From Octopus vulgaris (taxonomy: Eukaryota), in the NCBI GenBank assembly GCA_951406725.2, contig OX597843.1, positions 9,486,001-9,550,000 on the forward strand: a stretch of 64,000 bases of DNA. Direction: 5' to 3'. The notes beneath the pieces were generated by a model that had not been told where the DNA came from, did not search any database, and saw only the letters and a program-made list of their open reading frames with translations. This document shows positions 1-64,000 of this stretch, one piece after another (within the stretch, counting starts at the first letter, position 1; each line of letters begins with the position of its first letter). The translations under genes and the position numbers were made by a program.

Positions 1-140
1 TGCCTCTCGAAGTGTGTGCGCCCTCTGGTACTGCGAGTAGATGGCTTCCAGAGGAGAAGAGTAGAAATTGCCTCGTTTTCAGCTCTACAACAATGTCCAG
101 CAAACTGGACTCTCCTACCTTTCACAAGAGATGACACATG
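1..140 (-). mobile_element. RTE-like LINE family 2, RT C-terminal fragment (runs off window start)
   Basis: Reverse complement matches 21300-21445 (VSSLVKGRRVQFAGHCCRAE...LLWKPSTR.TRGRT), including the duplication junction CACACTTCGAGAGGCA. Confidence 0.85.
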
Positions 141-141
141 G

Positions 142-917
142 CAAACTGCCATGCTCTACAGCAGCGAAACATGGGCCGTGACTGCTGAAGACATGTTGGC
201 TTGAAGGGAATGAAGCTAGCATGATCTGCTGGATGTGTAATGTCAGGGTGCGCACACGACAGAGTGTCAGCGCCCTGAGAGAAATGTTGGATATAAGAAG
301 CATCAGATGTGGCATGCAAGAGAGACGTCTGCGCTGGTATGGTCATGTACTACGGATGGATGAGGGGAGCTGTGTGAAGAAGTGTCACTCTCAAACAGTG
401 GAAGGAATCCGGGATAGAGGTAGACCCAGGAAGACATGGGATGAGGTAGTGAAGCATGACCATCGAACATTGGGCCTCACAGAAGCAATGACGAAAGACT
501 GAGACCTCTGGAGATATGCTGTGACTACAAAGACCTGGTAAATAAAGTGAGTTCACAGTCATAACCTACACAAATGTCGCATAACCAGCCCACTCAAAAA
601 GTACCTTGGATCGTCTATGCCGGTGGCACGTAAAAAACATCATCCGATCGTGGCCATTGCCAGCCTCGTCTAGACTCCGTGCCAGTGGCACGTAAAAAGT
701 ACCATCCGATCGTGGCCGTTTGCCAGCCTCGTCTGGCATCTGGCACGTAAAAAGCATCCACTACACTCACGGAGTGGTTGGCGTTAGGAAGGGCAACCAA
801 CTGTAGAAACTCAGCCATATCAGATTGGGCCTGGTGCAGCCTCCTGGCTTCCCAGACCCCAGTTGAACCGTCTAACCCATGCTAGCATGGAGTGCAGACG
901 TTAAACGATGATGATGA
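142..917 (+). mobile_element. 5'-truncated RTE-clade LINE family 1 (RT C-terminus, 3' UTR, (GAT)n tail)
   Basis: Translates to MLYSSETWAVT...ERRLRWYGHVLRMDEG...RGRPRKTW (RTE C-terminal motifs), disrupted; 3' UTR ends GACGTTAAACGATGATGATG. Confidence 0.88.
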
Positions 918-2029
918 AGCTGGCATGGGTTGGACGGTCTGGCAGGAGCTGGTAAGGCCAAGAGCCATACCAGGTGCCATAATCTGCTTTGGAATGGTTT
1001 CTACAGCTGGCTGCCCTTCCGATTGCCAAGCACTTCACAGAGTGGACAGGGTGCTTTTTACGTGGCACCAACACCGATGCCCTTCATGGGCAAGCATTAC
1101 CGAAGTGGTTTTAGGATATCAATCCTGTTCTGTTGTGGTGGGCGAGATCGTCTTGCATACAACAGTGTACCATATACTTAGGCCCTTTATCTCCTTCGTA
1201 AGTCTCAGCATTTCAACATTGGCTTTCGGAAAAACAGTACAAAAATGGTCCACATTCCACAGAAAAACACGTGCCACGTAAAGATCACCTGTGCCAGTGC
1301 CACGTATAAAGCACCTGTGCCAAGTGCTACATAGAGAGTACCTTGCACACTCTGTAGAGTGGTTGGCCTTAGGAAGGGCATCTAGCCACAGAAACGATGC
1401 CATAACGGACCAATGGAGCCTGGTGTATCCGCCCTGGTTTGCCAGCTCCTGTGAAACAGTCCAACCGACGCCAAAATGGAGAACGGATGTTAAATGATTA
1501 TGAAGATGTTGATGATGATGATGATGACAACTGCAGTGAGGACGTCTCTACGTGATCACACAACATGCTAGAAATAACAACCAAATCAATCTTAAAGTAA
1601 TACATACACCACCACCTGGTCCTTGAACTTCGAGTGAAGCCTAACACTGCCGTCTGGTTCTTGGGTGGCTTGAGTGGAAGCAAGCACTTGGGCCAAGTAT
1701 TCAGTTTGAGGGTACCTTTCCATTTTGCCCCCCCCCCCACACACACACACACAAGTGATGGAGAAGGACCAATGAGCATTTGGCTTCTTCACTGAACTAA
1801 GTACATCATCCCGAAAACCCACCGATATTTAAAACTTTCAATGGCCCTAATGGCAAAAATACTATGGAGTCTATGTTATCTAGAGTGCTCTTTAGCGTAA
1901 AGTGATGGGGGTGCACTTTGAGGAAGTAGAGGCTGCTATTTCTAGCTGATTAAGTGACAAAATGAAGCAGGGAGGGATACTCTATTTTTATAGACGCAAT
2001 GATTGACCAATAAGATAGGTAACTAAATG

Positions 2030-2675
2030 AGAAAGAGAGAGAGAGAGAGAGAGAATGGGAGAGAGAGGGAGAATGGGGGAGAGAGGGAGAATGGGACTGA
2101 AAGGCAGAGAGAGGGGGGGTGAGGGGGAGCAGGAGGTGAGAAAGACAGGGAGTAAAGTGCGTGTGAGAGAGGGAAAGGTTTGTAATGAGGGAGAGCAGGA
2201 GGTGAGAGAGAGGCAAGAAGTGTGAGAGAGAAACAAAGAGCAAGAGGAGAGAGAAAGAGAGAGAGCAAGAGGAGAGAGACAAAGAGAGCAAGAGGTGGGA
2301 GAGAGAGAAAGAAAGAGAGCAAGAGATTTGTGAGGGAAAGGGAGAAATAGAGGAAAAAAGAGAATCAGTTGGGCAGGTGAGAGAGATATACAGAGAGAGA
2401 GGAAGAAAGAGAGGGAGGAATAGAGAGAGAGAGTGGAAGAAAGAGAGGGGAGAGGAAGAGAGAGAGAAAAAGAGTGTGAGAGAGAGAGAAAGAGAGTGCG
2501 AGGGAAAGAGAGTGAAAGAGAGAGAGAAAGAGAGTGAGTGAGAGAGAGAGAGAGAGGAAGAGTGAGAGAGAGAGAGAGAGGAAGAGTGAGAGAGAGATAG
2601 GAAGAGAGTGAGAGAGAGAGAAAGAGAGTGAGAGAGAGAGAGTGAGTGGGAGAGAGAAAGAGAGTGACAGAGAGG

Positions 2676-2717
<42 letters not shown>

Positions 2718-2725
2718 AAGAGAGA
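2030..2725. repeat. GA-rich low-complexity tract
   Basis: Degenerate (GA)n throughout. Confidence 0.95.
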
Positions 2726-3114
2726 CCCCCACCACCGAATGTCAAAGACAATCCATTCCTTGAAAAGGCTTTGGTCAGCAAAAAAATATCCAGGAAACTT
2801 CTGAGAAATATTTTCAGATCTTGTTTGAAAGGAGACACACAGACAGACAGACAGACAGACAGAGAGATAGATTGAGAGGTTGGGGAAGAGTGGAGGGGGG
2901 AGGGGGACAGATGGAATAATGAATAATGATGATAGTAATAAAAAGGCGTGTGTGTGAAGGTGGAGAAGGTGAGAGAACGGGGGGATGGGGGATGGGGGGA
3001 GGAAAACTGAGGGGGTGGGGTGGGGGCATAGGAAACAATGCATGATTTCCTGTGTGGGTTTATTATGATCTAATAATGGGTCCCTGACTGCAATATCAAT
3101 GGGGGGAAGGAGAG

Positions 3115-3116
3115 AA

Positions 3117-3147
<31 letters not shown>

Positions 3148-3225
3148 TACATAGCCATGTCTGTGTATGTGTGAAATAAGTAATCAACAACCTATTGTGT
3201 GTGTATATATACATATATATATATA

Positions 3226-3278
<53 letters not shown>

Positions 3279-3321
3279 CATACATTTATAACTGTGTGTA
3301 TATGTATAAACTTAAGTATGC

Positions 3322-3354
<33 letters not shown>

Positions 3355-3415
3355 TTATATATATGTATATATATATATATAAATATATATACATATATGT
3401 ATTTATAATTATGTG

Positions 3416-3465
<50 letters not shown>

Positions 3466-3669
3466 TATGTATGTATTACACATATGTGCATATATATATA
3501 TATATATATACATATATATATGTATTTGTGTGTATGTATAAACTTAACTATGTATACACATGTGCACACACACACACACACATACATATATACAGACACA
3601 CACACACATGTACGCATTTAAAATTGTGTATGTAGGTATGTATAAACATGTGTATGTACACTCTTGTGC

Positions 3670-3709
<40 letters not shown>

Positions 3710-4245
3710 TAAATATACATAATGTAAGGATTTAGTTATTGTATGGCCCATGGCTTCCCACCTATTGTATATACATATATATATATAAGTTTATACGCAC
3801 ACATATAAACACACACACACACACACACATAGCCCACGAGGGAGGGGGACGCATATACCCCCCCTCAAATCGTCCTCAACGCCCCCCTCCGACTCCATCA
3901 TCAAGTACAACAACAATAACACAAACAGCAACACTTTTTCTTAAAGACACAGCAAATAAGCAATTTCTTACAAGTCTCCCACACACACACACACACACAA
4001 AGACCCCCAAATCCTTCCCTATCCAATTCTACCTCCTTACTCCCCAAACCCCACACCCTTCCCTGCAACCCTCTATTACTCTACCCTCTGCCCCCCACAC
4101 CCCTCCCTCCTAGTGTCTCCTGACACAGTACAATCAGTCAGTCTCCCAGTGTCTGTTGCAGCACCAGCCCTCCACCCTCGCTGCCTACTTCAGCCATCTT
4201 TCTGTCTATATATAATATACATACATGTATATATATATATAATAT

Positions 4246-4288
<43 letters not shown>

Positions 4289-4394
4289 TATATATGTATG
4301 TATATATAGATATACATACATTTACATATATAAATAAATACACATATTTATACAAACATACACACATTATATATATATATATATATACAAACAC

Positions 4395-4425
<31 letters not shown>

Positions 4426-4727
4426 CATACATATATATATATATACATACATATATATATATACATACATATATATATATATACATACATATATATATAT
4501 ACATATATATATACATACATATATATATACATACATATATATATACATACATATATAATATATATACAGACGTATATACATATATATACATACATATATA
4601 TACATATATACATACATATATATACATATATATACATATATACATATATACATATATATATACATATATACATATATATACATATATATACATAGATATA
4701 CATATATACATAGATATACATATATAC

Positions 4728-4780
<53 letters not shown>
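3115..4780. repeat. (TA)n/(CA)n/(TACA)n microsatellite fields with short unique spacers
   Basis: Direct inspection. Confidence 0.9.
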
Positions 4781-4783
<3 letters not shown>

Positions 4784-5449
4784 CACAATCATCACCGCCA
4801 CCACTGTCCTAGTCTGTCTGTTCCAATGTATCTATAGTTATTTCACACACACACACACACACACACACAGAGAGGAAATTGTGTTACCCCCCCCCCCTAT
4901 GCATCACCAGCACCATCGCCGCCGCTGCCAAGATTCCTCAATTAAAGATCTCTCATGTCAATAAGCAGATTAGGGGCCTTCCTGGGACCTGCCCTTCCTC
5001 CTCCTCCTCCTTCTCTTCTTCTTCTCCTTCTTCCTCTCTCCCAGTCTTTTTTTTTCTCTATAATCCCAGGACTAAAACTTTTTCACGGCTACCACTGCTA
5101 TTCCATTGTTGAAGGGAGAAGTAGTAGGAGGAGGAGGAATAGCTAGGGAGAGAGAGAGAGAGGGGGGCGACGAAAGCCCCCCCCCCGATGTGTTTGAGGT
5201 GTAGAGAAGAAGTGGAAGAGAGAAGGGGAGGGCACAAGGTGTGATAAGGGGGCGAGAGAGAGAGAGAGAGAGAGAGAGTGAGTGATAAGGCCTGGAGATT
5301 AAAGGACCAGGGTGTGATGAGAGAGGGGAGAGGAAGGGGATTGAGAGAGAGAGAGAGAGAGAGAGGGGGAAACATCAAAGAAACAGGGTAGGATGGTAAT
5401 GGAGAAAGAGAGAGAGAGGTTATGATGTTGGCGGTTGTCTGAGGCAGCC

Positions 5450-5885
5450 GACAGAGAGGGAGAGGAAGGGAGTTAAGAGAGAGGGAGAGAGAGAGAGGGA
5501 GAGCTTACAAGGTGTGTGTGTATGAGAGAGAGAGAGAGCTGACAAGGTGTGTATGAGAGAGAGAGAGAGAGAGAGACGGCCTGAGAGAGAGATAGACAGG
5601 ACAGAGAGAGAGAGAGAGAGTGAGAGAGGGCTGACAAGGTGTGTGTGTGTGTGTATGAGAGAGAAAGAGACGGCCAGAGAGAGAGACAGACAGACAGAGA
5701 AAGAAAGAGAGAGAGAGACGGCCAGAGAGAGAGAGACAGACAGACAGACAAAGAGAGACAGACAGAGAAAGAGAGAGAAAGCTGACAAGGTGTGTGTGTA
5801 TGAGAGAGAAAGAGAGAGACAGACAGGACAGAGAAAGAGAGACAGACAGACAAAGAGAGGTAGAGAGAGAGAGAGAGAGAGAGAA
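5450..5885. repeat. Compound GA/GACA/GT repeat with recurring unit GCTGACAAGGTGTGTGTATGAGAG
   Basis: Motif recurs near 5503, 5538, 5630 and 5781. Confidence 0.85.
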
Positions 5886-6145
5886 TATGTGCAAAAGACT
5901 AAATGAGAGACAGAGTAAAAGCTAAGAGAAAGTGTGTAGGAGGGAGAGGGAGTAGATAGATACATAATGCAAAGAGAGAAGAGGGAGGAGAAGGAGATGA
6001 ATTTACTAGGTGGAGGAGAGAAAGGAGGGAGGAGGGAGAAAGAGCAGGAGTTGTCTTTTTAAGGGTCCTCTTGTGTACAGGTATGTATATAAGTATGTGA
6101 GCGTGTGTGTGTGTGTGTGTGCGTGTATGTGTGTATCACTGTGAA

Positions 6146-6200
<55 letters not shown>

Positions 6201-6399
6201 CTGTGTATGTGTGTAGGTATGTCTGTGTATGTATATATGCGTATGTATATATGTGTATATAAGTATGTGAGTGTGTGTGTGTGTACTTCTGTGGGTGTTA
6301 GCGTGCATACGTGTGAGTGTCTGCACACGTACGTAAGGTTGTGTGTGTGTGTGTGCGTGTGTGTGTGCATCACTGTGAATGCATATATATATATATATA

Positions 6400-6563
6400 T
6401 ATTTCTTTACTACCCACAAGGGGCTAAACACAGAGGGGACAAACAAGGACAGACAAAGGATTAAGTCTTCACAACATCGACCCCGAAAGGATGAAAGGCA
6501 AAGTCGACCTCGGTGGAATTTGAACTCAGAACGTAGCGGCAGACGAAATACCTATTTCTTTAT
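6400..6563 (-). mobile_element. SINE family B fragment with unit-unit junction
   Basis: Matches 28255-28485; junction GAAATACCTATTTC at 6545-6558. Confidence 0.85.
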
Positions 6564-7294
6564 TATATATATTATATATATATATATATATATATGTCTG
6601 TGTATGTGTGTAGGTCTGTCTGTGTATGTATATATGGATACTTATGTGTCTGTTTGTGTGTGGGTGTGTGTGCTGCCATGTCCAAACTATCCCCCCCCCC
6701 CCGCTATATATGCATAAATTATTATTAACTATATACAACACCCCCACCACCACCGTTACCATCGGCCCTCTCCCTCCACCGCTACCACCATACTGGTTCA
6801 CCCTCCGCCGCCAGCGCCACCACCACCACCACCACCACCACCATCATCAGGGTGCAAACTTGGTCAACAGAGACTAAAGACAACCCACCACATCACAAGA
6901 CAGTAACTGCCATCTTCACCACCACCACCACCACCACCAGCCGCCGCCACCACCACCGACGGGGGGGGAGGGGGGAGAGAGAGGCTGGTGTCACCCAAAT
7001 CCATCTTGTCTGTCAATGCCTCACCCACCTTCACCACCATAATCACTTATGGTGGTGAAGACAAGAAGAATATATATATATATATATATATATATGAGTT
7101 TTATCAATCTGGAACAACTAGGCTGGAAGGAAGACAGGGAAAAAAAATGATGAGGAGACTGGCTGGCTGGGTACGTAGGTGGGTGGGTGGATGGATAGAT
7201 GAGTAGAGTGGGGCGGAATGAATAAAGAGATGGGGTACCTTGGGAGATAGCAGGGTATGAGGGCTGGATTGAAGGTGTATGTATATGTGAATTT

Positions 7295-7694
7295 TCTTTT
7301 ACTTGTATCAATCGTTGCACTGAGGCCATGCTGGGGCACCTTCTCCAAGATTTTTGGGAGAACAAAATGACCCCAGTAATTATCTTTTAAACCTAGTATT
7401 TATTCTATCGGTCTCTTTTGCCGAACTGCTAAGTGACGGGGACGTAAACACACCAGCATCGGTTGTCAAGCATTGATAGGGGGACAAACACAGACACACA
7501 CACGCATACATATATATATATACATATACACGACAGGCTTTTTTCAGTTTCCGGCTACCAAATCCACTCACAAGGCTTTGGTCAGCCCGGGGCTATAGCA
7601 GAAGACACTTGCCCAAGGTGTTGCGCAGTGGGACTGAACTCGGAACCATGTGGTTGGTAAGCAAGCTACTTACCACACAGCCACTCCTACGCCT
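7295..7694 (-). mobile_element. tRNA-derived SINE family A
   Basis: Minus strand begins GGCGTAGGAGTGGCTGTGTGG (A box), then AGTTCAGTCCC (B-box-like) and CCTTGGGCAAGT (CORE-like); internal (TA)(TG) tract; partial second copy at 7708-8010. Confidence 0.9.
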
Positions 7695-8216
7695 ATGTGA
7701 ATATTATTTTACTTGTATCAATCGTTGCACCGAGGCCATGCTGGGGCACCTCCTCGAAGATTTTTGGGAGAACAAAATGACCCCAGTAATCATATTTTAA
7801 ACCTGGTATTTTTATTCTATTGATCTCTTTTTGCCAAACTGCTAAGTTACAAGGATGTAAACACACCAATAGTAATTGACAGCTGGTGAGGACAAACAGA
7901 GACATACACACACTCATGTGCACACACACACACACATGAGATGGGCTTCTTTCAGTTTCTGCTTACCAAATCCACTTACAAGGCTTTCAGAGGCTCGGGG
8001 CTATAGTAGGAAGCATACATACAACACAAACAAGAGTGACTCGCATTCTTCTGCATCTGAATCTGTGTGTGTATTCATAAGCGTAAGGGCATCAAAGTGT
8101 AGGATGCTGTCCAAAGATGTCCCCTTCAACTAATGCCAACATGGGAAAACGAGGCAAAACAACACACAAATACAGAGACATCCCTTGTATTAAGGAAATT
8201 AGGTGTCTGCTATCAT

Positions 8217-8250
<34 letters not shown>

Positions 8251-8334
8251 GTTTAGCATCCGCTTTCCATGCTAGCATGGGTTGGATGGTGCAACTGGGG
8301 TCTGGGAATCCAGGAGGCTGCACCAGACTCCACT

Positions 8335-8710
8335 CTTGATCTGGCAGTGTTTCTACAGCTGCATGCCCTTCCTAATGCCAACCACTCCGAGAGTGACAAA
8401 GTTATTTTACTAAATTCTTAATTATTTCTGAAACTAATCGCAATGTATTTCAACGGGAATATGGCAGGAAAAGGGTCAGATTACAAAATAAATTTTCTTG
8501 ACCCTTACCTAGAGTTGCAGGACTCAACCTTCTGAAAGGGGGATTCAATCTTGATCTGGCAGAGTTTCTACAGCTGCATGCCCTTCCTAATGCCAACCAC
8601 TCCGAGAGTGACAAAGTTATTTTACTAAATTCTTAGAAAAGGGTCACATAACAAAATAAATTTTCGTGACCCTTATCTAGACTTGCAGGACTCAACCTTC
8701 TGAAAGGGGG
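8335..8710. repeat. Local tandem duplication, second copy internally deleted
   Basis: TCTTGATCTGGCAG...CTGAAAGGGGG at 8335-8542 and 8549-8710. Confidence 0.85.
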
Positions 8711-8988
8711 GACAGTTGGGGGGTGGACACTGAAATGCTGTGTTTAGAACAATAGTTCTTGGTTCAAACCCAGGCTGAAACATGGCAGAACGCGAGGGAG
8801 AAGAGCTTATAGACAGTGGGCCACGTATGTGCAGACATCCACATGCACGTAATGAGAGATAAGGGGGAAGAAAAAACCCCCCAAAAAACAACAACAAAAA
8901 CTGGGTGTGATGTGATAGAATGAAATGAAAGCAACAAAGCCTTAGATAATCCTCTCCTCTTTGTTGATGGAACAGAGATAATACATGC

Positions 8989-8989
<1 letters not shown>

Positions 8990-9041
<52 letters not shown>

Positions 9042-9410
9042 TAGAGAATGATAGACAAACAGGCTCATGCACACAAACACATGCATATATATGCACATGA
9101 GAGACAGACACAGGTGTATGTGTGTATAAATATATACACACACATATATATACATATATATATACATACATACATACATACACATACATACATACACATA
9201 TATACATATACATACATACACATATACATACATATATACATACATATACATACATACATACATATACATACATATATATACATATATACATACATATATA
9301 TATACATACATATATATATACATACATATATATATACGTACATATATACATACATATATATATATATACATACATATATATACATATATACATACATATA
9401 TATACATATA

Positions 9411-9492
<82 letters not shown>

Positions 9493-9587
9493 CATACATA
9501 CATATATATATACATATATATATATATTTATGAGAGTGAATGATACATAATGACGTGCACATGCACACACACTCACATAAACGTGCA

Positions 9588-9633
<46 letters not shown>

Positions 9634-9740
9634 CACACACACACACACACATATGAAAGAGAGAAAGATACAGACAGACAGATGCATAGAGATAATGACA
9701 AGCACACACGCGCGCGTGCGCACACACACACACACACACA
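8990..9740. repeat. (TA)n/(TACA)n/(CA)n microsatellite field
   Basis: Direct inspection. Confidence 0.95.
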
Positions 9741-10438
9741 CAAGGGGCCCCGGCTAGGAGTTGTTACAACAAGACCCGTCAGTTGAGTTCTGTCTTAAGC
9801 CGTAAGGTTCAACAGCTCAGATGATAATACATGAGTTTCATCTAACATGTTGTCATTTGTACTGTGTGTGTGTGTGTGTATGTGTGTGAATGAGTCGACT
9901 ATGAACATCGTTGTTGCTGTTGTTGTCATTGTCACAAAGTAGGAAGGTCATGAAGTGTCAGAGAACAGAGTATACAGCCTCGGGCCATATTTGGCAGAGT
10001 TTAGCACGATGATGGGATGGCTGCTGCTCTTACAAAAAAGATCTCGTTTCAAGAAGGAGAACTAGAAAACAATGACAAAACCAGTTTAACACCTTTGAAA
10101 TCATTAAAGCCAGTTATAATTATTTAGGGTGGTGAAATTGGCAGAATCGTCGGAATGCCTGAAGCGGTAATCGTGATTATCATTCGATGTCCATTTTCCA
10201 TGCTGGCATGGGTTCGACGGTTTGACAGGATTTGACAAGCAGTTTTCAGGCATTTCTCCAGATGGATGCCCTTCCTAACAGCAACCACTTTACAGAGATT
10301 AATGCATGATTAATTCAAAACAATCATCATTATCATTATCATTTAGCGTCCATTTTTTTTTTTCCTGCTGGTATGGGTTAGATGGTTTGACTTGAACTTG
10401 TAAACTAGAGAGCTATACCAAGTTCCAGTTTGATTTTG

Positions 10439-11145
10439 ACGCATTGTGTTCTTGAGCAAAACACTTCATTTCACATTGCTCCAGTCCATTCAGCTGGCAA
10501 AAATGAGTAACGCTGTGGACTGTCGTCCTGTCCAGCTGGGGAACACATATGCCATAAAAACCAGGAAACCGGGCCCATGAGCCTGGCTAGGCTTTGTCCC
10601 TCTACATGGCCTTGCTTTTTTGCTTTTTGAGCCCAAAAATTAACTAACTAGTTTATTTATTGTGGAGGTGTGTGGTTTAGTGGTTAGGGTGTCAGCATCA
10701 TGATCGTAAGGTTGTGGTTTCGATTCCTGGACCGGGCGATGCGTTGTGTTCTTGAGCAAAACACTTCACTTCATGTTGCTCCAGTTCACTCAGCTGGCAA
10801 AAATGAGTAACGCTGCGATGGACTGTCGTCTTGTCCAGCTGGGGAACACATATGCCATAAAAACCAGGAAACCGGGCCCATGAGCCTGGCTAGGCTTTAA
10901 AAGGACACATTTATTTATTGTAGAGGTGCGTAGTTTAGTGGTTAGGGTGTCAGCATCAATACTGTAAGATTGTGGTTTCGATTCCTGGACCGGGTGACGC
11001 GTTGTGTTCTTGAGCAAAACACTTCATTTTCACGTTGCTCCAGTCCAGTAATGCTGCAATGGACTGGCGTCCCGTCCAGCTGGGGAACACATACGCCATT
11101 GAAACCAGGAAACCGGGCCCATGAGCTTGGCTAGGCTTTAAAAGG
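10439..11145 (+). mobile_element. Three tandem copies of tRNA/CORE-like SINE family C (tail type 1)
   Basis: Head TAGTGGTTAG...GTTTCGATTCC, body GTGTTCTTGAGCAAAACACTT, tail GGGCCCATGAGCCTGGCTAGGCTTT; body and tail occur three times, first copy lacks the head. Confidence 0.88.
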
Positions 11146-11724
11146 GGCTGGATGTCCTTCATAATGCCAACCACTCCAAGAGTGTACTGGCTGCCTTTTA
11201 CATATCACTGGCATGGGTGCCTTTAATGTGTTACTGTGATGGGAATTTTTACGTGTCACCACCACAGGTGCCCTTTACATGTCACCGTCATGGGTGCATT
11301 TTACGTGTCACCATTATGGGTGACTTTCAAATGTCACTGGCACTGTCCATGACTATGATGTGGCCTGGCCTAAGGAGTCTTCTCAGATGCATCAAACCGT
11401 CAAGGGCCTCAACCATTTGTCAGCGCCTCCGTGAGATCCAGTGCAATACATTTGGCAGAGTAATTGGAAAGTGAAAGGGACCACAGGCAGCAAGCTGGCA
11501 CAATTGTTAGAGTGTCAGAAAAGATGTCGTGCACATTCATCAGTCCAGCTCTTAACATTCTGAGGCCAATTACCACTGAGGTGAACTCGGCCTCTCAACT
11601 TTTCAGGTTGATAAAGTAACAATCAAATATGGGGAAGGGTTTGTAATTCACTAACCCTTTTCTTTCAAAAATTGCTGGCCTTGTACCATAATTTAAAACC
11701 ATTATTAATATTATTATTATTATT

Positions 11725-12370
11725 GGGAGAGCAATGCATGCCAACGAAGTGAAACTGGGATAAAATATATGAAGCCCAGTTTACCCATCATGACTACCCA
11801 TCTGATAAGGACACACCAAGCACATGCATCACAACCATATGTGCATGACATGACGTGATGATCTCATATCAAGATAAACAGCTCATGACCTTGCAGGTGG
11901 GGCTCAGTTAGAATTTTCTTCAGGTTGAGTAGCCCATCCTGCTCAAAAGATCCCTGAATAAGGGTTGTTTAAGGATGTTGAACGAAACACCTACACTTCC
12001 AAAGGTGAATTATCTAAACCCCAAAGAATTCCTCTCAACACATGGCTATGATGTCCCCCACTACTTCTGCCTGAGATCAGAGATGCACATATCATCAGCC
12101 ACTAAGGAACATGCTCAACTGGTTATGGTCAAACAACTGTCAAGCAAATCTGTGGTATTGAGCAGAATATTTGCTGTAGCCCATCTTTTATACCAAGACA
12201 AAACAATGTACATGATAACACTTCCAATCAGTTCAGATCAAAAGCCATGAGAGCCACTGCCTGGTACTGCATCAGGGCATTAGCAAATCTGTGGTATTGA
12301 GCAGAATATTTGCTGTAGCCCATCTTTTAGAAGCCATGAGAGCCACTGCCTGGTACTGCATCAGGGCATT
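11725..12370. mobile_element. Unclassified ~650-bp element inside an (ATT)n tract, with partial terminal duplication
   Basis: (ATT)n on both flanks; 12283-12370 repeats 12144-12190 joined to 12242-12281. Confidence 0.55.
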
Positions 12371-12599
12371 TATTATCATCATCGTCATCATTATTGTTAT
12401 TATTATTATTATCAAAAAGGCAGGGAAGGCAGCAAGCTAGCAGAATTGTTAGCAAAGCCAGGCAAACTTTAGTGACATTTTGTCCGCCTGTACATTCCGG
12501 GCTCAAATGCCACCAAAGTCGTCCTTTCGGGGTCATCAAAGTAAGTATCAGTTGAACACTGGGGTCACTGGCCTAGTGCCAAAATTTGAAATAATAGCT

Positions 12600-12972
12600 G
12601 AAGTTGTCTGTGTATGGTAGGTTTGATAGCCTTCAACTAATACTATATCCTCCGAGACCCTGCAGCGCAAGTCGACCAAAATTGAGAGTATGATAGGAGA
12701 AGGCTTGCTCTTAATTCCGTAGAAGAAAAAATTCAAATCGGACCATGTTAACACCAAAAATTATTTACATCCAAAAAGTGCTTTTTTTCTATGAAAATCC
12801 CTATTTTTTACGATATTTTGACTGCTGTGTCACCGTTTTTCGGTGTATTTCAACCAGAAAACTGTTCACTTAAAGAGAATAACAAGATACATAATGCAAA
12901 ATTTTTACTTTTCCAAAATACCAATTCTAAAGTGTCGAAACAAACCCGAGCAACGCCGGGCGATACTGCTAG
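12600..12972 (+). mobile_element. Non-autonomous Helitron (3' end clear, 5' end uncertain)
   Basis: Hairpin CCCGAGCAACGCCGGG (12945-12960), then CTAG (12969-12972) followed by T. Confidence 0.72.
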
Positions 12973-13051
12973 TATATTTTCACAATTAAATATTATAAAG
13001 AATCGTTTATAAGAAAATTGTTAAAATGTTTTGCAAGAGTGTAACAAATTA

Positions 13052-13246
13052 ATTGCACATAAATTTTAGCAGCAAGATCTTATGTGGACCAACAAGGGTC
13101 ACGCGGACGCGGGTTGAGATCCACAGGCCCACGAGGGCTTAATCACATATTGCACATAAATTTTAGCAGCAAGATCTTATGTGGACCAACAAGGCTCACG
13201 CGGACCCGGGTTGAGATCCACGGGCCCACGAGGGCTTAATCACATA
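13052..13246. repeat. ~97-bp tandem duplication next to the CUX exon donor
   Basis: ATTGCACATAAATTTTAGC...GGGCTTAATCACATA present twice. Confidence 0.9.
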
Positions 13247-13297
13247 GCCACGAGTTTCAATTGGTGTGTGTTTTAAGTGTAATTTAAGCGACGTTAC

Positions 13298-13424
13298 CTG
13301 GCATATCAATAAGTTTCTTATAAACCGACAAAAAGGCTGCTTCTGCTGCCTTGCTTCGCTTTGACAGTGCATCGACTTCAGCTTGGAAGCTCCGTAGTAG
13401 AGGGCCAACTGCCTGCCGTGTCTC
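13298..13424 (-). CDS. CUX1: Internal coding exon of cut-like homeobox / CASP gene (N-terminal coiled coil)
   Basis: Polypyrimidine tract and cttcag acceptor; 127 nt encoding [42 protein letters not shown] plus G; donor CAG|gtaacg. Closely matches vertebrate CUX1/[47 protein letters not shown] (recalled sequence). Confidence 0.93.
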
Positions 13425-13589
13425 CTGAAGGTGGGGGAAGAAAGAAAGAAAGAAATAAGACCGGGCACATTTACAAAGAGTTGAGAATAAGGAAACACAA
13501 GGAATATGTTACAACAGAACCTCATCATCGTCGTCAGTCATCCAGGCAAACACATCAGGTTCGTATTAATAGACACAGACGACAAGATG

Positions 13590-14018
13590 GACAGAGAGAG
13601 AGAGAGAGAGAGAGAGAGGAACAGATAACTAGATAAACACAGATATATATATGTATATATATGTGTATATATGTGTATATATATGTATATATATGTATAC
13701 ATATATATGTGTGTATATATATGTGTGTATGTGTATATATATAAGTGTGTGTATATATATATATATATATATATTTATATGTGTGTGTGTGTGTATGCAT
13801 GTGTGTGTGTGTGTGCATGTGCGTGTGTGTGTGTGCATATATATATAAATATACATATATATATGTGTGTGTGTGTATATATATATGTGTGTGTGTGTGC
13901 GCATATATATATATATATACATATGACAGATGAAGAGAGAGAGAGAGAGCAAGAGAAACAGACAGATATGACAGACAGACAGACAAAAAGACAGATAGAT
14001 AGATAGATAGACAGACAG

Positions 14019-14053
<35 letters not shown>

Positions 14054-14149
14054 TATATATATATACACATATATATATAGATATGATAGATAGCTAAATA
14101 GATAGGCAGACAGATAGACAGATAACCACGAATAGATAGATAGATAGAC

Positions 14150-14186
<37 letters not shown>

Positions 14187-14869
14187 GGGACACATAGCCA
14201 GATGGACAGACAGACAGACAGATGGAATAATGGATAAACAGACCGGTTGTCTGTATGGATGGATGGTTGACTGTATTTAGTCACAGTAATTAACTATCTT
14301 AAACCAGCAACAATATATGTATATATATATATGTGTGTGTGTGTATGTATGTATGTGTGTAAATATAAATATACATACATATATTCACAAACACACACAC
14401 ACACACACAAATATAGATACATGTTTATATATCTGACACATATATAATTAAATATGTATACACACACAAACACACATATGCCACATATATAGGCATATGG
14501 ATATGTATTTGTAAAGCAGACATACATGCGTGTGTGTGTATAATATATATATATATATAAATATATATAAATATGTGTGTGTGTATATATATATATAAAT
14601 ATATATAAATATGTGTGTGTGTATATATATATATAAATATATATAAATATGTGTGTGTGTATATATATATATAAATATATATAAATATGTGTGTGTATAT
14701 ATATATATATAAATATATATAAATATGTGTGTGTGTGTATATATATATATAAATATGTGTGTGTGTATATATATATATATATATAAATATATATAAATAT
14801 GTGTGTATATATATATATATATATAAATATATATAAATATGTGTGTATATATATATATATATATAAATA

Positions 14870-14901
<32 letters not shown>

Positions 14902-14985
14902 AATATATATAAATATGTGTGTATATATATATATATATAAATATGTGTGTGTGTATATATATATATATATAAATATATATAAATA

Positions 14986-15017
<32 letters not shown>

Positions 15018-15100
15018 AATATATATAAATATATGTGTGTGTATATATATTTATATATATATTTATATATATATATGTATATATGTATGTATGTATATAT
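13590..15100. repeat. Microsatellite field; 14540-15060 is a higher-order unit ATAAATATATATAAATAT(GT)n(AT)n
   Basis: Direct inspection. Confidence 0.92.
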
Positions 15101-15698
15101 AGAAGCACACTTGTGGGTGTCTATATGTGCTAGATAAACACAAGCACATGTGTATGGGGAGGGTCTGTAGTAGAGAGGAAGAAGAAGACAATGTTTTGCT
15201 GGTTAAGTATGGAGTAGACTGTTTGTGGTGATGTAATTTGTGTGGGAGGGAGTCAGGGATGGAGTGGTACTGGCGGCGGTGGTGGTGGTGGTGGCTTACA
15301 GGGGAGTAAGAGAGATGGAGATAAGGAAGGAAGTAGAAATATTGGGAAGCGGGGGGGGGGGGAGAAGAGAGAAGACAGAGGAAGAAGAGAAGACAAGAGA
15401 AGCGAAGAAGAGAGAAAAAAAGGGGACGGGAGAAGAAAGAAAATGGAGAGAGGAGAGAGAGAGAGAGAGAAGAAGTGAAAGTGGTGAAAGATGATGGAGA
15501 GACGAGAGGAGGAGAGGAAAGGGAGAAAAGAGAGAAAGCAAGCCGGTGGGTTGGGTGGTGGGGGCAGATGGAAGAGGGAGAAAGAGAAAGAGAAAAGAGA
15601 GAAGAGGAGGGTTTAAGATTGGTAGAAAAAAATGAAGACTGAAGTTGGGGGAAGTGAGGGAAAACAAAAGTATACCAGTGAGACACACATATATATAT

Positions 15699-15744
<46 letters not shown>

Positions 15745-15823
15745 TAAATATATTTTCCTCTGTGTGTGATTGTGTCTATATATATGTATCTTTGTGTGTG
15801 TTTGTGTGTGTGTATATATTTAA

Positions 15824-15856
<33 letters not shown>

Positions 15857-16034
15857 TGCATACACACACAGAGTGAGTGAGAGAGAGAGAGATGTGTGGA
15901 GGAAGAGGCAAGAGGGAGGTGTGAGTTGCCAATTTCTTTTCTTTTCTTTTCTTTTTTCTTTCTCTTTTTTTCAAATCTGGAGATTTTTTTCTCACAGTTT
16001 ACTGATATTTGGTCAGATCTTTTAATCAGGATAG

Positions 16035-16075
<41 letters not shown>

Positions 16076-16580
16076 GCATGTATGCCTGTACGTGTGCGAG
16101 TGCATGTGTGTATGTGTGCGTGTGCGAGGGGTCTGCATATCTGTCAGTCAGTCCCATCACCACAAATAGACCGTCGTCGTCGTCGTCGTTGTCGCCGCCC
16201 ACTGCCCCCACGACCATCATAGTCGGCGGCACAATTGCCACCACCACCACCACCACCCATAGCAACTGTATGAAGTTGTGCTGTCAGTGTAGAAATAGGT
16301 GAGACCTGCTGAAGAAAAAAAGCGCATAATGAAGAAGACAGCACTAGAAACAGCACACAGCTTATATAATGATTATATCATCATCATCATCGTCGTCATC
16401 ATTATCATCGTCACCATCCGCATCATCACCATCGCCATCATCATCGTACTGCAGCAGCTGTTGTCATCAATATTCAGCGACAACAGCAAGCGCAGGAATT
16501 AGGCGACATCAGCATCATCGTTATATACGGGCTGCTACGGCTACACGAAGTGACATATTTAGAAGATGTCTAATACAAAC

Positions 16581-16638
16581 ATGTGTGTGTGTGTGTGTGT
16601 GTGTGTGAGAGTCTGCATATATGTGTGTCAGTGTGTGT

Positions 16639-16669
<31 letters not shown>

Positions 16670-16802
16670 AGTCTGCAAATATGTGTGTCAGTGTGTGTGT
16701 GTATGTGTGTGTGTGTGAGTCTGCAAATATGTGTGTCAGTGTGTGTGTGTATGTGTGTGTGTGTGTGTGTGAGAGTCTGCAAATATGTGTGTCAGTGTGT
16801 GT

Positions 16803-16841
<39 letters not shown>

Positions 16842-16894
16842 TCTGCAAATATGTGTGTCAGTGTGTGTGTGTGTGAGAGTCTGCAAATATGTGT

Positions 16895-16965
<71 letters not shown>

Positions 16966-17050
16966 AGTCGGTAAATATGTGTGTCAGTGTGTGTGTGTCT
17001 CTCTGTGTGTGTGTGTGTGTGAGTCTGCAAATATGTGTGTCAGTGTGTGT

Positions 17051-17105
<55 letters not shown>

Positions 17106-17128
17106 GGAGAGTCTGCAAATATGTGTGT

Positions 17129-17173
<45 letters not shown>

Positions 17174-17280
17174 AGTCTGCAAACATGTGTGTCAGTGTGT
17201 GTGTGTGTGTGTGTGAGAGTCTGCAAATATGTGTGTCAATGTGTGTCAGTGTGTGTGTGTGTGTGTGTGTGTGTCTGCAT
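16581..17280. repeat. (GT)n-based minisatellite with core GAGTCTGCAAATATGTGTGTCA, about 11-12 units
   Basis: Core near 16611, 16671, 16719, 16775, 16841, 16879, 16967, 17023, 17111, 17175 and 17219. Confidence 0.92.
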
Positions 17281-17324
17281 GTGTTGCTATTCTGAGAAGA
17301 GTGTCATTGCCAAAGTGAAGTTAC

Positions 17325-17390
17325 CTGAAGGCCAGGAAACTCATGGTAGCAACAACATCCAAAAAAAAGCACCAACCACAATATGTACAT
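17325..17390 (-). CDS. Candidate alternative first coding exon ([22 protein letters not shown]), phase-compatible with the CUX exon
   Basis: ATG at 17390, 66 nt open, donor CAG|gtaact in phase 0; no homology support. Confidence 0.25.
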
Positions 17391-17458
17391 TCAAAAACAA
17401 AATATACATATGCACAAACATATATATACATATATATATGTATATACACACATATACA

Positions 17459-17497
<39 letters not shown>

Positions 17498-17518
17498 TCT
17501 GAGATTTAATAATGCCTC

Positions 17519-17551
<33 letters not shown>

Positions 17552-17558
<7 letters not shown>

Positions 17559-17739
17559 AAATATTGAATTTCTAAATCTCTAGTAGAGACATGTACGGTG
17601 GTGGGGCGATAGAATGGTTGTATACTGTCAATCTAACAAGAACGTGACAGTAGGGGGTACACCACCGTTGTATAGCCCTAGGAGGCATCGAACGCCTCCT
17701 GACAGCATCGACACATTTTTTTCCCTGTGTCCTTATATA
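17552..17739. other. Highly structured element inserted in (TA)n
   Basis: Stems 17595-603/17660-668, 17623-630/17645-652, 17680-686/17694-700 and 17710-715/17726-731; ends TATATAAG...CTTATATA. Confidence 0.6.
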
Positions 17740-18140
17740 ATATGTGAAGGGGAGACAAACACCCATATATATATACAAACATACATATATACACACACAT
17801 ATATCATCATCTTCATTTAACATCCAATTTTCCATGCTGGCATGGGTTGTATGGTTCGACTGGGATCTGGGAAGCCAGGAGGCTGCACCAGGCCCCAATC
17901 TGATCTGGCAGTGGTTCTACATCTGGATGCCCTTCCTGATGCCAACCACTCCGAGAGTGTAATGGGTACTCTTAACGTGCCACCAGCACAGGGGCCGGAG
18001 GACCTGGCATCAACCACGATCAGATGGTGTTTTTTACGTGCCACCGGCACACACACACAAACACACACATAAAAACACACATACATATGTAAATATATAT
18101 ATTTATATACATATACATATATAAATATATATACATATAG

Positions 18141-18343
18141 TTAATCCAAACATGAAAGCACAATAAACAACAACAACGCAAGGACGTGGAACAAATATAG
18201 TATTATTGGACGCTCAGGAAAGAAGGAGGGTTTAACATTTCGAGCGGAGCTCTTCGTCGGAAAGATAGGAGAAGGAAAGATCCAGAGAAGGGAAGACAGA
18301 GGGAGAAAAATCGCCAACGGTACACACGCGGTCACATTTTGAA
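18141..18343 (-). mobile_element. Penelope-like terminal remnant with degenerate minimal hammerhead motif
   Basis: Minus strand CCGACGA-AGAGC-TCC-GCTC-GAAA-TGTT-AAAC at 18230-18260. Confidence 0.55.
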
Positions 18344-18595
18344 TGTGTGTGTGTGTGTGTGCGTGTGTATATATAGATATATATATATAATTTATAATAT
18401 ATTTATAATTTATAAGTTTAAATTATTAATTTAAATAATTTTTTAAAATTTTAAATTTAATTTAAATATTTTAATTGGATTTTTATAGTTTATATTTTAT
18501 ATGTTTTATATATTTTTTAATTAATTTTATTTCTATGTATTGGCTTATGATTTTCACTGTTTGATTTGCCTAATAGTGGTTTTATCTTTAATTTA

Positions 18596-18643
<48 letters not shown>

Positions 18644-18670
18644 TACGTTTCTCCATTTTCTCATTTTGTG

Positions 18671-18715
<45 letters not shown>

Positions 18716-19034
18716 GTCATCATTTAACATTTGTTTTCCATGCTAGGATGGATTATACGGTTTGACAGGAGTCTGCAAGTCTGAGAGGCTGCACCAAGCT
18801 CTGATTGTCTATCTGGACACGGTTCCTAGAGCTTGATACCCTTTCTAACGCCAACCACTTTACAGAGCGTATTGGTAGCTTAACACTTGGTGCCAGCGTG
18901 GATGCCCTTTCCGTGCCACCAGCGCAGGTGCTTTTCCACATAACCCCAGCAAGTGCTTGTACATGAGAATTCGTCTGTCTCTATCTTTCTGAATACAGGG
19001 ACATCCCTCTCTCGCTCTCTCTCTCTCTGTCTTT

Positions 19035-19375
19035 TTTTTTTTACTTGTTTCAGTCATTTGACTGTGGCCATGCTGGAGCACCACCTTTAGTCGAACAAAT
19101 CGACCCCAGGACTTATTCTTTGTTAGCCTAGTACTTATTCTATTGGTTGTCAAGCAATTTTGGGAGGGGATAAACACAGACACACAAACATACATATATA
19201 TATACATATATAAGACGGGCTTCTTTCAGTTTCCGTCTACCAAATCCACTCACAAGACTTTGGTCAGCCCGAGGCTATAGTAGAAGACACTTGCCCAAGG
19301 TGCCACGCAGTGGGACTGAACCCGGAACCATGTGGTTGGTAAGCAAGCTACTTACCACACAGCCACTCCTGTGCC
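19035..19375 (-). mobile_element. SINE family A (internally deleted)
   Basis: Head, CORE-like segment and tail match the other A copies. Confidence 0.88.
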
Positions 19376-20169
19376 CTTTCTCTTTCTCTCTGTATATACA
19401 CACACACACACACACACACAAAATGTATATCATGTGAACATGCAGGCTGTCAGATGTTGTTACACATCACTGGTCACAGTGCAGTTTTTGCATCGTTTTA
19501 GCCTCCAAATGACACCGCTGTCTAGGCCAATGTTCCGCCCCCTCCCACAGCCTGACAAAAGCAGGGGCTGGAGCAATGTAAAATAAAGTGTTTTGTTCAA
19601 AATCACAATGTGGCCACCCAGTCAGGAATTGAACACACAGTCTAGTGATCGGGAGTGCAACAGCCTAACCACTAGGTCACAAACCTTCACAAGGTGTATA
19701 TATACATACATACATGTTCTTTGATTCTTGTTTCAATTATTTGACTGTTGCCATGCTGGAGCACCGCCATTCGTCGAACGAATCGACCCCAGGAGTTATT
19801 TTTGGCAAGCCTAGTACTTATTCTATTGGTTTCTTTTGTCGAACCACTAAGTTACAGGGACATAAATACACCAACATGGCTTTCAAGCGATAGAGGGGGA
19901 ACAGACATACATGATCGTCATCATCATTTAATGTCCACTTTCCGTGCTGGCATGGGTTGGACAGTTTGACGGGGAACTAGGCAGCCAGGAGGCTGCACCA
20001 GGCTTCAATCTAATCTGGCGAGGTTTCTACAGCTGGATGCCCTTCCTAACGCCAAACACTCTGAGAGTATAGCGGGTATGTTTTACGTGCCACCAGCAGA
20101 GGGGCCAGTCAGGCGGTACTTGCATCAACATGCTCAAATGGTACTTTTTATGTGCCACCAGCACACACA

Positions 20170-20775
20170 CACACACACACATATATATATACGACAGGCT
20201 TCTTTCAGTTTCCATGTACCAAATCCACTCACAATGCTTTGGTCAGCCTGAGGCTTTAGTAGAAGACACTTGCCCAAGGTGCCACGCAGTGGGACTGAAC
20301 CCGGAACCATGTGGTTGGTAAGCAAGCTACTTACCACACACCCACATATATATATATACATATATACGACGGGCTTCTTTCAGTTTCCGTCTTCCGAATG
20401 CACTCACAATGCTTTGGTCAGCCTGAGGCTTTAGTAGAAGACACTTGCCCAAGGTGCCACACAGTGGGACTGAACCCAGAACCATGTGGAAGCATTACTT
20501 ACCACACACCCACATATATATATATACATATATACGACGGGCTTCTTTCAGTTTCAGTCTACCAAATCCACTCACAAAACACACACATACACACACACAC
20601 ACACACATATACGACAGGCTTCTTTCAGTTTCCGTCTACCAAATCCACTCACAATACACACACACACACATATATATATATACATATATACGACAGGTTT
20701 CTTTCAGTTTCCATGTACCAAATCCACTCACAATGCATTGGTAAGCAAGCTACTTACCACACAACCACTCCTGTG
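20170..20775 (-). mobile_element. Cluster of partially duplicated SINE A heads separated by microsatellites
   Basis: (G)CTTCTTTCAGTTT...CACTCACAA recurs five times. Confidence 0.8.
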
Positions 20776-21148
20776 CTTATATACATATATGTGAAGGTGC
20801 ATGGCTGAGTGGATAGGGTGGTGCACTCACAACTACAAGAATAACAATCCACTGTTTTCTTGAACAAAACATGCTTTTCTAGTCCTGTCAGCTGTAAACA
20901 GTTAACCCTATGATGCACCGAATGTTGGCCTGCCCACGCAGCAAGTGGCATCATAACAGTCAAATTTCAAAAATTACAACAATGCAAGGAAGTGTACTGT
21001 AACCAGTGATGTGTAACAACATCCAATAAAGTGTGAGATTACTGGTTGATACAGTAATTATGCGTGTGTGTGTGTGTGTGTGCAGGAGTGGCTGTGTGGT
21101 AAGAAGCTTGCTTCTCAACTACATGGTTTTGGGTTCAGTCCCACTGTG

Positions 21149-21804
21149 TGAACCAATTCTACTATATGGCTCAGAAACCTGGACGTTATCAAAGAAGCTT
21201 GAGAGGCGGTTGGATGGAACCTACACTCGCCTCCTTATGAGAGCTCAAAATCTCTCGTGGAAGCGTCATCCAACCAAAGTACAAATATATGGGAAACTAC
21301 CACCTGTGTCGTCTCTTGTGAAAGGTAGGAGAGTCCAGTTTGCTGGACATTGTTGTAGAGCTGAAAAAGAGGTAATTTCTACTCTTCTCCTCTGGAAGCC
21401 ATCTACTCGCAATACCAGAGGGCGCACACACTTCGAGAGGCAGTAGGATGGAACCTACACTCGCCTCCTTATGAGAGCTCAAAATCTCTCGTGGAAGCGC
21501 CATCCAACCAAAGTGCAAATATATGGGAAATTACCACCTGTGTCATCTCTTGTGAAAGGTAGGAGAGTCCAGTTTGCTGGACATTGTTGTAGAGCTGAAA
21601 TCGAGGCAATTTCTACTCTTCTCCTCTGGAAGCCATCTACTCGCAATACCAGAGGGCGCACACTCTCCTACCCTGATGTAATCTCCAGGGATACAGGCAT
21701 CCAGCAACAGGACCTCCGTAATGCTATGATGGATCGTGAAGTCTGGCATAGCATGGTAAATTCCATTGTCTCGACCACGGTCGAACAATGATGATGATGA
21801 TGAT
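21149..21804 (+). mobile_element. RTE-like LINE family 2 3' end with 234-bp internal duplication, inserted into a SINE A
   Basis: EPILLYGSETWTLSKKLERRLDG...QFAGHCCR...DREVW, stop and (TGA)n tail; SINE A head at 21081-21149 resumes at about 21805 with TGTGTG duplicated. Confidence 0.9.
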
Positions 21805-22193
21805 GTGTGCCACTTTTGGCAAGTGTCTTCTGCTATAGCCTTGGGCTGACCAAATCCTTGAGTGGATTTCGTAGATGGAGACTGAAAGAAGCCCATCGTA
21901 TATATGTATGTGTATATGTGTGTATGTGTGTGTTTCTGGATCCGTGTTTGTCCCCAGCACCATCGCTTGACAAGTGATGTAGGTGTATTTATGACCCTGT
22001 AACTTAGCAGTTCGGCGAAAGAGACGGATTTTTACCTTTTGACCGACAGATTTAAACAATAATTTTTCGTAACTAAACACTTTCAAACTGGTAGAATGGG
22101 TCATATAAAACATCTTTTACTCTTAGCATTTTTGAGAAAAACTTATATTTACGAAGTTATTTCACTTTAATGTTGTCGTATTTCAACCAAGTG

Positions 22194-22740
22194 AAGGCGC
22201 GTGGATTAGTGGTTGGGGCATTCGACTGACGATTGTAAGGTCGTGAGTTCGATTCCCAGCGACGTGTTGTGTCCTTGAGCAAGACACTTTGTTTCACGTT
22301 GCTCCAGTCCACTCAGCTGGCAAAATGAGTTGTACCTGTATTTCAAAGGGCCAGCCTTGTCACACTCTGTGTCATGCTGAATCTCCCTGAGAACTACATT
22401 AACCCTTTAGCATTTAAACCGGCCATATCCGGCCAAAAGTATTCTACTTGTTTTATGTTCAAACTGGCCAGATCTGGTCTCTCACACCAACCCTACAATA
22501 TCGTTTTAAAAATTAACAGCTACCTCATCAAAATCTCAAAGCTACAAGATAATGCCTGATTAGTTCAAGGCAATGTGGATGAAAAAGCATTAGTTTTGGC
22601 AGAATAATGTGAACACTAAAGGGTTAAGGGTATGCATGTCTGTGGATTGCTCAGTCACTTGCACGTTAATTCCACAAGCAAGCTGTTCCGTTGATCGTAT
22701 CAGCGGGGACCCTCATCATCGTAACCGAACGAGTGCTCCT
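22194..22740 (+). mobile_element. SINE family C (tail type 2) with 12-bp TSD, interrupted by a MITE
   Basis: GGCGCGTGGATTAGTGGTT...GAGTTCGATTCC head; TATTTCAACCAA at 22179-22190 and 22750-22761. Confidence 0.85.
22403..22623. mobile_element. piggyBac-like MITE family 1 monomer (221 bp)
   Basis: TTAA|CCCTTTAG...CTAAAGGG|TTAA; the uninterrupted host site near 44600-44625 has a single TTAA. Confidence 0.88.
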
Positions 22741-22794
22741 ATATATATATATTTCAACCAATCAACGACGTGTATTCAGCTGAATAAAATTACT

Positions 22795-23139
22795 TTAATA
22801 GAACATTAATGGAATTTGTAGTTTTGTGGTGGCACATACGAAAACCATCCGAATGTGGCCGTAGCCAGTACCGCATTGACTGGCCTCCGTGCCGGTGGCA
22901 CGTAAAAACACCATCCGAGCGTGGCCGTTCGCCAGCCTCGTCTGGCACCTGTGTCGGTGGCACATAAAATCACCCACTACACTCTCGGAGTGGTTGGCGT
23001 TAGGAAGGGCATCCAGCTGTAGAAACACTGCCAGATCTGACTGGGGCCTGGTGCAGCCTTCGGGCTTCCCAGACCCCAGTTGAACCGTCCAACCCATGCT
23101 AGCATGGAAAGCGGACGTTAAACGATGATGATGATGATG
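22795..23139 (+). mobile_element. RTE family 1 3' UTR copy (similar copies at 42815-43140 -, 47893-48326 +, 49590-50010 +)
   Basis: Same sequence as 600-917, ending GGACGTTAAAC(GAT)n. Confidence 0.85.
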
Positions 23140-23207
23140 ACATGTATTGTGACCTTTCAGTAATAACAATATGCGTGTGTATGTAAATATATGTATGTGC
23201 GAGTGTG

Positions 23208-23285
23208 TACAGTAATCCCTCAACAATCGCGGGTATTACATTCCAAAACTCCCTGCAATAGGTGAAAATCTGCTAAGTAGAAACA
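23208..23285. mobile_element. pogo/Tigger-like DNA transposon terminus
   Basis: TA|CAGTAATCCCTCAACAATCGCGGGTATTACATTCC resembles Tigger-type TIRs (recalled pattern). Confidence 0.55.
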
Positions 23286-23289
23286 GTAC

Positions 23290-23510
23290 TCTCTTTTACG
23301 CTTTTACTTGTTTCAGTCATTTGACTGCGGCCATGCTGGAGCACCGCCTTTAGTCGAACAAATCGACCCCGGGACTTATTCTTTGTAAGCCCAGTACTTA
23401 TTCTATCGGTCTCTTTTGCCGAACCGCTAAGTGACGGGGACGTAAACACATCAGCATCGGTTGTCAAGCGATGTTGGGGGACAAACACAGACACACACAC
23501 ACACACACAG

Positions 23511-23543
<33 letters not shown>

Positions 23544-24716
23544 CATATATACGACAGGCTTCTTTCAGTTTCCGCCTACCACATCCACTCACAAGGCATT
23601 GGTCAGCCCGGGGCTATAGCAGAAGACACTTGCCCAAGATGCCACGCAGTGGGACTGAACCAGGAACCATGTGGTTGGTAAGCAAGCTTCTTACCACACA
23701 GCCACTCCTGCGCCTATATGATGGGCTTCTTTCAGTTTCCATCTACCAAATCCACTCACAAGGCATTGGTCGGCCCGGGGCTATAGCAGAAGACCCTTGC
23801 CCAAGATGCCACGCAGTGGGACTGAACCCGGAACCATGTGGTTGGTTAGCAAGCTACTTACCACACAGCCACTCCTGCGCCTATATGATGGGCTTCTTTC
23901 AGTTTCCATCTACCAAATCCACTCACAAGGCATTGGTCGGCCCGGAGCTATAGCAGAAGACACTTGCCCAAGATGCCACGCAGTGGGACTGAACCAGGAA
24001 CCATGTGGTTGGTTAGCAAGCTACTTACCACACAGCCACTCCTGCGCCTATATGATGGGCTTCTTTCAGTTTCCATCTACCAAATCCACTCACAAGGCAT
24101 TGGTCGGCCCGGGGCTATAGCAGAAGACACTTGCCCGAGATGCCACGCAGTGGGACTGAACCCGGAACCACGTGGTTGGTAAGCAAGCTACTTACCACAC
24201 AGCCACTCCTGCGCCTATATGATGGGCTTCTTTCAGTTTCCATCTACCAAATCCACTCACAAGGCATTGGTCGGCCCGGGGCTATAGCAGAAGACACTTG
24301 CCCGAGATGCCACGCAGTGGGACTGAACCCGGAACCACGTGGTTGGTAAGCAAGCTACTTACCACACAGCCACTCCTGCGCCTATATGATGGGCTTCTTT
24401 CAGTTTCCATCTACCAAATCCACTCACAAGGCATTGGTCGGCCCGGGGCTATAGCAGAAGACACTTGCCCGAGATGCCACGCAGTGGGACTGAACCCGGA
24501 ACCACGTGGTTGGTAAGCAAGCTACTTACCACACAGCCACTCCTGCGCCTATATGATGGGCTTCTTTCAGTTTCTGTCTACCAAATCCACTCACAAGGCA
24601 TTGGTCGGCCCGGGGCTATAGCAGAAGACACTTGCCCGAGATGCCACGCAGTGGGACTGAACCCGGAACCACGTGGTTGGTAAGCAAGCTACTTACCACA
24701 CAGCCACTCTTACACC
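23290..24716 (-). repeat. SINE A with its 167-bp head amplified to 7 tandem copies
   Basis: Added units start at 23716, 23883, 24050, 24217, 24384 and 24551 after the full copy at 23290-23715. Confidence 0.95.
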
Positions 24717-24882
24717 AAGGATTTATTGTTTTGTTTTTGTAAGCTTCCTCTATCAGTTTCTTTTGACGAACTGCTAGGCTATGGGGACACAAACACTACA
24801 ACAGCGGTTGTCAAATGGCGACCGGGGGTGGGGGTGGGGACAAACAACAGACACAAAGGCACAGACAACAAATACATATATA

Positions 24883-25034
24883 GTGTGTGTGTGTGTGTGT
24901 GTGTCTGTCTGTGTGTCTGTCTGTGTGTGTATGTGTGTCTGTGTGTGTATGTGTGTGTGTCTGTATGTATGTGTGTGTGTGTGTGTGTGTGTCTATGTGT
25001 GTGTGTCTGTGTGTGTGTGTATGTGTGTCTGTGT

Positions 25035-25073
<39 letters not shown>

Positions 25074-25253
25074 TGTGTGTGTGTGTGTGTGTCTGTGTGT
25101 GTATGTGTGTGTGTCTGTATGTATGTGTGTGTGTATGTGTGTGTGTCTGTGTGTGTGTGTATGTGTGTGTGTGTGTGTGTGTCTGTGTGTCTGTGTGTGT
25201 GTCTATGTGTGTGTATGTGTGTGTGTGTCTGTGTGTGTGTGTGTGTGTGTGTA
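24883..25253. repeat. Degenerate (GT)n
   Basis: Direct inspection. Confidence 0.95.
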
Positions 25254-25790
25254 TGAACATAATGTGTCTTTGAAATGCCTTTCTATTAATTCCAAACAAG
25301 AAAAACTAATTTAGAATTAGTTTTGAAAGATAGGAGAGAGAGAGAGAGAGAGGAGGAAGTAGAAGAAGAAACAGACAAACACAAATATAAATGGTTAAAA
25401 AAAATACACACATATTGAGAGAGAGAGAGAGAGAGATGAGAGAGAGAGGTAGATGAGAGAGAGAGTGTGTGTTAAGTGATTGCTAACAATACTGCCAAGA
25501 TCAGCATCTTTTTCAAATTCAGAATAACACACTGATTCATCAAGTCTTCCTCCCACCCACCCACCAACCCCTCCACTTCTCCTCCTCCTCCTCACCACCA
25601 CCACCACCACTGGCACCACCGCTGCCGCCACCACCACCACCACCACCACGACAGATTCACACGTTTGTGTCTCTTTGTCTCTCTTTCCTTCTCTCTCTCT
25701 CTCTCTCTGTACGTAGATGTCTGTATGTATCTATATCTCTCTCACCATCTATCTATCTATATATATATGTGTATGTATGTATGATGTAAG

Positions 25791-25827
<37 letters not shown>

Positions 25828-25841
25828 ATGTATGATGTAAG

Positions 25842-25876
<35 letters not shown>

Positions 25877-25890
25877 ATGTATGATGTAAG

Positions 25891-25923
<33 letters not shown>

Positions 25924-26224
25924 ATGTATGCAGTGAGAGAGTTACACATACAGTCTCTCTTTCTCACTCACACACACACACACACACACGGCTGCTGCTT
26001 CAATCAGTTCTTTATTTAACACTTATTGCAGGAAGAAGTTTTTGTGAGTGACAAAGAGAAAGAGAAAGAAAGAAAGAAAGAAAGAGTGAGAGAGAGAGAG
26101 AGACTGAGAGGGGGGCGAGCAGGGTGTTCACAGATCAGCCTCACACCATCGTTATAAACCTCACCGCCACTTCCATACGTCGCCACCATCATCACAACAA
26201 TCTCTCTATCACCATCATCTTTAC

Positions 26225-26269
<45 letters not shown>

Positions 26270-26394
26270 CGTCATCATTAATATCAACAGCCAAACCACA
26301 CATTACTCTGTTGTATGTCAGAGAGAAAGGGGGGGTGATGAGGGGGTAGGAATGAGACACAGAGGAAGGGTTAGAGGCAGATATAGATATAATA

Positions 26395-26478
<84 letters not shown>

Positions 26479-27017
26479 ACAGAAAGAAAGGGAGTTAATT
26501 AGACGGCATTATCAGCTCCTAAATTTGTGTGTGTGTGTGTGTGTGTGTGTGTCTGTGTGTGTGTGTGTGTGCGACTGTGTGTGTGTCTGTGTATGTGTAT
26601 GTGTGCGTGTGTATGTATGTGTGTATGTGCGTATGTATGTATGTGTGTGTGTAACAGTGTGTGCATGTTTGCACATTTGTGTACGTACACACACACACAC
26701 ACACACAGATACACACAGAAACACACACATAAACACACACACACACCATATATAACTAACCTGAATTAGATGATGTCGACTATGAAAGGCTGTGGCTGAG
26801 AGTAGCGAACAGGCTGAAGTAGGGTTTTTTTGTGTGTACGAAGGTATGTGAGAGGCACGGCTGTGTGTCGATGAAGCTTGCTTGCTAACCAAGCGTTCCT
26901 GGGTTCAATCCCATGGCACAGCGTGTTGGACAAGTGCCTTCTGGCATAGCTCTGGGTTGACTAATTCGTTGTGAGTGCAATTGGGTTAGAGGGAAACTGT
27001 TAGGAAGCCATTCACTT

Positions 27018-27051
<34 letters not shown>

Positions 27052-27393
27052 CGTAGAGAGAGAGAGAGAGAGATGTAGACAGACAAATAGATAGATAGAC
27101 AGACAGATAGATAGATAGACAGATAGACAGAGACAGACAGACAGACAGATAGAGAGACCGATAGATAGATAGACAGACAGATAGAAGGACAGACAGAGAC
27201 AGACAGACGTGTTTGCAAATTAAATTTCTTAGCCACACAGACATAGCAACACACACAAACAGTATGCAGACAGACAGACAGGGAAGGAGGGAGGGAGACA
27301 GATAAGTAGATAGATAGATAGACAGATAGATAGACATATATATATATATAGAGAGAGAGAGAGACAGATAGATAAATAGATAGATAGATAGAC

Positions 27394-27440
<47 letters not shown>

Positions 27441-27453
27441 CAGATAGATAGAC

Positions 27454-27524
<71 letters not shown>

Positions 27525-27544
27525 TAGACAGACAGACAGATAGA

Positions 27545-27600
<56 letters not shown>

Positions 27601-27691
27601 TAGATAGACAGATAGACAAACAGACAGACAGACAGACAGATAGATAGATAGACAGACAGACAGATAGACAGACAGACAGACAGACAGATAG

Positions 27692-27764
<73 letters not shown>

Positions 27765-27900
27765 TTGATGAACAGATGAACAGATAGATAGATAGATACA
27801 TGGACAGACAGAAAGATAAATAGAAAGACAGATAGATATGAAGATAGATGGATATATGAAGATGAATAGAAAGAAAGATGGATAGAAAGAGAGATATATA
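27018..27900. repeat. (GACA)n/(GATA)n/(GA)n/(TA)n compound microsatellite
   Basis: Direct inspection. Confidence 0.95.
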
Positions 27901-28254
27901 GGTATAGCATAAGGAAGTAAGCACATGCTAAAGATGCAGATGTGACTAAATTTAAGAAGTTTGATGTCCAACCACATGACTGCGGTTTCAATCCTTCTGC
28001 ACAGCACCTTGGGCAAAAATTTTCCACTATAGCCCTGCAGCCGACCAAAACTTTGCAATTAGATTCAATAGATAGAATCGATCACATTCTCACCTGGAAT
28101 CGATTTTTGTAAGTTTTTCAAGACTTATACACACCCTGATACCGTCGGTATCTACATATCAAATTTGAGCACAATTGGATGGATGATGCCCGAGATCCCA
28201 GAAGACACACACACAGACAGACAGAACAGATTTTATAATATATATATATATAAA

Positions 28255-28480
28255 GGCGGCGAGCTGGCAGAAACGTTAGCACGCCGGGCGAAATGCGTAG
28301 CCGTGTTTCGTCTGCCGTTACGTTCTGGGTTCAAATTCCGCTGAGGTCGGCTTTGCCCTTCATCTGTTCGGGGTCGATAAATTAAGTACCAGCTACGCAC
28401 TGGGGTCAATGTAATCGACTTAATCCCTTTGTCTGTCCTTGTTTGTCCCCTCTGTGTTTAGCCCTTTGTGGGTAGTAAAG

Positions 28481-28485
<5 letters not shown>
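28255..28485 (+). mobile_element. Full-length monomeric SINE family B
   Basis: GGCGGCGAGCTGGCAGAA (A box), GGTTCAAATTCC (B box), central CTTTGCC.TTCATC..TTCGGGGTCGATAAATTAAGTACCAG (resembles Meta-type SINE domain), end AAAGAAATA. Confidence 0.9.
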
Positions 28486-28531
<46 letters not shown>

Positions 28532-28838
28532 TATACACACTGGTAGGTAGGGGGATATAGCTACATAGATACAGATTGAGATCAGATGAGAGAAAGAGAA
28601 TCAGACAGAGATAAAGAAAAGCAGAAACTGTATAGGAGTGTTGGAGAGATTCTTCCCTGATTTCATGTGGGAAGATGTTACATAGTTTTAGAGTGGGCGA
28701 GGATGTGTGAAGCAGAGGACACAGATCACCACCACGCCATATCTCTTTTGAACCAACAACTATCACCCCAATGCACACCTGCCACAATGATATGACAATA
28801 CCACCACTAAAATACTGCCGTCAAAACAGTAACATACC

Positions 28839-29252
28839 TATTTCTTTAGTACCCACAAGGGGCTAAACATAGAGGGGACAGACATAGGTATATGTAGTAT
28901 TAAGTCGATTACATTGACCCCAGTGCGTAACTGGTACTTAATTTATCGACCCCGAAAAGATGAAAGGCAAAGTCGTCCTCGGTGAAATATGAACTCAGAA
29001 AGTAGCAGCAGGCGAAATACATATTTCTTTACTACCCACAAGGGGCTAAACATAGAGGGGACAAACAAGGACAGACATAGGTATTAAATCGATTATATCG
29101 ACCCCAGTGCGTAACTGGTACTTAATTTATCGACCCCGAAAAGATGAAAGGCAAAGTTGATCTCGATTGAATTTGAACTCAGAATGTATTGGCAGACGAA
29201 ATACCGCTAAGCATTTGGCCCATCATGCTAACGCTTCTGCCAGCTCGCCGCC
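28839..29252 (-). mobile_element. SINE B head plus 2 units, 46-bp TSD
   Basis: Direct repeats 28793-28838 and 29255-29300 (1 mismatch); internal junction near 29014-29027. Confidence 0.92.
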
Positions 29253-29351
29253 TTTGACAATACCACCACTAAAATACTGCCGTCAAAATAGTAACATACC
29301 ACTGGTGTACTACTATAGATGACACCATACCACAAGCAATGTAACACTACA

Positions 29352-29825
29352 CATCATCATTTAATGTCCATTCTCCATGCTGGCATGGTTTGGATGGTTT
29401 GACAGGAGCTGACCAGTCAAAGAGCTGCCCAGACTCTATGTCCGTTGTGGCATGGGTTTTTCTACAGCTGGATGCCCTTCCTAATGCCAACCACTTTACA
29501 GAGTGTACTGGGTGCTTTTACGCAGCACTGGCACGGGTGTCTTTACGCGGCACCGGTACAGGTGCTTTTTACGTGGCACCAGCACCCACGAGTCTGGAAG
29601 ATTAGGAATGCCCAGCTGGAGCAGATTGCACGGGATGAGCCTGTAAGCAAGGACAGCCATGCTTTTACTTAGCCTGACATTTCTTCTCAAGCAGAGCAAA
29701 CCGCCAGGAGTCTTGGGCCCCCGTCATGCCCTCTCTGAGGCCCAACACCTTAATATCCTTCCTCACCACTTCATCTCGCATCTTCCAGGGTCTGCCCTTT
29801 TCAAATGTTCCCTCTACAGGGATCA
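29352..29825 (-). mobile_element. Decayed RTE family 1 3' end
   Basis: VEGTFEKGRPWK...DEVVRKDIKVLGL...W, then 3' UTR and (GAT)n tail. Confidence 0.75.
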
Positions 29826-30164
29826 CATTTAACAACACATATACAACAATACCAGCACTACAGTCACCACGATAAGTGAACATTGCATAATGTACTCCTA
29901 GATATACTATGCCTGACAGAGAGACACGATGGTCACACTTGGACCGTATTTAATCATAGGTCTATTGGATTGCAGGTGACCAGAGGCAAAATAACAATGA
30001 GGGAGACAATGAATAATGTAGTACTAGAAACATTAAGACAGGATGGTCACATGTGGATCACATTTAATCATAGGTCTAATGGATAAAAGCTGGACGTTAG
30101 ATACTGTAGTTCTAGATATACTATGCCTGACTGAAAGATAAGATGACCACCACTTCTGATCAGA

Positions 30165-30329
30165 GGCGCAGGAGTGGCTGTGTGGTAAGTAGCTTGCTTA
30201 CCAACCATATGGTTCTGGGTTCAGTCCCACTGCGTGGCATCTTGGGCAAGTGTCTTCTGCTATAGCCTTGGGCTGACCAATGCCTTGTGAGTGGATTTGG
30301 TAGACGGAAACTGAAAGAAGCCTGTCGTG

Positions 30330-30360
<31 letters not shown>

Positions 30361-30558
30361 TTGTCCCCCTAGCATTGCTTGACAACCGATGCTGGTGTGT
30401 TTATGTCCCCGTCACTGAGCGGTTCGGCAAAAGAGACTGATAGAATAAGTACTGGGCTTACAAAGAATAAGTCCCGGGGTCGATTTGCTCGACTAAAGGC
30501 GGTGCTCCAGCATGGCCACAGTCAAATGACTGAAACAAGTAAAAGAGTAAAAAGAGTA
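30165..30558 (+). mobile_element. Full-length SINE A (others: 32129-32547 +, 39323-39693 +, 43406-43769 +, 50320-50714 -, 51838-52461 +, 56282-56681 -, 59648-60045 -, 63783-64000 + partial)
   Basis: GGCGCAGGAGTGGCTGTGTGG...GGTTCAGTCCC...(TA)n(TG)n...GAAACAAGTAAAAGAGTAAAA. Confidence 0.93.
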
Positions 30559-31664
30559 TAGGTCTGCTGGATCAGAATTGGCTCAGGGCTAAATAACAAC
30601 AGGCCTGCTACTCTCCTGTTGATACACTGCATGAGATAAAATTCAAGGACTGGGGTTCAAACCCAGGTTAGGGAACTGCCTCTCTCTTGGGGCCTGGAAA
30701 TAATTCCTGATGCAATGAGCAGCTGCACATAAACAGATATGTATGAGGGAGCTGAGAAGGTCCTGGTTTTGGGTAAAAGAAAATACAGAGGGGTCAGTTT
30801 TTTAAAAAAAAGGCCTACCCCTACAACATACCACTGCTCCATGCTAGAACACATACTGCAAACCACCACTGGAATACACAATTGCTATCACCATACCACC
30901 ACTGTTACAACTATCACCAATACTAGACTCCCCCACTACTGCCACAACTGCACACATCACTGCCACCTTTGTTACCACGACGCAGCACCACAACTGCTGC
31001 TGCAACCACCTCTACTACTACCTATACTATCAGTGCCACAGCCACAACTAACACCACCACTACACACCACAGTTGTTACCACAACCACCATCACCAACAC
31101 CACCACCACTAAACACTGCCGTCATCACTACTACCACCACCACCACTACCACTACACACCTCTGCCAACACCACCACATAATTATCTCTCAGACCTCATT
31201 AAATTAATGAAATCGAAATCATTTTTCTGAACCCTAACAAAATTTTATGAATGAAAATTGAGGGGTGGAGGGGACCAAAGGTGCATGACAGGGGACGCAC
31301 CCACCCCAATCCCCCGTCCCTGAGCCCATGTGATGTCATTGTTTAATTGCTGTGTGTATGCATAGGGGTATGTATCCAGTGCCACCTCTAACTCCTTAGG
31401 GGTTACAAAGGACAAGGTAAGGGGGGGCGACAGGGGGGAAAGGGGACAGAGGTGGAGAGCTTTGGAGAAGATAAAAGAATTGGGAAAGTTAATGGATTGA
31501 GAATAATTAAAGGGGAGGGGCAGAGTAATGAGAGAGGCCTGTTATTGATGTTGTTTAGCCCTAGGTCAGCACCTGATCCAGTAGACTTACGATCAAAGAT
31601 GTATCAGTGGTGACTATGTAGTCTTTAAAGATGATGAGGATGATGATGATGGTGTTATTTTATG

Positions 31665-31960
31665 CGATTAAATAAGTACCAGTTACGCACTGGGGTCGAT
31701 ATAATCGACTTAATCCATTTGTCTGTCCATGTTTGTCCCCTCTATGTTTAGCCCCTTGTGGGCAATAAAAAAATAGGTATTTCGTCTGCCGCTACGTTCT
31801 GAGTTCAAATTCCGCCGAGGTTGACTTTGCCTTTCATCCATTCGGGGTCGATTAAATAAGTACCAGTTACGCACTGGGATCGATGTAATCAACTTAATCC
31901 GTTTGTCTGTCCTTGTTTGCCCCCTCTGTGTTTAGCCCCTTGTGGGTAGTAAAGAAATAG
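31665..31960 (+). mobile_element. SINE B, 5'-truncated multimer (about 1.5 units)
   Basis: Junction AAATAGGTATTTCG at 31771-31784. Confidence 0.88.
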
Positions 31961-32010
31961 GGATTTTATGCTTTAGCAAAACAAACCTGCTTTCATTTAT
32001 TTAATTCAGT

Positions 32011-33153
32011 GTTTAAACTGGCCATATCCGGTTCAAATACTTCAGATGTTACCATATGAAAACTAGCTGGATTTGTCCTCTTACACTTATCCTACAATGC
32101 CATTCTAAAAATAAAACAATTACATCATGGCACAGGAGTGGCTGTGTGGTAAGTAGCTTGCTAACCAACCACATGGTTCCGGGTTCAGTCCCACTGCGTG
32201 GCATCTTGGGCAAGTGTCTTCTGCTATAGCCCCGGGCCGACCAATGCCTTGTGAGTGGATTTGGTAGACGGAAACTGAAAGAAGCCTGTCGTATATATGT
32301 ATATGTATATATATATATATGTGCATGTGTGTGTGTTTGTGTGTCTGTGTTTGTCCCCCTAGCATTGCTTGACAACCGATGCTGGTGTGTTTACGTCCCC
32401 GCCACCTAGCGGTTCGGCAAAAGAGACCGATAGAATAAGTTACTGGGCTTACAAAGAATAAGTCCTGGGGTCGAATTGCTCGACTAAAAGGCGGTGCTCC
32501 AGCATGGCCGCAGTCAAATGACTGAAACAAGTAAAAGAGTAAAGAGTATGGAAATCTCAAAGCTATGAGATAATCCATGATTAACTGAAAACCATGCAAA
32601 TAAACAAGCTTTACTTTTAATTGGCCACATCTGGCCTCTTATACCTTACCCTGTGTAATGTCATTCTAGAAATAAACAGTCACATCATCAAAATCTTGAT
32701 AATCTCTCTCTATATAAACGGCAGTTTGTCTGTGCGTTTTCTGTGTGTCTGTTTGCTTGTACCCTCACCCTGACCACGGCTTTCAACCGATTCTGATGAA
32801 ACTTGACACACACATAGCCCAATGTCATAATTCAAAACTAACGCAGCGAAAATTTTGAAAAGTTCCCCCAGTTCTGAAAAAAAATCGATAAATTCGACAT
32901 GGGGTCGAGAATCAGAAACACAAACCACAGACCGTCTAGGGGACGCAACTCCAAAAAAAATTTACTATCATTTTTTTCCCATTTTTTTTGCTATTTTTTG
33001 GCTATAACTCTCTAAAAATGCTTTATAGTTATTTCCCTTACAAACCTGAGCAACGCCGGGCGATACTGCTAGTCCAAGATAATCCCTGCTTGATTCGAAA
33101 CAAAGTGAATAACTAAGCATTACATTGGAAAGAGTAATCTGAATACTACAGGG
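32011..33153. mobile_element. Two decayed MITE family 1 copies, interrupted by a SINE A and a Helitron
   Basis: Segments align to 22403-22623 on both sides of each insert. Confidence 0.72.
32703..33072 (+). mobile_element. Non-autonomous Helitron
   Basis: A|TCTCTCTCTATATAAA 5' end; 3' hairpin CCTGAGCAACGCCGGG and CTAG|T; no TSD; host MITE resumes afterwards. Confidence 0.82.
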
Positions 33154-33159
33154 TTTTAA

Positions 33160-36100
33160 TCCCTTAGCATTTAAGCCAGTCATATCCAGACCAAATATTC
33201 TACCTGTTTTATATTCATATAGACCAGATCTGGGCCATCACACCTACCCTACAATGTCATTCTAAAAATAAACAATCACATCTTTGAAACCTCAAAAGCT
33301 ATAAGATAATGCATGATTAATTCAAAACAAGGCCAGATCCAGCTTCTCACACCTACCCTACAATGTCATTCTAAAAATAAACAATCCCATCTTTGAAATC
33401 TCAAAGCTATGAGATAATGCAGGATTGATTCAAAACAAGGCCAGATCCAGCCTCTCACACCTACCCTACAATGTCATTCTAAATTAAAACAATCCCATCA
33501 TTTAAATCTCAAAATTATGAGATAATGCATGATTGATTCAAAACAAGGCCAGATCCAGCCTCTCTCACCTACCCTACAAAGTCATTCTAAAAATAAACAA
33601 TCTCATCATTGAAATCTCAAAGCTATGAGATAATGCAGGATTAATTCAAAACAGGGCCAGATCCAGCCTCTCACACCTACCCTACAATGTCATTCTAAAT
33701 TAAAACAATCCCATCATTGAAATCTCAAAATTATGAGATAATGCATGATTGATTCAAAACAAGGCCAGATCCAGCCTCTCACACCTACCCTACAATGTCA
33801 TTCTAAAAATAAACAATCTCATCATTGAAATCTCAAAGCTATGAGATAATGCGGGATTAATTCAAAACAGGGCCAGATCCAGCCTCTCACACCTACCCTA
33901 CAATGTCATTCTAAATTAAAACAATCCCATCATTGAAATCTCAAAATTATGAGATAATGCATGATTGATTCAAAACAAGGCCAGATCCAGCCTCTCACAC
34001 CTACCCTACAAAGTCATTCTAAAAATAAACAATCTCATCATTGAAATCTCAAAGCTATGAGATAATGCATGATTAATTCAAAACAAGGCCAGATCCAGCC
34101 TCTCACACCTACCCTACAAAGTCATTCTAAAAATAAACAATCTCATCATTGAAATCTCAAAGCTATGAGATAATGCATGATTGATTCAAAACAAGGCCAG
34201 ATGCAGCCTCTCACACCTACCCTACAAAGTCATTCTAAAAATAAACAATCACATCATTGAAATCTCAAAGATATGAGATAATGCATGATTAATTCAAAAC
34301 AAGGCCAGATCCAGCCTCTCACACCTACCCTACAATGTCATTCTAAAAATAAACAATCACATCATTGAAATCTCAAAGCTATGAGATAATGCATGATTAA
34401 TTCAAAACAAGGCCAGATCCAGCCTCTCACACCTACCCTACAATGTCATTCTAAAAATAAACAATCACATCATTGAAATCTCAAAGATATGAGATAATGC
34501 ATGATTAATTCAAAACAAGGCCAGATCCAGCCTCTCACACCTACCCTACAAAGTCATTCTAAAAATAAACAATCTCATCATTGAAATCTCAAAGCTATGA
34601 GATAATGCAGGATTAATTCAAAACAGGGCCAGATCCAGCCTCTCACACCTACCCTACAATGTCATTCTAAATTAAAACAATCCCATCATTGAAATCTCAA
34701 AATTATGAGATAATGCAGGATTAATTCAAAACAAGGCCAGATCCAGCCTCTCACACCTACCCTACAAAGTCATTCTAAAAATAAACAATCTCATCATTGA
34801 AATCTCAAAGCTATGAGATAATGCAGGATTAATTCAAAACAGGGCCAGATCCAGCCTCTCACACCTACCCTACAATGTCATTCTAAATTAAAACAATCCC
34901 ATCATTGAAATCTCAAAATTATGAGATAATGCAGGATTAATTCAAAACAAGGCCAGATCCAGCCTCTCACACCTACCCTACAATGTCATTCTAAATTAAA
35001 ACAATCCCATCATTGAAATCTCAAAATTATGAGATAATGCAGGATTAATTCAAAACAAGGCCAGATCCAGCCTCTCACACCTACCCTACAATGTCATTCT
35101 AAATTAAAACAATCCCATCATTGAAATCTCAAAATTATGAGATAATGCAGGATTAATTCAAAACAAGGCCAGATCCAGCCTCTCACACCTACCCTACAAA
35201 GTCATTCTAAAAATAAACAATCACATCATTGAAATCTCAAAGCTATGAGATAATGCAGGATTAATTCAAAACAGGGCCAGATCCAGCCTCTCACACCTAC
35301 CCTACAATGTCATTCTAAATTAAAACAATCCCATCATTGAAATCTCAAAATTATGAGATAATGCAGGATTAATTCAAAACAGGCCAGATCCAGCCTCTCA
35401 CACCTACCCTACAATGTCATTCTAAATTAAAACAATCCCATCATTGAAATCTCAAAATTATGAGATAATGCAGGATTAATTCAAAACAAGTCCAGATCCA
35501 GCCTCTCACACCTACCCTACAATGTCATTCTAAATTAAAACAATCACATCATTGAAATCTCAAAATTATGAGATAATGCATGATTAATTCAAAACAAGGC
35601 CAGATCCAGCCTCTCACACCTACCCTACAATGTCATTCTAAATTAAAACAATCCCATCATTGAAATCTCAAAATTATGAGATAATGCAGGATTAATTCAA
35701 AACAAGGCCAGATCCAGCCTCTCACACCTACCCTACAAAGTCATTCTAAAAATAAACAATCACATCATTGAAATCTCAAAGCTATGAGATAATGCAGGAT
35801 TAATTCAAAACAGGGCCAGATCCAGCCTCTCACACCTACCCTACAATGTCATTCTAAATTAAAACAATCCCATCATTGAAATCTCAAAATTATGAGATAA
35901 TGCAGGATTAATTCAAAACAGGGCCAGATCCAGCCTCTCACACCTACCCTACAATGTCATTCTAAATTAAAACAATCCCATCATTGAAATCTCAAAATTA
36001 TGAGATAATGCAGGATTAATTCAAAACAGGGCCAGATCCAGCCTCTCACACCTACCCTACAATGTCATTCTAAATTAAAACAATCCCATCATTGAAATCT

Positions 36101-37058
36101 CAAAATTATGAGATAATGCAGGATTAATTCAAAACAGGGCCAGATCCAGCCTCTCACACCTACCCTACAATGTCATTCTAAATTAAAACAATCCCATCAT
36201 TGAAATCTCAAAATTATGAGATAATGCAGGATTAATTCAAAACAGGGCCAGATCCAGCCTCTCACACCTACCCTACAATGTCATTCTAAATTAAAACAAT
36301 CCCATCATTGAAATCTCAAAATTATGAGATAATGCAGGATTAATTCAAAACAGGGCCAGATCCAGCCTCTCACACCTACCCTACAATGTCATTCTAAAAT
36401 AAAACAATCCCATCATTGAAATCTCAAAATTATGAGATAATGCATGATTAATTCAAAACAAGGCCAGATCCAGCCTCTCACACCTACACTACAATGTCAT
36501 TCTAAAAATAAACAATCCCATCTTTGAAATCTCAAAGCTATGAGATAATGCAGGATTAATTCAAAACAAGACCAGATCCAGCCTCTCACACCTACCCTAC
36601 AATGTCATTCTAAAAATAAACAATCCCATCATTGAAATCTCAAAATTATGAGATAATGCATGATTAATTCAAAACAAGGCCAGATCCAGCCTCTCACACC
36701 TACCCTACAATGTCATTCTAAAAATAAACAATCACATCATTGAAATCTCAAAGCTATGAGATAATGCAGGATTAATTCAAAACAAGGCCAGATCCAGCCT
36801 CTCACACCTACCCTACAATGTCATTCTAAAAATAAACAATCACATCATTGAAATCTCAAAGCTATGAGATAATGCATGATTAATTCAAAACAAGGCCAGA
36901 TCCAGCCTCTCGCACCTACCCTACAATGTCATTCTAAAAATAAACTATCCCACCCTTGAAACCTAGAAGCGATGAGATTTTGACAACACAGGATTAATTC
37001 AAAACAATGTGAATAAATAAGCAATACGTTTGTCAGATTAATCTGAATGCACAAAGGA
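33160..37058. repeat. MITE family 1 copy carrying about 35 tandem 108-bp units (33222-37007)
   Basis: Period 108 (GGCC at 33331, 33439, 33547 ... 36894); MITE left end TTAA|TCCCTTAGCATTT and right end CAAAGGA|TTAA retained. Confidence 0.95.
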
Positions 37059-37366
37059 TTAAAAGGAGTTATTGATTTAAGAAAAACAGGAGTTTCTTTG
37101 CTAAAACTTTAAATCTTCAAAACAAAATATACACACACACATCATAATGGGTGAATGGTTAAGAAGATCACTGTGTGACAACATGGTTTTGGGTTCAACT
37201 CAACTGTGCAGCACCTTGGCACTATAGTGGAAAATATATTCTCCTATAACCTCAGGGCTAAGCAATGCCTCGAGACTGAATTTGGTGGACAGAAACTGAA
37301 TGGAAGCCCATTGTGTATGTATGTATATGCATTATATATATGTATATATATATATTTATATATATG

Positions 37367-37666
37367 GAGGCGCAATGGCCCAGTGGTTAGGGCAGCAAAC
37401 TCGCGGTCGTAGGATCGCAGTTTCGATTCCCAGACCAGGCGTTGTGTGTGTTTATTGAGCGAAAACACCTAAACCTTCACGAGGCTCCCGCAGGGGGTGG
37501 TTGCGAACCCTGCTGTACTCTTTCGCCGCAAACTTTCTCTCACTCTTTCTTCTGTTGGCCTGCTCGCTTAGCCAGCGGGGTGGCGTCATTCGAAGGCTAA
37601 AACAATGCAAAGCGCATTGTGACCAGCGATGTGTAGCAACATCTGATAGCCTGGTTGGTCACGGTG
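37367..37666 (+). mobile_element. tRNA-headed SINE related to family C with a distinct body and tail
   Basis: GGCGCAATGGCCCAGTGGTTAG...GTTTCGATTCCC; tail GCATTGTGACCAGCGATGTGTAGCAACATCTGA also seen near 19450, 21000, 37890 and 39985. Confidence 0.8.
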
Positions 37667-38286
37667 ATATATATAACTCCATGTCCCCCTACATGGCCTT
37701 GCTTTTTGCTTTTTGAGCCAAAAAATTAACTTAGATTGTGGGTTCCCAGACCAGGTAGTGTGTTGTGTTCTTGAGCAAATTACTTCATTTCACATTGCTC
37801 CAGTCCCCTTTCAATCAAAGGGGGAGTGTTGGCCTGCTTGCCTAGCTAGCAGGGCGGCATCGTTTGATGTCTAAAGTGATGCAAACGCATTAGGACCAGC
37901 ATATGTGTAACAGCATCTGATAGTCACATGATATATGTGTGAGTGTGTGTGTTTGTGCGCGTGTGTGTGTGTGTGTGTGACACTCTGTTGGTTATGACAA
38001 CGAGGGTCCCAGCAGATCTGACCAACAGATCGTGAAATTAACGTGCAAGTGGCTGAACGCTCCACAGACACGTGTACCATTAATGTATTTCTTGGGGAGA
38101 TTCAGGTACCTTTGAATTACAAGTAGAACGGGCTTCTTTCAGTTTCCGTCTACCAAATCCACTCACAAGGCATTGGTTGGCCCGAGGCTATAGTAGAAGA
38201 CACTTGCCCAAGGTGCCACGCAGTGGGACTGAACCCGGAACCATGTGGTTGGTTAGCAAGCTACTTACCACACAGCCACTTCTACG

Positions 38287-38336
<50 letters not shown>

Positions 38337-40384
38337 CACAAGGCATATAGCAGAAGGCACTTGCCCAGGAGCGATGGGCTTCTTTCAGTTTCTGTCTACC
38401 AAATCCACTCACAAGGCATTGGTCGGTCTGGGGTTATAGCAGAAGGCACTTGCCCAGGGAGCCACGCAGTGGGACTGAACCCGGAACCATGTACTCCAGA
38501 AGCAAATTTCTTACCACTCAGCCACGCCTGCATCTCTTTATCTAGATTTAATGGAAGTGAACACAATGAACAGAATAAGCCATTGTATCCTGGTGGTAGT
38601 GATGGTGTCAGTTTGATATGACTGGGAGAGGCTGTCTCTTGTTGTGCATTGATTTTTGAAGGGCTTGTGGGGGTGCGATGGGTGTCAGATGGTGTCAGCT
38701 GACTTCCTATAATGGCCGTCTTCTGTTGATTTGGAACCTGAGAAGAAACGGAGTCCGTGATTGTTGTTTGGTTCTGTCCCATATCACCGGGTGTATATGA
38801 GGCCTTGTGTTATGTGTGCGGGGTGTGTGTTTGTGTATAGTCATTCTTTTTCACTGCGAGTGAGCGAGTGAAAGAGAGAGGGAGAGACAGACAGACAGAG
38901 AGAGAGAGAGAGAGAGAAAGAGAAAAAGAGAGAGAGGCCAACCCAAAAAATGTTTGGATATAATTGCAGATGAAGGCATAACAAATTCAAACATGATCAT
39001 TGTTGCTTTGAATAATGGAATGTTCTGTATGTATTGACGGAGAAAACATTGACCCACACACACACATACACATATGCGCATGCACACACCCACCACACAC
39101 ACACACACACACACACACATCTCTGCTTACACTATGAAGTGGGAAAAAAAACAAAATCTAAATGGAATCGTCATAGGCGCAGGTGTGGCTGTATGGTAAG
39201 AAGTTTGCTTCCCAACCATATGGTTCTGGGTTCAGTCCCACTGCCAGGCAACTTGGCCAACTGCTTCCTACAAAAGCCCTGGGCCAATCTGATAGACAGA
39301 AAGTGAAAGAGGTATACATATAGGCGCAGAAGTGGCTGTGTGGTAAGTAGCTTGCTAACCAACCACATGGTTCCGGGTTCAGTCCCACTGCCTGGCATCT
39401 TGGGCAAGTGTCTTCTGCTATAGCCCCGGGCCGACCAATGCCTTGTGAGTGGATTTGGTAGACGGAAACTGAAAGAAGCCTGTCGTATATATGTATGTGT
39501 GTGTTTGTTTCTGTGTCTGTGTTTGTTCCCCTAGGGCTAGTGTGTTTATGTCCCCGTCACTTAGCGGTTAGGCAAAAGAGATCGATAGAATAAGTACTGG
39601 GCTTACAAAGAATAAGTCCCGGGGTCGATTTGCTCGACTAAAGGCGGTGCTCCAGCATGGCCGCACTCAAATGACTGAAACAAGTAAAAGAGTATAAACA
39701 TGCATGTGCACGTGTGTGTGGTGTGTGTGTGTGTCTTTTTGCTCACCTTTTCATTGACTGACAACTTTATGTTCCCTGTAACTTAGCAATTTGGCAAAAG
39801 AGACTGATAGAACAAGCACCAAACTGAGGCTGACTTGTTCAGCAATTCAAGACAGTGCTCCAGTATGGCCAGAGCCATACAAGTAAAAGACAAAAAATAT
39901 AATACACAGACACATGTGTTTTATAGCTATCTATCATATATATATATATGTGTGTGCGTGTGTGTGTGATGACCAACAAGACTATCAGATGTTACACATC
40001 ACTGGTCACAATACACTTTTGCATTGTTTTAGCCATCAAATGGCACCCCACCCCCGGCCGGCTAGCTGAGCAGGTCGAAAGGGAGACTGGAGCAACATGA
40101 AATGAAGTGCCTTGCTCCAGAACACATCACACTGCCCAGCCAGGGAATCGAACACACATTCTGGCAATCACGTGTGCAACAGCCTAACCTCTATGAAGCG
40201 GTGCTCAGCAGCATTTCATTTGTTTTTATGTTCTGAGTTCAAATGCTGCTGAGGTCGAATTTGCCTTTCGTCCCTTAAAATAGAATACCAATTGAGCCCT
40301 GGGGGTCAATGTAATCAACTTATCCCTGCCCATAAACCTCACTGGCCCTGTGCTGAAATTTGAAACCATTATTTAATTCTAAAA

Positions 40385-41209
40385 GGCAGCGAGCTGGCAG
40401 AATCGTTAGCGCGCCGGGCGAAATGCTTAGCAGTATTTCGTCTGCCATTACGTTCTGAGTTCAAATTCCGCCGAGGTCGGCTTTGCCTTTCATCCTTTCA
40501 GGGTCGATAAATAAAGTACCAATTACGCACTAGGGTCGATGTAATCAACTTAATCCCTTTGTCTGTCCTTGTTTGTCCTCTCTGTGTTTAGCCCCTTGTG
40601 GGTAGTAAAGAAATAATTATTAAATTCTAAAAATATAATAGGGTTTTTAAAAGCATCAAATGGATTGGAGCCTGGTACAGCCATCTGGCTCGCCAGCCCT
40701 CAGTCAAACCCATGTCAGCATGGAAAGCAGACGTTAAACGACGACGACGATGATGAAATGGCTATGAAGGTTCATTGGAGAAAAACAGGAATTGAAGTGG
40801 TCCATAGGTGCAAAGCAGGTATGGATGTGTGGTAAGAAGCTGTCTTCCCAATCACATGGTTCTGGGTTCAGTTCCACTGTGTGGCACTTTGGGCATATGT
40901 TTTCTACTCTAGCCTTGGGCCGGCTAAAGTCTTGTGGGTGGATTCGGTAGACAGAAACGAAGAAGCCTGTCATAAGGTGGCGAGCTGGCAGAAATGTTAG
41001 CATGCTGGGCGAAATGCTTAGCGTTTTGTTTTTGTCTGTCTTTACGTTCTGAGTTCAAATTCCGCCGAGGCTGACTTTGCCTTTCATCCTTTTGGGGTCG
41101 ATAAATTAAGTACCAGTTAGGCACTGGGGTCGATGTAATCGACTTAATCCCTTCGCCTGTCCCTGTTTGTCCCCTCTGTGTGTAGCCCCTTGTGGGCAAT
41201 AAAGAAATA
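40385..41209 (+). mobile_element. Two monomeric SINE B copies (40385-40615; 40976-41209, nested in a SINE A)
   Basis: Match 28255-28485. Confidence 0.88.
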
Positions 41210-42113
41210 TGAAACTGAAAGATGCCTGTCGTGTATATGTGTCTGTGTTTGTTCCCCCCACCACAACTTAACAACCAGTGTTGGTGTGTTTACATTCCTA
41301 TAACTTAGCAGTTTGGCAAGAAAGATCGATAAAATAAGTACCAGGCTTAAAAAGCAAAATTACTGGGGGTCGATTCATTTGACTAAAATTCTTTCAACAT
41401 GGCCACAGTCAAATGCCTGAAACAAGTACAAGAATATATAGTAAAAACAATGGCTGAGGACCTCAGCACCAGAGGTCAAAAAAATTAAAAGATATTTCTT
41501 TATTGCCCACAAGGGGCTAAACATAGAGGGTACAAACAAGGACAGACAAAGGGATAAAGTCTATAACATCTACCCCAGTGAGTAACAGGTACTTAATTTA
41601 TCGACCCCAAAAGGATGAAAGGCAAAGTCGACCTCGGCGGAATTTGAACTCACAACGTAGCGGCAACCAGCCTGGAGCCTACGTCCTGGTGCCAAATTCC
41701 ATAGGAATCAGTTCTCTCCAAATGCTAAACCATTATTACAGTAGTGAGGAAAATCATCCAACGGCAACAGCAAACTGGGACGGCCTCTCACACTTTATAA
41801 ATTCTCCGCACATACACACAACACACACACACTCACATGCAGGCATGTAGCGTATACACACTCACACATACATTCATCACATATGGGCTTAATTAACGAA
41901 ATGTCTTAGGTTAAAATATTCAATATGACCTACTAAGAGATCGACACAGTGTTTGATACCTCTACTTCGTATATATATATATATACACACACACATTATA
42001 TACATGTGTGTGTATCTGGAAATAAAAAGATATACATTTACATATATACAGTATTGATTGTACGTACATAGTTATGTAGGTCTCTCTCTCTATATATATA
42101 TATCCATATGTAT

Positions 42114-42502
42114 AGCTGGCAGGAACGTTAGCACGCCGGGCGAAATGCTTAGCGGTATTTCATCTGCCGTTACGTTCCGAGTTCAAATTCCGTCGAGGTC
42201 GACTTTGCCTTTCATCCTTCCAGGGTCGATAAATTAGGTACCTATTTCTTTATTACCCACAAGGGGCTAAACATAGATGGGACAAACAAGGACAGACATA
42301 GGTATTAAGTCGATTCCATCGACCACAGTGTGCGTAACTGGTACTTAATTTATCGACCCCGAAAGGATGAAAGGCTAAGTCGAACTCGGGTCGATAAATT
42401 AAGTACCAGTTACGCACTGGGGTCGATGTAATCGACTTAATCCCTTTGTCTGTCCTTGTTTGCCTCCTCTGTGTTTAGCCCCATGTGGGTAGTAAAGAAA
42501 TA
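42114..42502 (+). mobile_element. SINE B containing an antisense SINE B unit (42241-42388)
   Basis: GGGTCGATAAATTA.GTACC duplicated around the inverted unit; outer ~35-bp direct repeat TATGTAGG(TC)n(TA)nTCCATA. Confidence 0.85.
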
Positions 42503-44003
42503 TATGTAGGTCTCTCTCTCTCTATATATATATCCATACATGTATATACACATATAGATGTGTAAGTCAGTCTATCAATATAAAATATACAGATGTGTAG
42601 GCCTGCCTATCTATCCATCCATCCATCCATCCATATACTCTAGGAATGGTAGATGAGTTCAGTAAAAAATTTAGATTCAGATGTAAAAAATTTAGATTCA
42701 GATGAATATGGTACTTATGTTGAGGAACCAGAATTTAGTATGGTATTATCCATACAATTTAAAATAAGGTGATTAAAATCAAAATAAGCAACAAGGATGT
42801 CCATCCATATATATCATCATCGTTTAGCATCTGCTTTCCATGCTAGCATGGGTTGGACGGTTCAACTGGGGTCTGGGAAGCCAGAAGGCTGCACCAGGCT
42901 CCAGTCTTATCTGGCAATGTTTCTACGGCTGGATGTCCTTCCTAACACCAACCACTTTTTACGTGCCACCTGCACAGGTGCCATACGAGTCTGGCAAACG
43001 GCCACGAACGGATGGTGCTTTTTACGTGCCACCGGCACGGAGGCCAGTCGGGGTGGCGCTGGCAACAGCCACGTTCGGATGGTTCGCTTACATACCACCG
43101 GCACTGGTATCACAGCTACAATTTCCATTGATGTTGATCTGATCAACGGAACAGCCTGCTACTGAAATTAACATACAAGTGGCTGAGTACTCCATAACAT
43201 GCATACCCTTAATGCAACGAAACTGGCCTATTCCAATACAGATACAACGAATTTTTGGCAGCTGAGCGGGCTGGTGTAACATGAAATCAAGTGTCATGCT
43301 CAAGGACACAACAAATTGCTGGAAGTCATCTTGCTAGTTCCCATCAAACCGTCAAACCCATACCAGCATGCAAAACGGACATTAAATGACGGTGATGATA
43401 TATATGGCGCACGAGTGGCTGTGTGGTAAGTAGCTTGCTAACCAACCACATGGTACCGGGTTCAGTCCCACTGCGCGGTATCTTGGGCAAGTGTCTTCTG
43501 CTATAGCCCCGGGCCGACCAAAGCCTTGTGAGTGGATTTGGTAGACGGATATATATATATGCGTGTGTGTGTTTGTCTCCCCAGCATTGCTTGACAACTG
43601 ATGCTGGTGTGTTTACATCCCCATCACTTAGCGGTTCGGCAAAAGAGACCGATAGAATAAGTACTGGGCTTACAAAAGAATAAGTCCCGGGGTCGAGTTG
43701 CTTAATTAAAGGCGATGCTCCAGCATGGCCGCAGTCAAATGACTGAAACAAGTAAAAGAGTAAAAGAGTATATATATATAGCCTGGTTTCCCACTGGTTA
43801 CGTCAACGCATGTTCCAGCTGCTTTGGTCAACAGAACAACCTGGCCGAGTACTCCACAGACACGTGTACCCTTCATATACTTCTAACGATGATCATACAT
43901 ACGGCCTGGTTCTTTGTTGGTTGCAACTATGAGGGTTCCAGTTGCTTTGGTCAATGGAACAACCTACTCATACTAGTGGTTGAGTACTCCACAGACAAGT
44001 GTA

Positions 44004-44590
44004 CCTATTTCTTTACTGCCCACAAGGGGCTACACACAGAGGAGACAAACAAGGACAGACAAGGAGATTAAGTCAATTACATCGACCCCAGTGTGTAACT
44101 GGTACTTATTTAATCGACCCTGAAAGGATGAAAGGCAAAGTCGACCTCGGCGGAATTTGAACTCAGAACGTAGCGGAGACGAAATACCTATTTCTTTACT
44201 ACCCACAAGGGGCTAAACACAGAGGGGACAAACAAGGATAGACAAACGGATTATGTCAATTATATCGACCCCAATGCGTAACTGGTACTTATTTAATCGA
44301 CCCCAAAAGGATGAAAGGCAAAGTCGACCTCAGCGGAATTTGAACTCAGAACGCAACGACAGACGAAATACCTATTTCTTTACAACCCACAAGGGGCTAA
44401 ACACAGAGGGGACAAACAAGGACAGACAAATGGATTAAGTCAATTATATCGACCCCAGTGCATAACTGGTAGTTATTTAATCGACCCCCGAAAGGATGAA
44501 AGGCAAAGTCGACCTCGGCGGAATTTGAACTCAGAACGTAGCGGCAGACGAAATACCGCTAAGCATTTCGCCCGGCATGCTAACGTTTCT
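44004..44590 (-). mobile_element. SINE B head plus 3 units, inserted in a family C SINE
   Basis: Junctions at 44181-44194 and 44365-44378 (period 184); TSD CTCCACAGACA.GTGTACC. Confidence 0.92.
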
Positions 44591-44802
44591 CCACAGACAT
44601 GTGTACCCTTAACGTAGTTCTCAGGGAGCAGGATGTGACAAGGTTGGCCCTTTCAATTGCAGCTACTACTCATCCTTGCCAACCCAGTGGTCTGGTGCAA
44701 CAGATGTAGAGTGTCTTGCTCAAGGATAAAACACGCCACCATGAACCGAACTCCCGACCTTACGACCGTCAAACACTCTAACCACTGAGTCATGTGCCCT
44801 CA

Positions 44803-44870
<68 letters not shown>

Positions 44871-45060
44871 TAGAATATAATTAAATTGTATGTGTATATA
44901 ATAACTGACAATGGAACAGCAAAAACAAAAACAATAAAAAAGGGGCCATCAATCCACCCACCCCCACCACTACCAGCACACAGAAACCCCTGTCTCCCGA
45001 AAGTCTGCTGTAACCTCATCACACACACCTTACATTGCACCCTACAAACTCAATGACCCA

Positions 45061-45135
<75 letters not shown>

Positions 45136-45438
45136 GCGCGCGCGCGGATGGTCATGCCCCCACCCCACACCCCGCTTCTTCCATTCCCCTATTTGTGATT
45201 TACCATTTCTATCTCATGTTTGGAAATCAGCAGACCTCAACAGATCACCAGATCCCTAATTATTATCATCGTTATTATTATTATTATTATTTTATTATTA
45301 TTTTTATTATTATTATTATTGCTGTTTGTTTTAATATCTTTGTATGTTCTACTTATCCTGAGTAACTTCTCTTCCTTCCTCACACTCACAATACTATCAT
45401 CACTACCAATTCACACACACACACACATATATATATAC

Positions 45439-45495
<57 letters not shown>

Positions 45496-46439
45496 CACAT
45501 ATATACACACACACATATATACACACACATACACACACATATATATATATATACACACACACACACATATATATATACACATACACACACACACATATAT
45601 ACACACACACATACATATATACACACACACACATATATATATACACACATACATATATACACACACATATATACACACACACATACATATATATACACAC
45701 ACACACACACACATATATAACACACACATACATATATACACATACACATACATATATAACACATGCACAGATAGGCATACGTGTAGACACACAAACATGT
45801 ATGTATGGAATATATATATATATATTACACACACACAGGGCTTAAGATGCTAATTCATTCCAGATTTTTCCACTATTTTCCTCTGCTCTGCTGCTCACCA
45901 ATCTACAATACCTATCAGACACCACTGCTACCCCCACCTCCCCCACCACCCCCACCACCACCACCATTACCACTCCCCCCTCTTCCTTATGGCTTCAAGA
46001 CACCCTGACATCACCACTGCTGCTTCCGCCCTGCCACCACCTTCGCCCCACCCACCTCTCTCGCTTCTTCAAAGAGAACACCCCCCCCCCCCCGACCACC
46101 AACACCACCTCCTCCCCATTCTCTACAAAACAATTATTCTTACAAACACACCCGCCCGCCCACCCACCCATCCATCCATCCCCTTCACGCTACCCCCCAC
46201 CCTTGTATCTATCAGAAATGAAGACTTTACTCTACATTCCTACATTTTCTTCTTTCTCGTATCTCTCAGAGCTCCTTGAAATAACCAACCATACCACTGT
46301 AACACCACCACACCATTTCAACAGTATCATAGGCTTCTTTCAGTTTCCATCTACCAAATCCCCTGACAAGACATTAGTTGATCCAGGGCTACAGTAGATG
46401 ACACTTGTCCAAGGTGCTGAACACCCTGTGCCGTGGGAG

Positions 46440-46900
46440 ACACGATGATGGCAATCCCTCAAGGTCGAGGATGATGGTCTTCGCGCAAATTTACTGGTGA
46501 GTCCGTAGGTGACCGATAAGACCAATTCTTGCTTGAAAAGATGGGGAGGCACGGTGCTGGTATAATCAATTTCTTCCATTACATCTGTATTTGTGGCGCA
46601 GTTCTCTTGCTTACCAGCTCCTGTGAAACTGTCCAACCCATGCCCGCATGGGAGACAAGAGTCCAAATTCTGCTGAGGTCGGTTTTGCCTCTCATCCTTC
46701 CAGTTGCACGTGGTTGTTGTTGGCGCTCCTTCCGTCGTCGTCTTTTCTCCTCCAGCTCTGCAGACCTTTTCGACTCGAAAGTCGCCGTTCCCTCATGGAT
46801 GGTGGTTTTCCAGAGTGGTCTGTTTTTTGCCATTTCCTCCCAGTTAGTGAAATTGATGTCACACTTTTTGAGGTTCGTTTTCAGGGAGTCCTGAATGTTC
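46440..46900 (-). mobile_element. RTE (BovB-like) LINE 3' end, interrupted
   Basis: QDSLKTNLKKCDI...WEEMAKNRPLWK..IHEG...FE.KR, and downstream FQARIGLIGHLRTHQ* zinc-finger remnant. Confidence 0.8.
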
Positions 46901-48994
46901 GTTAACATTTCCATTATCTTCAATGCTAAATTTAATAATTATGAAAGGCAATCAAATACATTATAAGCAATTATAAGAACGGCATTTAGCACATCTGAGT
47001 GTGATTGTTGCCAGGGTCAAGGATTGGCTCCCGTGCCGGTGACACGCAAAAAGCACTATTTGAGTGTGATCGTTGCCAGCGCCGCCTTACTGGCACATGT
47101 GCTGGTGGCACATGAAAAACAACATTTGAGCGTGGTCGTTGCCAGTGCCACCGGACTGGCTCCCGTGCAGGTAGCACGAAAAAAACAGCTTTTGAGTATG
47201 GATGTTGCCAGAACCGCCTGGCACCCACTACACTCTCAGAGTGGTTGGTGTTAAGAAGGGCATCCAGCTGTAGAAACTTTGCCAGATCAGATTGTACCTA
47301 TTCCAAGTGTACCTATTTCTTTACTGCCCACAAGGGGCTACACAGAGGAGGGGACAAACAAGGATAGACAAACGGATTAAGTCGATTATATCGACCCCAG
47401 TGCATAACTGGTACTTAATTTATCTATTTCTTTACTACCCACAAGGGGTTAAACCGTCCAACCCATGCCAGCATGGAAAGAGGATGTTAAATGATGACAA
47501 TAAAACGACTAGGAAACTATGGGAGAAAAAAAAAAAAAGAATCTATGTTAAAATTTTATTGGTGGCATAGAAGCCAAATTCTTCAGAACAAAATTTACAG
47601 TCGAAAAAGAGAGGTTAGCATGACTGTGGAGAAACAAGAATTCCTTGTGAATGTTGCAGAATTTGGAAAGATAGAGGGCACGGCTATGTGGTAGGAAGTT
47701 CACTTCCCAAACATATGGTTCTGGGTTCAATCCCACTGCATCGTACCTTCGGCATGAGCCTTTGACTATAGCCTTGGGCAGACCAAAGCCTTTGTGAATG
47801 GATTTGGTGGACAGAAACTGAAAGAAGCCTATTATGTGTGTGTATGTGTGTAGATAGATATAGATATGTGTATGTATATAACCAAAAACCAAATCAAAAT
47901 AGATGAACATCAATGGAATTTGTATCTTTGTGGTACCAGTGCCGGTGGCACATAAGAAAATCATCCGAACATGGCCGTAGCCAGAACCGCATCGACTGGC
48001 CTCCATGCTGTGGGCACGTAACAAACACCATCCGATCATGGTCGTTCGCCAGCCTTGTCTGGCACCTGTGTCGGTGGCACATAAAAAACACCATCCGAGC
48101 GTGGCCGTCTGCCAGCCTCGTCTGGCACCTGTGTCGGTGGCACATAAAATCACCCACTACACTCTCGGAGTGGTTGGCGTTAGGAAGGGCATCCAGCTGT
48201 AGAAACACTGCCAGATCTGACTGGCCTGGTGCAGCCTTCGGGCTCCCCAGACCCCAGTTGAACCGTCCAACCCATGCTAGCATGGAAAGCGGACGTTAAA
48301 CGATGATGATGATGATGATGATGATGAGTGTGTCGTTGTGCCTGTGTCCATCCTCCACCCCCCCCCCTACTGCTTGCCAACCAGTGTCGGTGTGTTTATG
48401 TCCCCATAACGAAGTGGCTTGGCAAAAGGGAGTCATACACTAAGTCCCAAGCTTACAAAAAAATTAAATAAATATATAAAAAAAATAGTACTGAGGTTGA
48501 AGAATTCAACAAAAATTTCAAGACGGTGCCCCAGCATGGCCACAGTCAAATGACTGAAACAAGTGGAAGAGGTTTACACAAAAAACCTACATTAATCATG
48601 TGGTTTGGAATCATATCTCTCAACAACTGTGGAAAATCTATCAGTTCCACTGATAACCAAATCCATCTGTGTTCTCCATTCACTATTCCTGGGAGCATAG
48701 TAGGGGGTAGAGTCCCCAGGCACCTCCTTAATTGGCTCCTAAAAGAAGCAACTACCATTAGACTTTCCTGATGGATTCCTAAGTGTGATCAACTGAAATT
48801 TTGGATGTTATTCAATCATTTTGATCATGGTCTACCCCTAGTTCTTCTGCCAGTTACTGGGGTGGAGTCGTCAGGCACCTCCTCAATACGGTCTCATCAG
48901 AAGCAATCACCATTCTGAGACCACCCGAGGCTATAGCAGAAGACACTTGCCCAAGATGCCACACAGTGGGACCTTATCAAATTTCTGCTGTTAT

Positions 48995-49322
48995 ATCTTG
49001 TGACTCCCTTCGGTCATGACTGACCATGGGATTGCACCTAGAAAGTTACCCTCCCAGGCACAAGTCCGGGCAAGGTTGTTTATGGAAGACCAGTAGTCAC
49101 CCATGCATACCGGACTTCCCTCTCCACGCCACCAGTGTTATCCAAGGGAAAGGCAAAGGGGCTGAGACAGCTTGGCACCTGTGATGTCGCAACTCATTTC
49201 TACAGCAATGTGAAATAAAGTGTCTTGCTCAAGAAAACAACACATAGCCCGGTCCGGGATTCGAGCTCACAACCTCACGATCGTAAGCTTGACGCTCTAA
49301 CCACTGAGCCATGTGCCTTCAC
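48995..49322 (-). mobile_element. SINE family C, tail type 3 (second copy at 62870-63185 +)
   Basis: tRNA/CORE-like head plus tail CAACCTTGCCCGGACTTGTGC...GGTGCAATCC shared by both copies. Confidence 0.85.
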
Positions 49323-50730
49323 AATCACCATTAGACATTGGATATTATCTGCTATTTTGTTCTTGGACTACTTCCAGTTCTGTCAGTTGTGGGGGTAGCT
49401 CCTCCACTGGGTCAATGCAGAGAAGTAGGGGCTTCACCTGGAGAGACTCCCTAATCTCCGAGCCATGCACTGTTGAGTAACGTTACTAGAGAGATCCTTC
49501 AGAAGGGCCCCATTTTGGTTGCTTATTCGCGATCGACTCAAAAGTAACCAGACAGCAAAGGAAATAGCAGAAAATGGTAAGCCAACCCCCCTTTGCTTGC
49601 GAAGACCTGTTGGGGCAAGTGAAATCGAAATCGGAATTGAAATTGAACCAATCCTATGACTGGCACCCGGCAGATGCCAGGACACCTGGACTGGTGGTAC
49701 ATGAAAAACGCTATCCGAATCGTGGCCGATGCCAGCGCCGCCTCGACTGGCTTCCGTGCCGGTGGCACGTAAAAAGCACCAATCCGACCGTGGCTGTTGG
49801 CAGCCTCGCCTGGCACCTGTGCAGGTGGCACGTAAAAAGCACCCACTACACTCATGGAGTGGTTGGCGTTAGGAAGGGCATCCAGCTGTAGAAACACTGC
49901 CAGATCAGACTGGAGCCTGGTCCTTCTGGCTTCCCAGATCCCCAGTTGAACCGTCCAACCCATGCTAGCGTGGAGAACGGACGATAAACGATGATGATGA
50001 TGATGATGATGGTTGGGGATGAGGGAAGGGGGGAGGGAGGTCTTGAAATAATAAAACTGTGAATGAAGAGGAAGTACGACGAAGATTGATGTTATTGTAA
50101 TGAAAAAGATAAAATGCTGTTGCTAAGAAGACAACCTGTTGTGCTCTGTAGGAAGCTTGTGTGAGACATGGGCTTGCCTCAAGCTGCTAGGCTGAAAATA
50201 GGTACGATACAAACAATATGTAGGTCACCAGGAAGAATTGGGGACACCAGTCAACTGTCAAAACAAGTTTTTCTCTGTGTGTGTGTGAGTGTGTGGTGTG
50301 AGAAAGAGTGTGTATGCATTTACATTTGTTTCAGTCATTTGACTGCGGCCATGCCAGAGCACCTCCTTTAGTCGAGCAAATCGACCCCGGGACTTATTCT
50401 TTGTAAGCCCAGTACTTATTCAATCGGCCTCTTTTGCCGAACCGCTAAGTAACGGGGACGTAAACACACCAGCATCGGTTGTCAAGCAATGTTAGGGGGA
50501 CAAACACAGACACACAAACATATATACACACACACTTATATACATATATACGACAGGCTTCTTTCAATTTCCATCTACTAAATCCACTCACAAGGCATTG
50601 GTCGGCCTGGGGCTATAGCAGAAGACACTTGCCCAAGATGCCACGCAGTGGGACTGAACTCGGAACCATGTGGTAGGTTAGCAAGCTACTTACCACACAG
50701 CCACTCATGTGCCTATGTTCAACTTTTTTT

Positions 50731-51197
50731 TTTTATGTTCAAACTGGCCAGATCCGGCCTCTCACACCTACCCTACAATGTAATTCGGAAACTAAACAAT
50801 CACATCACCGAAATACCAAAACTATGAGATAACGCAGGATTAATTCAAAACAACGTGATTAAAGAAGTGAAACATTTGACAGAGGAATCTGTATGTTAAA
50901 GGATTCCTTTAACACATTTTCTATAGCGATGTTTGAACAAAATTTTAATAATTTTATATTTTGTTGAATTTACCTATATCTACCTGCAATTAGAGTCACT
51001 TTGTGACAAAAATTATACTATAGAATTGGTTGAGAATATTTCATTAAATTATCTTCCAAAAATCAGATTAATATATTGATAAATAAAAAAGTTATAGTTG
51101 TTTAATGAAACCAGACTAAATTTATGATTACGTTAGAAATTAATTGAAACACATAAGGGGTGTATTTTGGTCAGAAATATAGTAACGAAAGGGTTAA
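50731..51197. mobile_element. Partial MITE family 1 copy (50731-50905) followed by another AT-rich TTAA-type MITE
   Basis: Contains one 108-bp-unit homolog; second element ends GTAACGAAAGGG|TTAA. Confidence 0.65.
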
Positions 51198-51240
51198 ATC
51201 AGTCGAATTTTAAAGTTTGTTCCTATCCTTGCCCTGCTTG

Positions 51241-51400
51241 CGACAACAACAACAGCAACAACACTAACAACAACGATAACAACAACAGCAACAACACTAA
51301 CAACAACAGCAGCAACAACGATAACAACAACAGCAGCAACAACGATAACAACAGCAGCAACAACAACAACAATAGCAATAGCAGCAGCGGCGGCAACACC
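51241..51400. repeat. (AAC/AGC)n trinucleotide tract
   Basis: Direct inspection. Confidence 0.9.
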
Positions 51401-51666
51401 AATAGCTGGGGGCGCACCACCCTCATTATCAAGTATCAGGTGCACTTTGACAATGCATCAGACACAACAACGCTGCACGTGGTTATCGGTGCCAGTGCTG
51501 CTTAACCAGAAATGAGGCCAATGTGCAGTGACTGCAGCAGCTGTAGGAAAGGCTGATGATGCAATGGAAAGAGAGAGAGAAGACGGTAGCTGTTATGTGT
51601 GCAGCTGCGCAACTGTACTATCGGCATCACACGTAAATTGCACTATAACAATACCTTAACACTTAA

Positions 51667-51765
51667 CACTGCAACACGCACCACTTTTACACTGCAACGT
51701 GCACTACTTTTACACTGCAACGCGCACCACTTTTACACTGCAACGCGCACTACTTTTACACTGCA
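51667..51765. repeat. 23-bp minisatellite, about 4.3 copies
   Basis: CACTGCAACGCGCACYACTTTTA units. Confidence 0.9.
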
Positions 51766-52237
51766 CTGCAAGCCAATCAAGGCCTTTATGTGATTGCCTG
51801 ACCTGCTAAAAGTAGCAGCTAAATTACATCAAACCACACAGGAGTGGCTGTGTGGTAAGTAGCTTGTTTACCAACCACATGGTTCCGGGTTCAGTCCCAC
51901 TGCGTGACATCTTGGGCAAGTGTCTTCTACTATAGCCTCGGGCCGATCAAAGCCTTGTGAGTGGATTTGGTAGACGGAAACTGAAAAGAAGCCGTCGTAT
52001 ATATGTATCTATATATATATATATATATATATGCATGTATGTGTTTGTGTGTCTGTGTTTGTCCCCCTAGCATTTGCTTGACAACCGATGCTGGTGTGTT
52101 TACGTCCCCATTACTTAGCGGTTTGGCAAAAGAGACCGATAGAATAAATACTGGACAAGTGTCTTCTGCTATAGCCTCGGGCCAACCAAAGCCCTGTGAG
52201 TGGATTTGGTAGACGGAAACTGAAAAGAAGCTCGTCG

Positions 52238-52268
<31 letters not shown>

Positions 52269-52737
52269 GCGTGTGTGTGTCTGTGTTTGTCCCCCTAGCA
52301 TTGCTTGACAACTGATGCTGGTGTGTTTATGTCCCCATTACTTGGCGGTTCGGCAAAAAGAGACCTATTGAATGAGTCCCGGGGTCAAGTTGCTCGATTA
52401 AAGGCGGTGCTCCAGCATGGCCGCAGTCAAATGACTGAAACAAATAAAAGAGTAAAAGAGTAACTGTCTCGAGATGTAGGTGAGATAAAGGAAAGAGGAA
52501 AAAAACAACAACTGACTTCCTGGTGAGCTACAATCACCCAAGCTGCTAACGACCGAGTGATCTCCAACCACTCCTTATTCCAGCGGCAAATGTCGTAGAT
52601 ATGTGAGAGATGCAGCACTGAGGATGAATGAAGCCAGCTCAACCCACCCCGGGTGAATGCTGTCCAGTCAAGTCACCCAAGCTGCAACTGATTTGAGGGT
52701 ATGGGGTAGAGATTACTCACCACAGCATCTACATCAT

Positions 52738-53422
52738 CTACACTCGCCTCCTTATGAAAGCTCAAAATCCCTCGTGGAAGCGTCATCCAACCAAAATGCA
52801 AATATATGGGAAACTACTACCTGTGTCATCTCTTGTGAAAGGTAGGAGAGTCCAGTTTGCTGGACATTGTTGTAGAGCTGAAAACGAGGTAATTTCTGCT
52901 CTTCTCCTCTGGAAGCCATCTACTTGCGATACCAGAGGGCACCCACTCTTCGAGAGGCGGTTGGATGGAACCTACACTCGCCTCCTTATGAGAGCTCAAA
53001 ATCTCTTGTGGAAGCGTCATCCAACCAAAATGCAAATATATAGGAAACTACCACCTGTGTCATCTCTTGTGAAAGGTAGGAGAGTCCAGTTTGCTGGACA
53101 TTGTTGTAGAGCTGAAAAAGAGGCAATTTCTACTCTTCTCCTCTGGAAGCCATCTACTCACAATACCAGAGGGATACAGGCATCCAGCAACAGGACCTCC
53201 GTAATGCCATGATGGACCGTGAAGTCTGGCGTAGCATGGTAAATTCCATTGTCTCGACCACGGTCGCAATACCAGAGGGCGCACACTCTCCTACCCTGAT
53301 GTAATCTCCAGGGATACAGGCAGCCAGCAACAGGACCTCCGTAATGCCATGATGGACCGTGAAGTCTGGCGTAGCATGGCAAATTCTATTGTCTCGACCA
53401 CGATCGAACAATGATGGTGATG
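52738..53422 (+). mobile_element. RTE-like family 2 3' end with the same 234-bp duplication plus a second 3' duplication
   Basis: Junction CACTCTTC|GAGAGGCGG at 52951/52952, read through in frame by ORF 52754-53212. Confidence 0.9.
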
Positions 53423-53489
53423 ACATCATGTTCATGATCTTTCGAATGTTTTGGGTGAAGGTTCAAGCACTGAGATCTGTACAAGACTA

Positions 53490-53540
53490 AGGTCTTCAGC
53501 AAGACCATCGACAGTGTTAATCATGGAATTGTGATGAAGA
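53490..53540 (+). pseudogene. Tiny decayed LINE RT fragment
   Basis: FSKTIDSVNHGIVMK resembles the RT motif DFSKAFDSVxH. Confidence 0.4.
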
Positions 53541-53560
53541 CATTATGTAACACAGAACAA

Positions 53561-54160
53561 AGCGGCGAGCTGGCAGAATTGTTAGCATGCTGGGCGAAAT
53601 ACTTAGAGGTATTTTTTCTGCCACTACGTTCTGAGTTCAAATCTCACCAAGGTTGACTTTGCCTTTCATCCTTTCGGGGTCGATAAATTAAGTACCAAAT
53701 GCGTATTGGGGATGATCTAATCAACTGGCCCCCTCCGCAAAAATTTTGGGCCTTGTGGCTAGAGTAGAAAAGATTATTATTATTATTATTATTAAGGCAG
53801 CGAGCTGGCAGAAACGTTAGCATGCCGGGCAAAATGCTAAGCGATATTTCGTCTGTCTTTACATTCCAAGTTCAATTTTGCCTTTCATCCTTCCGGGGTC
53901 AAAGAAATAAGTACCAGTTGCATACTGGGGTCAATCTAATTGACTGGCTCCTTCCCCCAAAATTTAGGGCCTTGTGCCTAGAGTAGAAAAGAATCGTTTG
54001 CACGCTGGGCAAAATGCTTAGCAGCCTTTTATCTGTCTTTACATTCTGAGTTCAAATTCCACTGAGGTCAACTTTGCCTTTCACCCTTCCGGGGTTGGTC
54101 AATGTAATCAACTCATCCTCTCCCACCAAAGCTTCAGGTCTTCTACCTATTGTAGAAACA
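53561..54160 (+). mobile_element. Three B-headed SINEs with an alternative tail (GGCCTTGTG.CTAGAGTAGAAAAGA)
   Basis: Same head and central domain as B, different 3' part. Confidence 0.78.
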
Positions 54161-54544
54161 ATTACATAACACAGAACTTCATACAAAAATTACTGCCCTG
54201 GGTCGACATACACATATGTATATATATATATATGCATATGTATCATATATACATATATAAAAATAGATATTTCACACACACACACACACACGTACGTACG
54301 TACGTATGTATGTATGTATGTATATGTGTGTGTCTGTCTGTCTTCAAACACTGCTGGTGTGTTTATGTCTCTGTAACTTAGCAGTTCAGCAAGAGAGTCC
54401 GACAGAATATGTCCCAGGTTTAAAAAACAAAAAAAAAACAAAACCACTGCAGTTGATTCATTAGATTAAAAGACTCTTCAAGGCTGTGCTCCAGCATGGC
54501 CACAGTTTAATGACTAAGACAAAACTAAAAGATTAGAGACACAC

Positions 54545-55395
54545 AGACACACACACGTATATATTTACACAAGCTTCGATATAGTTTCCACCTACCGAAT
54601 TCACTCTGAAAGGCTTTGCTGGTCTTGGGACGACAGACAACGAAGGGACATCTGTCTGAGGTGCCATGCAGTGGGACTGAAACCCACACCACGCAGTTGG
54701 GAAACCAACCCCGTAACCAAACAAACCATTCTCGCACCTACAAACACACACACACACACACACATGTATATATTTACACAAGCTTCGATATAGTTTCCAC
54801 CTACCAAATTCACTCTGAAAGGCTTTGCTGGTCTTGGGACGACAGATACGAAGGGACATCTGTCTGAGGTGCCATGCAGTGGGACTGAAACCCACACCAT
54901 GCAGTTGGGAAACCAACTCCGTAACCAAACAAACCATTCCTGCACCTACAAACACACACACACACACACACATACACATGCATATATTTACACAAGCTTT
55001 GATATAGTTTCCACCTACCAAATTCACTCTGAAAGGCTTTGCTGGTCTTGGGACGACAGGTAACGAAGGGACATCTGTCTGAGGTGCCATGCAGTGGGAC
55101 CGAACCCGAGACCACGCAGTTGGGAAACCAACCCCGTAACCAAACAAACCAGTCCTACACCTACAAACACACACACACACACATGCATATATTTACACAA
55201 GCTTCGATATAGTTTCCACCTACCGAATTCACTCTGAAAGGCTTTGCTGGCCTTGGGACGACAGATAACGAAGGGACATCTGTCTGAGGTGCCATGCAGT
55301 GGGACCGAACCCAAGACCACGCAGTTGGGAAACCAACTCCGTAACCAAACAAACCATTCCTGCACCTACAAACACACACACACACACACACACGC
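54545..55395 (-). repeat. Four tandem ~210-bp units of a diverged SINE A head with (CA)n linkers
   Basis: ATATTTACACAAGCTT.GATATAGTTTCCACCTACC...CACCTACAA repeated four times. Confidence 0.9.
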
Positions 55396-55757
55396 ATGTA
55401 CGTATGCGCGCCAGTTTTTAGTCTGAAGATTAAAGGCAACACACAGACACACACACACACACACACACAGACGCACGCACGCACGCACACACCCACACAT
55501 AGCCAGGCAACGTCTGCCTGTCCGTCTGTCTATTACGTGCAGACAGAACCAACAGCAGCGGCGGCGGTGGTGGGAGGGGGAGGGGGGAGAGGTAAAGAAG
55601 TAGGGGAGGAGGAGGAGGAGGAAGAGGAAGGGGAGCAGCACCAGAAGAGTTTCCTGCTGAAGAAATAAAGTACCTCTCACAACTTTTCTTTTCTTTTTCT
55701 TTTTTTTTTTTTTTTTCACACAGTTCTTTATAAGGGAAAAACAAATACCAAATCGGT

Positions 55758-55793
<36 letters not shown>

Positions 55794-57523
55794 CAATGAT
55801 GGCAGTTCTGATGGTATACAAGACTAGTTCTGCATCTGTTGTCATCAATAAACTACAGACTCGACTCACGCCACCGCCGCCGCCACTCGAGACTTGCTAC
55901 CACCTCTCTCTGGTTGGTCTCTCACTCTCTCACCCGCCCTTTCACTTTCTCTCTCTCGCTCTCTATCTCGTTAAAAACTATCTCTTCTCCTCCACGCATT
56001 GTCCCCCTCTCTCTATCTATCAATCTCGTCTCTCGACTCCCCCCCCCCCCTCATCAATATAGCTGACACCTCACACCACCGCTCTTCGCTCTATCACTCT
56101 GTGGAATGTCAATGCTTCACAGTTTAAAAACAAGCCTACTGAACTTCATCAAAGAATTATCATTGGTGTGAGTATGCGTGTGTACACACACACACACACA
56201 CGCACGCACGCACACACACACACACACACACATGCACACATACACAATCACACACACGCACATAGCAATGGTGATATACTCCTTTACTCTTTTACTTGTT
56301 TCAGTCATTTGACTGCGGCCATGCTGGAGCACCGCCTTTTAGTCGAGCAACTCGACCCCGGGACTGATTCTTTTTTGTAAGCCTAGTACTTATTCTATCG
56401 GTCACTTTTTGCCGAACCGCTAAGTGACGGGGACGTAAACACACCAGCACCGGTTGTCAAGCAATGCTAGGGAGACAAACACAGACACACAAACACACAC
56501 ATATATATATATAAATATATACATATACGACAGGCTTCTTTCAGTTTCCGTCTACCAAATCCACTCACAAGGCTCTGGTCGGCCCAAGGCTATAGCAGAA
56601 GACACTTGCCCAAGGTGCCACGCAGTGGGACTGAACCCGGAACCATGTGGTTGGTTAGCAAGGTACTTACCACACAGCCATATATATTTATATATGTTTT
56701 TTTATTCGCTTAATTGCTGCAGTCATTTGACTGTGGCCATGCCGGAGCACCACCGTCAGGGGTTTTAGTCGAACAAATCAACCCCAGGACTTATTTTTTA
56801 AGCCTAGCACTTCTGTCTGTCTCTTCTGCTGAACCACTAAGTTACAGGGACATAAACACACCAACAGCGGTTCTCAAACGGTGATGGGGGAACAAAAACA
56901 GACACAGAGACACACACGCATGTGCACATACACAATCACAAGCGTAGCACTTCTATTGGTCTCTTCTGCTGAACCACTAAGTTACAGGGACATAAACACA
57001 CCAACAGCGGTTGTCAAACGGTGATGGGGGAACAAAAACAGACACAAAGACACACACACACATACGAGGGGCTTCTTTCAGTTTCCGCCTACCAAATCAA
57101 CCCACAAAGTTTTGGTCAACCCAAGGCTATAGTAGAAGACACTTGACCATAATGATTAAATGCTTGTGATGCATATTAGCTCACTCTCCCTCTATCAAAT
57201 TGAAATTGTCTGAACAGGTGCACAAGTCCACCATGTGCCAGGTGTTGAAATGATCACAGAGCAACAAGAGATGAAGTGTTTTGCTCAAGAACACAACACA
57301 CCACCCAGTCTAGGAATTGAAATCACAACCTAGTGACTGACAGTGCACTCTTGCATATATTCTTTTATTCTTTCGTTTGAGACATTTGACTGCGGCCATG
57401 CTGTAGCACTGCCTTTAATTGAAAAAAATCGACCCCGGGACTTATTCTTCTACAGAAAGGGACACAAAAAAAACAAGGAGAGAAAAAAAATATGTGTAGT
57501 GGCTAACGATCTATCATGGCAAC

Positions 57524-57559
<36 letters not shown>

Positions 57560-58307
57560 GGTGCATGCATGGCTGTGTGGTAAGATGTTTTCTCCCTAAC
57601 TGCAGGGTTCCAAGTTCACTCACACTCCATGGCACCTTGGACAAACCTCTTCTACTCTATCAGTATCTTTTGCTGAACCGCTTAGTTACGGAGGACATAA
57701 ACACAAGAACATCGGTTGTCAAGCGATGGTGTGGGGAGGAAACACAGACACACAAATACACACACACACACGTAGACACATGTCCCACCCATGCAAGCAT
57801 GGAAGACGGACGTTAAACGATACGTGACAGGTTTCTTTCAGCTTCTGTCTACCAAATCCACTTATATGGCTTTGGTCCGCCCGAGGCTATAGTAGAAGAC
57901 ACCTGTCAGAAGTGGGACTGAACCCAAAACCAATATGGGTGGGAAGCAAGCTTCTTACCACACAGTCACACAGTCACTCTTGCACCTATATATATGTAAA
58001 CTGTTAATTAATATAAGAATTAGGCCTTCATCTTAGCCACAAGACCGATATGTGTGTGTGTGTGTATGTTTCGAAACGTGGAGTAGGTGAAACCATGGTG
58101 ACTGAAGAAGGGGATTTTTCCATGTTTTGTATGTCCTGTACTCTATTTTTTCGTTGTTTAAAAGAAATGTCCAGTTCCTTGGTTTTGTGTTTATGTTTTC
58201 GTTTCTCATTGTGTTCAACGTTTTTTTGGTGTCCTGTACCTATATACGCATGTATATATACATATAGGTACGTACATATATGTTTGTATATGTTTTTTTT
58301 TTTATTA

Positions 58308-58374
<67 letters not shown>

Positions 58375-58525
58375 GGTAGAGAGATAGAGAGGGAGAGACA
58401 GATGAAAAAAATAGATAGGTAGGTTGGCAGGTAGGTAGGGAAACATAATAATCTGAAGGAACCATGCATGCTTTTATTTGTATACACCTGTTTGTGTATG
58501 TTTTTGCTTTACTTGTTTCAGTCAC

Positions 58526-59090
58526 TGAATTAAAATCTTCCACCAAACCTTAGTCACAATTTATGTTCCTAACACTATCTGAATGATAACTAAGTTATTT
58601 TACTAAATTCTTTGTTATATTTAAAGTAACTGAAAGAAACAAAGCATCTCAACAGAAATTAGGGTAACAAAAGGCTTAAAGTCACCATGATATTTTTAAC
58701 CCTTTTGATACCAACCTGGCAGAAACCACCTCTGGCTCTGTAGTACAAATGTCTTGTTTTCCTAAGTTCTGAATTAAAATCTTCCACCAAACATTAGTCA
58801 CAATTTATGTTCCTAACACTAGCTTAATAGTAACTAAGTTATTTTACTAAATTCTTTGTTATATTTAAAGTAATTGAAAGAAACACAGAGCATTTCCGAA
58901 TGACCAGTGCAAGAGACAGGGGCCATCACATAATAAGCACATATATACACAGACACAGGACCAATTCTCGGACAGACTCAGAGCAGACCTTGCACGGAGA
59001 GGGGAAGTCCCTAAGTCACTGAAAGGGTTAAAGTCACCATGATATTTTAAACCCTTTTGATACCAACCTGGCTGGTAACAAAAGGGTTAA
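58526..59090. mobile_element. Rearranged cluster of TTAA MITE family 2
   Basis: TIRs CCCTTTTGATACC / GGTAACAAAAGGG with TTAA at 58696, 59028, 59047 and 59087. Confidence 0.8.
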
Positions 59091-59321
59091 GCTGGTTCAG
59101 TGGCTTGTTACTTTGGAATTCGGCAGGGGGTGTAGTGAATAGTTCCTTTTCCGAATGACCAGTGCAAGAGACAGCGACCATCACATAATAAGCACACATA
59201 TACACAGACACAGGGCCAATTCTCGGACAGACTCAGAGCAGACCTTGCACGGAGAGGAGAAGTCCCTAAGTCACCGAAAAGGACGCAAACAGCAACCAAA
59301 TAACTGTGACCAACAAACGAC

Positions 59322-59532
59322 TAACTTTTAACATCTAATCCAACCATGCCCAGCGCAAGTATTCTACCCGTTTTATGTGAAATCTGACCAGATCCAACCT
59401 CTCACACCTACCCTACAATGTCATTCTTAGTTACATCACTGAAATGTTGATGCTATAAGACAATGTGTGATTAATTCGAAACAACGAGAAAAAATAATTA
59501 CATTTGACAAAAGAAACCTGATTGCCAAAGGG
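59322..59532. mobile_element. Decayed MITE family 1 monomer
   Basis: CAGATCCAACCTCTCACACCTACCCTACAATGTCATTCT core; ends AAAGGG|TTAA. Confidence 0.75.
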
Positions 59533-60382
59533 TTAACGAGCACATTAAACAAACGATTAATTAGTTCGTTGGTTAGATTTTTAACCAATTGACTAACAAT
59601 AACGAAGTGATGTTGAACCTCTGTGTGTGCCTTTCTTTCTCACTTTTTCTCTTTTACTTGTTTCAGTCATTTGACTGTGGCCATGCTGGAGCACCGCCTT
59701 TAGTCGAGCAAATCAACCCCGGGACTTATTCTTTGTAAGCCCAGTATTTATTCTATCGGTCTCTTTTGCCGAACCGCTAAGTGACGGGGACATAAACACA
59801 CCAGCATCGGTTGTCAAGCAATGCTGGGGGGACAAAGACAGACACACAAACACACACACGCATACATACATATATATATATACATATATACGACGGGCTT
59901 CTTTCAGTTTCCGTCTACCAAATCCACTCACAAGGCTTTGGTCGGCCCGGGGCTATAGCAGAAGACACTTGCCCAAGATGCCATGCAGTGGGACTGAACC
60001 CGGAACCATGTGGTTGGTAAGCAAGCTACTTACCACACAGCCACATATATATGTATATATAAATTGAGAAAAGAAAAGATCATACCACTCATATTTAGCA
60101 ACTGCATGCCTACTTTTGTCTGCCCCTGTATATTAGCATATGCAAATGAGATGTGGGCTGCTGTTGTGATTGCGTTTCTATTCCCTCATTCACTGTGGTC
60201 CTGCACTTCCTGTTTGCATTCGCTTCGGCACCACTTCCTTCTACGTTATAGAAGTTCCTTAACTGAAGCCTGCATCTTCTTAAGCTTGAAGAAAACCTTC
60301 AGTGGTTGCATCGTCAGAGACCTAGAGACATCAGTTACTATAGAGAGGGATGAACATCGGATTGGCTGCAACGCAGGGGGCC

Positions 60383-60841
60383 AGAGTCCAGAAGCTGGCT
60401 ACCCGCATGGTTCTTGGTCTCAAGCATTTGTCTTATGAAGAAAGGCTGAAGACACTCGACCCTTATTCTCTAGAAAAACGACGACGCCGTGGTGATCTCA
60501 TTCTTGCTCACAACATCATAAGCGGAAAGTGTAACCTCTCGAAGGAGCTGTTCTTCACTCCTGCTCCAGAGCGTCGGCTGCGGGGTCACTCTGAAAAGCT
60601 CTATCTACGACGATTTCATCTCAATCGAAGGAGAGGGGCTTTCTCTGTCTGGGTTGGGGATCCATGGAATAAGCTGCCGGACGAGATAGTGAAGATGCCG
60701 ACGACCGCTTGGTTCAAAGTCTCTCTTGACCAGAAATGGCCTGAACTCTTTGCATGAACACCCTCCCTGTACATAACTCCATGTCCCCCTACATGGCCTT
60801 GCTTTTTGCTTTTTGAGCCAAAAAATTAACTAACTAACTAA
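60383..60841 (+). mobile_element. 5'-truncated CR1-clade LINE
   Basis: RVQKLATRMV..L..LSYEERL..L..SLEKRRRRGDLI...LRGH..KL...WNKLP; 3' UTR ending (AACT)n. Confidence 0.9.
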
Positions 60842-61496
60842 ACACACACAGGCACACGGATCTGACAATACAGCCAAGCATGGAATAGTGGTTAAGAAGT
60901 TTACTCTGCAATCATGTGGCTTGGAGTTCAGTCCCATAGCACAGCACCTTGTGCCAACCAATGCCTTACGGTTGAATTTGATAGATTAAAAACTGTGTGG
61001 AAGCCTAATGTGTGTGTGTGTGTAAAAATGGCCAGTTGATAAAACTGAACAAAGTGCTTAGAATTTCTTCTGACCCACTACAATCTAAGTTCAAATCTAA
61101 CTTTACAATTCATCCTTCCATGGTCAATAAAAAAGGGTCCAGTTAATCAATGGGGTCGATGTAATCGGGCAGACTCCCAACATTAAAATTTCAGGCCTTG
61201 CGCCTACAGCTGAGATAGAGATAGAGAGAGAGAAATGTGTGCTTGCATGAATGATGGTTCACTTGTAATTAGTAACCCTACAAAGAAAGAGGTTTGGGGA
61301 CCACCAGTATAAAATAGTTATTAGAGGGGTCCATAGATAAGAATTGGTTGAGAACCCCTGCTTTAGATGTATGTATTGGTTATGTATTGCAAGAAAGAGC
61401 TGGGTTTCTTTCTCTAACGTTTTCCATAGTTCCACCTCAAAATAGGAATTTTGAAAGAAGGGAGACAAACACACACACATACACACACACACACAC

Positions 61497-61541
<45 letters not shown>

Positions 61542-61994
61542 TACGACAGGCTTCTTTCAGTTTCCGTCTACCAAATCCACTTAAAAGGCATTGGTCAGCC
61601 CGGGACTATAGCAGAAGACACTTGCCTAAATGCTACGCAGTGGGACTGAACCCGGAACCATGTGGTTGGTTAGCAAGCTACTTACCACTCAGCCACTCCT
61701 GCGCCTATGTTTGATTTCGTTATTTTTCTTCTTTTTTTTGCCCCATAGTGAGTTACAAATACTGTTGTCTGTGGAGACATATTTTTGTAGTAAAAGAAAT
61801 AACAGTCCTCTGGCTGCCATTTCTAGTACTTTCAGTATGTGGTCTAGCAACTTGTTGCAAAGACCCTCTTTGTTATAATTGGATAAACTTTTACCGAATA
61901 TGGTCCTTTTCTATACCGAAACACTACTTGGTGAAATTTGTTGATTTTATTAAATTAATTATATTTCACCCTTTATCTGTATATATATATATAT

Positions 61995-62187
61995 ATTTCT
62001 TTACTGCCCACAAGGGGCTAAACATAGAGAGGACAAACAAGGACAAACGAAGGGATTGAGTTGATTATATCGCCCCCAGTGCTAAACTGGTACTTAATTT
62101 ATCGACCCCGAAAGGATGAAAGGCAAAGTTGACCTCGGCGGAATTTGAACTCAGGACGTAACAACAGACGAAATACCGCTAAGCATT
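61995..62187 (-). mobile_element. SINE B monomer inserted in (TA)n
   Basis: Matches 28255-28485. Confidence 0.85.
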
Positions 62188-63947
62188 TCTTTCAGTTTCC
62201 ATCTAACAGATCCACTCACAAGGCTTTGGTCGGCCCAAGACTATAGTAGAAAACACTTGCCCAAGGTGCCACACAGTGGGACTGAACCCGGGACCATGTG
62301 GTTGGTAAGCAAGCTACTCACCACACAGCCACTCCTGTGCCTTGTAAATAAGTTTTCTAGTTCTCTGCTTTCAAACAGACGCGAGATTAAAAAAAAAAAA
62401 ACCCTTACTTGAGAAACAGGTATGGGTTAGCTACAGGAAGGGCATCCAGCTGTAACATAATGCTTCAGTGTCTAGCATTCATCCAACCCTTGCTGCCATT
62501 GAAAAGCAGATGTAAAACAGACATATTTGTATGTATACGCACATGTGCATGTGTGTGTGTCCTTTATCTTCACTTGTTTCAGTCATTAGACTGCGGCCAT
62601 GCTGGGGCACCATCTTGCTGAATTTTTAGTTGAATGAATCAATACCAGTTGCCACCACCACACCCCCAAAGCCTGGTACTATCTATCAGTCACTTTTACT
62701 GAATCGCTAAGTTACAGGGATGTAAACACACCAACACCGGTTGCCTAGCAGGGGAGAGGGAACACAGACACACACACACACACGGCAAGTGACTGCTTAA
62801 GAAGACATATCAAGCTTAGTGAAATTGTGGCCATGGCCAGTGCTGGTGACACTGTCTGTCTGTCTGTCAGGCGCATGGCCCAGTGGTTAGAGCGTCGAGC
62901 ATACGATCGCGAGGTTGTGAGCTCAAACCCCGGACCGGGATGCGTGTTGTATCCTTGAGCAAGTCACTTTGCTCCAGTTCACTCAGCTGTAGAAATGAGT
63001 TGCGACGTCACAGGTGCAAAGCTGTATCGGCCCCTTTGCCTTTCCCTTGGATAACACTGGTGGCGTGGAGAGGGGAGGCCGGTATGCATGGATGGATGAC
63101 AGCTGGTCTTCTATAAAAAACAACCTTGCCCGGACTTGTGCTTGGAAGGGTAACTTCCTTGGTGCAATCCTACGGTTAGTCATGTCTCTCAGCAACATAC
63201 ATACAAGTGGCTTCTTTCAGTTTCTCTTTACCAAATCCAATCTCAAGGCTGTAGCAGGAAGCCCTTGCCTAGGGTACCTAGTAGAAGACACCTGCCCAAG
63301 GTGCCATGCAATGGGACTGAACCCAGAACGATGTAGTTGGAAAGCAAACCTCTCTTAACACACATCCATGCCTTTCTACATTTTATATATATGTATGTAT
63401 ATATATGGCTGTGTTATGAAGCTTGCTTACTAACCACATGGTTCCAGGTGCAGTCCCACTGCATGGCACCTTGGGCAAGTGTCTTCTACTATAGCCACGG
63501 GCTGACCAATGCCTTGTGAGTGGATTTGGTAGACGGAAACTGCATGTATTTCTGTGTCTGTCTTTATCCTGACCACCATCGCTTGACAACTGATGTTGGT
63601 GTGTTATAAGTCCTGGGGTCGATCTGTTTGACTAAAGGCAGTGCTCCAGCATGGCCGCAGTCAAATGACTGGACCAAGTAGAAGAACACACACATACATG
63701 TATACACATACATGTATACACATACAGACTCACACAGATGAGTATAAGTTAAATTAGTTAATGGTGTTTTTATATACAAATAGGCGCAGGAGTGGCTGTG
63801 TGGTAAGTAGCTTGCTAACAAACCACATGGTTCCGGGTTCAGTCCCACTGCGTGGCATCCTGGGCAAGTGTCTTCTGCTATAGCCCCGGGCTGACCAATG
63901 CTTTGTGAGTGGATTTGGTAGACGGAAACTGAAAGAAGCCTGTCGTA

Positions 63948-63997
<50 letters not shown>

Positions 63998-64000
63998 CGT

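Follow-up and report, generated by a model that had tools for sequence, protein, structure and literature searches.

Nesting of a LINE-tailed SINE into its own copies as a probable origin of short tandem rows in Octopus vulgaris

Most of what is known about the share of RNA-DNA pairing, relative to the endonuclease, in site choice by non-LTR elements comes from a small number of site-specific LINEs. Pairing with the target has been proposed for the 3' read-through RNA of R1 (PMC2718515) and for the read-through or target-like RNA of SART1Bm (PMC7265360). In both, target-like RNA is proposed to anneal to the nicked bottom strand, initiation can occur internally at words resembling the target, and cDNA annealing yields precise 5' junctions; the octopus element described here would resemble R1 and SART1Bm in these respects. 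Those elements, however, are autonomous, have a sequence-specific endonuclease and use one host gene or repeat as target, whereas the octopus element is a non-coding passenger with at least 134,670 3' ends genome-wide. A second precedent is the crocodilian SINEU, which shares with Tx1-type LINEs (Tx1-Mar) a preferred target inside another mobile element; read-through from the target has been discussed there as strengthening the targeting, and related Tx1 families target microsatellites (PMC4494074), as do the LINEs found here. The octopus SINE also targets a site inside a mobile element, but that element is the SINE itself, which is entered at its head; the bias, being weak, is also visible at random sites, the target switches with the SINE subfamily, and no LINE was found at the main site among the copies inspected.

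The products of such a process have counterparts as well. Squamate SINE-derived satellites are rows of partial units in variable number with one longer terminal unit; their longer rows are more uniform, and unequal recombination has been proposed for them (PMC10702118, which also cites jerboa Dip/B1 multimers of up to eight full-length SINEs). The octopus rows share this layout but differ in that the unit boundary is the start point of reverse transcription joined to a defined target site, and in being short (at most 11 units in our sample), dispersed, flanked by target-site duplications (TSDs) and begun as mixed dimers. Metazoan non-LTR retrozymes likewise occur as monomers, dimers and multimers of tandem 150-300 bp units (PMC7761336; bioRxiv 10.64898/2026.07.22.740005); unlike them, the octopus element has no hammerhead, mixes its units, keeps a promoter-like head and carries a tail from an endonuclease-RT LINE instead of a Penelope-like element. 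Alu-type dimeric SINEs are joined monomers that move as a whole (SINEBase, PMC3531059), as here, but such dimers are fixed, whereas in octopus both the number and the combination of units vary and new joints keep forming. By analogy, the octopus system would work like target-specific SINE/LINE pairs with R1-type read-through priming and end like short SINE-derived satellites; all parts of this route have precedents. The available text of PMC4758252 and PMC13282606 contains no such rows, and we found no description of self-nesting in octopus SINEs in listings of the openly accessible literature; supplementary repeat libraries may hold these consensus forms.

The window, by which we mean the whole stretch of 64,000 nucleotides of O. 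vulgaris DNA analysed here, contains 25 matches to a 231-bp SINE, monomers, a dimer and truncated forms among them. At 44 kb a minus-strand trimer has a period of 183-184 bp and 3.0 copies (Table 1). An earlier description of this DNA, hereafter the sequence-only reading, had proposed that the element spreads as a head plus n units of 184 bp, and this organization is general: 32 of the 64 elements in 664 kb of unselected DNA are multimers. Across the 2.8-Gb genome, exact patterns matched 134,670 3' ends (reversed control, 4), 15,717 heads (0) and 26,662 junctions of 31 nt (0); at 231 bp the element qualifies as short, interspersed and present in more than 100 copies. The unselected sample comprises only loci L031-L070 and the 264-kb block around the window. 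Loci L001-L030, L071-L110 and L251-L280, mostly from one contig, were chosen for the main junction, and L131-L170 for an intact head.

Table 1. SINE copies and their TSDs in the 64-kb window (window coordinates; element positions run from 1 to 231)
Feature	Coordinates	Strand	Remarks
Trimer, unit 1	44373..44590	-	Element positions 15-231, the head truncated 5' of 15; shares 2 nt with upstream TSD copy
Trimer, unit 2	44189..44372	-	Element positions 48-231
Trimer, unit 3	44006..44188	-	Positions 48-231; alleles absent from units 1 and 2 in the 3' half
Trimer, downstream TSD copy	43987..44005	-	19 bp; starts GGTA, the "run-on" of the sequence-only reading
Trimer, upstream TSD copy	44589..44607	-	19 bp, 1 mismatch
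Dimer (full head plus one unit)	28839..29252	-	Units differ at 24/182 sites
Dimer, downstream TSD copy	28793..28838	-	46 bp, starts GGTAT
Dimer, upstream TSD copy	29255..29300	-	1 mismatch
5'-truncated dimer	31665..31959	+	Tail haplotypes differ between its two units
Single unit, internal deletion	6400..6563	-	About 12 nt of a tail upstream, a junction remnant
Host SINE copy, split by antisense insertion of the same SINE	42114..42502	+	
Antisense copy in the GGTAC site of the 42114..42502 host	42243..42387	-	20-bp TSD
Monomer in (TA)n tract	28255..28485	+	
Monomer	40385..40615	+	17-bp TSD
Monomer	40976..41209	+	
Truncated copy with extra tail joined at position 122	47314..47454	-	Atypical junction
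Three sister-family copies (same head and body, different tail)	53562..54103	+	Third starts at position 15 directly after a tail

The focal trimer fits the general picture weakly. A single TSD surrounds it, so it was either inserted whole or grew in place. Variants common to the units of a locus, to which the sequence-only reading had drawn attention, are a property of the genome sample, where units differ by 5.0% within a locus and by 9.8% between loci, but they are weak at the two loci then cited: the trimer units differ pairwise at 12/183, 12/182 and 17/182 sites (6.6-9.3%), and the 28.8-kb dimer units by 13%, more than the between-locus mean. The trimer units do have in common the TTAAATAA allele, carried by about 41% of sampled elements, and the less common allele 162T (8.6%). 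The 18-nt junction, described as essentially the same at each cited place, is exact at 6544, 44180 and 44364, with one mismatch at 31767 and a G>T change at 29013. Of two copies listed as truncated multimers, the one at 31665 is indeed a dimer, whereas at 6400 the upstream tail is too reduced for that label.

Two minor features of the window touch on its other copies. In the sister-family group at 53562-54103, and again at locus L222, a restart at position 15 lies right behind a sister-family tail, so that the sister family may nest there too. On the minus strand at 47290-47314, a tail-like word plus GGTAC is repeated in the flank 3' of the element, as after a repeated priming attempt.

Junctions fall into two classes. 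Among 112 unit 3' ends in the unselected DNA, 52 were followed by a restart at positions 44-53, six by one at 13-25 and one by a restart elsewhere; in 58 of the 112, then, the head site at 48 or 15 comes next, many of these junctions being inherited or expanded and not fresh insertions. The single fixed junction of the sequence-only reading holds in that position 48 dominates far beyond chance, but a second class restarts at position 15 (2,246 exact matches genome-wide, at least one of them a LINE end). In silico folding predicts the head hairpin, with position 48 as the first base 3' of its loop, in agreement with the restart at the loop edge noted earlier. The further placement of this point at a tRNA anticodon loop is only loosely true, being counted from the usual spacing of boxes A and B; ARAGORN called no tRNA, and Rfam returned no match in the window. 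Putative box A and box B look-alikes lie at about 11-25 and 73-85 of the SINE by the general consensus, and the element may resemble a named SINE superfamily or octopus family (MetaSINE, CORE, OR1/OR2/OK). The suggested pairing of the unit 3' end with the restart site is present in the fold of the majority-sequence unit but not in the one genomic 184-nt unit folded, whose ends are unpaired in the MFE structure and whose fold is no better than shuffles (z = -0.44).

The bases at the outer ends of the elements bear directly on how the junctions arise. Clear TSDs (score of at least 11) flank 44 of 171 elements, compared with 4 of 143 shuffled pairs; their length is variable, with a median of 15-17 bp. 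The GGTA following the outer 3' ends at 44002, 28835 and 42238 is the start of a TSD (19, 46 and 20 bp, respectively), and the same bases are also found upstream of the element; at 47310 no TSD was found. Fifteen elements combine a detectable TSD with a run-on of at least 4 nt, and the offset of the TSD start is 0 or -1 in every one of them. The apparent run-on is target DNA within the TSD, a relationship that the sequence-only reading overlooked when it took the outer GGTA for template continuing into another unit, as it overlooked the insertion of the element into its own copies. Because the run-on lies within the TSD, there is a single fixed base from which copying begins, and the likeness to the first bases of the next unit was in the target beforehand. 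That the template RNA continues into the next unit, as had been supposed, is very probable. Landing sites resemble the start of that unit.

GGTA starts 42 of 126 SINE outer ends and none of 30 LINE ends (p = 4e-5). We examined 150 outer flanks, having removed 11 of 161 as probable junctions for matching at least 8 nt, together with loci picked by their flank. A GG start was present in 39 of the 88 flanks with TA at +3/+4 (background 2.5%) and in 22 of the 62 without it (background 3.7%), while TA at +3/+4 was favoured even without GG (26/66; background 10%). Flanks starting GGTA continued with T at +5 in 24 of 39 cases (background 26%), after which the match to the next unit faded, from 12/24 at +6 to 6/12 at +7 (background level) and 0/6 at +8.

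The preferred target also depends on the tail. Units with the tail haplotype CA have AG flanks in 14 of 36 cases and GG flanks in 2 of 36, whereas T-haplotypes have GG flanks in 52 of 96 and AG flanks in 1 of 96 (CA vs T, p = 8e-8). Position-15 junctions start with AG, matching the AG landing sites of CA units, and CA accounts for 7 of the 14 position-15 junctions in the sample and, by hand count, about 64 among the first 100 matches listed, compared with 3 of 100 for position-48 junctions; ahead of the latter it is rare (7/206). The landing site thus follows the subfamily: GG-starting sites receive the units that join at position 48, and AG-starting sites those that join at position 15. The simplest reading of this switch is that the first bases of the next unit are present on the RNA, which pairs with the primer strand through them, although different partner endonucleases for each subfamily could mimic it.

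The tail of the SINE points to its machinery. SINE positions 189-231 or 204-231 are 84-96% identical to LINE 3' ends in 28 of 30 loci, recovered by a search that started from a fragment adjoining the window, and the tail common to both spans the last 28-43 nt. The last 43 nt of the SINE thereby correspond to the 3' terminus of a LINE in this genome that is of the endonuclease-RT type and putatively a member of the Tx1 clade. A related young LINE family has an intact ORF2 of 1,145 aa with the domain order endonuclease-RT-zf-RVT. None of the flanks of the 30 closest LINE copies starts with GGTA; two copies sit at SINE position 15 and none at position 48, a second set of 20 loci likewise yielded no LINE there, and two position-48 matches to the LINE-end search proved not to be LINE ends. 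A share of more than 20% of flanks in one sequence type has served as a criterion of target specificity (PMC4494074), and the 2 of 30 copies of the closest LINE at a SINE head site fall below it.

No LINE family could be retained as the partner. The first candidate ends in (ATT)n or a similar tract in most of the 30 loci, the young intact family also ends in (ATT)n-like tracts, and neither occurs at position 48. Pattern searches for LINE ends at position 48 gave mutated SINE tails instead: none of 30 inspected matches was a LINE end, and 20 of 20 inspected from 172 matches were SINE copies. A Penelope partner was dropped because the tail matches an endonuclease-RT LINE. LINE subfamilies at L131, L136, L119, L162 and L221-L250 have a similar 3' hairpin and A-rich end, followed by differing tracts: (ATCT)n or (CT)n, (ATT)n, or none. 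Copies of the young intact LINE themselves stand in head-to-tail rows with a period of about 5.87 kb, joined through the (ATT)n tail, at L311 and L312 (G000:C4:93.80-93.84 Mb), C1:202.33 Mb, C47 and C50.

Insertion of the SINE into its own copies can be seen directly. A partial head followed by a new head has 67 exact matches genome-wide, of which 30 were fetched and 27 remained once 3 duplicates had been removed. At 20 of these 27 loci host sequence continues from position 48 behind the new copy and 13-22 nt are duplicated, a length to which the search pattern itself contributes at least 13 nt; five have a partial head without resumption at 48, and two lack a matching tail. The break point varies among nested loci, and at L189 and L190 alleles peculiar to the host are part of the duplication. 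Nested insertion at position 48 with duplication of the host stretch does occur, and antisense nesting at the GGTAC site accounts for a further 404 junctions genome-wide, one of them in the window. Partial heads can also arise or travel by other routes, as at the five loci without resumption, and one partial-head junction recurs at several loci. Caught nestings are rare relative to junctions (67 vs 26,662 exact matches), and no upstream partial head occurs in 152 head-bearing multimers outside the selected set, so most junctions are not caught in the making. At L190, on the minus strand from 200, 20 tandem copies of the first 68 bases of the SINE precede a full copy as a head-derived minisatellite.

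The heads of composite arrays carry mixed signals as to their source. Their divergence (6.6-7.4%) lies between that of monomers (5.3-6.2%) and that of 11 young sister monomers (9-16%), and it correlates with neither unit. Eleven of 12 informative dimers have the donor type at position 63, and the 43G allele is depleted in composite heads (2/38 vs 20/63). On divergence and alleles together, composite heads are neither clearly host nor clearly donor.

We consider it probable that the rows begin when this LINE-tailed SINE nests into itself, guided by read-through RNA, loses the extra head and then grows in register. The SINE would borrow LINE machinery, its copies ending at one fixed base where the TSDs start. 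The run-on of a read-through RNA would pair with nicked target DNA, adding to the weak TA preference of the borrowed endonuclease, and this pairing would make the SINE's own head, at position 48 or 15, the best target in the genome. A nested insertion at position 48 would duplicate a stretch of the host, and the redundant head would then be lost, through 5' joining guided by homology, a later deletion between the heads, or remobilization of a read-through transcript from the inner head. The resulting mixed dimers of head, unit and unit would again yield transcripts carrying the run-on, giving positive feedback, and longer rows would grow by in-register misalignment of neighbouring units, in DNA or during reverse transcription.

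The odds are about even that the read-through tail acts as a short guide RNA for the LINE machinery, so that the sequence behind a source copy sets the landing site of its daughters. If so, one early nesting made the family self-homing, two subfamilies two tail bases apart home to two sites in the same head, and the genome preserves natural records, in the tens of thousands, of how RNA directs the choice of target during target-primed reverse transcription. A passenger SINE would then display the pairing effect at ordinary genomic sites, switching with subfamily. Nesting followed by misalignment would also show in concrete terms how a dispersed SINE can give rise to short tandem rows, the step left open for SINE-derived satellites.

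The first joining might instead take place without a genomic host, if the reverse transcriptase, having copied a SINE RNA as far as position 48 or only into the body common to both, moves to the 3' end of a different SINE RNA and goes on copying there; template switching between SINEs has been proposed (PMC4824008). Such jumps would account for the seamless heads, for the donor-type position 63, for mixed units and sister-family last units, and for a single TSD around whole arrays, which we detected in 17 of 50 B-ending and 6 of 40 C-ending multimers, numbers too few and biased for a comparison of ages. They do not predict that last units are older than first units, which they are (more diverged, p = 8e-4), nor the depletion of 43G in composite heads, the host-specific duplications at position 48 or the antisense hotspot, and they would still need run-on pairing to fix the junction. 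We regard this route as unlikely; of the end-to-end jumps invoked by the sequence-only reading, those between different RNAs might still serve the first joining, whereas repeated copying of one RNA is not supported.

Unit composition is what tells against one RNA. Agreement at all eight diagnostic sites was seen in 10 of 86 two-unit arrays, 1 of 21 three-unit arrays and none of 23 longer arrays, for which random draws give 3%, 0.1% and 0%, respectively; overall, full concordance is limited to 11 of 130 arrays, more than the 1.9% that random draws give, and the other 119 are discordant. Third bases, matching neither allele, occur at only 55 of 2,722 diagnostic sites, so recurrent mutation cannot explain the discordant arrays. 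Units within two-unit arrays differ almost as much as unrelated units. The last unit is of the sister family in 58 of 188 multimers and unclassed in a further 48, and 17 of the 188 mix both junction types within one array. The 52 sister-family last units differ by a mean of 16.5%, with no pair within 3% (first units, 9.7%), which implies many independent joinings, although some hundreds of source copies are possible.

The sequence-only reading had proposed, as one of two options, an RNA cut in the head loop, closed into a 184-nt circle and copied round, which would give a fixed junction, paired unit ends as in the majority-sequence unit, the likeness within loci, the 11 concordant arrays and the near-identical row at L110. 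Its expectation that units would cluster within loci and vary in number is borne out (sampled multimers have 2 to 11 units), but the likeness is staggered and not uniform, and most arrays are discordant, including all the long ones. Moreover, a circle would carry no head, whereas 133 of 161 multimers have a full head at their start and only 5 begin at the restart point, and a circle does not account for sister-family last units or mixed junction types. That no hammerhead is visible, as stated earlier, was confirmed by the absence of Rfam matches in the window and of a core motif on either strand of the majority-sequence dimer. The element thus shows neither the hammerhead nor the single circular template of a retrozyme; loop-cleaved circular RNA is not supported, is largely refuted as the main route and has very little probability left to it. 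The junction was also present in assembled contigs of four runs guessed to be RNA, where a circle and a transcript of a genomic tandem are indistinguishable, and these contigs were not used as evidence.

Longer rows would grow by misalignment of neighbouring units. In arrays of at least three units, 34 of 36 shared rare alleles cover only some of the units, once in alternating order. First and second units converge toward the 3' end (from 0.097 to 0.036), penultimate and last units toward the 5' end (0.038 vs 0.110), and inner neighbours differ by 2-3% throughout. This staggered likeness is what results when a new unit takes its 5' part from one neighbour and its 3' part from the next. In about 8 of 28 dimers the units are less than 4.5% apart, and at L110 ten B units differ by 0.3%; recent duplication or a single template would both fit these cases. 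Tandem partial units with a longer terminal unit, a trait of SINE-derived satellites, are present, and 6 of 188 multimers have at least six units, the satellite definition asking for at least four homogenised middle units.

A purely DNA-level origin, in which a monomer is duplicated in tandem through the short GGTA repeat between head and flank, could draw on the third of outer flanks that start GGTA, on those closely similar dimers and on unequal exchange as a source of staggered growth. Most dimers, however, have units of different sources, and such duplication can neither add a sister-family unit nor explain the target bias. As the origin of the rows it is most improbable; as the route for growth beyond two units, DNA-level duplication is likely.

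One or a few master genes with fixed internal repeats, the simpler alternative that the sequence-only reading had named, might have left the scarcity of CA before position-48 junctions as a position bias, the recurrent partial-head junction and the TSDs showing that multimers do move as a whole, but with n from 2 to 11, freely varying unit combinations and no close pair among the sister-family last units this scarcely credible reading is refuted, while a few hundred sources would remain compatible with the data.

The window also holds tandem repeats of other families. At 23557-24709, 6.9 copies of a 167-bp unit, 98% alike and with a constant junction, are a better candidate for single-template or recent copying than this SINE. 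Further partial tandems of the 167-bp family or its relatives lie at 20181-20734 (175/79 bp), 54539-55390 (205 bp) and 56800-57057 (140 bp), separated by microsatellite tracts. A 108-bp satellite occupies 33238-36961 with 34.5 copies and 95% matches, and a 234-bp unit occurs as a tandem pair at two places, 21201-21663 and 52738-53173.
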